Source: Nostoc punctiforme PCC 73102 (GTDB lineage Bacteria; Cyanobacteriota; Cyanobacteriia; Cyanobacteriales; Nostocaceae). From it: a stretch of 32,000 bases of DNA. The position numbers were made by a program, and so were the translations under genes. Below are positions 1 to 32,000 of this stretch, piece after piece. Location: assembly GCF_000020025.1 (NCBI RefSeq), contig NC_010628.1, positions 8,202,323 through 8,234,322 of the forward strand, written 5' to 3'. The notes beneath the pieces were generated by a model, which had not been told where the DNA came from, did not search any database, and saw nothing but the letters and a program-made list of their open reading frames with translations. The number at the start of each line of letters is the position of its first letter. Position 1 is the stretch's first letter.

Positions 1-735
1 AGGGTGAGGATAGCTCACTAAAGAACCAGTGGTAATATCATATACTCCATCTGAGTAAGCAATATCCTGAACATGCAAATGCCCTGTGAATACTAGCTTG
101 ACTCCGTAGCGCCTCAGCAATTGCAACAGTTCTGCTGAATTGGACAACATGTAGCGATTTGCCAGTGGATGGTTCGATTGATTGGGTAAATGTTCCACCA
201 CATTATGATGCACCATCACCAAAACTAATTCATCAACAGATGCCGCCAGCACCTCTTCTAACCACCGTAGCTGTTTGGCATCCAAACACCCTACCTGCTC
301 CCCCTCGTCATTAAAGTAGTTAGAATTCAATCCAATCAGCTTGACTCCAGGTAGCAATTGACGAATGTAGTAAATCTGCTGCGGATCTTCATAGCCAAAC
401 TTCGTGTAATAGTGGGGAAAATCCGCGAAAGCAATTGATTGCTGATCTGCCAACAGCACAGGAACGTCATGATTACCAGGAACAACATAGACGGGAAAAG
501 GTAGCTGGGCTAAACATTGTTGTAACCAGGCATGGTTTTCTGGTTCGCCGTGCTGGGTTAAATCTCCTGGCAACAATAAGAAATCTAAATCTAGTTGTGT
601 TAGATGTTCTAGTACACTTTGAAACGCCGAGATACTGACTTCTACCAGATGAAAACGGCTAGGATGATCCCAGATTGTGTGGGGAAGCGCCACGTGTAAG
701 TCGCTAACTACCGCAAAGCGAAAATTGAGAGTCAT
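1..735 (-). CDS. metallophosphoesterase (calcineurin-like), 3' end cut off by the window edge
   Basis: Absent from the ORF track because no stop codon lies in the window. A reverse-strand ATG at 733-735 opens a frame that stays open to base 1 (245 codons). My translation starts MTLNFRFAVVSDLHV and contains LLLPGDLTQHGE, VVPGNHD, VMVHHN and FTGHLH. These are the ordered metal-binding motifs of calcineurin-like phosphoesterases. Confidence 0.85.
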   Translation of the reverse strand, partial: MTLNFRFAVVSDLHVALPHTIWDHPSRFHLVEVSISAFQSVLEHLTQLDLDFLLLPGDLTQHGEPENHAWLQQCLAQLPFPVYVVPGNHDVPVLLADQQSIAFADFPHYYTKFGYEDPQQIYYIRQLLPGVKLIGLNSNYFNDEGEQVGCLDAKQLRWLEEVLAASVDELVLVMVHHNVVEHLPNQSNHPLANRYMLSNSAELLQLLRRYGVKLVFTGHLHVQDIAYSDGVYDITTGSLVSYPHP

Positions 736-1191
736 TGATTTATGAAAATGTTAAAAGCAGAGGTTAAAACAAGTCTTTTTCCAAAAGTATAACGCTTGGT
801 TTGTTTCGCTGCTCAGGAGTGCATTTACTTAATATTTGTATACATTAAGCATCGATTACACGCTATGGTGACAATTAATTTCGAGGCTGAATATAACCAT
901 TAATCTGCAAAAACATTGGAGATTTGATCTAAAGATTTAATAATCAACAGATTTAATAATCAACGTTCAAGTAACCGGGCGATCGCTTCTATCTGCACGC
1001 AAACAATTCAATAGTCTCTAAGCGTAGCCCTTCTCTACGAGAAGCTGCGCCCTAAACGTAGCTATGCCGCAGGCTTTACGGCTGCGCTCAGGAACCACTC
1101 GTCGTAGACATCGCTTTCTTTGTTGGTTTCTCTGCTACTCCCCTTTTCGGTAAAATAACTTAGCAGATCGCTAAGGAACAGGTTCAGGATC

Positions 1192-2064
1192 ATGGCTCAA
1201 GCTAGTATTGGGATTATTGGTGGCAGTGGTCTGTATAAAATGGACGCGCTCAAAGATGTAGAAGAGGTGCATATCCAAACCCCCTTTGGTTCACCATCTG
1301 ATGCTTTGATTCTGGGAACATTGGATGGTACACGGGTAGCTTTTTTGGCGCGTCATGGCCGCAATCACACGCTGTTACCCTCTGAGTTACCGTTTCGCGC
1401 TAATATCTATGCGATGAAGCAATTGGGTGTGAAGTATTTAATTTCAGCTAGTGCTGTGGGTTCCTTGAAGGAAGAGGCGAAACCATTGGATATGGTGGTG
1501 CCAGATCAGTTTATTGACAGAACCAAAAATCGGATTTCCACGTTTTTCGGTGAGGGAATTGTGGCTCATATTGCCTTTGGCGATCCGATTTGTAAGAACT
1601 TGGCTGCTGTGTTGGCAGATGCGATCGCATCTCTCAATTTACCAGATGTTACTCTGCATCGCAGCGGTACTTATGTGTGCATGGAAGGGCCAGCTTTTTC
1701 CACTAAGGCAGAATCGAATCTTTACCGCAGTTGGGGCGCAACTATCATTGGGATGACGAATTTACCAGAGGCGAAGTTGGCAAGGGAAGCGGAAATTGCA
1801 TACTCAACCTTAGCGCTGGTGACAGATTATGATTGTTGGCATCCAGACCATGACAGTGTGACGGTGGAATTGGTGATTGGCAATTTGCTGCGGAATGCTG
1901 TGAATGCTCAAAAGGTGATTCAAGAAACTGTGCGGCGCTTGAGTGAAAATCCGCCAACCAGTGAGGCGCATTCGGCGTTGCAGTATGCGATTTTGACTCA
2001 ATTGGATAAAGCACCAGCCGCAACGAAGGAAAAGTTAGGGTTATTGTTGCAGAAGTATTTGTAA
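1192..2064 (+). CDS. mtnP: S-methyl-5'-thioadenosine phosphorylase
   Basis: 290 aa ORF. The N-terminus [10 protein letters not shown], then [16 protein letters not shown] and MEGPAFST, match the MTAP / purine nucleoside phosphorylase family 2 signature. AAGGAA lies upstream of the ATG. Confidence 0.9.
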
Positions 2065-2187
2065 TATTGGTGGTGAATTAGCGATCGCTTTATCCTAAGT
2101 TCAGGTGTAGGCTAGCCCGTCGTAGACATCGCTCATTACTAAAATCTCTTTGTGACAGACAATACCTCGCTGATATAATACCTGTCT

Positions 2188-2991
2188 ATGTTTGATAATG
2201 TCTGTCGCTTTTTAGCAGAGTCATTTTCAGCCGATTTCGCTACTTGGTTACTTGGCGAATCTATTTCACTCACCCAACTCAGTCCATCAGAATTATCCCT
2301 CGAACCAATTCGAGCAGATGCGTTAATTCTGTTACAGTCAGATGAAATTGTCCTGCATATCGAATTCCAGACCGAAGCAAAAGCCGAAATTCCCTTTCGG
2401 ATGACTGATTATCGGTTAAGAGTGTATCGAAAATTTCTCCGAAAGCGGATGTATCAAGTTGTCATTTACCTGCAACCCACCGCATCCGAATTAGTCCAGC
2501 AAACAGCTTTTGTTTTAGAAAATACCCGTCATGAATTTGGAGTTATTCGTCTTTGGGAACAACCCAGCGAGATATTTTTAAATACTCCTGGTTTGTTACC
2601 GTTTGCAACCCTCAGTCAAACTAAGGATAAAACGCGAACATTACAACAGGTTGCAGAAGCTATTGAGCAAATAAACGATACTCGAACACAAAGTAATATT
2701 GCTGCTTCAACGGCAATATTAGCTGGGTTAGTATTAAACAAGGAACTGATTAAAAATTTATTACGGAGTGATGCTATGCGCGAGTCTGTAATTTATCAGG
2801 ATATCCAGCAGGAAAAAGCTTTATCGATTATTATACGACAACTTTGTCGAAAGGTTGGAACTGTACCACCTGCACAGCTATTGAAAATACAAGCTTTGGA
2901 CTCAACACAGTTGGATGATTTAGCTGAGGCTTTACTTGATTTTTCGGATTTAACCGATTTAGAAGCTTGGTTAGCGCAAAATCAAGGTTAG
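2188..2991 (+). CDS. Rpn-family recombination-promoting nuclease / putative transposase (PD-(D/E)XK N-terminus, DUF4351-like C-terminus)
   Basis: 267 aa. The N-terminal FDNVCRFLAE...IRADALILLQSDEIVLHIEFQ...YR motif pattern is typical of the cyanobacterial Rpn/YhgA-like (transposase_31) family. The C-terminal helical tail resembles DUF4351. Called by motif recall only. Confidence 0.7.
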   Translation: MFDNVCRFLAESFSADFATWLLGESISLTQLSPSELSLEPIRADALILLQSDEIVLHIEFQTEAKAEIPFRMTDYRLRVYRKFLRKRMYQVVIYLQPTASELVQQTAFVLENTRHEFGVIRLWEQPSEIFLNTPGLLPFATLSQTKDKTRTLQQVAEAIEQINDTRTQSNIAASTAILAGLVLNKELIKNLLRSDAMRESVIYQDIQQEKALSIIIRQLCRKVGTVPPAQLLKIQALDSTQLDDLAEALLDFSDLTDLEAWLAQNQG

Positions 2992-3000
2992 TGATGCAAG

Positions 3001-3220
3001 AGCGATCGCACTTCCTCAGATTACAGTAACAGCGATCGCACTTTCTCAAATTACAGCAAAAGCGATCGCATTTTCTGAGATTACAGTAATAGCGATCGCA
3101 CTTTCTCAAATTACAGTAATAGCGATCGCATTTTCTGAGATTACAGTAATAGCGATCGCACTTCCTCAGATTACAATAACAGCGATCGCACTTTCTCAAA
3201 TTACAGCAAAAGCGATCGCT
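3001..3220. repeat. tandem repeat, 30 bp unit x 7 plus a partial copy; each unit starts with a HIP1 site
   Basis: The unit AGCGATCGCACTTTCTCAAATTACAGTAAT repeats head to tail at 3001, 3031, 3061, 3091, 3121, 3151 and 3181, with a partial copy at 3211. There are a few substitutions per copy (CTT/TTT, CAAA/GAGA). No unique spacers lie between units. Confidence 0.95.
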
Positions 3221-3308
3221 ACAACGGGCTACGTCTACGCACCATCAGATTTTTCAGTGGCGTACCATTATTATAAAATCATATAAGTGATAACACGTAA
3301 ACATATAA

Positions 3309-3476
3309 GCGTTTCATCAACAAACTCATGCGTTTCATCAACAAAGGCATGCGTTTCATCAACAAACTCATGCGTTTCATCAACAAACTCATGCGTTTCA
3401 TCAACAAAGGCATGCGTTTCATCAACAAAAGCATGAGTTTCATCAACAAAAGCATGAGTTTCATCAACAAAGGCAT
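3309..3476. repeat. tandem repeat, 21 bp unit x 8
   Basis: GCGTTTCATCAACAAACTCAT-type units repeat every 21 bp from 3309 to 3476. Variants are AAACTC/AAAGGC/AAAAGC and GCG/GAG. The two track ORFs here (3279-3476 and 3328-3549) are just translations of the repeat. Confidence 0.95.
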
Positions 3477-3575
3477 AAATTTCGTTATGAAGCTTTGCTT
3501 GTTCGTGGTGTCTGGCAGATTTATTCTAAGTTGGGGCTGCTCATTATAGAAATCTCTCCGCGTACCCTAATCAAA

Positions 3576-3662
3576 AGACCTCTCCCTGCTTTTACTACAC
3601 AAAATTATCCCTCTCCGACTCGCAGAGAAACTTGAACTTTAGTTCAAGGTAGGGAGAGGTCT
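3576..3662 (-). terminator. long inverted repeat / stem-loop directly after the WD40 gene stop; possible terminator or REP-like element
   Basis: AGACCTCTCCCT (3576-3587) is the perfect complement of AGGGAGAGGTCT (3651-3662). An inner hairpin CTTGAAC-TTTA-GTTCAAG is also present. On the minus strand the structure starts 1 nt after the TGA stop and is followed by TTTTGATT. Confidence 0.4.
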
Positions 3663-3663
3663 A

Positions 3664-6600
3664 TCACCTGCGTGTGCCAATATCATCACATAAATGCTTA
3701 TCGTCCTTGCTCACATTGGGGTTATTTTGCAAATAATCGCGCACCCAAGTACAACCCTTAACCATTAAATCATCCAAATTGAGATTCCACAGTTTCACCG
3801 TCTTGTCAGAACTTGCAGAGGCAATGGTTTGACCGTCGGGGCTAAATGCCACGCCCCAAACCGAACTGCTATGACCAGTGAGAGTTTGTAAGAGTTGCCC
3901 GTTGCGATTCCACAGCTTCACCGTCTTGTCATCACTTGCAGAGGCAATGGTTTGACCGTCGGGGCTAAATGCCACGCCCCTAACCGAACTGCTATGACCA
4001 GTGAGAGTTTGTAAGAGTTGCCCGTTGCGATTCCACAGCTTCACCGTCTTGTCATCACTTGCAGAGGCAATGGTTTGACCGTCGGGGCTAAATGCCACGC
4101 CCCTAACCGAACTGCTATGACCAGTGAGAGTTTGTAAGAGTTGCCCGTTGCGATTCCACAGCTTCACCGTCTTGTCATCACTTGCAGAGGCAATGGTTTG
4201 ATCGTCGGGGCTAAATGCCACGCCCCAAACCGAACTGCTATGACCAGTGAGAGTTTGTAAGAGTTGCCCGTTGCGATTCCACAGCTTCACCGTCTTGTCA
4301 TCACTTGCAGAGGCAATGGTTTGACCGTCGGGGCTAAATGCCACGCCCCTAACCGAACTGCTATGACCAGTGAGAGTTTGTAAGAGTTGCCCGTTGCGAT
4401 TCCACAGCTTCACCGTCTTGTCATCACTTGCAGAGGCAATGGTTTGACCGTCGGGGCTAAATGCCACGCCCCAAACCGAACTGCTATGACCAGTGAGAGT
4501 TTGTAAGAGTTGCCCGTTGCGATTCCACAGCTTCACCGTCTTGTCATCACTTGCAGAGGCAATGGTTTGACCGTCGGGGCTAAATGCCACGCCCCAAACC
4601 GAACTGCTATGACCAGTGAGAGTTTGTAAGAGTTGCCCGTTGCGATTCCACAGCTTCACCGTCTTGTCATCACTTGCAGAGGCAATGGTTTGACCGTCGG
4701 GCCTAAATGCCACGCCATTAACCGAACTGCTATGACCAGTGAGAGTTTGTAAGAGTTGCCCGTTGCGATTCCACAGCTTCACCGTCTTGTCATCACTTGC
4801 AGAGGCAATGGTTTGACCGTCGGGGCTAAATGCCACGCCCCTAACCGAACTGCTATGACCAGTGAGAGTTTGTAAGAGTTGCCCGTTGCGATTCCACAGC
4901 TTCACCGTCTTGTCATCACTTGCAGAGGCAATGGTTTGACCGTCGGGGCTAAATGCCACGCCCCAAACCGAACTGCTATGACCAGTGAGAGTTTGTAAGA
5001 GTTGCCCGTTGCGATTCCACAGCTTCACCGTCTTGTCATCACTTGCAGAGGCAATGGTTTGACCGTCGGGGCTAAATGCCACGCCCCAAACCGAACTGCT
5101 ATGACCAGTGAGAGTTTGTAAGAGTTGCCCGTTGCGATTCCACAGCTTCACCGTCTTGTCATCACTTGCAGAGGCAATGGTTTGACCGTCGGGGCTAAAT
5201 GCCACGCCCCTAACCGAACTGCTATGACCAGTGAGAGTTTGTAAGAGTTGCCCGTTGCGATTCCACAGCTTCACCGTCTTGTCATCACTTGCAGAGGCAA
5301 TGGTTTGACCGTCGGGGCTAAATGCCACGCCCCAAACCGAACTGCTATGACCAGTGAGAGTTTGTAAGAGTTGCCCGTTGCGATTCCACAGCTTCACCGT
5401 CTTGTCATCACTTGCAGAGGCAATGGTTTGACCGTCGGGGCTAAATGCCACGCCCCTAACCGAACTGCTATGAGCTTCTAATCGGTTACGTTCTTTGACT
5501 CCATAAATTACTTGCTGGAGTGTGGCTACTGCCAAAACGCGGGTATTTGGTTCTACCTTTTTATTTGGTGTTTTGAGTCGTTTTCCTACCTTCAAACCTT
5601 CTATTAAAGCATCAAGTTCAAAATTTGATGCCATCAGGTTTTGTGATTTCAGGCTATTGGCAAGAATTTCGGCATTTATCCGGCGTTTATCTGCATCGGC
5701 TTTGGCGGCAATTGCTTGCTGTTCTTGTTTCTGGGCAATGTTTCGCTGTTTTTCAGCGTCTGCCTGTCTATCCTTTGCTAATTGTTCAGCCGCTTTTGTT
5801 TGCTTAAGGGCTTTTTCTAAGTCTATTCCTCGTTTTTCTGCTAATTCCTGTGCCGACTTGGCTTGTGCCTCACCTGTTTCAGCCCTTTGACGCTGCTTGT
5901 CTGCCTCCCGGTGTTGTTCCTCTGCTTTTTGCTGCTGGTTCTGAGCATTTTTTGTTTGACGGTCTGCTTCTTGCCGCTGTGTTTGTTCTCTTTTTAGGGC
6001 ATCTTGAGCAATTAAACGTTGCTCTTTTTCACTGTCACGGGCTTTTTGGGCAATCAGATTTTGCTTGTAAATATACCAAGCGACTCCCGTCGATAATGTC
6101 GAAAATACAATCATTACAATCACATAAGGCAGTGCAGGTTTAAGCTGTTCCCATCTATCCCGCAAGTTAAACGGCAAATGTTTATTAATCCACTTATAAT
6201 CAAAGACTTGCCGATAAACTTCATTCCGCACCCGCAAAACATTATTCTCCCGCCGCACCACCCCTGAAAGCTTTAAGTGAGATTTAGCTAAAGACTGTTC
6301 TTCATCCACAACCGCCCGCTTACCCCAGCGAATCTCGCGGTAAATAGTCAAAACCTCCGGGTCTGGTGAGCGTTTGGTGAGCATATCGCGGACAAACTGC
6401 AAGTTATTGTCTTGTTCGCTCATTGCGCCAAAAAATGTGCTGCTAACTATGCTGTCTATATCGGCAGAGGATAAGACTCGATCCCCCCTAACCCCCCTTA
6501 AGAAGGGGGGAACAATAGAACTGTTGCTAACGGGGGCTGTGGGAATCTCCAAATCTGGAAGTTCATTGCCCCCCTTTTTAAGGGGGGTTGGGGGGATCAA

Positions 6601-7353
6601 AACCAAGGCATCACAGAGACGCTGCGTTAAATAAGGATGTCCCCCCGTCCACTTCAACACCTGGCGTAATACCTGCTTAGACTCATCGCTGGGTAATCCC
6701 AATCCCTCAGCGAAGGGTAAGGCTTCCTCAAAGGTAAAATCAGTTAAATCCACACGCTGTCCAATATTAAACGGTGTGCGCTTGGCATCGCTGATTAAAT
6801 CGCCGGGAGTCGCTACCCCCATTAAAACAAAAGAAAGCCGCCCAAACTCAGGATTAGTCGCACGGGCAACATAGAGATAACGAATTGCGATAAAAAAATC
6901 ATCGGTAAAATCCAGGCTGAGGGTAGAGTCAATTTCATCCACAAAAATCACCACTTGCCCTTCAACCTCAGCCAGCAAAACCTTCTCAAAAAACTGTGTC
7001 AGCCGTTGCGATACTCCCAGATGCTCGTGTTCTTGCCACCAACTCACCACATCTGTATCAAACATAAGTTGGTCATCCAGTTTGACCAAAAAGCCAAAAT
7101 ACCACTGTTCGGCTGTGACACTTGCCCCCAATTCCTGAAGGTCAACAATTACTGAGCTAATCCCCTCTTCCCTTAATGTGTCTGCCGTGCGTACCATCAG
7201 GCTAGACTTACCCATTTGGCGCGGCGTTAGCACATAGGCGAATATTGCTGACCGACATAAACCAAGCAATTCCTCATCAGCTTGACGGGGAATGTAAATC
7301 CCACTGCCAGCCTGTACAGTCCCCCCCACGGTGTAAATGCTTGGATTACCCAC
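3664..7353 (-). CDS. STAND/AAA-like P-loop NTPase - TM helix - coiled coil - 14x WD40 repeat protein
   Basis: 1229 aa with a GTG start at 7351-7353. The N-terminus YTVGGTV...IPRQADEEL, Walker A TPRQMGKSSL, Walker B VVIFVDEIDS and GGHPYLTQRL match the cyanobacterial 'AAA-like domain' family (Pfam AAA_35 as I recall it). A hydrophobic segment ALPYVIVMIVFSTLSTGVAWYIY follows. Then come ~170 aa rich in Q/K/E/A, and 14 units of HSSSVxGVAFSPDGQTIASASDDKTVKLWNRNGQLLQTLTG. Confidence 0.92.
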   Translation of the reverse strand: MGNPSIYTVGGTVQAGSGIYIPRQADEELLGLCRSAIFAYVLTPRQMGKSSLMVRTADTLREEGISSVIVDLQELGASVTAEQWYFGFLVKLDDQLMFDTDVVSWWQEHEHLGVSQRLTQFFEKVLLAEVEGQVVIFVDEIDSTLSLDFTDDFFIAIRYLYVARATNPEFGRLSFVLMGVATPGDLISDAKRTPFNIGQRVDLTDFTFEEALPFAEGLGLPSDESKQVLRQVLKWTGGHPYLTQRLCDALVLIPPTPLKKGGNELPDLEIPTAPVSNSSIVPPFLRGVRGDRVLSSADIDSIVSSTFFGAMSEQDNNLQFVRDMLTKRSPDPEVLTIYREIRWGKRAVVDEEQSLAKSHLKLSGVVRRENNVLRVRNEVYRQVFDYKWINKHLPFNLRDRWEQLKPALPYVIVMIVFSTLSTGVAWYIYKQNLIAQKARDSEKEQRLIAQDALKREQTQRQEADRQTKNAQNQQQKAEEQHREADKQRQRAETGEAQAKSAQELAEKRGIDLEKALKQTKAAEQLAKDRQADAEKQRNIAQKQEQQAIAAKADADKRRINAEILANSLKSQNLMASNFELDALIEGLKVGKRLKTPNKKVEPNTRVLAVATLQQVIYGVKERNRLEAHSSSVRGVAFSPDGQTIASASDDKTVKLWNRNGQLLQTLTGHSSSVWGVAFSPDGQTIASASDDKTVKLWNRNGQLLQTLTGHSSSVRGVAFSPDGQTIASASDDKTVKLWNRNGQLLQTLTGHSSSVWGVAFSPDGQTIASASDDKTVKLWNRNGQLLQTLTGHSSSVWGVAFSPDGQTIASASDDKTVKLWNRNGQLLQTLTGHSSSVRGVAFSPDGQTIASASDDKTVKLWNRNGQLLQTLTGHSSSVNGVAFRPDGQTIASASDDKTVKLWNRNGQLLQTLTGHSSSVWGVAFSPDGQTIASASDDKTVKLWNRNGQLLQTLTGHSSSVWGVAFSPDGQTIASASDDKTVKLWNRNGQLLQTLTGHSSSVRGVAFSPDGQTIASASDDKTVKLWNRNGQLLQTLTGHSSSVWGVAFSPDDQTIASASDDKTVKLWNRNGQLLQTLTGHSSSVRGVAFSPDGQTIASASDDKTVKLWNRNGQLLQTLTGHSSSVRGVAFSPDGQTIASASDDKTVKLWNRNGQLLQTLTGHSSSVWGVAFSPDGQTIASASSDKTVKLWNLNLDDLMVKGCTWVRDYLQNNPNVSKDDKHLCDDIGTRR
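3783..5474 (-). repeat. intragenic tandem repeat, 123 bp unit x ~14 (WD40 blades), near-identical at the DNA level
   Basis: A 123 bp periodicity is visible by eye (for example GCTAAATGCCACGCCCC[A/T]AACCGAACTGCTATGACCAGTGAGAGTTTGTAAGAGTTGCCCGTTGCGATTCCACAGCTTCACCGTCTTGTCATCACTTGCAGAGGCAATGGTTTGACCGTCGGG). Most units differ by a single nucleotide. Confidence 0.95.
6480..6598. mobile_element. MITE-like palindromic element inserted in frame within the NTPase-WD40 gene
   Basis: GATCCCCCCTAACCCCCCTTAAGAAGGGGGG (6480-) is an almost perfect inverted repeat of CCCCCCTTTTTAAGGGGGGTTGGGGGGATC (-6598). The two arms flank a ~55 bp core. The element is translated as IPPTPLKKGGNELPDLEIPTAPVSNSSIVPPFLRGVRGD, between the conserved GGHPYLTQRLCDAL and SSADIDSIV segments. 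Confidence 0.75.
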
Positions 7354-8881
7354 GTAGATGCTCCCGGAAATAATCGGTATAAAGTTGACAACGAGGAAAC
7401 ACTACACGCCCTTCCCGGCGCACCAAACCCGCACCCCGCAACCGGAAAAAGATGCGCTCATCTTCACAGGTGTTCTGGTGAATTACTTGGAACATACCTT
7501 GAACCAACTCCTGTTTGTTATGCAGCCGGAAGAGGTGGTTACGCAAATGATTGCCAAAGGGGCCATCCTCTGCGATCGCATTGGCAAATAATTCGGTAGG
7601 ATAGAGGCGATCGCTAGCAACTGAGTAAAGTGCAAGGCGTACTAAGTAAGGATGTCCACCTAGCAACGCTATTAATTGCTTTTCTTCGCTGGCATTGAAG
7701 GGTGAACCATGACGGCGGTTTAAATCAGCAACCTGTGCTGCTGTAAAATCTTCTAAATCAATTACTAGCCCAACATTAAAGGGGGATTGGTTGAGATTAT
7801 CAATTAGCTGGTAGGGTTCGGTGGAAGTAACCAGCGCTAAATCCAGTTGCTTCCAGATGGGATTAGTGGCGCGGCTATTGTGCCAGCTTCGCAGCATTCC
7901 AAAGAAATCAGAGCGAAAATCAGTATCAAAGACCCTTTCAACTTCATCCATCGCTAAGACAATGGGGTTGCCAAACTCTTTGAGCAAATAGCGGCCGACG
8001 TAGCGAGTGCAACGCTGACTATTGCCCAAAGGCATATTCCAATACTCATCAACTTTATCTGTCATTTCCAGTTCATCAGTTAACCAAGTACAGAACTGGC
8101 GAAAGAAAAGGTCAGCATTAGTTAAGGCAGCTTTGTCAAACAATTGAAAATCCAGCAAAGCAACCCGCTTACCTGCATTCACAGCAGTATTAATTGTGCG
8201 GATTAACAGGGAACTTTTGCCCATTTGCCGGGGGCCTTTAATTGTAATTGTCACACCCTGCCGCTCAATAGTCTCTAAAGTAAGGGCATCAGATGAGCGT
8301 TCCACGTAAAAAGCGGATTGCGATTCCATTGTTCCTTCGGGCATTTCCAGGGAGACAGGCTGTGCTGAAGGAAAGGGACGGGGTAGGAGTGACGGCTGAC
8401 TCTTCTGGATTAAGTCTGCTTTTGATTTTTCTTCACTGATAGCTAATGCACCGCCATAGACAGCCTGCAACAACTCTGCAATTAGTCGCGGCGTATCTTC
8501 TGCATCTTTCCAGAATGCCCAGTTAATCCCATTTAAGTAAGCACTCAAGGGATACAGGAACGGTTCTTGATACGCCAGACGCACCGGGAGAATTATCGGT
8601 CGTCCTGACTGTGATTTTGCCAAGTGGTGTGCTGTCTCTATCTCTGCCACCACCATCTCGCTGCTAGTTGACAAAGCAGAAAGGAAAGTAATCAAAAAAT
8701 CAGCTTGGCGGATTTCTGCTTCAATACATTCAGCCCAGCGTGTGCCAACAGACATGGTTTGGTCGATGAAGACTTTGTGCTGCTGCGATAGTGCTTGGAA
8801 GACTTGGAGTGCTACTGGTTCATCGGGGCTAGCATTACGCTTGTAACTGATGAAGATGCGTTTAGCCTGTGAGTTTAACAT
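7346..8881 (-). CDS. TIR domain - STAND/AAA-like P-loop NTPase
   Basis: 511 aa. The N-terminus RIFISYKRN...VFIDQ...GTRW...ADFLITFLS...SSEMVVAEIE has a TIR_2-like pattern with the conserved Glu retained. Then come FYVERSSD, Walker A GPRQMGKSSL, Walker B VLAMDEVE and GGHPYLVRL, paralogous to the downstream gene's NTPase. The TAA stop at 7346-7348 overlaps the downstream GTG start by 8 nt. Confidence 0.88.
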   Translation of the reverse strand: MLNSQAKRIFISYKRNASPDEPVALQVFQALSQQHKVFIDQTMSVGTRWAECIEAEIRQADFLITFLSALSTSSEMVVAEIETAHHLAKSQSGRPIILPVRLAYQEPFLYPLSAYLNGINWAFWKDAEDTPRLIAELLQAVYGGALAISEEKSKADLIQKSQPSLLPRPFPSAQPVSLEMPEGTMESQSAFYVERSSDALTLETIERQGVTITIKGPRQMGKSSLLIRTINTAVNAGKRVALLDFQLFDKAALTNADLFFRQFCTWLTDELEMTDKVDEYWNMPLGNSQRCTRYVGRYLLKEFGNPIVLAMDEVERVFDTDFRSDFFGMLRSWHNSRATNPIWKQLDLALVTSTEPYQLIDNLNQSPFNVGLVIDLEDFTAAQVADLNRRHGSPFNASEEKQLIALLGGHPYLVRLALYSVASDRLYPTELFANAIAEDGPFGNHLRNHLFRLHNKQELVQGMFQVIHQNTCEDERIFFRLRGAGLVRREGRVVFPRCQLYTDYFREHLRG

Positions 8882-9111
8882 TACTATTAACCTTGTCTTC
8901 CTTCAGCTTTTTAAGTAGAAAAGCTTATCTAATTGCGTGTCAATTTTGTACAGAAGTTGGGTAATTCTGTGCTTTGTCATCCAAGGGCATTTTTTCCCTA
9001 TTTCGAGAATTAGCTGAACAAATTAGGATTTTATTCACAGCGCTATCAATTAGTTACACTCTACTACAGCGCAGTTGCAGGCAATTACCGACAGCACAAA
9101 AAAATTGCTTA

Positions 9112-9237
9112 CGGAGTTCAAAGGCTCATTAACGGAGTTCAAAGACTCGTTAACAGAGCTAAAAGACTCGTTAATGGAGCTAAAAGACTCGTTAACGGAG
9201 TTCAAAGACTCGTTAACGGAGTTCAAAAACTCGTTAG
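9112..9237. repeat. tandem repeat, 21 bp unit x 6
   Basis: CGGAGTTCAAAGACTCGTTAA-type units start at 9112, 9133, 9154, 9175, 9196 and 9217, with a few substitutions (GGAGTTC/AGAGCTA/GGAGCTA). Confidence 0.95.
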
Positions 9238-9336
9238 AGATATGAAAAATAATGTAGAAATGTAGCAGTGCTACGTCTCTACAAGGATTCTAGATGATGC
9301 ATATTTAATTTATAGAGATATCTATTATTGAAGAAG

Positions 9337-9503
9337 AATTCAGAAGCCAGAATTCAGAAGTCAGAATCAAGATGCGACGCTCGTTCCTCTCTACGAGACG
9401 CTGCGCGTAGCTCGCTTCTCCGTAGGAGTACGCTAACGCTACGCTATCCACCAGTCATACAGAATACCCAAGTGAATTCTGACTCCTGACTCCTGAATTC
9501 TGG
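9337..9503. mobile_element. MITE-like element: inverted heptamer-based arms flanking a dispersed-repeat core
   Basis: The left arm CCAGAATTCAGAAGTCAGAATC (9347-9368) matches the reverse complement of the right arm GAATTCTGACTCCTGACTCCTGAATTCTGG (9474-9503). The core holds CTCTACGAGACGCTGCGCG, which recurs as CTCTACGAGAAGCTGCGCC near 1036. Confidence 0.6.
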
Positions 9504-9542
9504 TCAATAAAGTTTTAGGGAATTAAACCCCATTTCAAACCA

Positions 9543-9575
9543 AAACAAAGCCTGCATAAACAGGCTTTGTTTTAG
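9543..9575 (-). terminator. rho-independent terminator (symmetric, potentially bidirectional) downstream of the 197 aa lipoprotein gene
   Basis: AAACAAAGCCTG-CATAAA-CAGGCTTTGTTT is a perfect 12 bp stem. A/T runs flank it on both sides, ~60 nt past the stop at 9637. Confidence 0.75.
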
Positions 9576-9636
9576 TAGCACCAGACTATAAGTCTGTGCG
9601 CGCTTTCAAATTTTTACAAGAATTAAATGACTAATT

Positions 9637-10230
9637 TCAATCAACCGCCCTCTTCACTGCATTGCCTGCATCGTCAGCTGTACGCCGAACATTTCTACCA
9701 GCATCCTCAGCCCCACGCTGAACATTTTTTGTCGCGTCTTCGGCAGCATTTTGGGTATTACCTTTGAGATTTTCAATTCCTCGCTGAGTCCCCTTAACTA
9801 CGCCTTCTCCCAATTCATTAGCTGAACTGCCGATATCTTCACCCAGGTTCTTCACTCTTTCACCAAAGGGTGTACCTTGCTTGTAATTTCGGCCATACTG
9901 CTCTGGGCTGTCAATTCCCTTCTGCTCGATATTTCTTTGAGCATTTTTCGCCAGTGCATCAGCTCTGTCAGTCGCTGCTTTCTCGTCTAATCTGCCTCTG
10001 GGTTCTACATCACTAAAGTTATTCATTCCACCAGCAGGAGAAGAGAGAGGATAATCTTTTGTGGGATCGTATCGTTTGGAATAAGGTGATTGAGCATCAG
10101 GCTGTGGTGGCTGTGTTGCTATTCCTGGGGCACCACAAGCTTGTGTCAAGAATAAGAATATCCCTGCCAAAAAAACTGTTAAAACTTTCAAGGGACGAAT
10201 GCTTTTGAGCCAATTCATTGCTTTTTTCAT
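9637..10230 (-). CDS. hypothetical secreted protein / probable lipoprotein with a charged repeat-rich C-terminus
   Basis: 197 aa. A strong RBS (AAGGAG) lies 8 nt upstream of the ATG. The signal-like N-terminus ends LTQAC|G. The C-terminus has reiterated AEDA-x-xNVxR motifs. The N-terminus is paralogous to the next gene. Confidence 0.7.
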   Translation of the reverse strand: MKKAMNWLKSIRPLKVLTVFLAGIFLFLTQACGAPGIATQPPQPDAQSPYSKRYDPTKDYPLSSPAGGMNNFSDVEPRGRLDEKAATDRADALAKNAQRNIEQKGIDSPEQYGRNYKQGTPFGERVKNLGEDIGSSANELGEGVVKGTQRGIENLKGNTQNAAEDATKNVQRGAEDAGRNVRRTADDAGNAVKRAVD

Positions 10231-10330
10231 AGTGCTAAACTCCTTGCATTTTTGTGACTAAGTTAAACTTTAACCAAGATGGCATTTGGAATTAATTTTG
10301 CATTCCAAGTATTCAGACAAAATAAGGATT

Positions 10331-10900
10331 CTATCTGCCTACTGCTGGATTTCTTTGTAATTCAGGTCTGCGACTTGCTTCATCTGCCTTATTTTTCAAA
10401 AAGCCGGAAGCTTCTTCAACAGTCTCTTTTACAGTCTCAAGCCGATCTTGAACCCGATCTCCAACATTTGGTTCATTCTGAATCAAACCACCGGGTTCAG
10501 GCTGGCGGAAATCTTTATCTGTGATGAGTGGCAACTCTGCTTCTTTATTGATTCGACCTGCTGGTGTCTCAGCACCAGGATAAAGTATCTTAGATTCTCT
10601 ATCTGCTGTAGCAATCAACAATTCCAAACTTGGTTGTAAGCTAGCTTGGTCGCGTCCCTGACTGGCTTTTGGATTTGCTATTTTCGGATCGGTAGACATT
10701 CTGTAGTTGCCATACTTGTCTCCACCATTCTTATAAGGATTGTTTGCTCCACCAGCTTGCACAGCAGGGTTTTGTGGATTTGCACCTTGAGCATTTGCCC
10801 CACTACAAGCAGTGCTGACTATCAACAATAGTCCAGCTAAAAAGATAGTTAATATCTGGCGCAATCTTATTTGTTTCAAGAATAGTCTCACAGCGTTCAC
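10331..10900 (-). CDS. hypothetical secreted protein / probable lipoprotein (paralog of 9637-10230)
   Basis: 189 aa with a GTG start preceded by AGGAGG. The signal-like N-terminus LKQIRLRQILTIFLAGLLLIVSTAC|S aligns with LKSIRPLKVLTVFLAGIFLFLTQAC of the neighbouring gene. Confidence 0.7.
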   Translation of the reverse strand: MNAVRLFLKQIRLRQILTIFLAGLLLIVSTACSGANAQGANPQNPAVQAGGANNPYKNGGDKYGNYRMSTDPKIANPKASQGRDQASLQPSLELLIATADRESKILYPGAETPAGRINKEAELPLITDKDFRQPEPGGLIQNEPNVGDRVQDRLETVKETVEEASGFLKNKADEASRRPELQRNPAVGR

Positions 10901-11242
10901 GTAGTCCTCCTTACCAAAATATTAATAAGTTAAGTGTTTGCTGAATCATTGAATTGGTCTGCAAGTTATTGTGCTTGTTTTGGTTCGCTCAGTTTCGATA
11001 ACCTCTATCAAGGATATGAATAATAAAAGGCTCTTTACCTCTAGCGCAGGCTACATTTTAATTAGTACATGAATAATATTTTTATCTAACTCTAGAGAGA
11101 TATAAAATAAAGTAATATAGTTCTCGTAAAAAGAACTACATCAAGCTGTTTTATACTTCAAAAGCTTTGAATAGGTAGCTGATGTACTGCAATCATAGAG
11201 GCATTGGCCCCTTGTTGCTCTAACCGTTAAATTACTAAATTC

Positions 11243-12160
11243 ATGAAGCAATTTTTACGCTGGATAATTTTGGGCGGAACGCTGTTTTTTTTAGCGAAAG
11301 CCTTGAAAGATAATTGGATTGGAGTGACTGCTATCCGCATTGATGGGGTAGGATGGACAATTATAGCGATCGCTACAGGCGTAACTTTACTAGCGCATAC
11401 TTGGGCAGGCTGGATTTGGACTTGGATTCTACAAGAGTTAAATCAATCTGTATCATCTCCCCAATTTATCCAAGTTTACCTAAAAACGAACATCGCTAAA
11501 TATTTACCAGGTAATATCTGGCATCACTATGGGCGAATTGTCGCCGCCAAAAAAGCTAATGTCTCTGCTGGTGCAGCCACCTTAAGCGTTTTGCTAGAAC
11601 CCCTACTCATGCTAGCGGCTGCTTTAATCATCATTGTCTTATGCAGTAGCCAATTTGCGGCAGCTAATACTACCCTTGCTATTCAAGTACTACAATTATT
11701 GAGTTTAGCTCTAGTTCTTTGTGCAATTCATCCCCGGTTTTTAAACCCAGTTATTCGCTTTTTGTACAGATTAAAAGCAAAAAAGTCTGCTACAACTCAA
11801 CCAACTGTTCCCTTCAGTCTGAAAAGCTACCCTTTACGCCCTTTATTAGGAGAATTGGGCTTTATGGCACTACGCGCCACTGGGTTTATATTAACTATGT
11901 CCGCCCTAGGTTCGTTGAACGTAAATCAAATTCCTTTGTTGCTAGGGGCTTTTAGTTGCTCTTGGCTGTTAGGTTTTGTGATTCCGGGTGCGCCTGGTGG
12001 GTTAGGTGTGTTTGAGGCGACTGCCTATCAACTTTTGCAACATCACTTTCCAGCGGCCCTAGTATTCAGTGCGATCGCTCTATATCGCCTCATTAGTATT
12101 TTAGCTGAAACTGCGGGCGCTACCCTCGCTTACTTAGACGAACGCCTTGCTAAATCATAA
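11243..12160 (+). CDS. UPF0104 / flippase-like (lysylphosphatidylglycerol synthase TM region-like) integral membrane protein
   Basis: 305 aa, polytopic and hydrophobic. It carries the motifs KYLPGNIWHHYGR and IPGAPGGLGVFEA typical of the UPF0104 / LPG_synthase_TM family (by recall). Confidence 0.65.
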   Translation: MKQFLRWIILGGTLFFLAKALKDNWIGVTAIRIDGVGWTIIAIATGVTLLAHTWAGWIWTWILQELNQSVSSPQFIQVYLKTNIAKYLPGNIWHHYGRIVAAKKANVSAGAATLSVLLEPLLMLAAALIIIVLCSSQFAAANTTLAIQVLQLLSLALVLCAIHPRFLNPVIRFLYRLKAKKSATTQPTVPFSLKSYPLRPLLGELGFMALRATGFILTMSALGSLNVNQIPLLLGAFSCSWLLGFVIPGAPGGLGVFEATAYQLLQHHFPAALVFSAIALYRLISILAETAGATLAYLDERLAKS

Positions 12161-12172
12161 ATTAGACAAAAC

Positions 12173-13489
12173 TCATTTGGGTTTATCTACTTTCATCTGT
12201 GAAAACACACGATAACCATCTAGATTCAACTGCGGATTACTGCTTTGTTCTTCTTCCATCTTAATCAAGTTATATTCTACGTTTTCTGCATAAATTGCAA
12301 ACGTGATATTAAAAATCTCCATAAAATTGATTACACCTTTACATTCATCTTCAGGATAGTTTTCGTAAAAACGAATCAGATGAGCAATCCGAGTTTCTAA
12401 ATGACGACGGGAATTATTACAAATTAGAATGATTTTTAAAAGTATAATGACCAATGTTAGAGCATGACCTTGACTAATTAACAACATAAATAATGGTGAA
12501 GGTTCCTTGTTATTTTCTATTGTCAAGCAATCAATTACTCGATTACAGGTTCTTAGAAACAATTCTTTAGTGATAACTTCCTGATTATAATCCTTCTTCC
12601 ATGATGATAAAATCTCCATAAACTGCTGTTTCCATATCTCAACTGATTCTTTTCCTACAGAAAGGAATAGATATTTTTCCAGATTAATTTTAAATTCTTC
12701 TAGAGTCTGATTTTGAGTTTGCTTGATAAATATATGAGCAATATTCTCATGACTAAAAACCCCTCTTTTTAAAACAATTGCTTTGATTAAACGTAGAGCC
12801 TGGTCTCCCAAAACACTAGGATTTTTATAGCGTGCTGTGCTTGAAACGGTAGATTGAGAACGAGCAATATACATTGCCAGTTCAAACTTAAATTTTTCTT
12901 TTATCTGTTTAGAAAGCTTTCTAGCAGCCTCTTGTTGCTCTATGGGATTATTTTTATTAACAGATTGATCGATTAATAAATAAGAACTATAGCGATTAGC
13001 CCAATGACCTTTAGATGATTCATCATATTTAGCAGCAAATAGTTTCAACTCTTGGTAGTCTTTGCTGTTGACAAAATTCTCTAACCAAGTTTTACAAATC
13101 TTTACTACTGGGTCATTATTGTCCTTGATCTGGAGATTTTCATTAACAAATAAATTAACTAATTCTTGGATATATTTATCTTTTCGATTAGTCTTCCAAT
13201 TATTAACTATAATGTAGCAACACCGCTTGAGTGTATTATATAATTCTTGCTCATTATCATCTAAAAAAATACTATATATCCCAGGAATATAATCTGACTC
13301 TTCTGAATCAAGACCGTCTATAAATAAACCTTTGAATTCTCGCAAAACATCATCTGGTGACAGTTTTTTGACAATTTCCATGAAGAAGCTATAAACCTCT
13401 TCTTGTGCAATTTGCACATTTATCTGTCTGGAGCTAGACGTAACACTATGGGGATTTTCCTGACTAATTGATAAACTATTAGCGTTCAT
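12173..13489 (-). CDS. hypothetical protein (no recognisable domain), AT-rich
   Basis: A 438 aa uninterrupted ORF in a visibly AT-rich stretch. It is rich in K/N/I/E and has one hydrophobic segment (FMLLISQGHALTLVIILLKIILI). I recognise no catalytic motifs. Confidence 0.6.
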   Translation of the reverse strand: MNANSLSISQENPHSVTSSSRQINVQIAQEEVYSFFMEIVKKLSPDDVLREFKGLFIDGLDSEESDYIPGIYSIFLDDNEQELYNTLKRCCYIIVNNWKTNRKDKYIQELVNLFVNENLQIKDNNDPVVKICKTWLENFVNSKDYQELKLFAAKYDESSKGHWANRYSSYLLIDQSVNKNNPIEQQEAARKLSKQIKEKFKFELAMYIARSQSTVSSTARYKNPSVLGDQALRLIKAIVLKRGVFSHENIAHIFIKQTQNQTLEEFKINLEKYLFLSVGKESVEIWKQQFMEILSSWKKDYNQEVITKELFLRTCNRVIDCLTIENNKEPSPLFMLLISQGHALTLVIILLKIILICNNSRRHLETRIAHLIRFYENYPEDECKGVINFMEIFNITFAIYAENVEYNLIKMEEEQSSNPQLNLDGYRVFSQMKVDKPK

Positions 13490-13711
13490 TCTAGTTATCA
13501 GGACAAAAAGGCTTCCTGTTCATATTATTACCAGCTTAACCTTGGTGAACACTAGCATCAATCTATTCTTCTGAAATTCAGTAATTTTTTTACATAAATT
13601 TGATAAAATCTGACCATAAATAAAGTATTAAATTTAAATCGTTTAATACTTCATCAAAAAAGCCAGTGAAATTACTTAGCTTCAGCAATGAAGTACGACA
13701 TAAAACTAAAT

Positions 13712-13746
13712 GGGCGAGTTGATTTACCATTAAATACAACTCGCCC
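13712..13746 (-). terminator. hairpin between the transposon end and the 438 aa ORF; possible terminator
   Basis: GGGCGAGTT (13712-13720) pairs with AACTCGCCC (13738-13746) around a 17 nt loop. On the minus strand it is followed by ATTTAGTTTTA. Confidence 0.3.
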
Positions 13747-13760
13747 ATACTTTATATAAA

Positions 13761-13808
13761 TGTGACTTTACCCATAACTTTGCCGCTACTGGAACCATAA
13801 CTTTGCCG
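13761..13808. repeat. divergent Tn7-like end relic, with the same architecture as the functional distal end
   Basis: TGTGACTTTACCCATAACTTTGCCG-CTACTGGAA-CCATAACTTTGCCG has a TGT terminus plus two direct copies of CCATAACTTTGCCG, 23 bp apart. The layout mirrors the adjacent end TGTCACTTAAAGGATATTGTGGCCG...ATAAAGTGGCCG. The first 25 nt match in about 16 positions. Confidence 0.45.
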
Positions 13809-13815
13809 TCAACAA

Positions 13816-13866
13816 TGTCACTTAAAGGATATTGTGGCCGTTTTTAAAGCATAAAGTGGCCGCAGT
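13816..13866. repeat. transposon terminal inverted repeat, distal (tniQ-side) end
   Basis: The sequence is TGTCACTTAAAGGATATTGTGGCCGTTTTTAAAGCATAAAGTGGCCGCAGT. It holds two GTGGCCG-containing putative transposase-binding repeats about 22 bp apart. Confidence 0.85.
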
Positions 13867-13900
13867 AGTAAAACCTTAGAGAAAGGCGAATAAATAAGAT

Positions 13901-15487
13901 TTACTGTGAAAGATCCAGTCTTATCTGCCTTAAAACATCAATTACCTCAGCCTGCCACAGCAAAGAGGGATGAGGCATAAATTTTCTGAGATTTTTAGCA
14001 GTAGGGGTAATGCCTTGTGCATGAAGTACTGAAGCGAGTTGGCGTACTTCTCGACAGCCTTGCTCAATAGCTAGTTTATGGACGAATTTGCGGTAATCTT
14101 TATAGCGTAAAGAAATAGCATGGCACACAATAGGGCAATAGTGGTAGAAAGTAGCCAAACCAATACCAGTTCTCTTAGCTATTTTTCTTAGAGAAGGTGG
14201 TGGATACTCGTCGCTAAACAAAGCTAATTCAAGTATGTCTCTGATGTGTAAAAATCTTAGCTGCTGTTGATATTCACTATATCTAGTAGCCAAAGATGCT
14301 GATAAAGATTTTGAGCAAGCAGTTAAACTACTAGGAGTTTTGAATCCTAAACGAACAGCTAATTGAGTTAAAGAAGGAGGTGGTTCTTCTTCTTGAGCTA
14401 GTTGCATCGCCTGAATAACTCGTTCGCACTTAGGACTACTATTTGAAGTAACTAAAGCAGACTGTGATGATAATTTTTTCTGTTTAGGAGCAGGTAGAGA
14501 AACTAGCTGCTTAAGAGTAAGAGGTAGTATTTTAAGTTGAAGAAAATCGACAAGATTAGTTGATAAGGCGTAGCAGATTTTCAAAAGTTTATCTAAATTT
14601 GGGATGGCTACACCTGAATACCAATGTAGAATTTCATATCTCGATAACCCAAGCCAACGACCAAAAGCGGAAACATTACCTTGAGTATATTGATAGACGT
14701 AAGCTTCTAGGATTGTTTTAATAGTCTCTCTTGGAGGTGGACAAGGAAATTCAGGAGCTTGAGCAATTAAATCTCCTAAAGTCTTAACTATCCAAATCTC
14801 TTGCTGTAAATTGGGTATCTCCTCGAACAATCTCTTATCTGGCAAAGATACTTCATAGTTCATCCCCAACCAACCACCACATTTCAGACAAAATCCAGGT
14901 CGTGAGTTATGCCACAGGTGTAAAAATTCAAGGTCACAGTGAGGACATTTTGATTCTAAAAATCGATAATGGATGGGACAAATGTTAGCTGGTTTCAAAG
15001 CCCACAGCAGAGGTGAATAAATGACTTGTTGATTATTTAACCAGTCTTGATAGCAATAAGGACACCAAGCATGAGAATGCTTGAGCAATCCCAAAACTGG
15101 GAAGACTTTTGCCCAAGGTAGCATTGTCAAAAACTGTAAGTCAGTACGTTTTGTCAATATTTCTAGAGCAAAAACCAGTTGTTTAGCTCCAATTTGTGTT
15201 CCGTTTAAAGCTTTTACAGAAGCTTGTCCATACAAACTTACGATACTTTTAGAATTCAAGGGATTGGTAGTATGGTTATGCCCAACTATTGGTTTTATCT
15301 CTCTAGCCAATAAAGTTCCAGGCAATACGCTATGAGCTGCGGCTAGACGAGCAACATAGCTAGTCAGACTTTCAACATAACAAGTACCAAGTCCAATCGG
15401 TTCCAGATGAAACAACCGGCTAGGACTGGGAGTAAATTCTGGGTCTTTGAGCCACAATTCATCGTTAACCGCCATGTTAGTCATCAT
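13901..15487 (-). CDS. tniQ: TniQ-family target-selection protein, long TnsD-like form
   Basis: 528 aa. The N-terminus PSRLFHLEPIGLGTCYVESLTSYVARLAAAH is a typical TniQ domain. Cys clusters follow (CPYCYQDW...CPIH, CPHCD...CLKCG). The C-terminus has two HTH-like copies (PPPSLTQLAVRLG, PPPSLRKIAKRTG). It overlaps the tnsC stop by 11 nt. Confidence 0.85.
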   Translation of the reverse strand: MMTNMAVNDELWLKDPEFTPSPSRLFHLEPIGLGTCYVESLTSYVARLAAAHSVLPGTLLAREIKPIVGHNHTTNPLNSKSIVSLYGQASVKALNGTQIGAKQLVFALEILTKRTDLQFLTMLPWAKVFPVLGLLKHSHAWCPYCYQDWLNNQQVIYSPLLWALKPANICPIHYRFLESKCPHCDLEFLHLWHNSRPGFCLKCGGWLGMNYEVSLPDKRLFEEIPNLQQEIWIVKTLGDLIAQAPEFPCPPPRETIKTILEAYVYQYTQGNVSAFGRWLGLSRYEILHWYSGVAIPNLDKLLKICYALSTNLVDFLQLKILPLTLKQLVSLPAPKQKKLSSQSALVTSNSSPKCERVIQAMQLAQEEEPPPSLTQLAVRLGFKTPSSLTACSKSLSASLATRYSEYQQQLRFLHIRDILELALFSDEYPPPSLRKIAKRTGIGLATFYHYCPIVCHAISLRYKDYRKFVHKLAIEQGCREVRQLASVLHAQGITPTAKNLRKFMPHPSLLWQAEVIDVLRQIRLDLSQ

Positions 15488-16616
15488 CTGAATTTACCCC
15501 TACATCATCTCTTTTAGGTTTTCTTTGTCCAACACGACCTTTTTTGAGTAGGGAATTTTTGGCTGGCATTTTTATTCCATGTTCTGTTGAATATTGCCGC
15601 TCAAAAAAACTGGATTCTTCTTGAAAGCGTTTAAATCCCTGTTGTGCTTCTTCCTTAATTTTGTTGATACGAGATGCAGAAAAAGCACCTAATTTAAGAT
15701 GTTTGCTATTAAGAGTCCGAGCTTCTTCAGAATAGGCAACTCTCAAAGAACGAGTTAACCAATTCTTCAATAGCCCCACACAACCAACTGAGCCAGAAAA
15801 AAGATACTCATAGTGTTGTTCTAATTTTGGTTCTTGTACAAGCGGAATGTGGCGTTGAAAAGTTCTAATTACTCTAATAAATTCAGCAATATCTTCTGGG
15901 TTATCAGCTTGGTAAGGTAACAGGTGAATATCTTCGCTACGCCGCCCTATTTGCCCATTCAAGGTAGGACAGTTAAGCAGTTCATAAGTTCCAAATAAAA
16001 TATGTACTGTACCAGTAAGATTAGCAATAGACTTAATCCAGTTCATTTGCTGTAACATCTGGTGTCCGCCTGCCATCATAAATAAATGCTGTGCCTCGTC
16101 TACAGTAAAAGCTTTTACCTGACGATAACGAAATGCTTTTTCCATTGCTCGGCGTAATGCGGGCGAATCTTGGCGGTAAGCCCGATTTAGCAACCCCAAA
16201 TCCTTTACCTCACCGTGAGGAATTTCATAATCAATTTTGTATTCAATCAAAACTTCCTGAAGGGATTCTAGGGCGCGAGTGTAATAATCTTTATAGCTAA
16301 ACTTTCCTTGTTCTGTTGGAATAGCTTCAATACCAGCAACAGCAATTTGACCAGGATTTTGGCGTAATGAGGGGAGAAATTCGTAATTTAGCAGATTTTC
16401 CAGACGCAAGCGTAAGGTTGTTTTTCCTACACCAGTCACACCAAAAACTAAAAATACTAAAGTGTCAGCTGGCTCCAGAATATTAATTAATAAAGTATCT
16501 AAGGCTTGTTTGAGCCTTTGATGTGGAATAGTGATACTTTTGAAATAATCAGTTTTAATTTCGTTCGGCTGTAAGAGAAGTTCTTCTGGAAAAGAGTGCG
16601 ACTGAATTTTTACCAT
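15477..16616 (-). CDS. tnsC: TnsC/TniB-like AAA+ ATPase of a Tn7-like transposon
   Basis: 379 aa. Walker A is FGVTGVGKTT and Walker B is FTVDEAQHL. GAGGAG lies upstream of the ATG. The gene sits between the transposase and tniQ, as in Tn7-like operons. Confidence 0.85.
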   Translation of the reverse strand: MVKIQSHSFPEELLLQPNEIKTDYFKSITIPHQRLKQALDTLLINILEPADTLVFLVFGVTGVGKTTLRLRLENLLNYEFLPSLRQNPGQIAVAGIEAIPTEQGKFSYKDYYTRALESLQEVLIEYKIDYEIPHGEVKDLGLLNRAYRQDSPALRRAMEKAFRYRQVKAFTVDEAQHLFMMAGGHQMLQQMNWIKSIANLTGTVHILFGTYELLNCPTLNGQIGRRSEDIHLLPYQADNPEDIAEFIRVIRTFQRHIPLVQEPKLEQHYEYLFSGSVGCVGLLKNWLTRSLRVAYSEEARTLNSKHLKLGAFSASRINKIKEEAQQGFKRFQEESSFFERQYSTEHGIKMPAKNSLLKKGRVGQRKPKRDDVGVNSDDD

Positions 16617-16784
16617 AGCTCCTCTGTATTGTAAGCTTCTATTTTGGTTAAATCTATTAATTTTTTTGCTGATGATTTTGGCTTTTTAATGCTTTCTGAA
16701 CCTGCCAAAATATTTTTATCTACATCTTGAACATTAGCTGAATAATTGTGTTTACTTAATTTACTTTCAATAACTGAGCTTTTT

Positions 16785-19220
16785 TCAATTAAAAGCCCAA
16801 ATATCTTGTTGTGCTAAATCATGTAAGCGTTGTAATAACAAAGTTTCTTGGGCTTCAGTTCCTTCTAAATATGTAGCTTTTTCTTGGGCAGATAGAGTAA
16901 TTCTTTGAGCGTGTTTCTGCCTTTTTCGACGTAATTGTGTGCTGGCTATGTTCACTTCTTTTTCGGAACGATTTTGGAAGGATTTGTAATGTTCAGAAAT
17001 ACAGCGTATCCAACGTCCCTTAACGTAAGCATAAGCAGTCCCCATATCAAAAGGGTCGTAACGAATAGGTACATTAGTTCCTTCAATTTCTGGTCTTATG
17101 AACGAATCATCAATTGACCAATAGTAGAGATAATTAATTTTCACGCCTCTACTTGGTTGAACTTTTGCAGTTCCTTTAGGTGTAGAAGGTAAGGTAAAAA
17201 TCTTAAAATTATCATCATAAATAATCTGTTTCTGAGGGCGATAACCACTTGAATTTAGCCCTGACATAAAAGTTTGACGTGGGCTTTGTCCTAATGTTGG
17301 ATGTTCTCTGCAATCATAGAATTCGTAACAATATGAACAAAAGTTTTCGTAGAGTTGATCTAGTGTCCAAACAGCTTGATTTTTGGGATTATTTGATTTC
17401 GTGACTTGGCGGACATTCTTAGTAATTTGAGTGTTGCCTCTAAGATTATAAAAAAACTCTGTATTTGTAGTTCCAAAAATACGTTCAATAATTGAACCAA
17501 ATCTGGCTTTCGCAGCTGGTCGCTGCTTTTTGGTACATTCAAAAGCCGCTAACAAGGTCTCAAAGTATGTACTACTAAATTCTGTCCCACCGTCAACAAC
17601 TATTGTCTCTGGTAATTTCTCAAATCGCTGTACGCAGATTCTTAATACCATCATGCAACTACGGTAGCTTGGCTCGTCAAAAGTTAGGTAAACTGCGAGA
17701 ATACGTCGGCTGTAAGCATCGATTAACAGAGTTGCCCAAGGTCTACCAAGAAGATAACCTGTTCGGGAGCATACTAACTCAATATCCAGTTGCGTATGGT
17801 CAATGTGTGCTATCTCAAATGGACGGTCGCCATGACATGGTGTGGTTAATTTCAACTCCCAATACAATAAAGATTGTTGATAAGCTGCTCTGTTTCCCTT
17901 ACGTTTTTTTGTTTGCCTATAACCAGAACGATGTTGAATTCTAGAACAAAATGTAGCGTAGCTAGGCAGCTTATCTGTTAGACCTGCTTTCTCCCATTCT
18001 CTTGCTAGAATTCCATAAACAGCTAGTTTGCTTCTTTGTTGAAAAGTTTCATAATATTCTTCAATTATTTTGTCAATGAAATCTTGAGACGATTGAGAAA
18101 TTCTGGGTAAGCGATTGCCTCTAGCATTAGAGTTATTTAGCAGCCCAATATAACCACATTTGTACGCCTTTTGTGCTGCTATAAACTTAGCCTTCCATCT
18201 GCGAATAGTACGTTGTGGAACAGTTTCTTTATCTCTATAACTGTCATTAAGATAAGGTTCAATTACTTCATATCTTCGGTTAGCTTCTGCCAAGTCTTCA
18301 GGACTAGCTCTCAAAAAACGCTCCATTGCTTTTGGAGACATTTTTACTTGATTATGAGTTTTAGGTTCCAGTTGATTGGGTTTAACATCTAAAATATTCA
18401 GAATCGTTCCATTATTCGGTTGCGATTTTATCATTTGTACATAAGCTACCGCGATTTCTTGGTCACGGAAAAGCTGTACTTTTTCTGGCTCTGCTAAGGG
18501 TGCGGCACTCAAATTAATGTAAATTTTTTTTGTAGCTATTAAAGCATTTATGTCATCAGGATTGCTCTGTTGAGTATGAATCATTTCCCAATAACTTATG
18601 CCCGGATTTAAGCTAATTAACTTCACCAAATTTTCAGCTATTTCTGGGTCAATTTGGTAATCTTCAGTAGTATAGGCTTTGAGAAATAGTCGATTTCTGT
18701 ATTTAATCCAATCAATTTCTGTATCTAACCGAATTCGGTAATACAGTCCTAATTTTTCTGCATAAGCAACTGCTGGCAGGTTTAACCACTGCCCATCTTC
18801 TGAACGCATATAACGTTGTGATTGTTTAGCTGCTAATTTTTCTAATCTTGATTCTGGTTTCCACTCTTCAAAACCTGCACTCCGCTTCCGAATTACGAAA
18901 AAGTCTGGTATATGCGAAGCTTTGATTATTTCCCCACTGCTTGAGGGGAATTCTAGAGTAATTTGATATGCTTGGTCGTAGTATTCGAGTACATCTGCGT
19001 CTTCTTCGTACTCCTCTACACCTGGCAATTCAATTTTATGGGACTCAAATTGAATAGTTTTTCCCATTTTGCGACTGGCGTAGTCGCCCCGGACATTTAT
19101 ACCACTGCTTTTGACTCGCCGAATTGGTTCAGAGGCACGGATTTGGGAAATTAATTGCCTAGCCTCTTGTGGTAAATTTACGCCGCGACACCAATCATTA
19201 AACTCTTGGTCGCTCAACAT
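16785..19220 (-). CDS. tnsAB: fused TnsA-like endonuclease / TnsB-like DDE transposase
   Basis: The track ORF runs to a GTG at 19262, but the ATG at 19220 (MLSDQEFNDW) is the more likely start. The N-terminal ~130 aa carry a TnsA-type E/D/K pattern (FESHKIELPG ... HIPDFFV ... FEEWKPES). The rest is a Mu/TnsB-type DDE core (HIDHTQLDI, LLIDAYSRR, VVDGGTEFSS, SIIERIFGT). Confidence 0.85.
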   Translation of the reverse strand: MLSDQEFNDWCRGVNLPQEARQLISQIRASEPIRRVKSSGINVRGDYASRKMGKTIQFESHKIELPGVEEYEEDADVLEYYDQAYQITLEFPSSSGEIIKASHIPDFFVIRKRSAGFEEWKPESRLEKLAAKQSQRYMRSEDGQWLNLPAVAYAEKLGLYYRIRLDTEIDWIKYRNRLFLKAYTTEDYQIDPEIAENLVKLISLNPGISYWEMIHTQQSNPDDINALIATKKIYINLSAAPLAEPEKVQLFRDQEIAVAYVQMIKSQPNNGTILNILDVKPNQLEPKTHNQVKMSPKAMERFLRASPEDLAEANRRYEVIEPYLNDSYRDKETVPQRTIRRWKAKFIAAQKAYKCGYIGLLNNSNARGNRLPRISQSSQDFIDKIIEEYYETFQQRSKLAVYGILAREWEKAGLTDKLPSYATFCSRIQHRSGYRQTKKRKGNRAAYQQSLLYWELKLTTPCHGDRPFEIAHIDHTQLDIELVCSRTGYLLGRPWATLLIDAYSRRILAVYLTFDEPSYRSCMMVLRICVQRFEKLPETIVVDGGTEFSSTYFETLLAAFECTKKQRPAAKARFGSIIERIFGTTNTEFFYNLRGNTQITKNVRQVTKSNNPKNQAVWTLDQLYENFCSYCYEFYDCREHPTLGQSPRQTFMSGLNSSGYRPQKQIIYDDNFKIFTLPSTPKGTAKVQPSRGVKINYLYYWSIDDSFIRPEIEGTNVPIRYDPFDMGTAYAYVKGRWIRCISEHYKSFQNRSEKEVNIASTQLRRKRQKHAQRITLSAQEKATYLEGTEAQETLLLQRLHDLAQQDIWAFN

Positions 19221-19330
19221 ATTGGCCCCCAAGCTTTTAAAGCCGCAACAAGCTCTTACCACAAATCTAGGCTTTCGCCAGTTAAACAGTCTTTTATTGA
19301 TATAAATATTTATACTTACCAGTTCAGATG

Positions 19331-19381
19331 ACTGCGGCCACTTTATGGTTTAAAAACGGCCACAATATCCTTTAAGTGACA
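19331..19381. repeat. transposon terminal inverted repeat, tRNA-proximal (tnsAB-side) end
   Basis: ACTGCGGCCACTTTATGGTTTAAAAACGGCCACAATATCCTTTAAGTGACA is the reverse complement of the 13816-13866 end apart from one mismatch. Confidence 0.85.
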
Positions 19382-19412
19382 CAAAAAGCTTTTTGGCATT
19401 TTCAATTTTTAG

Positions 19413-19788
19413 TGGGGGTGGAGGGACTTGAACCCACACGACCTATTACGGTCAACGGATTTTCATCCTCCCGCAGTTTTCACTGCTACCTGATGGCAAT
19501 AGCCAAATCAGATTTTGAGAATTGGACTCTCCCTTTACCCTCGACTTTACGTTAGGGTAGCTCCCGTCGGGTCTCTGCACCTTCCCTCAATTTTGGGTTT
19601 TGGATTTTAGATTGAAAACTAATCCCAAATCTAAAATCGCAAATCTAAAATTTTCGGGCTTGGCTCAGGATTGCCATGTCTGTCACCAGATTTAGGTTTC
19701 CCTGAGTTTGAGAGCTTCCACTTGAGGGATTTCTCCTTCAAGGCTCAGTTATCTAAGTCCGTAGCGTCTACCATTCCGCCACACCCCC
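19413..19788 (-). tRNA. trnL: tRNA-Leu(UAA) gene interrupted by a group I intron (5' exon 19755-19788, 3' exon 19413-19463)
   Basis: On the minus strand, GGGGGTGTGGCGGAATGGTAGACGCTACGGACTT is followed by the intron and then AAAATCCGTTGACCGTAATAGGTCGTGTGGGTTCAAGTCCCTCCACCCCCA. The joined exons give the anticodon loop CUUAAAA (anticodon UAA), a long variable arm, a GGGGGUG/CACCCCC acceptor stem and a TTCAAGT T-loop. CCA is not encoded. The T-stem shows one U-U mismatch (GTGGG/CCCTC). Confidence 0.9.
19464..19754 (-). ncRNA. group I (IC3-type) self-splicing intron of tRNA-Leu(UAA)
   Basis: The intron lies between U34 and A35 of the anticodon. It contains the conserved blocks of the Anabaena-type intron: GAGCCTTGAAGGAGAAATCCCTCAAGTGGAAGCTCTCAAACTCAGGGAAACCTAAATCT, GGCAATCCTGAGCCAAGCC, GGAAGGTGCAGAGACCCGACGGGAGCTACCCTAACG, GAGGGTAAAGGGAGAGTCCAATTCTCAAA, and a terminal ...GGAGGATG (omega-G). 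Confidence 0.9.
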
Positions 19789-20157
19789 GCAGGTGTTCAG
19801 TAATTAACTAGTATAAATCTAGTTATTTTTTGGAGGCAGCAAATACCGCCTTATCTATTCCACCATCAATTGTGTCTTTTGTCCAACTAGATTGAAAATA
19901 TTTTTTCTAGATTGTGCGATCGCTTCCCAAATCGGAAGTTCTATTCGTAATCAACCTAGATTAGTTTTCCACCTTGTGTGACTAAAGCATTTGTTTGCTA
20001 GTAGATTTACGATAATAGCATAAAATTAGCTTTTATCAATCAATCTGGATAAAAAAAGGAATTATGGCGTAGTGATATTGAAAGCATCATGATTATACTT
20101 CCCTCAGTTTGGCTGTTCAGCCTATGATGGAAAACAGATGCTTAGACCAAAAAAGTT

Positions 20158-20370
20158 ATGATTGTCGCCCTGCTATATCTGATTTTGGCTGGAGCTTACC
20201 TTCTGGTAATCCCCATTGCTGTATTGTTCTACCTGAAGCAGCGTTGGTATGTAGCTAGCTCCATCGAGCGTTTGTTGATGTACTTTTTGGTGTTTTTCTT
20301 TTTTCCGGGTTTGTTGGTTCTATCGCCGTTTGCAAATTTCCGACCCCAACGGCGACAAGTTCAAGTTTAA
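20158..20370 (+). CDS. ndhL: NAD(P)H-quinone oxidoreductase (NDH-1) subunit L
   Basis: 70 aa, two-TM protein. The motifs [42 protein letters not shown] match the cyanobacterial NdhL signature (by recall). Confidence 0.8.
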
Positions 20371-20395
20371 CGAGAATTGGTAGGTCATAACTCTC

Positions 20396-20707
20396 ATGCG
20401 ACGGATTGACGCTATTGGAATTGGCTTAGGTGTTTTTATTGCCGGCGGCTTGGCTTATGTAATATTGCAGCTAGTCGGTTTGGATACTCAGAAAGCTGGT
20501 ATATGGAGCCAAGTCTTACTAGTCAGTGGGTTAATTGGCTGGTTAGCGACCTATTTTTTCCGTGCGGTGGGACAAAAAATGACCTACCACCAACAACGGG
20601 AACAATATGAGCAAGACTTTCTGCAAAAGCGGCTAGATGAGCTTACTCCAGAAGAGTTAGCACGAATTCAAGCTGAAATTGAACAAGAAGAGCAATCTCA
20701 GGTGTAA
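20396..20707 (+). CDS. small membrane protein, DUF3007-like
   Basis: 103 aa with two N-terminal TM helices and a charged helical tail. The position (ndhL - this gene - trpA) and sequence style fit the cyanobacterial DUF3007 family. Family assignment is by recall only. Confidence 0.6.
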   Translation: MRRIDAIGIGLGVFIAGGLAYVILQLVGLDTQKAGIWSQVLLVSGLIGWLATYFFRAVGQKMTYHQQREQYEQDFLQKRLDELTPEELARIQAEIEQEEQSQV

Positions 20708-20743
20708 AGTTATCATTGGTCAGTTATCGTTTGTCCTTTGTTA

Positions 20744-21076
20744 GGGACTTCCAACAAATAAATTATCCAATTTTGTGGGGTGGGCAACATGAGCGCCCAG
20801 TTAAAGAGGGCGCCTATATTGACATTGGTGATAACTTAACGTGAAACCTTTGTCAAGACCTGATATTGAGTTCATTCACTGACCATCACTCAATGCCTTA
20901 CCCCACCCTAACCCTCCCCTTGTAAATGGGAGGGAACTGGATTTTTTCCCCCCTTTACAAGGGGGGATTAAGGGGGGTAAAACGCCTGTGGATAAGCGTT
21001 TGAGCTTAACTTCAAACCAATGGCAAGATGCCCACCCCACAGAAAATAGTTGAGTATTTTTATTTGGAAGTCCTTT
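20744..21076. mobile_element. MITE-like non-autonomous element (~330 bp) with ~45 bp imperfect terminal inverted repeats
   Basis: The left end GGGACTTCCAACAAATAAATTATCCAATTTTGTGGGGTGGGCA matches the reverse complement of the right end TGCCCACCCCACAGAAAATAGTTGAGTATTTTTATTTGGAAGTCCTT. The interior carries C6/G6 hairpins (CCCCCCTTTACAAGGGGGG, CCCTCCCCTTGTAAATGGGAGGG). Confidence 0.7.
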
Positions 21077-21092
21077 CGTTACGAATTACCAA

Positions 21093-21141
21093 CGACTAAT
21101 GACCAATGACCAATGACTAATGACTAATAACTAATGACTGC
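21093..21141. repeat. STRR heptamer array (TGACCAA/TGACTAA, STRR2-type) running into the trpA start codon
   Basis: The array reads CGACTAA TGACCAA TGACCAA TGACTAA TGACTAA TAACTAA TGACTGC. The trpA ATG at 21134 lies inside it. Confidence 0.9.
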
Positions 21142-21952
21142 AATTTCTGATTGCTTTGAAACCCTTGGGCACAATCATGAGTGCGCTCTGATTCCGTTTA
21201 TTACTGCTGGCGATCCAGATTTAGAAACAACAGCAAAAGCGTTGCAGGTTCTAGATCAAAGTGGAGCCGATATTATTGAACTGGGCATACCTTATTCCGA
21301 TCCTCTAGCTGATGGGCCAGTCATTCAAGCTGCTGCTACCCGCGCTCTACAAAGGGGCACAAAATTGGAGCATGTACTGGAAATGTTGCAAGGGATTACT
21401 CCCAAATTGCGATCGCCCATTGTTCTATTTACTTATTACAACCCAATTTTGCATCGGGGAATTGATAAATTTCTCCAGGAAATAGCTGCGGCTGGGGTAG
21501 CAGGATTAGTAGTGCCAGATTTGCCCTTGGAAGAAGCAGCAGGCTTGCTCGAACCAGCTAAGGAGATGGGAATTGATGTAATTTTGTTGGTCGCTCCCAC
21601 CAGTGATGCTAAACGGATAGAAGCGATCGCTCATTCTTCTCAAGGATTTATTTATTTAGTCAGCGTCACTGGGGTTACAGGAGTGCGATCGCAACTGGAA
21701 AGCCGCGTGTCCGATTTACTCAAACAAATTCGTGGTGTTACTGAGAAACCCATCGGTGTAGGCTTTGGCATCTCCGATGCGGCACAAGCCCGTCAGGTAA
21801 AGGAATGGGGCGCAGATGCGGCGATCGTGGGTAGCGCTGTTGTCAAACGGTTGGCAGAAGGCACACCAGAGCAAGGACTTTCGGCGATCGCCCAATTGTG
21901 CCAAAGTCTCAAAGCAGCCATCAAAACCAGCACAAATACTCCTCTTGATTAG
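21134..21952 (+). CDS. trpA: tryptophan synthase alpha chain
   Basis: 272 aa. The motifs [34 protein letters not shown] and GFGIS are canonical for TrpA. Confidence 0.95.
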
Positions 21953-22193
21953 AACGGAAAAGTAGATTAAAAAGTATAACAGCGTAGTTTTTCTATCCTT
22001 GTTTGGTAGACAATTTGACCATTATGGTTTTGAATATTAACATCAGATATCATGATGTAAAAAAACTAGCTGATACGGTCGCTTATAGTTTGAGTATTAT
22101 GTGAAATCAAGTAGGCATAATTTATGAGTGTGAGTGTGAGAGTGAGTCAGTCACAAATGATTATAGTTACGTCGCAATTGAGGAGCAAAGGCG

Positions 22194-22856
22194 ATGAGTG
22201 AGAGTATGGCGTTTATCGGCGGGGTCGCCGTAGCTGGGCTGGCGGCTCTCGTATTGCTCAAAGGAACAAATACCCCCCTACAACCTAATTTTGCTGTTGC
22301 TCCGCAAATGCCAGGGACTGTAGTAGCTCCGGGAATACAGCCACAAATGTATCCTTACGGCCCTTATGGGCAACCAATGTATCCCAATCCTAATCAGCCA
22401 CCAACCGCTACCAGTGCTGACCAACGTCTGGAGATGGAAAAGCTGAATGCGCAGATGCAGCTGGAGCGTTTAAAGAACGACAATGAACAGTTGAAGTTGC
22501 AAAATCAACAACTCCAAGGACAAGTTCAAAATTTCAATACTCAGCAGCAGTGGCAACAAGCCCAGCAGTATAACCAACAAAAAGTAGCAGCACTCCAGCC
22601 GCAAACCTCTTGGTGGTCTTCACCCATGCTTTGGGCTGTGGGAGGCGCAACTCTGACTATTGGTGGTGGTGTTGTCGTTGCTGGTGTATTGGCTTTGTTC
22701 TCACCACGGCAACGTCCAGCCCGTACAGTACAAGTGATTCACCCCTACCAAGGAAATACGCCGCCCTTGGTTCCAGTTCGTCGCGCTGAGTTTTTGCCGG
22801 CTTCGCGGATGGAAGCAAGACGAGTTGAAGCCCCAGAATACGACGAAATGCATTAA
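22194..22856 (+). CDS. hypothetical membrane protein with a Q-rich coiled-coil segment
   Basis: 220 aa. GAGGAG lies 8 nt upstream of the ATG. There are two hydrophobic segments (AFIGGVAVAGLAALVLL, WAVGGATLTIGGGVVVAGVLALF). Between them lie a P/Q-rich stretch and a coiled-coil stretch (QLERLKNDNEQLKLQNQQLQGQVQ). Confidence 0.65.
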   Translation: MSESMAFIGGVAVAGLAALVLLKGTNTPLQPNFAVAPQMPGTVVAPGIQPQMYPYGPYGQPMYPNPNQPPTATSADQRLEMEKLNAQMQLERLKNDNEQLKLQNQQLQGQVQNFNTQQQWQQAQQYNQQKVAALQPQTSWWSSPMLWAVGGATLTIGGGVVVAGVLALFSPRQRPARTVQVIHPYQGNTPPLVPVRRAEFLPASRMEARRVEAPEYDEMH

Positions 22857-22898
22857 TCGGGAAAATCAAACTAGAGATAAACCCGATTTAAAATCTCG

Positions 22899-22927
22899 TT
22901 TCCAGGTATAACCTGGAAATTTTTTTA
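22899..22927 (+). terminator. rho-independent terminator
   Basis: TTTCCAGG-TATAA-CCTGGAAA is followed by a T7 run, ~40 nt after the stop at 22856. Confidence 0.8.
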
Positions 22928-23001
22928 TGGAGCTGCTTCTGCGAATTTAAGAGGCAGAGTCTATTTGAAAGTATTGCCAAGAATATAAACACTCGTAACT
23001 G

Positions 23002-24900
23002 TTAAAAGTCGCTTTTAGGAGTTTCTTTGCTATTGGGATTCTCTTGAGTGGCAGGTTGGTTAGTATCGGGAAGTTTTTGTTGGGTACTTTTCGGATTACC
23101 TTGATTTTTTAGTTGAGTTAGTGCCTGTTTTGCCAGATTTTCGGCTGCTTGTTTAAACAATGGTTCTATTTTGTTTCGCCAGTATTTAGTATTAGGCAAT
23201 TTTTCTGGATGGTTTCTATAATCTAAAACTTTATCCCATTTCCCATCATCTATTGCTTTGTTGATCTCATTAGATAACGCCTCTGCCTTAGCCCAATCAT
23301 CTTGCCACTGAGCAATCATTTTGCCCGTTTCTTGGATACCAGAAGCAGCATTTGCCGGAACCGATTTTAAAAGTGCGATCGCTCCAACTATATCCCCTGA
23401 ATCATACTTCTGTTTTGCTTGTTCTATAATATTGGCACTGTTATCAACAGGCTGCGATCGTTCTGATTTGCCTACATCATCAGTTGACTCTTTCAGCTTT
23501 TCTGGTAAGGGAGTTGCTACATCCTTAGATTTTACTTTTGGCTTGGGAGTTGGTCGAGTAGCAATCAAGCTACTATCATTTACTATCTGAGTTGCAATAC
23601 CTTTTTCGCGCAGGCAAGAAGCCCATTCTTGATTATTGATGATCACGGCCGGGTGTGCCCAAGCTAAACGACCAGATTTAAGTTTAACTTCTATCCAACC
23701 TCGTTTTGTCCGCTTGCCTGTTACCTCGAAACTGGTGTTATCGGCAACTGTTTGCAAAATATTATCAGAATTTATCGAACTAGGTTCAGAACGGATATTA
23801 GAATTTCCGACGACAAGAGCCGAGCATTTGTTTACTAAAGTAGTATCCTTACCTGTAAAATTTAAAGCTAAATTTTTCACAGTTGGATATAAATTTCCGA
23901 CTAAGGCAGCCACGCCACCCGCTAATAATATGCCAATTAATATTGGCCATGGATCGGATTTACTAGAGTCTTTACGGACAGGCTTGACAGGATTTGCTGG
24001 TGCAACTGCAACCGTTTGCAGCCGAGATACTTGAGGTCTAGATTTGGTGGATTCTTGAGGTTGAGAAAGTGTAGGTACTGGATTAATCGCATCTTTACAT
24101 GCTTGCAGCGCTTCCGTGGCGTTTTGGTAGCGGTCTTTGAAGTGATAACGCACCATCTTCGTCAACACTGCTGCCAGTCGGTAGTTTACGGTTACTGATT
24201 GCTGCCAAATGATTTCGCCCGTTTCCGGGTCTTCTTGCAATGCTGTTGGCAATAATCCTGTTAGTGCTTGAATGGCAATGATGCCGAGGGAATAAATATC
24301 ACTGTTGGGGCGGGGTTTGCCTTGCCCTTGTTCTGTGGGCATATAGCCAGGAGTGCCAATAACGACTGTGGCAGATGCTTGTCCCCCGACTGTCACCATC
24401 TGTGTACGCAGTTGCTTCACTGCCCCAAAGTCCACTAAAACTAACTTATTATCTGAGGCGCGACGAATGATATTATCCGGTTTGATGTCTCGATGAATAA
24501 CGCCTTGGCTGTGGACAAATTCGAGAATTTCCAGAACTTCTTGTAATAGTTGAATTACTTGACTTTCACTCCAGCGTTTACCAGGTGTAAGTTCTTCAGC
24601 TAGGGTATGTCCTTCAATATATTCTTGTACTAAATAAAATTCTTGGTTTTCATCAAAGTATGCTAGCAGCCTAGGTATTTGGTCATGGTTGCCCAGTTTT
24701 TCTAAGGTTTCGGCTTCGCTGTTGAACAGGCGTTTAGCAGTATCAAAAACTCTGGGGTCAGTTCCGGGTTTGAGGTGCTTGACAACGCAAATGGGGTTGC
24801 CGGGCCGCCTAGTATCTTGGGCAATATAGGTTTGACCAAATCCTCCCATTGCGAGGACTCGAATTACTTGGTAACGATGGTCTAGTAGCTTGCCGATCAT
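23002..24900 (-). CDS. Hanks-type serine/threonine protein kinase with a TM helix and extracytoplasmic SH3b-like and helical domains
   Basis: 632 aa. The kinase motifs are GGFGQTY, VVKHL, HRDIKPDNII, DFG and GTPGYMPTEQ. The TM segment is PWPILIGILLAGGVAALVG. An SH3b-like segment follows (NIRSEPS...GWIEVKLKSGRLAWAH). Confidence 0.9.
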   Translation of the reverse strand: MIGKLLDHRYQVIRVLAMGGFGQTYIAQDTRRPGNPICVVKHLKPGTDPRVFDTAKRLFNSEAETLEKLGNHDQIPRLLAYFDENQEFYLVQEYIEGHTLAEELTPGKRWSESQVIQLLQEVLEILEFVHSQGVIHRDIKPDNIIRRASDNKLVLVDFGAVKQLRTQMVTVGGQASATVVIGTPGYMPTEQGQGKPRPNSDIYSLGIIAIQALTGLLPTALQEDPETGEIIWQQSVTVNYRLAAVLTKMVRYHFKDRYQNATEALQACKDAINPVPTLSQPQESTKSRPQVSRLQTVAVAPANPVKPVRKDSSKSDPWPILIGILLAGGVAALVGNLYPTVKNLALNFTGKDTTLVNKCSALVVGNSNIRSEPSSINSDNILQTVADNTSFEVTGKRTKRGWIEVKLKSGRLAWAHPAVIINNQEWASCLREKGIATQIVNDSSLIATRPTPKPKVKSKDVATPLPEKLKESTDDVGKSERSQPVDNSANIIEQAKQKYDSGDIVGAIALLKSVPANAASGIQETGKMIAQWQDDWAKAEALSNEINKAIDDGKWDKVLDYRNHPEKLPNTKYWRNKIEPLFKQAAENLAKQALTQLKNQGNPKSTQQKLPDTNQPATQENPNSKETPKSDF

Positions 24901-25063
24901 ATTCCCTCCCCAGAGTTATTACCTAATTGTCCAGCTGGTAATAAATATCTCCAAATTTTCTTCAATGAAATCCGCTATCTTGAGAAAAGATTTAGATTAA
25001 AAACGCAGCTTTTTTATAAACGCAGACTGTTTATTTTTCTTTTAGTGCCCCTGTTTATTACCA

Positions 25064-25552
25064 ATGCCACCGAAAATAACAAATCCAGTTGCATGGCAGC
25101 AGGCTGAAATCCTCATGCAACCTGCTTTCATTCGCGTTATCGATAATATCCGTAAGTCCCTTGATGAATCTTCTTGGACGGGAACTTACCATGATGTCCT
25201 GATTTGGCCGCCTAGCACCACTGATGAAATCAAAGCATTGGTGACTGAGTTGTTGCAAGCAATGGAAACTGCAACGCCCCAAGAAGCGGATGAAATTAGA
25301 GAGACTCTTACTCGTTTGCCGATGCCCCATCCAGGATATCATCTACGTTTGCAGCGTCAACAGCAAGAAGCGAGTATCGATTTGTGGGAATTGTGTTATG
25401 AGGTGTGTTTTATTGAATACAGCCCACAGAAGGAAGCTGCTGAGATTGATACTAGTTTAATTGATGAACTGGGTGAAGTAGATTGGCTGCGTTTGGATGC
25501 TAAAGCAAAGGAGTTAGTTGAACAGGCGTTTGCTAAATTGCCAGAAGGATAA
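25064..25552 (+). CDS. hypothetical protein, acidic (likely conserved in cyanobacteria)
   Basis: A 162 aa ORF with clean coding-like composition. The antisense ORFs inside it are low-complexity. I recognise no motif. Confidence 0.6.
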   Translation: MPPKITNPVAWQQAEILMQPAFIRVIDNIRKSLDESSWTGTYHDVLIWPPSTTDEIKALVTELLQAMETATPQEADEIRETLTRLPMPHPGYHLRLQRQQQEASIDLWELCYEVCFIEYSPQKEAAEIDTSLIDELGEVDWLRLDAKAKELVEQAFAKLPEG

Positions 25553-25566
25553 TAAATATTAGTAAA

Positions 25567-25585
25567 GGCACGGTAGAACCGTGCC
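25567..25585. terminator. GC-rich hairpin between convergent genes; possible bidirectional terminator
   Basis: GGCACGG-TAGAA-CCGTGCC forms a 7 bp stem. It is followed by TTTAC on the minus strand, and there is no clear T-run on the plus strand. Confidence 0.35.
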
Positions 25586-25634
25586 CTAATTCGCAAAAAG
25601 TATTATTTTGAAAGGTTTTTGCTTTACATTAAAT

Positions 25635-26285
25635 TTAATACTGGCGTAAAATTGCAGACAATGAACTATTTTTACGAAGATCCATTAAGTCTGCCAAAGA
25701 ATCTGTGCGCGTATCCAAGTGGTGCTTGTGTTCTGCTGGCAGAACCGTCACCAGATGTTTTGCTTTAGGTTGCATCTGCATCAGCGGCATCAGTTGTGGC
25801 TGTGGCACAAAAATTGGTTGGTTCTTGGGAAGGCGTGGTTCCAATCTTTGGTACTGGCTTTGTGCCAAGCGTGCCTGATGGCGGTTAACCTGTTTTTGGA
25901 CTTTTTGCGGTTGCGTTTTCCGGTTGAGCATTTTGAAAACGAGCAAAGAACCACCACCACAACTGAGGACGATCGCAGCTACCATCCATAAAGGTGTAGG
26001 GTTACTATTCTCAGAGGGCACACTGATCGGTTCTTCAACAATAACTGGGATTGTTTCTGGTTCTTCTTGTGCTACCTGTCCAGCATTACCTAAGCTATAC
26101 AGGGCAAAGGCACCACCTCCTAAAAACATGGCTAAACACCCAGTTAACAATAGCCAAGGATGGTGTGTTACCAGATATATCAGAACATTCGAGCTTTGTT
26201 TTAATCTCGATTTCCTGTTTGTCAGCTCTGGAGTAGCCCTTCTGAGTCGGGTTGGCTCGCGCTGTACACTCTGACTTTTTTCCAT
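25635..26285 (-). CDS. hypothetical membrane protein
   Basis: 216 aa with a basic N-terminus and two hydrophobic segments (HPWLLLTGCLAMFLGGGAFALY, LWMVAAIVLSCGGGSLLVF). The C-terminus is Q/P-rich. Confidence 0.6.
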   Translation of the reverse strand: MEKSQSVQREPTRLRRATPELTNRKSRLKQSSNVLIYLVTHHPWLLLTGCLAMFLGGGAFALYSLGNAGQVAQEEPETIPVIVEEPISVPSENSNPTPLWMVAAIVLSCGGGSLLVFKMLNRKTQPQKVQKQVNRHQARLAQSQYQRLEPRLPKNQPIFVPQPQLMPLMQMQPKAKHLVTVLPAEHKHHLDTRTDSLADLMDLRKNSSLSAILRQY

Positions 26286-26486
26286 GATTACTTTCAGATT
26301 TGTACCCCTCTAGTCAATAAATTGTACTGGAGGAGTCAAGCATCAGGTATCCGTAACAAAATTTCAGATTCCAGTAGCTTTTTTGTAAAACAGAAGCTAC
26401 TAAATCCGACTAAGTTTTGTCAAAATTGTGTATTTCTTATGACTTCTCGCCGTAATGCTCTGAAATCAGTTTGCTTATTTTTTCTG

Positions 26487-27587
26487 TCAGCTAGGAGAAT
26501 ACCTTTCAAGAGCAAGTTGAATTAACCGATCAACTAATTCTGGAAAGGAGACTCCACTATGGGCCCAGAGTTGGGGATACATACTCGTCGCCGTAAAGCC
26601 TGGCAACGTATTGATTTCGTTAATCAAAACCTCTTGTGTCGCTTCCACATAGAAGAAATCGACCCTTGCCAATCCCGCAGCATCAACAGCTGCAAAGGCT
26701 TGCAAAGCCATGTCCTGAATTTGACGAGCGATCGCATCTGGAATCGGTGCTGGAATCAGTAAATCTGCCCGATCCTCTGTATATTTAGTTTCATAATCAT
26801 AAAAATCACTATCATAACTAATCTCTCCAACGACAGAGGCTTGGGGTTGATCGTTGCCTAAAACAGCACACTCAACTTCCCTGGCGACGACACCAGCTTC
26901 TACAACCAGTCTTCGGTCATAACTGGCGGCATTATCTAAGGCGGCTTCTAATTCTTGGCGCGATCGCACTTTGGCAATACCCACCGATGAACCCAAATTA
27001 GCAGGTTTAACAAAAGCGGGATAACCTAATGCTGCCTCAATCTCATCACACAGTTTTGGAAAAACGCAAGGATTAGACCAAACTTGCGCTCTAGTTATCG
27101 CCTTATATTTTACCTGCGCTAGTCCCGCTTGCTCAAAGGTCATTTTCATCGCAATTTTATCCATCCCCATCGCCGAACCTAACACCCCAGAACCAACAAA
27201 GGGGACTTGCATCAAAGTTAGTAACCCTTGAATTGTCCCGTCCTCACCGTTGGGGCCGTGGAGAACGGGAAACCAAATATCCACTTGGGCAACTTGAGAG
27301 GGAGATTCCCATTTACTCAGGGTTTGGACTTGAGGGTTGGATGTCAGATTTCCCTCAGAAGTTGATTGTTCAGCTTCCAAAAGCGGACTGCCTGTTTCTA
27401 AAACCTTTTGAGGTGCTTCTCCCGCTAACCAGCGTCCATCTTTTTGGATGTAAAAAGGAAGTATTTCGTACTTACTGGCATTTTCGTCTACACTCAGGGC
27501 TTTAGCGATCGCCCGTGCTGATTTGATTGAAACTTCATGTTCTCCCGAACGACCGCCAAACAGTAACCCCACGCGCAGCTTAGTCAT
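26487..27587 (-). CDS. ddl: D-alanine--D-alanine ligase
   Basis: The sequence has [21 protein letters not shown], the ATP-grasp motifs ([26 protein letters not shown]) and a characteristic C-terminus. The track ORF starts at a TTG at 27611. The ATG at 27587, preceded by GAGGAA, is the more likely start. Confidence 0.93.
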
Positions 27588-27710
27588 TTTCGGTTCCTCG
27601 ACACTTCTCAAGCAGATAGCGTATCACAACCTACAAAAATTGCCATATTTTTCTATATTATTTTTTGCCTGTTGAAACCCTACTTAGAAAAACTCTCCTA
27701 TTTTGATGAG

Positions 27711-28211
27711 TTAGTCAGCGATCGCCCATCTGACATAAGGGCGGGAAGCCACTACACTTTTGTAAGTGATTAGGCGAGCGGGTGCATCAATTTTTCGTAA
27801 ATCTACACGGAAATAAGCTTTTTTATTTTTAAATTCTACATTGTAGAAAGTATATTCCTGCCCACGAGTTTGACCTACACAAGAAGCATAATTACTGCGT
27901 AAAGGTGAAACAAATTCCACAAACTGCTTATTATTAGATGAAACTAACTTAGTTTCATCTGCAAACTCTCTAGTATCTGCCACTACCGTATGTTCAGCAC
28001 CGCCTTCATAAGGTAGAACAAACCACCACAGTCCAATTGTTGGAGGACATGTACCACTGCTACGTTGTACATTCAGTGTTACATGAGGTGCAGAAATCGC
28101 CCCTGGCTCTGACTGTTGCTGTGCTTGCGCTGTAGCTGCTATGGTTCCTGCCAAAACTAGGGGGCATAAAATAGTACCGAAAGTTGACAATTGTACCAAA
28201 TTTTTCATCAC
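27711..28211 (-). CDS. hypothetical secreted protein
   Basis: 166 aa. The N-terminal signal peptide ends in AQA|QQ (LVLAGTIAATAQAQ). I recognise no domain. Confidence 0.6.
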   Translation of the reverse strand: MMKNLVQLSTFGTILCPLVLAGTIAATAQAQQQSEPGAISAPHVTLNVQRSSGTCPPTIGLWWFVLPYEGGAEHTVVADTREFADETKLVSSNNKQFVEFVSPLRSNYASCVGQTRGQEYTFYNVEFKNKKAYFRVDLRKIDAPARLITYKSVVASRPYVRWAIAD

Positions 28212-28387
28212 TTGAATTTTTTCAAATTTCAGGTATCCAAATAATATCGACTTTCATAAATTTGTAAAAGTGCCATCTTATTTAAAACAATCGTGTTGTC
28301 AGCTACAGTAATATTCCAGGAAAATGGGCAACAATATTGATCAATAACTAGAAATGCAGCCCTACCTGTAAAAGATGCTGCCGTTTC

Positions 28388-30079
28388 ATGAAACCCAGAA
28401 TTATTGTTTGCGGCTTAGGACGTACCGGATATAAAACCTTTCGTTTGCTGAGACATCAGGGGGCCTTCGTTGTTGGCATTCATCACCAATCTATCCCTGG
28501 CGAAACGGCAGGAGATGTGATTGTTGGCGATTTACAAGCAGCTTCTACCCTAACAGCAGCAGGAATTCAACAGGCACATACTTTAGTCATCGCTGGCTCT
28601 AAAGATGCTCTGAATTTGTCTATTATGATGCAAGCGCGAGTGCTGAATCCCCAGATTCGGATTATCAACCGTTTTTATAATACAAATTTGGGCGAGCGCC
28701 TAGATCAAAGTTTGCCAGACCATTTGAGTATGAGTGTTGTGGGATTAGCAGCACCCGTATTCACCTTTGCAGCGATGGGAAACCGAGCGATCGGACAAAT
28801 CAAATTATTTCAGCAAACTTGGCCCATTCATGAAGAATACATTGATGAAAACCACTTCTGGAAAGGTCTAAAGCTGAGTGAATTGTGGGAAGACCGATCG
28901 CGGATGTTAATTTATTACTTGCCAGTCAAAGGTGAGATGGATTTGGTGTCAGGTGTCATATCTGGACAAGAGATTCAAGTAGGCGATCGCTTAATTATTG
29001 GTACACAACCCCGTATCCGTTCTCCCCGCAGGTCATTGATTAAAAAACTGCTGAAAGTCATGACTAATTTTAAGCAATTTCAACAACACGGGCGATCGGT
29101 ATTGATAGGTGCTGTTGTGCTACTTGCAGTTATTGCGATCGCTACACTCACCTATATGTCGGCTCAGTTGAGTTTATCTCCTGTCGATGCTTTATATTTT
29201 TCTGTAGGCATGATTACGGGAGCGGGTGGTAATGACAAAGTAGTAGAAAATGCTCCTAACAGTATTAAGTTATTTACTGTTGTGATGATGCTGGTTGGAG
29301 CAGTGGTGATTGGTATTTGGTATGCAATGCTCACCGATTTCGTCTTAGGAAGCCGCTTTAAGCAATTTTGGGATGCAGCCCGCATTCCTCAGCGATATCA
29401 CTACATTGTTTGTGGCTTGAGTGGGATTGGGGTGAGAATTGTCCAGCAACTTCACGCCAGCGGACATGAAGTGGTAGTAGTTGAACCCGACTCCAATAAC
29501 AAATATATCAACACTGCTCGCGAACTCGGTATCCCCGTGATTCAGGGCGATGCCAGCTTTCGTACAATACTTAAAGCCAGCAATATAGACTCTGCCGCCG
29601 CCGTACTTGCTGTTACTAGCAATGATGCCACCAATCTGGAAATTGCCCTCAAAGCCAAGGGCTTGACACCCAGCATTCCAGTGATTGTTCATTATGCCGA
29701 TCCCGATTTTGCTGGCATAGCTCAACAGCTATTTGGCTTCGAGGCTGTACTGAGTCCGGCTGAACTAGCAGCCCCAGCTTTTGCTGCTGCTGCACTAGGA
29801 GGACGCATTCTTGGCAATGGCATCACAGCCGATAGCCTTTGGGTAGCTTTTGCAACTGTGATTACACCTTTACACGCCTTTTGTGGCCAGTGGGTGAAAG
29901 ATGTAGCCATGTCTGCTGACTGTGTACCTTTGTACGTAGAAACAAATCACCAAACCCTTCATGGTTGGGATTTATTAGAGACAAGCCTCAGTACTGGTGA
30001 TGTTTTATATATGACTATGCCAGCAACACGGCTATATCAATTGTGGCGAGACGAGCAAGTTTGCGAAACACACGCTTAA
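28388..30079 (+). CDS. ion-channel family protein with RCK(TrkA-N) - 2TM pore - RCK(TrkA-N) architecture
   Basis: 563 aa. There are two Rossmann GxGxxG starts (IIVCGLGRTGYK at the N-terminus and YIVCGLSGIGVRIV at about aa 340). Between them are TM helices and a pore-helix-like segment PVDALYFSVGMITGAGGND. Confidence 0.75.
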   Translation: MKPRIIVCGLGRTGYKTFRLLRHQGAFVVGIHHQSIPGETAGDVIVGDLQAASTLTAAGIQQAHTLVIAGSKDALNLSIMMQARVLNPQIRIINRFYNTNLGERLDQSLPDHLSMSVVGLAAPVFTFAAMGNRAIGQIKLFQQTWPIHEEYIDENHFWKGLKLSELWEDRSRMLIYYLPVKGEMDLVSGVISGQEIQVGDRLIIGTQPRIRSPRRSLIKKLLKVMTNFKQFQQHGRSVLIGAVVLLAVIAIATLTYMSAQLSLSPVDALYFSVGMITGAGGNDKVVENAPNSIKLFTVVMMLVGAVVIGIWYAMLTDFVLGSRFKQFWDAARIPQRYHYIVCGLSGIGVRIVQQLHASGHEVVVVEPDSNNKYINTARELGIPVIQGDASFRTILKASNIDSAAAVLAVTSNDATNLEIALKAKGLTPSIPVIVHYADPDFAGIAQQLFGFEAVLSPAELAAPAFAAAALGGRILGNGITADSLWVAFATVITPLHAFCGQWVKDVAMSADCVPLYVETNHQTLHGWDLLETSLSTGDVLYMTMPATRLYQLWRDEQVCETHA

Positions 30080-30081
30080 AT

Positions 30082-30127
30082 AATTCGTAATTCGTAATTC
30101 GTAATTCGTAATTCGTAATTCGTAATT
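30082..30127. repeat. STRR-type heptamer array (AATTCGT x 6 plus a partial copy)
   Basis: AATTCGT repeats perfectly at 30082, 30089, 30096, 30103, 30110 and 30117, then AATT. The array lies between convergent genes. Confidence 0.95.
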
Positions 30128-30150
30128 AATATACTGCTCCCCACTCCCAT

Positions 30151-30681
30151 TTATTTGTTAACTACTCGTTCTTGATATTCCTGCTCAGTAATCATATCAA
30201 GAGTGCTTTCTAGGCGATCAACAAATACGATACCGTCGAGATGATCGTACTCGTGTTGAAAAATCCGAGCAATAAAATCGGTTAATTCTTGCTTTTGTAA
30301 ATTGCCTTGACAGTCAGTGTATTCCACTTCAATAGATTTATAGCGAGGAACTAACCCTCTAATTCCGGGAACACTTAAACAACCTTCCCAATCTTTGACA
30401 ACTTCAGTTGAGTGAGCAATGATTTTGGGATTAATCATAGCAGTAGGTTCCATTTCCGGCGCGTTGGGATACCTGGCATTAGGACGGGAAGCCACAATAA
30501 ATAAACGATAAGATTGTGCTACTTGAGGCGCAGCAATTCCCACGCCGTTAGCCTTGGCAACAGTGGCAATTAAGTCTTCAATTAATTTCTGGATATGCTT
30601 ATCTTGAATATTTTCAACCCAAACAGCTTTTTGACGCAATGTTGGATTGCCTAATTGAATGATTGGTGCTAATTCAGTCAT
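30151..30681 (-). CDS. def: peptide deformylase
   Basis: The three PDF motifs are GIAAPQV, EGCLSVPG and QHEYDHLDG. The track ORF extends to the ATG at 30723. That extra 14 aa (MPNSPFPIPQNSFI) is a translation of heptamer repeats (CCCAATT CCCCATT CCCTATT CCCCAAA), so I prefer the ATG at 30681 (MTELAPIIQLGNP). Confidence 0.9.
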   Translation of the reverse strand: MTELAPIIQLGNPTLRQKAVWVENIQDKHIQKLIEDLIATVAKANGVGIAAPQVAQSYRLFIVASRPNARYPNAPEMEPTAMINPKIIAHSTEVVKDWEGCLSVPGIRGLVPRYKSIEVEYTDCQGNLQKQELTDFIARIFQHEYDHLDGIVFVDRLESTLDMITEQEYQERVVNK

Positions 30682-30693
30682 GATAAAACTATT

Positions 30694-30758
30694 TTGGGGA
30701 ATAGGGAATGGGGAATTGGGCATTGACTAATGACCAATGACCAATGACTAATGACAAA
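30694..30758. repeat. two adjacent STRR heptamer arrays (AATAGGG/AATGGGG/AATTGGG and TGACTAA/TGACCAA) between the protease and def genes
   Basis: Bases 30694-30720 read AATAGGG AATGGGG AATTGGG. Bases 30724-30758 read TGACTAA TGACCAA TGACCAA TGACTAA TGACAAA. Confidence 0.85.
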
Positions 30759-30760
30759 CT

Positions 30761-31951
30761 TTATCCTTCTCGTCTTGCGGGTAAAGCAGCAGGTTGAACT
30801 GCTATTTGGACAATTTGTCCATTGCGTTCCACCTGTATTGGTAACTTAGTACCGATTTTGCTATTTTCTACCAGCTTTTGTACTTCTTCAATTTTAGTAA
30901 CAGGCTGGCTGTTAATGCTTTTAATCACATCACCGACTCGTAGTCCAGCCACAGCTGCTGGCGATCGCGGCACAATCTCAACCAGCAAAACACCCTCATC
31001 TGCTGTAAGCTTTAAGCGATCGCCTGCACTATCTCTTATTTTTTCTTTAATTTCTGGTGTCAGTGTCACCATCTGAACACCCAAATAAGGATGATCGACT
31101 TTGCCTGTAGCAATTAATTCCTGGGCAATTTTTTGTGCAGTGTTAATGGGGATAGCAAATCCCAAGCCTTGAGCGCCTCGGATAATAGCTGTGTTCATTG
31201 CTATTACCTGTCCACGAGCATTAAGCAATGGCCCACCAGAATTACCAGGGTTAATCGCAGCATCGGTTTGGATGTAATCAACCCGCTTGTCACTAGCACC
31301 GATATCTCTACCAGAACGACCTGTAGCACTAATAATCCCAGAAGTGACGGTGTTATTTAAGCCTAAAGGGTTGCCAATAGCTATTACTGCTTCTCCTGGT
31401 TGTAAAGCATCAGAGTTACCTACAGATAAGGTTGGCAGATTATTAGCATCAATTTTGATCACAGCAACATCCGTTACTGGATCTTCACCCAGTACTTTAC
31501 CGTCAAAAGTCCGCCCATCTTTGAGTATGACAGTCACTCTATCAGCACCATCTACTACATGGGAATTGGTCAAAATTTGACCTGAAGAATTAATAATAAA
31601 TCCAGAGCCACTACCGCGCTCTACCCGTTGTCTAGGTTGTGGTGCTGCGTCTCCAAAAAACCGCCGGAAAAATGGATCGTTAAATTCGTCTGGTACGCGA
31701 GAAGTGATTGTTCGAGAAGAATCAATACGAACTACGGCAGGCCCCACATTTTGTACTACTTTTACCACAAAATTAGGATCTCCAGACGACGAGAAAATCG
31801 GCGGGGGGACAATTCCCTGATTGGGTTCTGTTGTTTCTTGGGGTTGAGTCTCACTTTGTCGAGCCTCAAAGGTCTTAGCTGGTACAAGAGAGCAGCTTCC
31901 CAAGAACACCATTGCTACCCCATATAACAGCATCCACCACCTCTGGGGCAA
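30761..31951 (-). CDS. HtrA/DegP-family (HhoA-like) trypsin-like serine protease with a C-terminal PDZ domain
   Basis: 396 aa with a signal/anchor N-terminus. The catalytic triad context is TNSHVV, D-VAVIKI and GNSGGPL. The PDZ-like part is [24 protein letters not shown]. Confidence 0.9.
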
Positions 31952-32000
31952 ACCCCTGGTATCAGTTTTTTTGGGTGCTAAGTCATGGTTTGTTGTCTTC

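Follow-up and report, generated by a model that had tools for sequence, protein, structure and literature searches.

The single-chain Avs1-5, bNACHT and TIR-NLR proteins join an effector, which can be a TIR domain, to a P-loop NOD and a repeat sensor. Fungal NACHT-WD40 proteins (HET-E/D/R, NWD) are also single-chain, cytosolic and NACHT-based; they act in allorecognition after cell fusion, and their internal repeats are highly conserved. PknD of M. tuberculosis consists of a cytoplasmic N-terminal enzyme, a transmembrane helix and an external beta-propeller. In RRS1/RPS4, CHS3/CSA1 and NAIP/NLRC4, as described in PMC11298796 and PMC9975940, a sensor and an executor NLR are encoded by adjacent genes and form a hetero-complex. 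The nSTAND2 systems are two-gene operons with a STAND-type NTPase encoded by each gene, for which a toroidal hetero-multimer has been proposed (Kaur, Iyer, Burroughs, Aravind 2021, eLife, PMC8195603, Fig. 6C); the partner that carries the GT4 or HEPN effectors is the one whose NTP-binding motifs are eroded (PMC8195603).

In the window, the whole 32,000 nt stretch of Nostoc punctiforme PCC 73102 DNA analysed here, two genes named A and B share the effector, NOD and sensor logic of Avs1-5, bNACHT and TIR-NLR, but spread it over two polypeptides with an NTPase on each. The NTPase is AAA_35 rather than NACHT, NB-ARC or Avs type (no PADLOC or Pfam match), and a predicted transmembrane helix precedes the sensor. 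On balance, we think it probable that A and B are two halves of one immune or cell-death signalling switch built on paralogous STAND/NLR-like AAA_35 NTPases. The genes, their junction and their 3' end are as follows:

7346..8881 (-) gene A, predicted TIR-AAA_35 effector subunit (ORF, translation, Pfam TIR_2 and AAA_35)
3664..7353 (-) gene B, predicted AAA_35-transmembrane-coiled coil-WD40 sensor subunit (ORF, translation, Pfam)
7346..7353 (-) 8-nt overlap GTGGGTAA, B start codon over A stop codon
3610..3648 (-) two terminator-like hairpins, putative end of the two-gene operon (consensus scan only)

Gene A encodes 511 aa from an ATG start and gene B 1229 aa from a GTG start, with the hairpins directly 3' of the B stop codon. 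The junction on the coding strand is ...CATCTACGTGGGTAATCC..., and thus the GTG (7353-7351) and the TAA (7348-7346) both lie within the 8-nt GTGGGTAA, as a sequence-only reading of this locus had stated. The motifs which that reading listed for A (IFISYKR, SSEMVVAEIE, GPRQMGKSSL, VLAMDEVE and GGHPYL) and for B (TPRQMGKSSL, VIFVDEID and GGHPYL) were all found in the translations, and its layout for B of a hydrophobic helix, a coiled coil of ~170 aa and 14 WD40 repeats was borne out by hydropathy, composition and Pfam. Its assignment of a TIR domain with the catalytic Glu in place also holds, on the following features:

8498..8857 (-) TIR domain, aa 9-128 (Pfam TIR_2, E 1.4e-18)
8642..8644 (-) codon of Glu80, predicted catalytic Glu of the TIR (SEMVVAE80IE), invariant in homologues

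The TIR_2 match scores 67.9 bits (cut-off 28). A TIR profile built from homologues matches the Cat1 TIR NADase (E 3.5e-7) as well as AbTIR, TcpB and SARM1. Every aligned homologue (16/16 and 12/12) retains Glu80, which is the first Glu of AEIE and falls at the position of the WxxxE Glu in Cat1, AbTIR and SARM1; the corresponding Cat1 motif is WCWDELE. These alignments suggest that A may be a TIR NADase. In the AF2 model of full-length A, the TIR was poorly modelled. A TIR serving instead as a scaffold or adaptor, so that A nucleates assembly and another protein is the true effector, would fit the many homologues that have CHAT, kinase or trypsin domains N-terminal to a constant TIR, because an extra enzymatic domain in that position is expected if the TIR is an assembly or signalling module. 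However, neither Glu80 nor the S..S..SEMV..E motif around it varies, and the closest solved matches are the NADase TIRs Cat1, AbTIR and SARM1. Protein A of the window lacks a second effector domain, a third conserved gene was not seen, and we regard a scaffold as very improbable. Homologues of gene A number in the thousands at 67-99% identity, with 9958 cluster representatives at E<=1e-3. Identity is 94-98% among Nostoc orthologues and 60-70% across phyla, the latter an unusually high conservation for a defence gene.

The remainder of A and the start of B are NTPase modules:

7361..8344 (-) A-type AAA_35 NTPase, aa 180-507 (Pfam AAA_35, E 2e-121; AF2 model)
8210..8236 (-) Walker A of A, GPRQMGKSS, aa 216-224 (sequence)
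7943..7960 (-) Walker B of A, VLAMDE, aa 308-313 (sequence)
6154..7353 (-) B-type AAA_35 NTPase module, aa 1-400 (Pfam, BLASTP, family alignment)
7201-7227 (-) Walker A of B, TPRQMGKSS, aa 43-51 (sequence)
6484..6595 (-) palindromic G6/C6-rich mobile-repeat insertion, in-frame (inverted repeat I4)

The match in A spans the full-length domain, comprising a nucleotide-binding domain, a helical domain with GGHPYL and a winged helix. AAA_35 is matched at aa 11-245 of B (Pfam, E 3e-36), where the module also holds VIFVDEID, GGHPYL and a winged-helix-like LKLSGVVRRENNVLRVRNEVY. The two modules share 33% identity over 237 aa (BLASTP, E 1e-35), in agreement with the paralogy proposed earlier. The mobile-repeat insertion, in the linker of the B NTPase (aa ~252-290), is present in some Nostoc orthologues and missing from others. 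Walker A (R-x-x-GKSS) and the D-E pair of Walker B show no variation across 96 A and B sequences, and both NTPases look active. As in nSTAND2, the operon contains two STAND-type NTPase genes, but here the Walker motifs of both are invariant, the effector is a TIR (with or without CHAT and others) and the partner appears to be a membrane-anchored sensor. The published description of nSTAND2 does not fit the AAA_35 pair.

The AF2 model of the A module (pLDDT 91.2, pTM 0.87) returned as top Foldseek matches the archaeal ATPase_2 (PF01637) proteins PAB2304 (2qen) and SSO1545 (2fna), with E-values of 1.5e-9 and 2.4e-8 and a TM-score of 0.60. Neither has detectable sequence similarity to AAA_35, for which no solved relative was detectable by sequence; unlike A and B, both are stand-alone proteins of unknown function without TIR, transmembrane helix or WD40. 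The next matches were CED-4, RPP1 and Avs3 (TM-scores 0.52-0.61 over the whole module; 0.54-0.56 for the similar NBD-HD-WHD fold of Avs3), while ORC/Cdc6 scored mostly 0.40-0.50 and at most 0.55. The model thus favours an NBD-helical-winged-helix fold, in line with the NLR/STAND-like nature that had been suggested. By HMM, AAA_35 belongs to no named STAND clade; Pfam NB-ARC and NACHT models had no match in A or B.

Pairing was surveyed in cyanobacteria, Chloroflexota, Acidobacteriota and metagenomes, where 117 loci were informative. A B-type gene lies directly downstream of the A-type gene at 93 of these, divergently upstream at seven (L027-L031, L033 and L055, arranged head-to-head) and on the same strand 0.5-2.2 kb away at five, so that adjacency is kept at 105/117 loci in several phyla. 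Paired loci include Blastocatellia, Anaerolineae and one Abditibacteriota plasmid, and A-type proteins of just 38% identity likewise have a B partner; one metagenome contains seven A-type genes without one. The overlap has the form RTGNNTRA at 95/129 homologous A-gene ends and is a 4-nt ATGA at a further eight. This is well beyond chance expectation, and translational coupling of A and B is conserved across homologous loci. Natural fusions were also found, namely B-TIR-A (P0242), X-TIR-A-B (P0328) and TIR-A-B (P0251). Short overlaps are common in bacteria and could mean nothing more than genome compaction between unrelated neighbours, but the 105/117 adjacency, the shared junction motif and the fusion proteins rule this out, and we give it practically no credence.

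The two families also divide the labour. The NTPase module of A-type proteins is always at the C-terminal end, preceded by variable domains (CHAT, Pkinase, Trypsin_2, Metallophos, cyclase, PNP, Mrr, EAD1/EAD4), and a sensor was never seen on an A-type protein among the family members surveyed. B-type proteins, of which the N-terminal 400 aa retrieved at least 2241 homologues, have the NTPase at the N-terminus and a variable sensor at the other end (WD40, TPR, pentapeptide, CHASE2, PAS-GAF, His kinase or Ser/Thr kinase), and none of those surveyed has an effector. Cross-phylum synteny, conserved coupling, Rosetta-stone fusions and this segregation of effector and sensor all argue for the functional pairing claimed by the sequence-only reading, and a TIR-NTPase gene does recur just upstream of, and overlapping, a B-type gene. 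By analogy, the adjacent sensor and executor genes of paired eukaryotic NLRs, some A/B loci also being head-to-head, offer a parallel; however, both partners there are full, cytosolic NLRs, whereas A has no sensor and B no effector.

Downstream of its NTPase, B contains:

6067..6135 (-) predicted transmembrane helix, A407-Y429 (hydropathy peak 1.86 over 19 aa)
5554..6066 (-) A/Q/K/E-rich helical stalk (coiled coil), ~170 aa (composition)
3760..5481 (-) 14 WD40 repeats, aa 625-1198 (Pfam WD40, 14 stretches; TRF)
3667..3759 (-) C-terminal cap with Cys pair C1201, C1222 (sequence)

The stalk (residues 430-600, A/Q/K/E-rich) has weak matches to TolA, Borrelia_P83 and ATP-synthase subunit b. The 14 repeats, enough for two 7-bladed propellers, form an array of 13.8 copies of a 123-nt unit with 98% DNA identity (TRF). 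There is no synonymous variation among the internal repeats; the sole recurrent polymorphism is at codon 9 (W/R/N), a single surface-type position, and the array is homogenised at the DNA level. Near-identical DNA, variable copy number and few variable positions are features shared with fungal NACHT-WD40 arrays. C1201 and C1222 are the sole Cys residues C-terminal to the transmembrane helix, and the Cys-pair cap is also found in WD40-type homologues. Among Nostoc orthologues, B has 11-15 repeats and a stalk of 43-83% identity, or another sensor altogether, and thus the sensor evolves fast while A stays constant.

The topology of B, as judged by hydropathy and domain logic, bears on where sensing would occur. 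The 23-residue helix between NTPase and WD40 is the one transmembrane-like segment in B, and one is present at the equivalent site in 47/57 complete B proteins from the loci and ~95/120 database homologues. The K+R count is 3.24 in its N-side flank, against 2.45 in the C-side flank. CHASE2 is classically an extracytoplasmic domain, and at the orthologous locus in some Nostoc strains it follows the equivalent helix (E 6e-69), which implies an N-in/C-out orientation. The K+R counts and the conserved Cys pair fit that orientation. B variants with WD40, CHASE2 or pentapeptide C-termini have the helix; variants with ATP-requiring C-termini do not. A periplasmic location would be unusual for a canonical WD40 propeller. 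The conserved helix and the CHASE2 variants therefore place the WD40 sensor probably in the periplasm rather than the cytosol, predicting a transmembrane receptor rather than a cytosolic NLR and amending the split-NLR reading made from sequence alone. In a cytosolic split NLR, both proteins would be cytoplasmic, and the WD40 would bind an intracellular phage protein and license the partner TIR in abortive infection of Avs/bNACHT type. The effector-NOD plus NOD-sensor logic, the NLR-like fold with its matches to Avs3, RPP1 and CED-4, and B relatives such as L130 and L088, which have TPR or WD40 and no helix, are consistent with it. However, the helix is kept in most relatives, its presence tracks C-terminal domain types able to work outside the cell, CHASE2 replaces WD40 in sister strains and a defence-island context is absent. 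We consider a cytosolic split NLR improbable.

In the two-part switch that we favour, B would be the sensor, its NTPase cytoplasmic and its single helix anchored N-in, with the ~170-residue stalk and two WD40 propellers reaching into the periplasm (or thylakoid lumen). A would be a soluble effector without its own sensor, its TIR, with the catalytic Glu retained, fused to the partner NTPase, and because of the 8-nt overlap both would be made together from one mRNA. A ligand, which we infer would bind the WD40 surface, would send a signal across the membrane and switch the B NTPase. Switched B and the NTPase of A would then form a hetero-oligomer, as synteny and fusions suggest, bringing TIR domains together to cleave NAD+ or produce an NAD-derived signal. 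The outcome would be cell arrest or death; for a filamentous bacterium, this would most likely be a conflict response or regulated cell death. Toll-like receptors and PknD-type kinases have a layout like that predicted here, with an external repeat or propeller sensor, a single transmembrane helix and cytoplasmic signalling, which in Toll-like receptors ends in a TIR, as predicted for A/B. In contrast to Toll-like receptors, the TIR is on a separate protein, presumably recruited through the paired NTPases, and the sensor is WD40 rather than LRR, with no homology to their ectodomains.

Genomic context does not speak for defence. The A/B locus is flanked by housekeeping genes and by genes without a known function, with no defence genes and no PADLOC match among them. 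In Nostoc the locus is vertically inherited and has a fixed chromosomal position across strains. PADLOC and NCBIfam matched the pair to no named system, as anticipated, and no paper describing it was found in the literature. Since many B relatives have ordinary signal-transduction domains (PAS-GAF, CHASE2, HisKA-HATPase, Ser/Thr kinase), the family may serve general signalling rather than immunity. The AAA_35 pair would then be a STAND-type regulatory chassis, like MalT or AfsR, converting an environmental or envelope cue into an NAD-derived messenger, proteolysis, phosphorylation or cNMP. It could serve stress adaptation, development or filament maintenance and would not involve the recognition of invaders. 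The very high conservation of the A core, the stable position among housekeeping neighbours and the absence of the locus from phage genomes are in keeping with this. However, the domains at A-type N-termini are of the kind that conflict systems typically use as effectors (CHAT, trypsin, TIR, Mrr nuclease, PNP, calcineurin-like phosphoesterase, EAD1/EAD4 adaptors), a bDLD1 (death-like domain) gene adjoins the pair in L051, and a NACHT gene adjoins two A/B pairs on a Nostoc plasmid. In addition, the WD40 array is homogenised, variable in copy number and hypervariable at one position, and the locus is pseudogenised or deleted in some Nostoc strains (L042, L045, L048, L023, L040 and L075). A non-immune switch is thus unlikely in our view, though it deserves more weight than any other alternative, and an immune role for the pair is plausible. 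A and B represent a conserved, uncharacterised partnership that resembles a receptor for innate immunity or cell death divided between two proteins.

The pair consists of two genes on the minus strand of the window, here named A and B.

8881 to 7346, minus strand: gene A, TIR and NTPase; ORF with an ATG start, 511 aa
7353 to 3664, minus strand: gene B, NTPase, TM helix and WD40; ORF with a GTG start, 1229 aa

The sequence-only reading had described two overlapping genes on the same strand, and the ORFs and their 8-nt junction were borne out. On the coding strand the junction is ...CTACGTGGGTAATCC..., in which the start codon of B (GTG) and the stop codon of A (TAA) both lie within GTGGGTAA. 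Every motif quoted in that reading was found in the translations of A and B, and Pfam searches matched TIR_2, AAA_35 and WD40. TIR_2 covers aa 9–128 of A well above the cut-off (E 1.4e-18; 67.9 bits versus 28), which upholds the proposed TIR fold, and is followed by a full-length AAA_35 (PF14516) at aa 180–507 (E 2e-121). B includes AAA_35 at aa 11–245 (E 3e-36) and 14 WD40 repeats. The two NTPases, claimed to be paralogous, share 33% identity over 237 residues (E 1e-35). Hydropathy analysis revealed one TM-like helix in B (A407–Y429) and none in A. The following stretch of B, residues 430–600, is rich in A, Q, K and E and weakly resembles TolA, P83 and ATP-synthase subunit b. When the operon region was scanned for promoters, fewer sites were returned than in shuffled sequence, an uninformative result. 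A tandem array of six 21 bp units (TAACGAGTCTTTGAACTCCGT) is present approximately 230 nt ahead of the start codon of A (window 9111–9236), and two arrays lie downstream of B, with 7.3 copies of a 30 bp unit (3001–3219) and eight of a 21 bp unit (3309–3476).

AAA_35 is a large family: a search with A alone matched 9958 cluster representatives when the limit was E<=1e-3, and 2348 when it was E<=1e-30. Loci encoding relatives of A were drawn from species-representative genomes (49 loci) and metagenomes (80 loci), with two contigs added, and all of their ORFs were scored with HMMs built for the effector-side (A-type) NTPase, the sensor-side (B-type) NTPase and the TIR domain. This survey shows that AAA_35 members form obligate-looking A/B pairs, with effectors on the A side and sensors on the B side. 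In 93 of the 117 loci with enough flanking DNA, counted without de-replication, a B-type gene begins where the A gene ends. The B-type gene is divergent and just upstream of A in seven of the 117, and 0.5–2.2 kb downstream on the same strand in five; the remaining 12 have no B-type gene, and seven of these are from one metagenome. Of 129 A-gene ends, 95 have an RTGNNTRA junction, which gives the 8-nt overlap and persists down to 58–65% protein identity, and eight more have ATGA. The adjacency and overlap seen in the window recur across cyanobacteria and other phyla, against the local compaction that the sequence-only reading had named as a refuting outcome. The A:B ratio is 1:1, and natural fusions with the arrangements B-TIR-A (P0242), X-TIR-A-B (P0328) and TIR-A-B (P0251) were found, besides B-B and A-A tandem proteins.

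Pairs from more distant sources include one in Blastocatellia (kinase-TIR-AAA_35 with AAA_35-TM-coiled coil) and one on an Abditibacteriota plasmid. In an Anaerolineae contig (L051), where B has approximately 12 predicted TM segments, a gene for bacterial death-like domain 1 (bDLD1; 7259–8092) directly follows the pair. Plasmid pTCL26-01_A of Nostoc sp. TCL26-01 (L132; 123.5–134.9 kb) contains two tandem AAA_35 pairs that stand directly after a NACHT-domain gene and are followed by ISAs1 transposase genes. One pair is X-AAA_35 with AAA_35-HisKA-HATPase_c and the other CHAT-TIR-AAA_35 with AAA_35-...-6TM; the A-type protein with the TIR has only 38% identity to A of the window. L080, L084 and five more loci in metagenome Ga0247727 have A-type genes without a B partner. 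These encode CHAT-TIR-AAA_35 or kinase-CHAT-TIR-AAA_35 proteins and are followed by large beta-propeller genes (SBBP, BNR/sortilin-like) without an NTPase, which may represent an alternative sensor arrangement.

A-type proteins always end in the TIR-AAA_35 block, and among the best 120 matches it is 67–99% identical. The N-terminal extension preceding it may be absent, as in A of the window. Among 65 representatives sampled, the N-termini included CHAT (14/65), Ser/Thr kinase (9/65), trypsin (5), ParA-like (5) and calcineurin-like phosphoesterase (3) domains, and cyclase, PNP, Mrr nuclease and EAD1 or EAD4 were also found. These are the effectors and adaptors that Kaur et al. 2020/2021 described for conflict systems. 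In B-type proteins the NTPase is N-terminal and the C-terminus is WD40, TPR, pentapeptide repeats, CHASE2, DUF2610, PAS-GAF, His kinase, Ser/Thr kinase or bare coiled coil. The proposed division of effector and sensor between two polypeptides, each with its own NTPase, therefore stands: A is effector plus NOD (the nucleotide-binding, helical and winged-helix NTPase module) and B is NOD, TM helix and sensor. A and B do not have the NLR architecture, in which effector, NOD and repeat sensor share a single chain; rare single-chain fusions occur elsewhere.

The TIR region alone returned no match when compared with PDB sequences using phmmer, and a profile of its homologues was needed. The profile matched Cat1, a CRISPR-associated TIR NADase (E 3.5e-7), as well as AbTIR, TcpB and SARM1. 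In the AEIE of A, the first Glu (Glu80) is invariant and aligned with the W-x-x-x-E Glu of the Cat1 catalytic motif (WCWDELE), in keeping with the catalytic position that it had been assigned; Glu82 is variable. As both a TIR fold by profile and a Glu in the S..S..[W/M]xxxE helix, the sequence hallmarks of TIR NADases, are present, we infer that the TIR of A may cleave NAD+.

Leipe et al. (2004) reportedly defined STAND NTPases by intact Walker A and Walker B (hhhhD[DE]) motifs, a tripartite NBD-helical-winged-helix NOD and a signature made up of a conserved pre-P-loop motif, a helical-domain GxP and a His conserved in the winged-helix domain (WHD). In 96 aligned A- and B-type sequences, the Walker A GKSS and Walker B DE of the P-loop NTPase are invariant, and on these residues both subunits look catalytically competent. 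The pre-P-loop Y..R..D and the GxP-like GHPYL are also invariant in both families; no residue could be confidently assigned as an MHD-type His. An earlier AlphaFold2 run on full-length A with 16 close homologues had a pLDDT of 60 and an unusable TIR region, and the Foldseek list of that model mixed AAA+ and STAND proteins. It was replaced by an NTPase-only run on the mixed 96-sequence A and B alignment (pLDDT 91.2, pTM 0.87). The A NTPase is modelled as a five-stranded P-loop domain, a helical domain from the invariant GHPYL and a winged helix with a beta-hairpin, a predicted tripartite NOD of the STAND kind. When this model was used to query the PDB with Foldseek, the archaeal ATPase_2 proteins PAB2304 and SSO1545 ranked first (TM 0.60). 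Over the whole module, the STAND cores of CED-4, Avs3, RPP1, NRC4 and Sr35 scored 0.52–0.61, compared with mostly 0.40–0.50, and up to 0.55, for the AAA+ proteins ORC/Cdc6. Given this ranking, STAND/NLR-like is a fair description of the modelled fold. Models for named STAND clades (NB-ARC, NACHT and others) were not matched in Pfam, where the only matches were AAA_35, AAA_22, AAA_14 and AAA_16, and neither protein matched the Avs or bNACHT models of PADLOC. The NTPase profile retrieved only TIR matches and generic P-loop noise from PDB sequences, with no solved relative detectable by sequence.

In many Nostoc strains the pair occupies a fixed site on the chromosome, with the order orf12173, LPG-synthase-like gene, DUF6658, orf9637, A, B, DUF4351 and PNP. 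Two tandem DUF6658 paralogues are just upstream of the operon in the window.

9637–10230: DUF6658 gene
10331–10900: DUF6658 gene, tandem paralogue

The DUF6658 paralogues are kept in this position across Nostoc strains and have no PADLOC match. Among the strains with the fixed site, A is 94–98% identical, and the B proteins share 71–96% identity in the NTPase and 43–83% in the stalk and have 11–15 WD40 motifs. Some of these strains have a B with an entirely different sensor, and truncated or disrupted copies were also found (L042, L045, L048, L023, L040 and L075). The WD40 array in the window consists of 13.8 copies of a 123-nt unit that are 98% identical at the DNA level. The 13 internal repeats (window 3779–5473) have one recurrent difference, at codon 9, which is TGG (Trp) in seven, AGG (Arg) in five and AAT (Asn) in one, and zero synonymous differences. 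This pattern indicates that the repeats were very recently homogenised, with one position kept polymorphic. In the L058 orthologue, the repeats vary at several positions. A constant effector with a fast-changing sensor, copy-number change and occasional loss is typical of recognition loci, and is no proof of an immune role.

Gene B also contains an in-frame insertion of a palindromic, G6/C6-rich element of approximately 110 nt (window 6484–6595), which adds approximately 38 aa (LIPPTPLKKGGNELPDLEIPTAPVSNSSIVPPFLRGVRGD) to the linker after the GGHPYL helix. It is present in the Nostoc orthologues L001, L007, L017, L027 and L028 and absent from L003 and L034, and a similar palindrome is found at window 20903–20977.

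A minimal Tn7-like transposon lies 5 kb from the pair.

13816–19381: minimal Tn7-like transposon with 51-nt terminal inverted repeats (TGTCACTTAAAGG...; 98% complementary)
13816–13866 and 19331–19381: the inverted repeats
16785–19262, minus strand: TnsA-TnsB fusion
15477–16616, minus strand: TniB/TnsC
13901–15487, minus strand: TniQ

We considered whether A and B are cargo of this element, with its TnsAB, TnsC and TniQ so close, and rejected the idea: the pair is outside the inverted repeats, and orthologous loci that retain the pair lack the element. The transposon carries no cargo. As it is absent from the orthologous Nostoc loci, the element is a strain-specific insertion. A clean 5-bp target-site duplication was not found, the flanks being AACAA and CAAAA.

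The hydrophobic helix that directly follows the NTPase of B is shared across the family: 47 of the 57 B proteins that are complete at the loci have it, as do approximately 95 of 120 database homologues. In the orthologous Nostoc loci L052, L009, L024, L013 and L040, B is TM-CHASE2-3TM instead of TM-coiled coil-WD40, with CHASE2 (E 6e-69) followed by three more TM helices. CHASE2 is an established extracytoplasmic sensor domain. At these loci, A is 96–97% identical to A of the window and the B NTPase only approximately 71%. L011 and L054 have a short TM-coiled coil-TM version. The CHASE2, WD40 and short forms look like allelic sensor cassettes at one locus. B variants with a Ser/Thr kinase, His kinase or PAS-GAF, which require ATP or are typically cytoplasmic, have no TM helix, whereas those with WD40, CHASE2, pentapeptide repeats and some with TPR have exactly one. 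The K+R counts flanking the helix (3.24 versus 2.45) favour N-in, and the 800 residues after it contain only two Cys, a conserved pair in the C-terminal cap. Taken together, the CHASE2 swap, the pattern of TM helices and domain types, the flanking charges and the Cys count predict an N-in/C-out protein, with the stalk and both WD40 propellers in the periplasm or thylakoid lumen. The sequence-only reading had proposed a split NLR; the conserved helix, the CHASE2 at the same place and the flanking charges argue against a cytosolic WD40 sensor. Hydropathy and domain types, with a conserved single TM helix and CHASE2 in sister strains, instead suggest the layout of a membrane receptor with an extracytoplasmic sensor.

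The sequence-only reading did not recognise a named defence system, and neither did the database searches: PADLOC returned sub-threshold P-loop/TIR fragments and a WD40 repeat match for A and B, and NCBIfam nothing above its cut-offs. Thoeris, which combines a ThsB-type TIR with ThsA (SIR2/Macro-SLOG) or another cADPR-sensing effector gene, was rejected, as the ThsB/ThcB4 match scores 28.8 bits against a cut-off of 220, ThsB1 has E 0.004 and the window includes no ThsA-like gene. The two-gene nSTAND2 system has one partner with eroded NTP-binding motifs and a GT4 or HEPN effector (Kaur 2021, PMC8195603). That operon and A/B share the idea and differ in the details, since A and B both keep Walker A/B and the effector side has TIR, CHAT, kinase and other domains. 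The closest known systems also include the single-chain STAND defence proteins of bacteria. Paired plant and animal NLRs are an analogy, fungal NACHT-WD40 proteins likewise have homogenised repeats, and TLR or PknD-type membrane receptors resemble A/B in layout. We found no paper describing the AAA_35 A/B pair in the literature outside supplementary tables and subscription journals, and no description of the function of AAA_35.

Non-immune signalling is the main rival explanation, and we consider it rather unlikely. In its favour, the genes around the pair in the window have housekeeping or unknown functions, with PADLOC yielding only generic Ser/Thr kinase matches on one unrelated gene among nine. 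Moreover, phage genomes contain no homologue of A, the plasmid copies are a minority, and several B sensors are ordinary signalling domains.

We prefer a two-subunit sensor/effector switch, which as a whole we judge somewhat better than an even bet. In this model B and A are co-translated, B would act as a receptor in the membrane, and A would be its TIR executor. Binding of a ligand to the external WD40 surface would switch the NTPase of B, the NOD modules of A and B would co-assemble, and the TIR domains would cluster. The clustered TIRs would then cleave NAD+ or make an NAD+-derived signal, leading to cell arrest or death. The external location of the WD40 propellers, the NADase activity and the conflict role are the least secure points. 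A bolder reading, which we offer only tentatively and regard as doubtful, is that A/B is a transmembrane innate-immune receptor of bacteria that joins TLR and NLR logic. The TLR-like part would be the external repeat sensor, single TM helix and cytoplasmic TIR output, and the NLR-like part NOD-driven oligomerisation through paralogous STAND-like NTPases that two separate polypeptides carry. The periplasm is continuous along cyanobacterial filaments, and hypervariable, homogenised propellers might survey it for cues such as phage, envelope damage or signals from lysed neighbours, with TIR-mediated NAD+ collapse as the response. In that case, the AAA_35 pairs might form a large class, thousands strong, of modular two-subunit receptors that have yet to be characterised.

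With the pairing, proteins that carry only the anonymous annotation 'AAA-like domain protein' gain a two-subunit receptor model that can be tested. If it is true, A/B would be a prokaryotic counterpart to paired sensor/executor NLRs, and an NLR-like system with an extracytoplasmic sensor, linking NLR-type and TLR-type designs; we know of no earlier NLR-like system with its sensor outside the cytoplasm. The swappable sensors at one fixed Nostoc locus would also provide a naturally modular chassis for studying how a STAND signal passes between subunits and across a membrane. For multicellular cyanobacteria, the A/B pairs also bear on regulated cell death and on immunity.

Follow-up and report, generated by a model that had tools for sequence, protein, structure and literature searches.

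How does a bacterial gene come to encode fourteen WD40 blades that are almost identical to one another, and what is the role of the one residue at which these blades still differ widely? This question is raised by the gene Npun_R6612 in a 32,000-nt stretch of the Nostoc punctiforme PCC 73102 genome, which is referred to here as the window. We consider it highly probable that the blades, known as WRAP, serve as the ligand-sensing end of an NLR-like system consisting of two genes, in which an old 14-blade array has recently been homogenised while one position per blade, R1, continues to vary.

Tandem Repeats Finder detected a repeat at 3779-5473 with a period of 123 bp, 13.8 copies, 98% matches and a score of 3285, located in the C-terminal half of the 1229-aa open reading frame (Table 1). 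The motif HSSSV occurs 14 times at a spacing of exactly 41 residues, and unit i starts at 5472-123(i-1). Pfam recognised 14 WD40 stretches (E 3.4e-206), and the DHSW tetrad (H1, S19/S21, D23, W29) is present in every unit; tblastn found no further WD40 units elsewhere in the window. Repeat finding and motif spacing thus bear out the fourteen near-identical 123-bp units of the original prediction, whose placement at 3783-5474 was correct to approximately 30 nt and which had not given the strand (minus).

Homogenisation extends from 5472 to approximately 3810, and the last unit departs from the repeat from its nucleotide 92 onwards, so that the array comprises 13 full units and about three quarters of a fourteenth. 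Within units 1-13 (1599 nt), the only variable nucleotide columns are 16, 17, 18, 33 and 41. The residue that follows HSSSV runs RWRWWRNWWRWRRW along the 14 blades and is encoded by AGG, TGG or, in unit 7, AAT, with column 16 divided into 7 A and 7 T. These codons begin at 5457, 5334, 5211, 5088, 4965, 4842 and 4719 in units 1-7 and at 4596, 4473, 4350, 4227, 4104, 3981 and 3858 in units 8-14, which gives a mix of 3R+3W+N in the first propeller and of 3R+4W in the second. This order and its codons are exactly as originally read, and the isolated changes were likewise all recovered: blade 7 has S>R (AGC>AGG), blade 11 has G>D (GGT>GAT) and blade 14 has D>S (GAT>TCT). Unit 14 additionally carries one synonymous change, AAG>AAA, at codon 27 (window 3793).

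Table 1. Features of the sensor gene and its partner gene (positions in the window).
Feature	Position	Strand	Evidence
Sensor gene Npun_R6612, 1229 aa: STAND ATPase, transmembrane helix, coiled-coil stalk (probable), 14 WD40 blades, Cys-pair tail	3664..7353	-	ORF, Pfam, 2YMU
Non-repeat C-terminal tail LNLDDLMVKGCxWxRDYLxNNPNVxxxDxxLCDDIG	3667..3783	-	Conserved in most complete orthologues
Fourteen 123-bp WD40 units (WRAP domain)	3751..5472	-	Tandem Repeats Finder, HSSSV spacing, tblastn
Variable R1 codon (TGG/AGG/AAT), every 123 bp	3856..5457	-	Column 16 split and V-R1-R2-V fingerprint (PMC3419727)
A/Q/K/E-rich linker, ~170 residues, probable coiled-coil stalk	5554..6066	-	Composition; weak Pfam Borrelia_P83 match
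Single predicted transmembrane helix PALPYVIVMIVFSTLSTGVAWYIY, residues 406-429	6067..6138	-	Kyte-Doolittle 19-residue mean 1.86
STAND NTPase module, Pfam AAA_35, residues 11-245	6619..7323	-	E 2.9e-36; Walker A PRQMGKSS, Walker B VIFVDE
Upstream partner gene, TIR + STAND (AAA_35), 511 aa	7346..8881	-	TIR_2 1.4e-18, AAA_35 2.1e-121

Comparison with PDB 2YMU showed 572 of 573 residues to be identical (chain residues 5-577). The 577-residue construct agrees with the genome in its 14 blades, in their W/R/N order and in the substitutions S>R, G>D and D>S; the sole difference between 2YMU and the genome is L>H at position 35 of blade 8. By sequence identity, the array is the WRAP domain of Npun_R6612 of N. 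punctiforme PCC 73102, and two closed 7-bladed propellers are assigned to it from the solved structure. Because the crystallised construct carries 14 blades in the same W/R order, the blade count, which had been flagged as needing confirmation, is settled. An exact database look-up of the WD40 protein returned no match, the likely cause being that its GTG start was translated as V.

The whole observation is a rediscovery of a published, crystallised protein and is not new. The literature on WRAP and 2YMU includes Chaudhuri 2008, Dunin-Horkawicz 2014, Afanasieva 2019 and Pereira & Lupas 2022. Since 2008 the array has been the reference "just amplified" beta-propeller, with a crystal structure, a blade-by-blade dissection and use as a protein-design template; as a discovery it adds nothing. 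Publications from 2008-2022 describe the near-identical 14 blades, the Trp/Arg site and the two 7-bladed propellers, and have already reported the lack of synonymous changes in the array and its operon with a TIR-STAND gene (PMC6805158, PMC9218822, PMC8458387, PMC5587647). The raw sequence alone had nevertheless been enough for the original prediction to recover a real and remarkable feature together with its correct interpretation.

The partner gene and the sensor gene share 8 nt, and the product of the partner gene is an exact match to ACC84871.1 / WP_012412804.1 of N. punctiforme PCC 73102. Both proteins match AAA_35 (PF14516) with intact Walker A and Walker B motifs (GKS, hhhhDE), and their STAND modules are 33% identical. 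The pair of TIR-STAND gene and sensor gene is conserved at 65 of 75 loci. PADLOC gave no significant defence-system match (best E-values 1.9e-4 to 0.06, over short stretches), and in NCBIfam the TIR domain reached only 28.8 bits against Thoeris type III ThcB4, below the cutoff of 220. A literature search on the function, ligand or phenotype of the two genes found none, and one on AAA_35 / PF14516 returned unrelated papers only.

Two other origins for the locus were considered and rejected. The operon is not cargo of the adjoining Tn7-like transposon, as it lies outside the 51-nt inverted repeats of that element at 13816-19381; a 5-bp target-site duplication of the element was not found, its flanks AACAA and CAAAA being different. 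Nor does the array appear to be the target of a diversity-generating retroelement, with no RT among 20 neighbouring ORFs and with TGG/AGG/AAT codons that are not adenine-templated.

In the explanation that we prefer, the upstream gene encodes a STAND ATPase to which a TIR effector is fused, and Npun_R6612 encodes a paralogous STAND ATPase followed by a membrane helix, a long stalk and two 7-bladed propellers made of the 14 blades. In this view, the 14-blade design is old and common to the orthologues, and the 123-bp units recombine with one another by unequal crossing-over, slippage or gene conversion, so that loss, copying and overwriting of blades happen again and again. In PCC 73102, one blade variant, or a two-blade W+R pair, has then displaced all others very recently, and this takeover left approximately 1.66 kb without synonymous variation. 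The W/R/N residue, the one position still widely variable, is R1, which rises from each blade at the rim of the central channel, the site of partner binding in WD40 proteins. A ligand bound on the R1 face could then lead to STAND oligomerisation with the TIR partner and to TIR-mediated (NAD-consuming) cell death or defence. We infer this order, from ligand through oligomer to TIR activity, by analogy with STAND/NLR systems; it also draws on the proposal of Dunin-Horkawicz et al. 2014, in the form in which PMC9218822 cites it.

The variable site was placed on the propeller by the V-R1-R2-V fingerprint; R1, R1-2 and D-1 follow published definitions, according to which R1 of the WDb-a beta-bulge protrudes on the WD40 top face (PMC3419727). 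Because V5 W6 G7 V8 of the unit matches this fingerprint, the W/R/N site, at unit position 6, is read as the R1 top-face hotspot. In 20 orthologous arrays, within-array entropy peaks at unit positions 22, 6, 4, 3, 24 and 7, with R1 ranking second, and only positions 6 and 22 of these vary in the PCC 73102 array. At R1, the orthologues carry N, F, L, Y, K, E, T, S and M, arranged differently in many arrays. In these 20 arrays, piN/piS mostly exceeds 1 at the hot codons, against 0.14-0.45 at most of the remaining codons; the figures are plain pairwise counts made on repeats that recombine, and indels in two arrays possibly disturb the register. Variation is thus concentrated on a few surface positions, as had been proposed for this type of repeat, and fingerprint, entropy, piN/piS and the match to fungal codons described below all agree with the suggestion that the R/W/N residue is a putative ligand-contacting hotspot on the propeller face.

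The age of the array was approached by comparison with the orthologues. Within-array piS is 0.000 in PCC 73102 versus 0.04-0.43 in the 20 orthologous arrays, and for the N-terminal region that flanks the array, synonymous divergence from the nearest complete orthologues amounts to 0.21-0.34. The array differs from every other array by 2-5 fixed differences, and all of its 13 full blades have in common states that no other array has, such as GCA (codon 20) and ACT (codon 40). The earlier suggestion of concerted evolution or recent amplification accords with the piS and the fixed differences, and the same conclusion has been published (PMC6805158, PMC9218822). Pairwise comparison of seven other Nostoc arrays yielded 0-2 fixed differences (most pairs none) and 1-8 shared blade polymorphisms, and a linked two-nucleotide ACC>ATT variant is common to four other Nostoc arrays. 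Recurrent mutation at third codon positions may account for part of the shared polymorphisms. The blade count is 14 in 15 complete orthologues with the same C-terminal tail and an N-terminal pS of up to ~0.75; 15, 11 or 0-6 units were counted in other orthologous arrays, most of which come from short-read assemblies where the repeat may have collapsed. No positional orthology of blades was found between the arrays of different species, many blades being nearest to a blade of another species, and multi-blade block duplications inside orthologous arrays left weak traces only.

These data bear on the published reading, in which each strain amplified its array strictly de novo from one blade, as opposed to concerted turnover of a standing 14-blade array. 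The states at codons 20 and 40 that are private to PCC 73102 agree with such an amplification, as do the array-specific nucleotides reported in four WRAP homologues (PMC9218822), but the other Nostoc arrays share blade polymorphisms with most pairs lacking fixed differences, the nearest relative of many blades lies in another species, and the 14-blade count is conserved together with both flanks. Furthermore, the terms "gene conversion", "concerted", "unequal" and "recombination" do not occur in PMC9218822. We hold strict de novo amplification to be possible but doubtful. The difference between the two models is one of degree, and for PCC 73102 itself they are indistinguishable; for the relatives, the evidence tends to favour turnover of a standing array of 14 blades over repeated births from one blade.

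Neutral hitch-hiking is an unlikely alternative, according to which an early single W<->R change or an amplified W+R pair was spread by tandem duplication in the absence of any selection or hotspot. Five tandem-duplication steps are enough to contract the string RWRWWR(R)WWRWRRW to "RW", as is usual for random 7/7 strings, and one W/R mutation plus five tandem duplications can account for the W/R pattern. A runs test on the W/R order was not significant (p=0.21), and neither was selection within the PCC 73102 array alone, where the probability that all changes are nonsynonymous is ~0.15-0.25 for 5-7 mutational events. However, R1 is hypervariable in 20 independent orthologous arrays, most of which have piN/piS >1 at the hot codons, and hitch-hiking leaves the family-wide focus on R1, R1-2 and D-1 unexplained. 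As the mechanical origin of the W/R order, neutral hitch-hiking is compatible with the recombination-based explanation that we prefer.

A structural role of the W/R mixture is less probable still. Here, seven Trp or seven Arg at the narrow channel mouth would be unfavourable on steric or electrostatic grounds, and the mix, possibly through cation-pi contacts, would aid folding or stability rather than constitute a recognition code. The R1 side chains are indeed crowded between adjacent blades (PMC3419727), and the designers of WRAP-T, an engineered derivative of the Npun_R6612 array in which R1 is Thr, decided against all-Arg because they feared a "supercharged" core (PMC8458387); both propellers are also balanced in their R and W content. 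Yet WRAP-T, whose seven R1 residues are all Thr, forms a stable propeller of 7 blades (PMC8458387), and all-Trp fragments fold as 8- to 10-blade assemblies (PMC6805158), so that no particular W/R mix is required. Moreover, the orthologues place nine other residues at R1, the entropy of R1 co-varies with that of R1-2 and D-1, both of which lie outside the pore, and a 3/4 split between the propellers is expected by chance (~71%, hypergeometric calculation).

The weakest alternative, that the near-identical units, or their number and order, result from mis-assembly or consensus polishing of the repeat, is already largely refuted and very improbable: near-perfect 1.7-kb repeats are difficult to assemble, and the assembly risk originally raised does apply to the relatives, where 22 orthologous ORFs run off the contig end inside the array, several short-read assemblies hold in-frame 0-6-unit arrays that are possibly collapses, and Logan short-read contigs with the exact TIR-STAND protein (<=2.6 kb) end before the array, but 2YMU has the identical blade number and substitution pattern, its L>H difference suggests independent cloning from genomic DNA rather than synthesis from a database entry, the 8.23-Mb contig of the neighbouring gene is consistent with the assembled PCC 73102 chromosome, and the 15 complete orthologues also have 14 units.

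A close parallel for a variable array of this type is provided by the HNWD/HET-E/HET-D NLRs of Podospora anserina, in which near-identical 41-42-residue WD40 units likewise follow a STAND NTPase. In the fungal HET-E/NWD repeats, codons 7, 9, 25 and 27 are under positive selection (PMC1805685), and these codons correspond to WRAP positions 4, 6, 22 and 24, which ties the cyanobacterial family to the fungal receptors codon for codon. In both, hypervariability falls on two codon pairs that flank a conserved residue, and the repeats are reshuffled, show no positional orthology and defeat short-read assembly. In contrast to the fungal proteins, the NTPase here is AAA_35, with no NACHT match in Pfam searches, the effector resides on the separate TIR-STAND protein, and the sensor has a transmembrane helix and a stalk. 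The PCC 73102 array is also far more homogenised than typical fungal alleles. To our knowledge, RIP does not exist in bacteria.

Apaf-1 chains were the best non-WRAP matches in the PDB (E ~3e-71). Apaf-1 similarly combines a STAND ATPase with two WD40 propellers as sensor, but it is cytosolic and has NB-ARC, 7+8 divergent blades and, within the same chain, a CARD, whereas Npun_R6612 has AAA_35, 7+7 near-identical blades, a TIR domain on the partner and a membrane helix. The logic of a STAND protein with a repeat sensor and the TIR effector domain are shared with Avs, bNACHT and Thoeris-type TIR effectors, from which the present system differs in lacking a significant PADLOC match and in its sub-threshold Thoeris type III score. 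PkwA of Thermomonospora curvata (PDB 5YZV), WRAP-T and Tako8 are, like WRAP, highly symmetric bacterial or designed WD40 propellers of close sequence; PkwA differs in that it has 7 blades, is ~60% identical and is fused to a Ser/Thr kinase.

The location of the sensor is raised as a question by the predicted membrane helix, which is kept in 36 of 36 close orthologues, and the answer would change which ligands merit a search. Mean K+R counts of the helix flanks are 3.8 on the N-side versus 2.5 on the C-side, with N exceeding C in 36 of 45 proteins (positive-inside rule). The ~170-residue linker behind the helix is, from its composition, probably a coiled-coil stalk; neither stalk nor Cys tail gave a meaningful Pfam match. 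The only cysteines after the helix are the two of the tail, C1201 and C1222, and most complete orthologues have kept this pair. In paralogues that occupy the same place in the operon, the STAND module and the helix are retained but the WD40 blades are replaced by CHASE2, which is an extracytoplasmic sensor domain (PMC8195603). Because of the conserved helix, the charge bias of its flanks, the CHASE2 paralogues and the restriction of post-helix cysteines to the tail pair, we give an even chance to a topology in which the STAND ATPase would be inside the cell, the stalk, the 14 blades and the disulfide-capable Cys-pair tail would be periplasmic, and the hypervariable ring would read an extracellular cue. 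The protein would then be a transmembrane NLR-like receptor with the layout of a Toll-like receptor (repeats outside, a helix, and signalling inside to a TIR protein), and its ring of R1, R1-2 and D-1 would read a cue such as part of a phage, a filament nearby or a symbiosis signal. A non-cytoplasmic topology of the propellers may already be known; the word "transmembrane" is absent from PMC9218822 and PMC6805158.

A minor observation concerns codon 27 of the terminal blade. Its AAA was tried as a conserved marker of the array flank and rejected, being terminal-specific in one orthologous locus only (L010) and present in all blades of another (L042). The published claim that the array contains no synonymous substitution overlooks the AAG>AAA change in blade 14 or treats it as flank.

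The 1229-residue ORF that contains the WD40 array (Npun_R6612, hereafter the sensor) was read unit by unit, which fully confirmed the 14 near-identical 123-bp blades, the R/W/N order and the singleton changes described in the original prediction; its array coordinates also held, with the minus strand and slightly wider unit boundaries as additions. HSSSV occurs 14 times in the protein at a spacing of exactly 41 residues, and the residue after it reads R W R W W R N W W R W R R W along units 1 to 14. Units 1-13 (1599 nt) contain five variable nucleotide columns in all: column 16, split evenly between A and T at seven units each (codon AGG, Arg, or TGG, Trp); columns 17 and 18, variant only in unit 7 (codon AAT, Asn); column 33, likewise variant only in unit 7 (AGC>AGG, S>R); and column 41, where unit 11 alone differs (GGT>GAT, G>D). 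The last unit, 14, carries GAT>TCT (D>S) and leaves the repeat at nt 92, from where a non-repeat tail follows. No WD40 units were found elsewhere in the 32,000-nt window.

This real and remarkable feature is already known as the published WRAP domain, and the interpretation originally given to it, taken as a whole, was correct. The WD40 half is identical to PDB 2YMU at 572 of 573 residues, including all W/R/N and singleton substitutions; the next-best matches are engineered WRAP-T proteins and WRAP fragments. The upstream ORF, which encodes the partner, is an exact match to ACC84871.1 / WP_012412804.1 from Nostoc punctiforme PCC 73102. The 14 blades were described as practically identical and forming two 7-bladed propellers, with 10 amino-acid differences, six of them Trp/Arg at one position (blades 1, 3, 6, 10, 12 and 13), and with 13 nonsynonymous and 0 synonymous substitutions (PMC6805158). 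In contrast to the latter statement, we found a single synonymous change, AAG>AAA, in codon 27 of the last blade, unit 14 (window position 3793, minus strand); with the last array-specific nucleotide on one side (codon 20) and the conserved flank on the other (codon 31), this site may fall outside the homogenised tract. Elsewhere the W/R site was placed on the inner strand and singled out as the sole position of poor conservation; a designed 7-fold propeller carries Thr there instead (PMC8458387). The protein was also catalogued among highly repetitive prokaryotic WD40 proteins (PMC5587647). The WRAP protein contains a STAND ATPase, its gene forms an operon-like pair with a TIR-STAND gene that is conserved in cyanobacteria, and a role in innate immunity was proposed; in close homologues the arrays were homogenised separately, and the propellers are disrupted in many relatives (PMC9218822). 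What remains of value here is a codon-level match to fungal NLR repeats, a concerted-evolution reading of the relatives and a testable question of topology.

Median within-array nucleotide identity is 0.80-0.96 in the orthologues, compared to nearly 1.00 in PCC 73102. Mean within-array entropy over 20 arrays was highest at unit positions 22 (1.78 bits), 6 (1.65), 4 (1.24), 3 (1.11), 24 (0.96) and 7 (0.84), with all remaining positions at or below 0.55 bits. In pairwise Nei-Gojobori counts, piN/piS was mostly above 1 for these six hot codons (range 0.67-8.2) and 0.14-0.45 for cold codons in most arrays. Because the (V/L/I)-R1-R2-(V/L/I) fingerprint, with R1, R1-2 and D-1 as the three canonical top-face hotspots (Wu et al. 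2012, PMC3419727), corresponds to V5-W6-G7-V8 in the WRAP unit, these three hotspots fall on positions 6, 4 and 22, respectively. This placement, the entropy at position 6 and the piN/piS of the hot codons support the suggestion that the R/W/N site is a candidate ligand-contact hotspot on the propeller face. In fungal HET-E/NWD repeats, positive selection acts on codons 7, 9, 25 and 27, which flank the conserved codons 8 and 26 (PMC1805685); shifted by three, these are WRAP positions 4, 6, 22 and 24, flanking V5 and D23, so that the proposed HET-E/NWD analogy holds codon for codon.

The near-identity had been ascribed to recent amplification or concerted evolution, consistent with a cold-site polymorphism of 0 in the PCC 73102 array and 2-5 fixed differences against every other array (GCA at codon 20 and ACT at codon 40 are examples). 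At synonymous sites, the unique N-terminal region has diverged from the nearest complete orthologues by 0.21-0.34; because the consensus blade has changed at the same pace as the gene, the blade sequence is vertically inherited, and no positional orthology of blades was found between species. Seven other Nostoc arrays show 0-2 fixed differences and 1-8 shared blade polymorphisms in pairwise comparisons, and a linked ACC>ATT variant occurs in at least two blades of each of four Nostoc arrays. Taken with the conservation of both the flanks and the count of 14, these shared polymorphisms fit a standing 14-blade array that is turned over by unequal recombination or gene conversion, i.e. concerted evolution, of which PCC 73102 would be the extreme case, a complete and very recent sweep. 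Compared with this, the published model of amplification from one blade, independently in each array, is a difference of degree only and is indistinguishable for PCC 73102, but the relatives, with their common polymorphisms, count and flanks, fit it less well. As recurrent third-codon-position change could contribute, the shared-polymorphism argument for concerted evolution is suggestive only. The terms 'gene conversion', 'concerted', 'unequal' and 'recombination' do not occur in PMC9218822.

With the Asn of unit 7 scored as Arg-derived (AGG>AAT takes two steps, TGG>AAT three), the W/R string reduces to "RW" in five tandem-duplication steps, which is typical for random 7/7 strings, and a runs test on the W/R order was not significant. 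Six independent Trp>Arg mutations are therefore unnecessary; the pattern needs no more than one W/R change or the amplification of a two-blade unit. The all-nonsynonymous outcome has p ~0.15-0.25 with 5-7 mutational events and falls to 0.03 only under an assumption of 12-13 events, so the evidence for selection comes from the family comparison and not from the PCC 73102 array alone. Of the four singleton changes of units 1-13, three (nt 17, 18 and 33: AGG>AAT, AGC>AGG) fall in a single 17-nt stretch inside unit 7, a pattern suggestive of one multi-nucleotide event or a small patch of conversion rather than independent mutations.

The blade count had been considered doubtful. For PCC 73102 this doubt is largely removed by the crystallised construct 2YMU, which has 14 blades in the same order as the genome array. 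Over 573 aligned residues the sole difference is L>H at position 35 of blade 8 (window 4507-4509, minus strand), probably a cloning mutation, which suggests that the construct was cloned from genomic DNA rather than synthesised from a database entry. For relatives the doubt was justified: the ORF runs off the contig end within the array in 22 of 79 related loci from species-representative genomes. Fifteen complete orthologues have 14 units; of the others, one has 15, one 11 and several 0-6, and the in-frame arrays of 0-6 units in several short-read assemblies are possible collapses. Logan short-read contigs of the PCC 73102 locus never reach the array; all start 259 nt upstream of the TIR-STAND gene (~9140), within a tandem repeat.

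Four observations suggest that the ATPase of the sensor lies inside and the propellers outside. The hydrophobic segment is at the same place in 36/36 close orthologues. K+R around it average 3.8 on the N-side versus 2.5 on the C-side, and the N-side value is the higher one in 36 of 45 proteins. Paralogues that occupy this operon slot in relatives (L039, L045, L050, L054, L058, L060, L061, L063 and L066) keep a near-identical STAND module and the first membrane helix, and the stalk and WD40 blades are replaced by CHASE2 (annotated only in L039, L050 and L054, from Atlanticothrix, FACHB-280 and Iningainema relatives), then further C-terminal membrane helices; the sensor module has thus been swapped, and CHASE2 counts as a sensor domain of extracellular location (PMC8195603). 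Beyond the helix, the only cysteines of the sensor are a conserved tail pair spaced 20 residues apart. The word 'transmembrane' occurs in neither of the two open papers searched for it, PMC9218822 and PMC6805158.

The STAND modules of partner and sensor share 33% identity (E 5e-37), and their genes have an 8-nt overlap. Of the 75 loci with enough flank, 65 have a TIR-STAND-like ORF directly upstream of the sensor homologue; some of these ORFs carry an N-terminal extension of ~200 residues, described as a caspase domain (PMC9218822). An in-frame insertion of ~40 residues in the sensor STAND module (LIPPTPLKKGGNELPD...PPFLRGVRGD) coincides with an inverted repeat that has many runs of C and G. 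The closest Nostoc orthologues share the insertion and more distant ones lack it, and in orthologue L020 another insertion occupies the identical spot; it resembles a small element of the dispersed-repeat type that is tolerated within the coding region.

Features of the sensor locus and of the remaining window
Feature	Position	Strand	Details
Sensor ORF	3664-7353	minus	Npun_R6612
AAA_35 STAND module	N-terminal in sensor		Pfam 2.9e-36; Walker A PRQMGKSS, Walker B VIFVDE
Hydrophobic segment	sensor residues 406-429		24 residues, strongly hydrophobic
A/Q/K/E-rich stretch	between hydrophobic segment and blades		~170 residues
Tandem repeat	3779-5473		Tandem Repeats Finder: period 123 bp, 13.8 copies, 98% matches, score 3285
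Units 1-14	5472 down to 3751	minus	
Unit 7	4612-4734	minus	last blade of first propeller
Tail	sensor C-terminus		conserved; only two cysteines beyond hydrophobic segment
STAND insertion	6456-6600	minus	
Inverted repeat	6484-6510 / 6569-6595		27 nt
Partner ORF	7346-8881	minus	TIR_2 + AAA_35 (Pfam)
Tandem repeat	3001-3219		30-nt unit x7.3, containing GCGATCGC; just downstream of WD40 gene
Tandem repeat	3309-3476		21-nt unit x8; just downstream of WD40 gene
Tandem repeat	9111-9236		21-nt unit x6; upstream of TIR-STAND gene
438-aa ORF	12173-13489	minus	GC 0.33
Tn7-like transposon	13816-19381		5.6 kb; GC 0.33-0.39
TniQ	13901-15487		Tn7-like element
TniB	15477-16616		Tn7-like element
TnsA-N + integrase + Mu-transposase-C fusion	16785-19262		Tn7-like element
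tRNA-Leu(UAA)-like gene	19412-19786	minus	
Group I intron	19501-19764		Rfam RF00028, 78 bits
Heptamer repeats	21094-21139, 30081-30127, 30724-30755		GACTAAT, TAATTCG, TGACCAA

Short tandem repeats lie on both sides of the operon. Elsewhere in the window, a tRNA-Leu(UAA)-like gene is split by a group I intron, presumably the reason why ARAGORN reported no tRNA over the window. About 30 bp downstream of it lies a minimal Tn7-like transposon with 51-nt terminal inverted repeats (98% complementary, starting TGTCAC); it has no cargo, and no clean 5-bp target-site duplication was seen. The 438-aa ORF of very low GC just beyond its left end has no Pfam match. Tandemly repeated heptamers at three intergenic positions resemble the short heptamer arrays typical of heterocystous cyanobacteria.

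Follow-up and report, generated by a model that had tools for sequence, protein, structure and literature searches.

A cargo-less, multi-copy Tn7-like element with fused TnsAB in Nostoc punctiforme, probably placed beside an intron-containing tRNA-Leu by landing in an older resident transposon

The closest described relatives of the locus analyzed here are Tn7-like transposons of a cyanobacterial clade with a fused TnsA-TnsB transposase. This clade, whose listed targets include a tRNA-Leu with a group I intron (PMC9881144), comprises tRNA-homing elements such as PmcCAST (type I-B2) and McCAST (type I-D) (Hsieh and Peters, 2022; PMC9881144), and tRNA targets are located beyond the left end of the element (PMC11837452). 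In PmcTnsAB, the C-terminal tail serves as a hook that binds the TnsC ring (PMC11915506), and a C-terminal module of TnsD is found in tRNA-targeting proteins but is missing from array-targeting ones (PMC11837452). Fused TnsAB, the targeting of an intron-containing tRNA-Leu and cargo-less relatives have all been published, and the suggestion in a first-pass annotation of our locus, that such a unit might be the chassis of cargo-bearing or CRISPR-guided relatives, was like the fusion itself already contained in earlier work (PMC9881144; PMC11837452; Tn5469).

The window, a stretch of 32,000 nucleotides from Nostoc punctiforme PCC 73102, contains at positions 13816-19381 an element of 5566 bp, which is one member of a multi-copy, cargo-less family of Tn7-like elements with a length of 5565 bp. 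The element belongs to the cyanobacterial clade with fused TnsA-TnsB and carries a single TnsD-like TniQ. It is bounded by inverted repeats of 51 nt with 98% complementarity and the termini TGT and ACA, with each arm containing two direct 19-nt repeats at a spacing of 22 nt. The arm on the tniQ side (13816-13866), which by the convention of the clade is the left end (LE), carries the terminal TGT and its repeats at 13822-13840 and 13844-13862, which are presumed TnsAB-binding sites, and the arm on the tnsAB side, the right end (RE, 19331-19381), combines two such repeats with the terminal ACA. Open reading frames and Pfam matches reveal three genes, all on the minus strand, encoding a fused TnsAB, TnsC and a TnsD-like TniQ of 528 residues, and the non-coding margins of about 85 nt on the tniQ side and about 160 nt on the tnsAB side, counted from the ATG, are too short to leave room for cargo. 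In short-read assemblies, repeat-collapsed contigs end exactly at the element termini (as in L007 with 5566 bp), and in nine related Nostoc genomes the genes flanking the site are conserved on either side, with the element absent. The extent, ends and near-minimal gene set described at first pass, with no cargo outside its boundaries, were thus correct.

The assignment as a Tn7-like system with a TnsA-TnsB fusion, TnsC and a TnsD-type TniQ is equally supported by Pfam and PDB matches. The tnsAB gene (16785-19220, minus strand), here truncated to 811 residues from its ATG (825 as a GTG-started ORF), encodes a TnsA nuclease of the PD-(D/E)xK type followed by a TnsB DDE core, with Pfam matches to Tn7_TnsA-like_N at residues 88-177 of the 825-residue ORF (28.1 bits, cut-off 26.5), to Mu-transpos_C (28.7 bits, cut-off 21.7) and, under its cut-off of 32.6, to rve (28.9 bits). 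The nuclease pattern recognized earlier in the N-terminus is reflected in the residues E59, D106 and E119-x-K121 of the 811-residue protein, which align with the PD...ExK motif of chain M of PDB 9bw1 (E=1.6e-66), deposited as 'Integrase' and taken as PmcTnsAB from its length of 898 residues; TnsAB matches the 898-residue chain of this entry with E=2e-270. The adjacent tnsC (15477-16616, minus strand) encodes an AAA+ regulator of 379 residues with AAA_22 and TniB matches in Pfam. The tniQ/tnsD gene (13901-15487, minus strand) encodes an N-terminal TniQ zinc-finger region (58.6 bits in Pfam), an HTH and a duplicated C-terminal module, the latter manifested in an internal repeat of 32% identity (E=2e-7). 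It is homologous to the protein deposited as TnsD in PDB 8v32/9bw1 (E=1.1e-79, residues 9-321 and 412-512), from which it differs by the additional duplicated module.

The window copy is damaged by a single additional base at 16795, a C on the minus strand, which causes a +1 frameshift with a stop at 16785 and cuts TnsAB off before its conserved C-terminal tail. The base is missing from all five repeat-collapsed contigs compared, and the window protein is identical to the 869-residue TnsAB of other copies at 808 of 810 positions before it diverges. The displaced part (16610-16795, minus strand) is still readable in the adjacent frame (...IEAYNTEELW*) and contains the motif ...IE(A/P)Y(N/K)xEELW that is conserved throughout the family, constituting the presumed TnsC-binding hook. 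Since the frameshift removes this tail, the description as an autonomous unit is doubtful here and the window copy is probably non-autonomous; as it retains both ends, tnsC and tniQ, intact copies with the 869-residue TnsAB could mobilize it in trans. Alternatively, the deposited genome sequence could be wrong at this base.

A search of the window with ARAGORN found no tRNAs, because a group I intron of 291 nt splits the tRNA-Leu(UAA) gene. The intron (19464-19754, minus strand), located between U34 and A35 of the anticodon, was defined by exon joining and an Rfam match (RF00028, 19501-19764, minus strand, 78.1 bits, E=1.9e-18). It separates a 5' exon of 34 nt (19755-19788, minus strand) from a 3' exon of 51 nt (19413-19463, minus strand), and joining 19788-19755 to 19463-19413 yields a tRNA-Leu(taa) of 85 nt. 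Between the element end at 19381 and the 3' end of the tRNA at 19413 lie exactly 31 nt, in agreement with the distance reported at first pass. The end facing the tRNA is the one on the tnsAB side, which had been regarded as equivalent to the placement of Tn7 beside its attachment gene. In a related tRNA-homing element (L047-L050), the order is tniQ, element end, 31 nt and tRNA-Ala, so that the tniQ-proximal end faces the tRNA, in line with the described location of tRNA targets past the left end. The comparison with Tn7 thus does not carry over to this clade, and the window copy has the opposite orientation.

On its other side, the element adjoins a stub of 55 bp (13761-13815, plus strand) from a different Tn7-like element of the TnsAB type, here termed U, which consists of TGTGAC and two direct CCATAACTTTGCCG sites. 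The stub meets the tniQ-side end of the window element exactly at the inner edge of the two U repeats, and its terminus points away from that element. In inverted orientation, the first 26 nt of the stub match the tRNA-proximal end of U in L018, L022 and L024 with 100% identity. A comparison with empty sites (native sequence ...TATATAAAAGC...) identifies the preceding ATAAA (13756-13760) as the left copy of the 5-bp target duplication of U. The CAAAA at 19382-19386, which amounts to five extra nucleotides relative to the empty site, sits where the right copy would be and departs from ATAAA at two nucleotides beside the terminus. For the window element itself a target-site duplication is absent (AACAA on the left, CAAAA on the right). 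Inspection of the region downstream of tRNA-Leu in related strains, as proposed earlier, provided empty sites in three Nostoc genomes (L021, L023, L026). In six others (L018, L019, L020, L022, L024, L025), U occupies the site and ends 30-31 nt from the tRNA. In L017, a diverged relative has left a remnant whose tnsAB-side end is located at 29 nt from tRNA-Leu. The first-pass annotation had overlooked the tRNA intron, the tnsAB frameshift, the absence of a duplication and the foreign stub at 13761-13815; its observations held, its interpretation only in part.

The PCC 73102 genome contains at least six copies of the element. Exact-protein look-up identified at least four accessions each for TniQ and TnsC and four further accessions for the 869-residue TnsAB, and TnsAB is also encoded with about 100% identity on an N. 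punctiforme record of 354,564 bp. Where the flanks of further copies could be read, in this genome and in related ones, no tRNA was found beside them; related loci were scanned, and for the remaining short contigs the sequence next to the element ends was read by eye. Instead, an outward-facing foreign Tn7-like terminus motif, defined post hoc on the same sample of about 14 loci, is present in 9 of 13 LE flanks and 2 of 10 RE flanks, compared to a background of 0.6%. These termini are found 29-55 nt from the family ends, in clusters at 51-55 and 29-33 nt, and insertions never cut a repeat of the foreign terminus. The stub sequences vary by locus, and the element copies themselves are 97-100% identical. 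At two loci, L046 and L041, both halves of a host element of about 106 bp flank the family element, and the L046 composite is flanked by a perfect duplication (GTCTG). For the family element, a 5-bp duplication is absent in all ten copies with both flanks known. Judged from these sequences, the distribution suggests that the family targets the ends of other transposons.

With moderate confidence, we thus favor an explanation that combines a multi-copy element, a damaged copy, entry via U and a targeting of Tn7-like ends by the family, and the position beside tRNA-Leu is probably due to landing in an older resident transposon and not to homing of the element itself. The position 31 nt beyond the 3' end of the intron-containing tRNA-Leu(UAA) gene would be the attachment site of U, which the window element would have entered about 55 bp inside one terminus, a typical landing position of the family. 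The remainder of U, up to its tRNA-proximal terminus, would later have been lost. This could have happened through an intramolecular transposition with deletion of the DNA in between, or a hybrid unit with the U stub at one end and the far end of the window element at the other could have moved. Both routes would explain why a duplication is lacking, why the 'wrong' end faces the tRNA and why the register is exactly 31 nt. As inferred from the flanks, the selector is most likely the TnsD with its duplicated C-terminal DNA-binding module, which may recognize other Tn7-like elements by their terminal repeat or terminus and direct insertion just inside it at a fixed distance. The element would then be carried as a passenger, at a safe site, by elements that home by themselves. 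A simple targeted insertion should leave a 5-bp duplication, and the lack of one in ten out of ten copies therefore implies that extra steps took place every time or that the mechanism is partly not understood. The CA next to the tnsAB-side end (CAAAA versus the native ATAAA) fits neither route.

The first-pass reading, in which recognition of the tRNA-Leu(UAA) 3' region by the element's own TnsD directed this copy to its position at 31 nt, appears doubtful to us, also when the near-symmetric ends are taken to allow insertion in either orientation. It draws on a spacing identical to that of tRNA-homing relatives, on the L017 remnant, where the same end next to the same tRNA hints at direct use of the site by the family, and on a TniQ that is closely homologous to a TnsD described as tRNA-target-bound and contains twice the module of tRNA-targeting proteins (PMC11837452). 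The symmetry of the ends indicates that control of orientation may be weak, and foreign stubs do occur on the RE side in L042 and L051. These points are countered by an orientation contrary to the rule of the clade, by CAAAA in place of a duplicated ATAAA, by the copy number and by the lack of tRNAs at any related locus scanned. Moreover, the site had already been occupied by the tRNA-Leu-homing U, and the precise meeting of the far end with the inner edge of the U repeats would be left unexplained.

We find it improbable that a hybrid unit (13761-19381) was moved whole to the tRNA-Leu site by U-type homing machinery acting in trans, with the tnsAB-side end of the window element serving as tRNA-proximal end. 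Its left junction has exactly the features of a U-type insertion (native flank, ATAAA and U terminus), its right junction is at the canonical 31-nt register, the locus exceeds the empty site by precisely 5 nt, the two termini are related (TGTGACTTTACCC and TGTCACTTAAAGG), and the L046 composite illustrates that a nested unit has transposed with a clean duplication. Conversely, the five nucleotides on the right are CAAAA and not ATAAA, the transposase would have to accept a heterologous end, and no autonomous U-type element was identified.

Least probable is an untargeted, IS-like insertion as proposed for Tn5469, with survival in dispensable DNA accounting for the neighboring tRNA-Leu and stubs, since, although the family resembles this apparently untargeted element, as far as the citing passages describe it, in being multi-copy and cargo-less with a single TniQ, and although landing within mobile elements is expected to be tolerated as in a 'safe haven', the foreign-terminus distances are tight, their repeats remain uncut, the motif is strongly enriched over background and the end is at the canonical attachment position to the nucleotide.

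Compared to the PmcCAST/McCAST group, the window element shares the fused TnsAB with its PD...ExK motif and C-terminal tail, TnsC, TGT/ACA ends with repeats of about 20 nt and the distance of 31 nt to the 3' end of the tRNA (PMC9881144). It differs in being multi-copy and in lacking CRISPR-Cas genes, a second TniQ, cargo and a flanking duplication, its ends form a symmetric inverted repeat whereas those of the group are asymmetric, the C-terminal module of its TniQ is duplicated and it turns the tnsAB-side instead of the tniQ-side end towards the tRNA. The Tn7-like family that targets CRISPR arrays (Mob DNA 2025; PMC11837452) is likewise cyanobacterial and cargo-less with only fused tnsAB, tnsC and tnsD, and it also shows several identical copies per genome, defective copies that were probably moved in trans and a constant distance between the left end and a target motif beyond it. 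In contrast to the array-targeting proteins, the TniQ of the window element retains the C-terminal module, and the recurrent neighbor of its family is a foreign transposon terminus and not a CRISPR repeat; no CRISPR array was found beside the window copy or elsewhere in the window. The 'res hunters' of the Tn5053 family are similarly Tn7-like and TniQ-dependent, with a single pathway aimed at a feature of other mobile elements, but they target resolvase-bound res sites of Tn3-family elements on plasmids, lack TnsA and use a resolvase, and the parallel is only conceptual. Tn5469 was reportedly described by Kahn and Schaefer in 1995 as an element of 4.9 kb with inverted repeats of 25 bp, a third ORF of 272 residues and a 5-bp duplication. 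By that description, it differs from the window element with its 5.57 kb, 51-nt repeats and 528-residue TnsD-like TniQ. Where Tn5469 of Fremyella diplosiphon is cited (PMC9881144; PMC11406308), it is characterized as apparently untargeted, as belonging to the TnsAB clade and as likewise having three genes, no cargo, one TniQ and more than one kind of site. The placement of the tniQ-side end 29-55 nt inside the termini of unrelated Tn7-like elements, seen in 9 of 13 family insertions, may be a new feature.

The element at 13816-19381 belongs to the cyanobacterial clade of Tn7-like transposons with fused TnsAB and sits, in non-canonical orientation and without a target-site duplication, in an attachment site that had previously been occupied. 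A repeat search of the window delimits it by two inverted arms of 51 nt, located next to tniQ (LE, 13816-13866) and tnsAB (RE, 19331-19381), which are 98% complementary, terminate in TGT and ACA and each contain two direct 19-nt repeats at a spacing of 22 nt as putative transposase-binding sites, with no extra copies of this repeat deeper within the element. The interval between the arms is filled by three open reading frames on the minus strand, leaving non-coding margins of about 85-160 nt. The G+C content of the element is 38.0%, compared to 42.3% for the whole window. The large reading frame matches the Pfam families Tn7_TnsA-like_N (28.1 bits, cut-off 26.5) and Mu-transpos_C (28.7 bits, above its cut-off), with rve scoring just under its cut-off (28.9 bits), the middle one matches AAA_22 and TniB, and the third, encoding 528 residues, matches TniQ. 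An NCBIfam search returned nothing useful. The repeat search, the reading frames and the Pfam matches thus bear out the three-gene unit between TGT/ACA inverted repeats that had been proposed in the first-pass annotation.

TnsAB aligns over nearly its full length with the 898-residue chain M of PDB 9bw1, deposited under the name 'Integrase' (E=2e-270; E=1.6e-66 for the first 260 residues), which we equate with the fused transposase PmcTnsAB of the CAST from a Peltigera cyanobiont since the latter also contains 898 residues. The nuclease motif E59 ... P-D106 ... E119-x-K121 is retained and aligns with chain M, and as judged from the sequence a TnsA domain of the PD-(D/E)xK type is fused at the N-terminus with its predicted catalytic residues in place. 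The suggestion of a TnsA-type pattern joined to a TnsB core is in this way upheld by the Pfam match and the alignment to 9bw1. In McCAST, mutation of a residue with the same number, D106, leads to cointegrate formation (PMC9881144). The 528-residue TniQ aligns with the solved TnsD at its zinc-finger N-terminus and its C-terminal DNA-binding module (E=1e-79), the latter being internally duplicated, and its length exceeds the 450 residues defining the large TnsD of PmcCAST/McCAST-type homing. With three reading frames only, no Cas effector genes and no CRISPR array anywhere in the window, the element lacks the features of a CAST.

ARAGORN did not report any tRNA in the window. Rfam detects a group I intron at 19501-19764 (minus strand, 78 bits), and in silico splicing of the exons 19788-19755 and 19463-19413 generates an 85-nt tRNA-Leu(UAA); the intron measures 291 nt and separates U34 from A35. 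Exactly 31 nt separate the element end at 19381 from the 3' end of the tRNA at 19413, and the claimed distance of 31 bp is thus recovered despite the blank result of ARAGORN. Relative to the Rfam model, the intron (19464-19754, minus strand) contains an extra insertion of about 37 nt made of short AATC(C/G)CAAATCTAA repeats that form a hairpin (repeats at 19589-19652), which we take to resemble the variable region of heptanucleotide repeats that serves for strain typing in trnL introns of Nostoc.

Looking up ndhL provided ten Nostoc genomes for a comparison at this locus, nine of which share the neighbours on both sides and lack the element. On the left these are genes for a TIR-AAA_35 protein, DUF6658, an LPG-synthase-like and an Sll1247-like protein, on the right tRNA-Leu, ndhL, DUF3007 and trpA. 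The possibility that the left-hand genes (TIR-AAA_35, WD40 and others) constitute cargo of a larger element is therefore ruled out, and the boundary beyond which no cargo had been expected stands. Within this left-hand region, a 511-residue TIR-AAA_35 protein overlaps the start of a 1229-residue WD40 protein (3664-8881, minus strand), whose fourteen WD40 repeats derive from a tandem array with a unit of 123 nt (13.8 copies at 98% identity). Eight of the related Nostoc genomes keep these two genes together, which resemble a defence-type pair of the STAND/TIR kind. Intergenic tandem arrays at 3001-3219 (30 nt, containing GCGATCGC), 3309-3476 (21 nt), 9111-9236 (21 nt), 21084-21139 (7-nt period) and 30081-30127 (7-nt period) look like the short tandem repeats that are common in Nostoc genomes.

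The related genomes display several states of the site. Empty sites downstream of tRNA-Leu(UAA), which the first-pass annotation had suggested to look for, are found in three of them (L021, L023, L026), where ...CTTTATATAAAAGCTTTTTGGCATTTTCAATTTTTAG is followed by the tRNA. In another six (L018, L019, L020, L022, L024, L025) the site holds U, a different Tn7-like element of the TnsAB type that ends in ...GCGGCAAAGTTATGGGTAAAGTCACA at 30-31 nt from the tRNA. Of U, only the tRNA-proximal end and a gene of the Uma2/DUF820 family remain (8124-9223 in L018) and about 65 bp of native flank are missing on the far side, so that this copy is likewise one-sided and rearranged. In the tenth genome (L017), about 150-200 bp are left of a diverged relative of the element, whose tnsAB-side end lies 29 nt from tRNA-Leu. 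On the left side of the window copy, the native flank is followed by ATAAA (5 nt) and a 55-bp block (13761-13815), composed of TGTGAC and two CCATAACTTTGCCG repeats, after which the element directly begins. Because the first 26 nt of this block match the tRNA-proximal terminus of U perfectly in inverted orientation, we assign it as the opposite end of an element of the U type. Its assignment as an end of the element itself is ruled out, since contigs containing only the element stop at TGT/ACA and the block is homologous to U in genomes lacking the element. On the tRNA side, RE is followed by CAAAA and then by native AGCTTTTTGG..., and with the stub on the left the element thus fills the place of the interior and the tRNA-proximal end of U. 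The copy is not flanked by a 5-bp target-site duplication (AACAA on the left vs CAAAA on the right), and a search for duplications offset by a few nucleotides from the termini found none. At the tRNA-Leu(UAA) locus of Nostoc, a single attachment site can hence be compared in nature when empty, when occupied and when re-occupied.

Exact protein look-up assigns at least four accessions each to identical TniQ and TnsC proteins in PCC 73102 (8.23-Mb chromosome), indicating several element copies in this genome. The transposase comprises 869 residues in the other copies of this strain (four accessions) and 811 residues only in the window copy (ACC84878); a practically 100% identical 869-residue TnsAB is also encoded on an N. 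punctiforme record of 354,564 bp, which by its size is presumably plasmid pNPUN01. In short-read assemblies of the same or near-identical strains, the element is collapsed into a contig of its own, which in one case (L007) measures 5566 bp, and several other collapsed contigs end exactly at the TGT/ACA termini, which independently confirms the boundaries and the repeated nature of the unit. Compared with five of these contigs, the window copy contains one extra base at 16795, and its TnsAB shows no difference from the 869-residue form through residue ~808 before it breaks off, with the lost tail still legible in the adjacent frame as far as 16610. This tail ends in a motif conserved in the family (...IEAYNTEELW, ...IEAYKDEELW, ...IEPYKNEELWK), and in PmcTnsAB the TnsC heptamer is bound by a hook made of the last seven residues (PMC11915506). 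The TnsC-recruiting C-terminal tail, present in the 869-residue consensus, is thus absent from the window copy through the frameshift, and this copy would not be able to transpose by itself, though intact ones could mobilise it. By accession order, PCC 73102 contains two more copies in head-to-head arrangement (ACC84855-84857 and ACC84858-84860), which precede the window copy on its left by about 15 genes; such adjacent inverted copies are expected as product of intramolecular replicative transposition. Other searches were less productive: a scan of genome contigs with TniQ yielded five short loci, with PCC 73102 not among them, a metagenome scan with the 24-nt end yielded one locus, and the sole match in PLSDB is a truncated copy on a plasmid of Nostoc sp. 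C057.

Relatives with TniQ identities down to 47% have the same cargo-less three-gene layout in unrelated contexts, in one case on a plasmid-like contig of Nostoc sp. DedQUE05. No tRNA was found in the scanned family loci L037-L039, L041-L044 and L051-L054, and with the flanks of L001, L002, L004 and L006 inspected by eye only, the window copy and the remnant in L017 are the only ones adjoining tRNA-Leu. In all ten family insertions with both flanks known, including the one in the window, a 5-bp duplication is absent. Instead, the flank past the tniQ-side end usually holds an outward-pointing Tn7-type terminus of foreign origin. This terminus ends 55 nt out in the window (...GCAAAGTTATGGGTAAAGTCACA), 53 nt out in L037 (...GCTTATGGTGTAAGTCACA) and 52 nt out in L001 (...ATTATCGTTCAAATCACA), with corresponding distances of 53 nt in L006, 51 nt in L044, 52 nt in L046, 32 nt in L039 and 29 nt in L041. 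The pattern is found in 9 of 13 LE and 2 of 10 RE flanks compared to 0.6% of 70-nt stretches drawn at random from these loci. Since it was picked after viewing the data, the nominal P (~1e-17) gives no more than an indication. An additional case on the RE side, with the foreign terminus 53 nt out, is provided by the copy in FACHB-252. The distances cluster at 51-55 and 29-33 nt and a repeat is never cut. As the stubs differ between loci and the element copies are 97-100% identical, the insertions are independent events. A likeness of the foreign termini to tRNA T-arms (GGGTAAAGTC vs GGGTTCAAGTC) is suggestive but was set aside due to inconsistent orientation.

Insertion into the interior of other elements is evident at several loci. 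In L041, the element is located between the two halves of a host mini-element of ~105 bp, and the same holds for gene-less miniature derivatives of 191-192 bp containing both ends only (L037, 5421-5612; L046, 1368-1558), with the composite in L046 bounded by a perfect duplication GTCTG. The reverse nesting is found in L037 (5778-6117), where an unrelated miniature Tn7-like element of ~340 bp (TGTCGGTTCGC...GCGAACCGACA, several 'TAGTCTGCGA'-type repeats per end, clean duplication TTAAG) resides inside the end of a family copy. In L002 (Nostoc sp. TH1S01), the flanks 1-108 and 5674-5818 are mutually inverted over 80 bp or more, with GCGATCGC among their sequence, and the element copy appears centred in a longer palindromic repeat.

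To account for these placements, we tentatively favour, at a confidence that stays below even, a third class of targets in the clade besides tRNA genes and CRISPR repeats, namely the terminal repeats of other Tn7-like transposons. A selector of the family would direct insertion to a fixed distance within such termini, reading a foreign terminus of the form ...CAAnTTATGnTnnAAGTCACA and inserting about 30 or 52-55 nt inside of it, in the same manner as TnsD proteins of the clade keep a constant spacing to tRNA ends or CRISPR repeats. TnsD would be the most plausible candidate for this selector, in light of its homology to the solved protein and its duplicated C-terminal module. In the window, the copy may have entered U 55 nt inside its distal terminus, followed by removal of the rest of U up to the tRNA-proximal terminus, either through an intramolecular transposition that deleted the DNA in between or because a hybrid unit transposed. 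The observed junctions without duplication would result from either route, except for the CA next to the tnsAB-side end. In Tn7, TnsA cuts 3 nt into the donor flank, and by analogy the CA might be donor-flank nucleotides that are occasionally fixed during gap repair. As work on Tn6022 has shown, insertion within or close to an element and subsequent deletion occur in Tn7-like islands, with unmatched duplications as the result (PMC11014353). As a doubtful alternative, the TnsD of the element could home directly to tRNA-Leu, with which the exact 31-nt register, the remnant in L017 and the symmetric ends agree. Untargeted insertion is unlikely in view of the positional precision.

If end-targeting holds, the element would be a hyperparasite, carried as a passenger by transposons that possess homing and plasmid-targeting pathways of their own. 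Replicative or intramolecular steps would in that case be suggested by the complete absence of duplications, in line with the cointegrates of PmcCAST, whose transposase (taken as 9bw1 chain M) comes closest among the solved homologues. On its own, the window copy is a well-delimited but defective example of an already surveyed clade and carries little weight, and the TnsAB fusion, the attachment site at the intron-containing tRNA-Leu, minimal cargo-less relatives and defective copies mobilised in trans have all been published. The recurrent placement inside other Tn7-like termini was not found described in the literature searched and, if confirmed, would add a further mode of TnsD targeting, implying a wider flexibility of the selector and Tn7-like elements that parasitise each other. 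The proposal is cheap to test with three proteins and a target of ~55 bp.

The fused-TnsAB clade was defined in a survey of cyanobacterial Tn7-like elements by Hsieh and Peters (PMC9881144), according to which a large TnsD recognises the tRNA genes where most members reside, with 'tRNA-Leu* with a group I intron' on the list of targets; the insertion of McCAST downstream of tRNA-Leu depends on TnsD, Tn5469 and Tn5541 are listed as cargo-less members, and cointegrate formation by PmcCAST is cited at second hand. A sister family described in 2025 contains only tnsAB, tnsC and tnsD, is cargo-less and often multi-copy, and targets CRISPR repeats via a recognition motif 40-50 bp past the left end, the side at which tRNA targets are also placed (PMC11837452). 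The same polarity is found in a tRNA-Ala-homing relative of the element (L047-L050), with the order cargo, tnsAB, tnsC, tnsD, tniQ, an end with repeats in both orientations, 31 nt and the tRNA-Ala 3' end. The spacing of 31 nt to tRNA-Ala (L047, L049) equals that in the window and compares to 30-31 nt for U at tRNA-Leu. In L047-L050 it is the tniQ-proximal end that faces the tRNA, in the window copy the tnsAB-proximal end, and the window copy is thus inverted relative to the rule of the clade with the 31-nt register kept. The analogy to Tn7 at glmS, which the first-pass annotation had drawn from the tnsA side facing the attachment gene, consequently does not apply, because the facing end is the tniQ side in L047-L050 and the left end in PMC11837452, and it should be borne in mind that the Tn7 rule is reversed in this clade. 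With PmcCAST and McCAST, the element shares the large TnsD and the fixed 31-nt spacing of tRNA homing but presents the opposite end, and copies of its family are not consistently placed at a cognate tRNA. It differs from the CRISPR-array-targeting family in that its LE flank is the stub of a transposon end instead of an array. The name Tn5469 is absent from the list of homologues. By description the element resembles Tn5469, sharing tnsAB, tnsC and a single tniQ, the absence of cargo and more than one insertion site.
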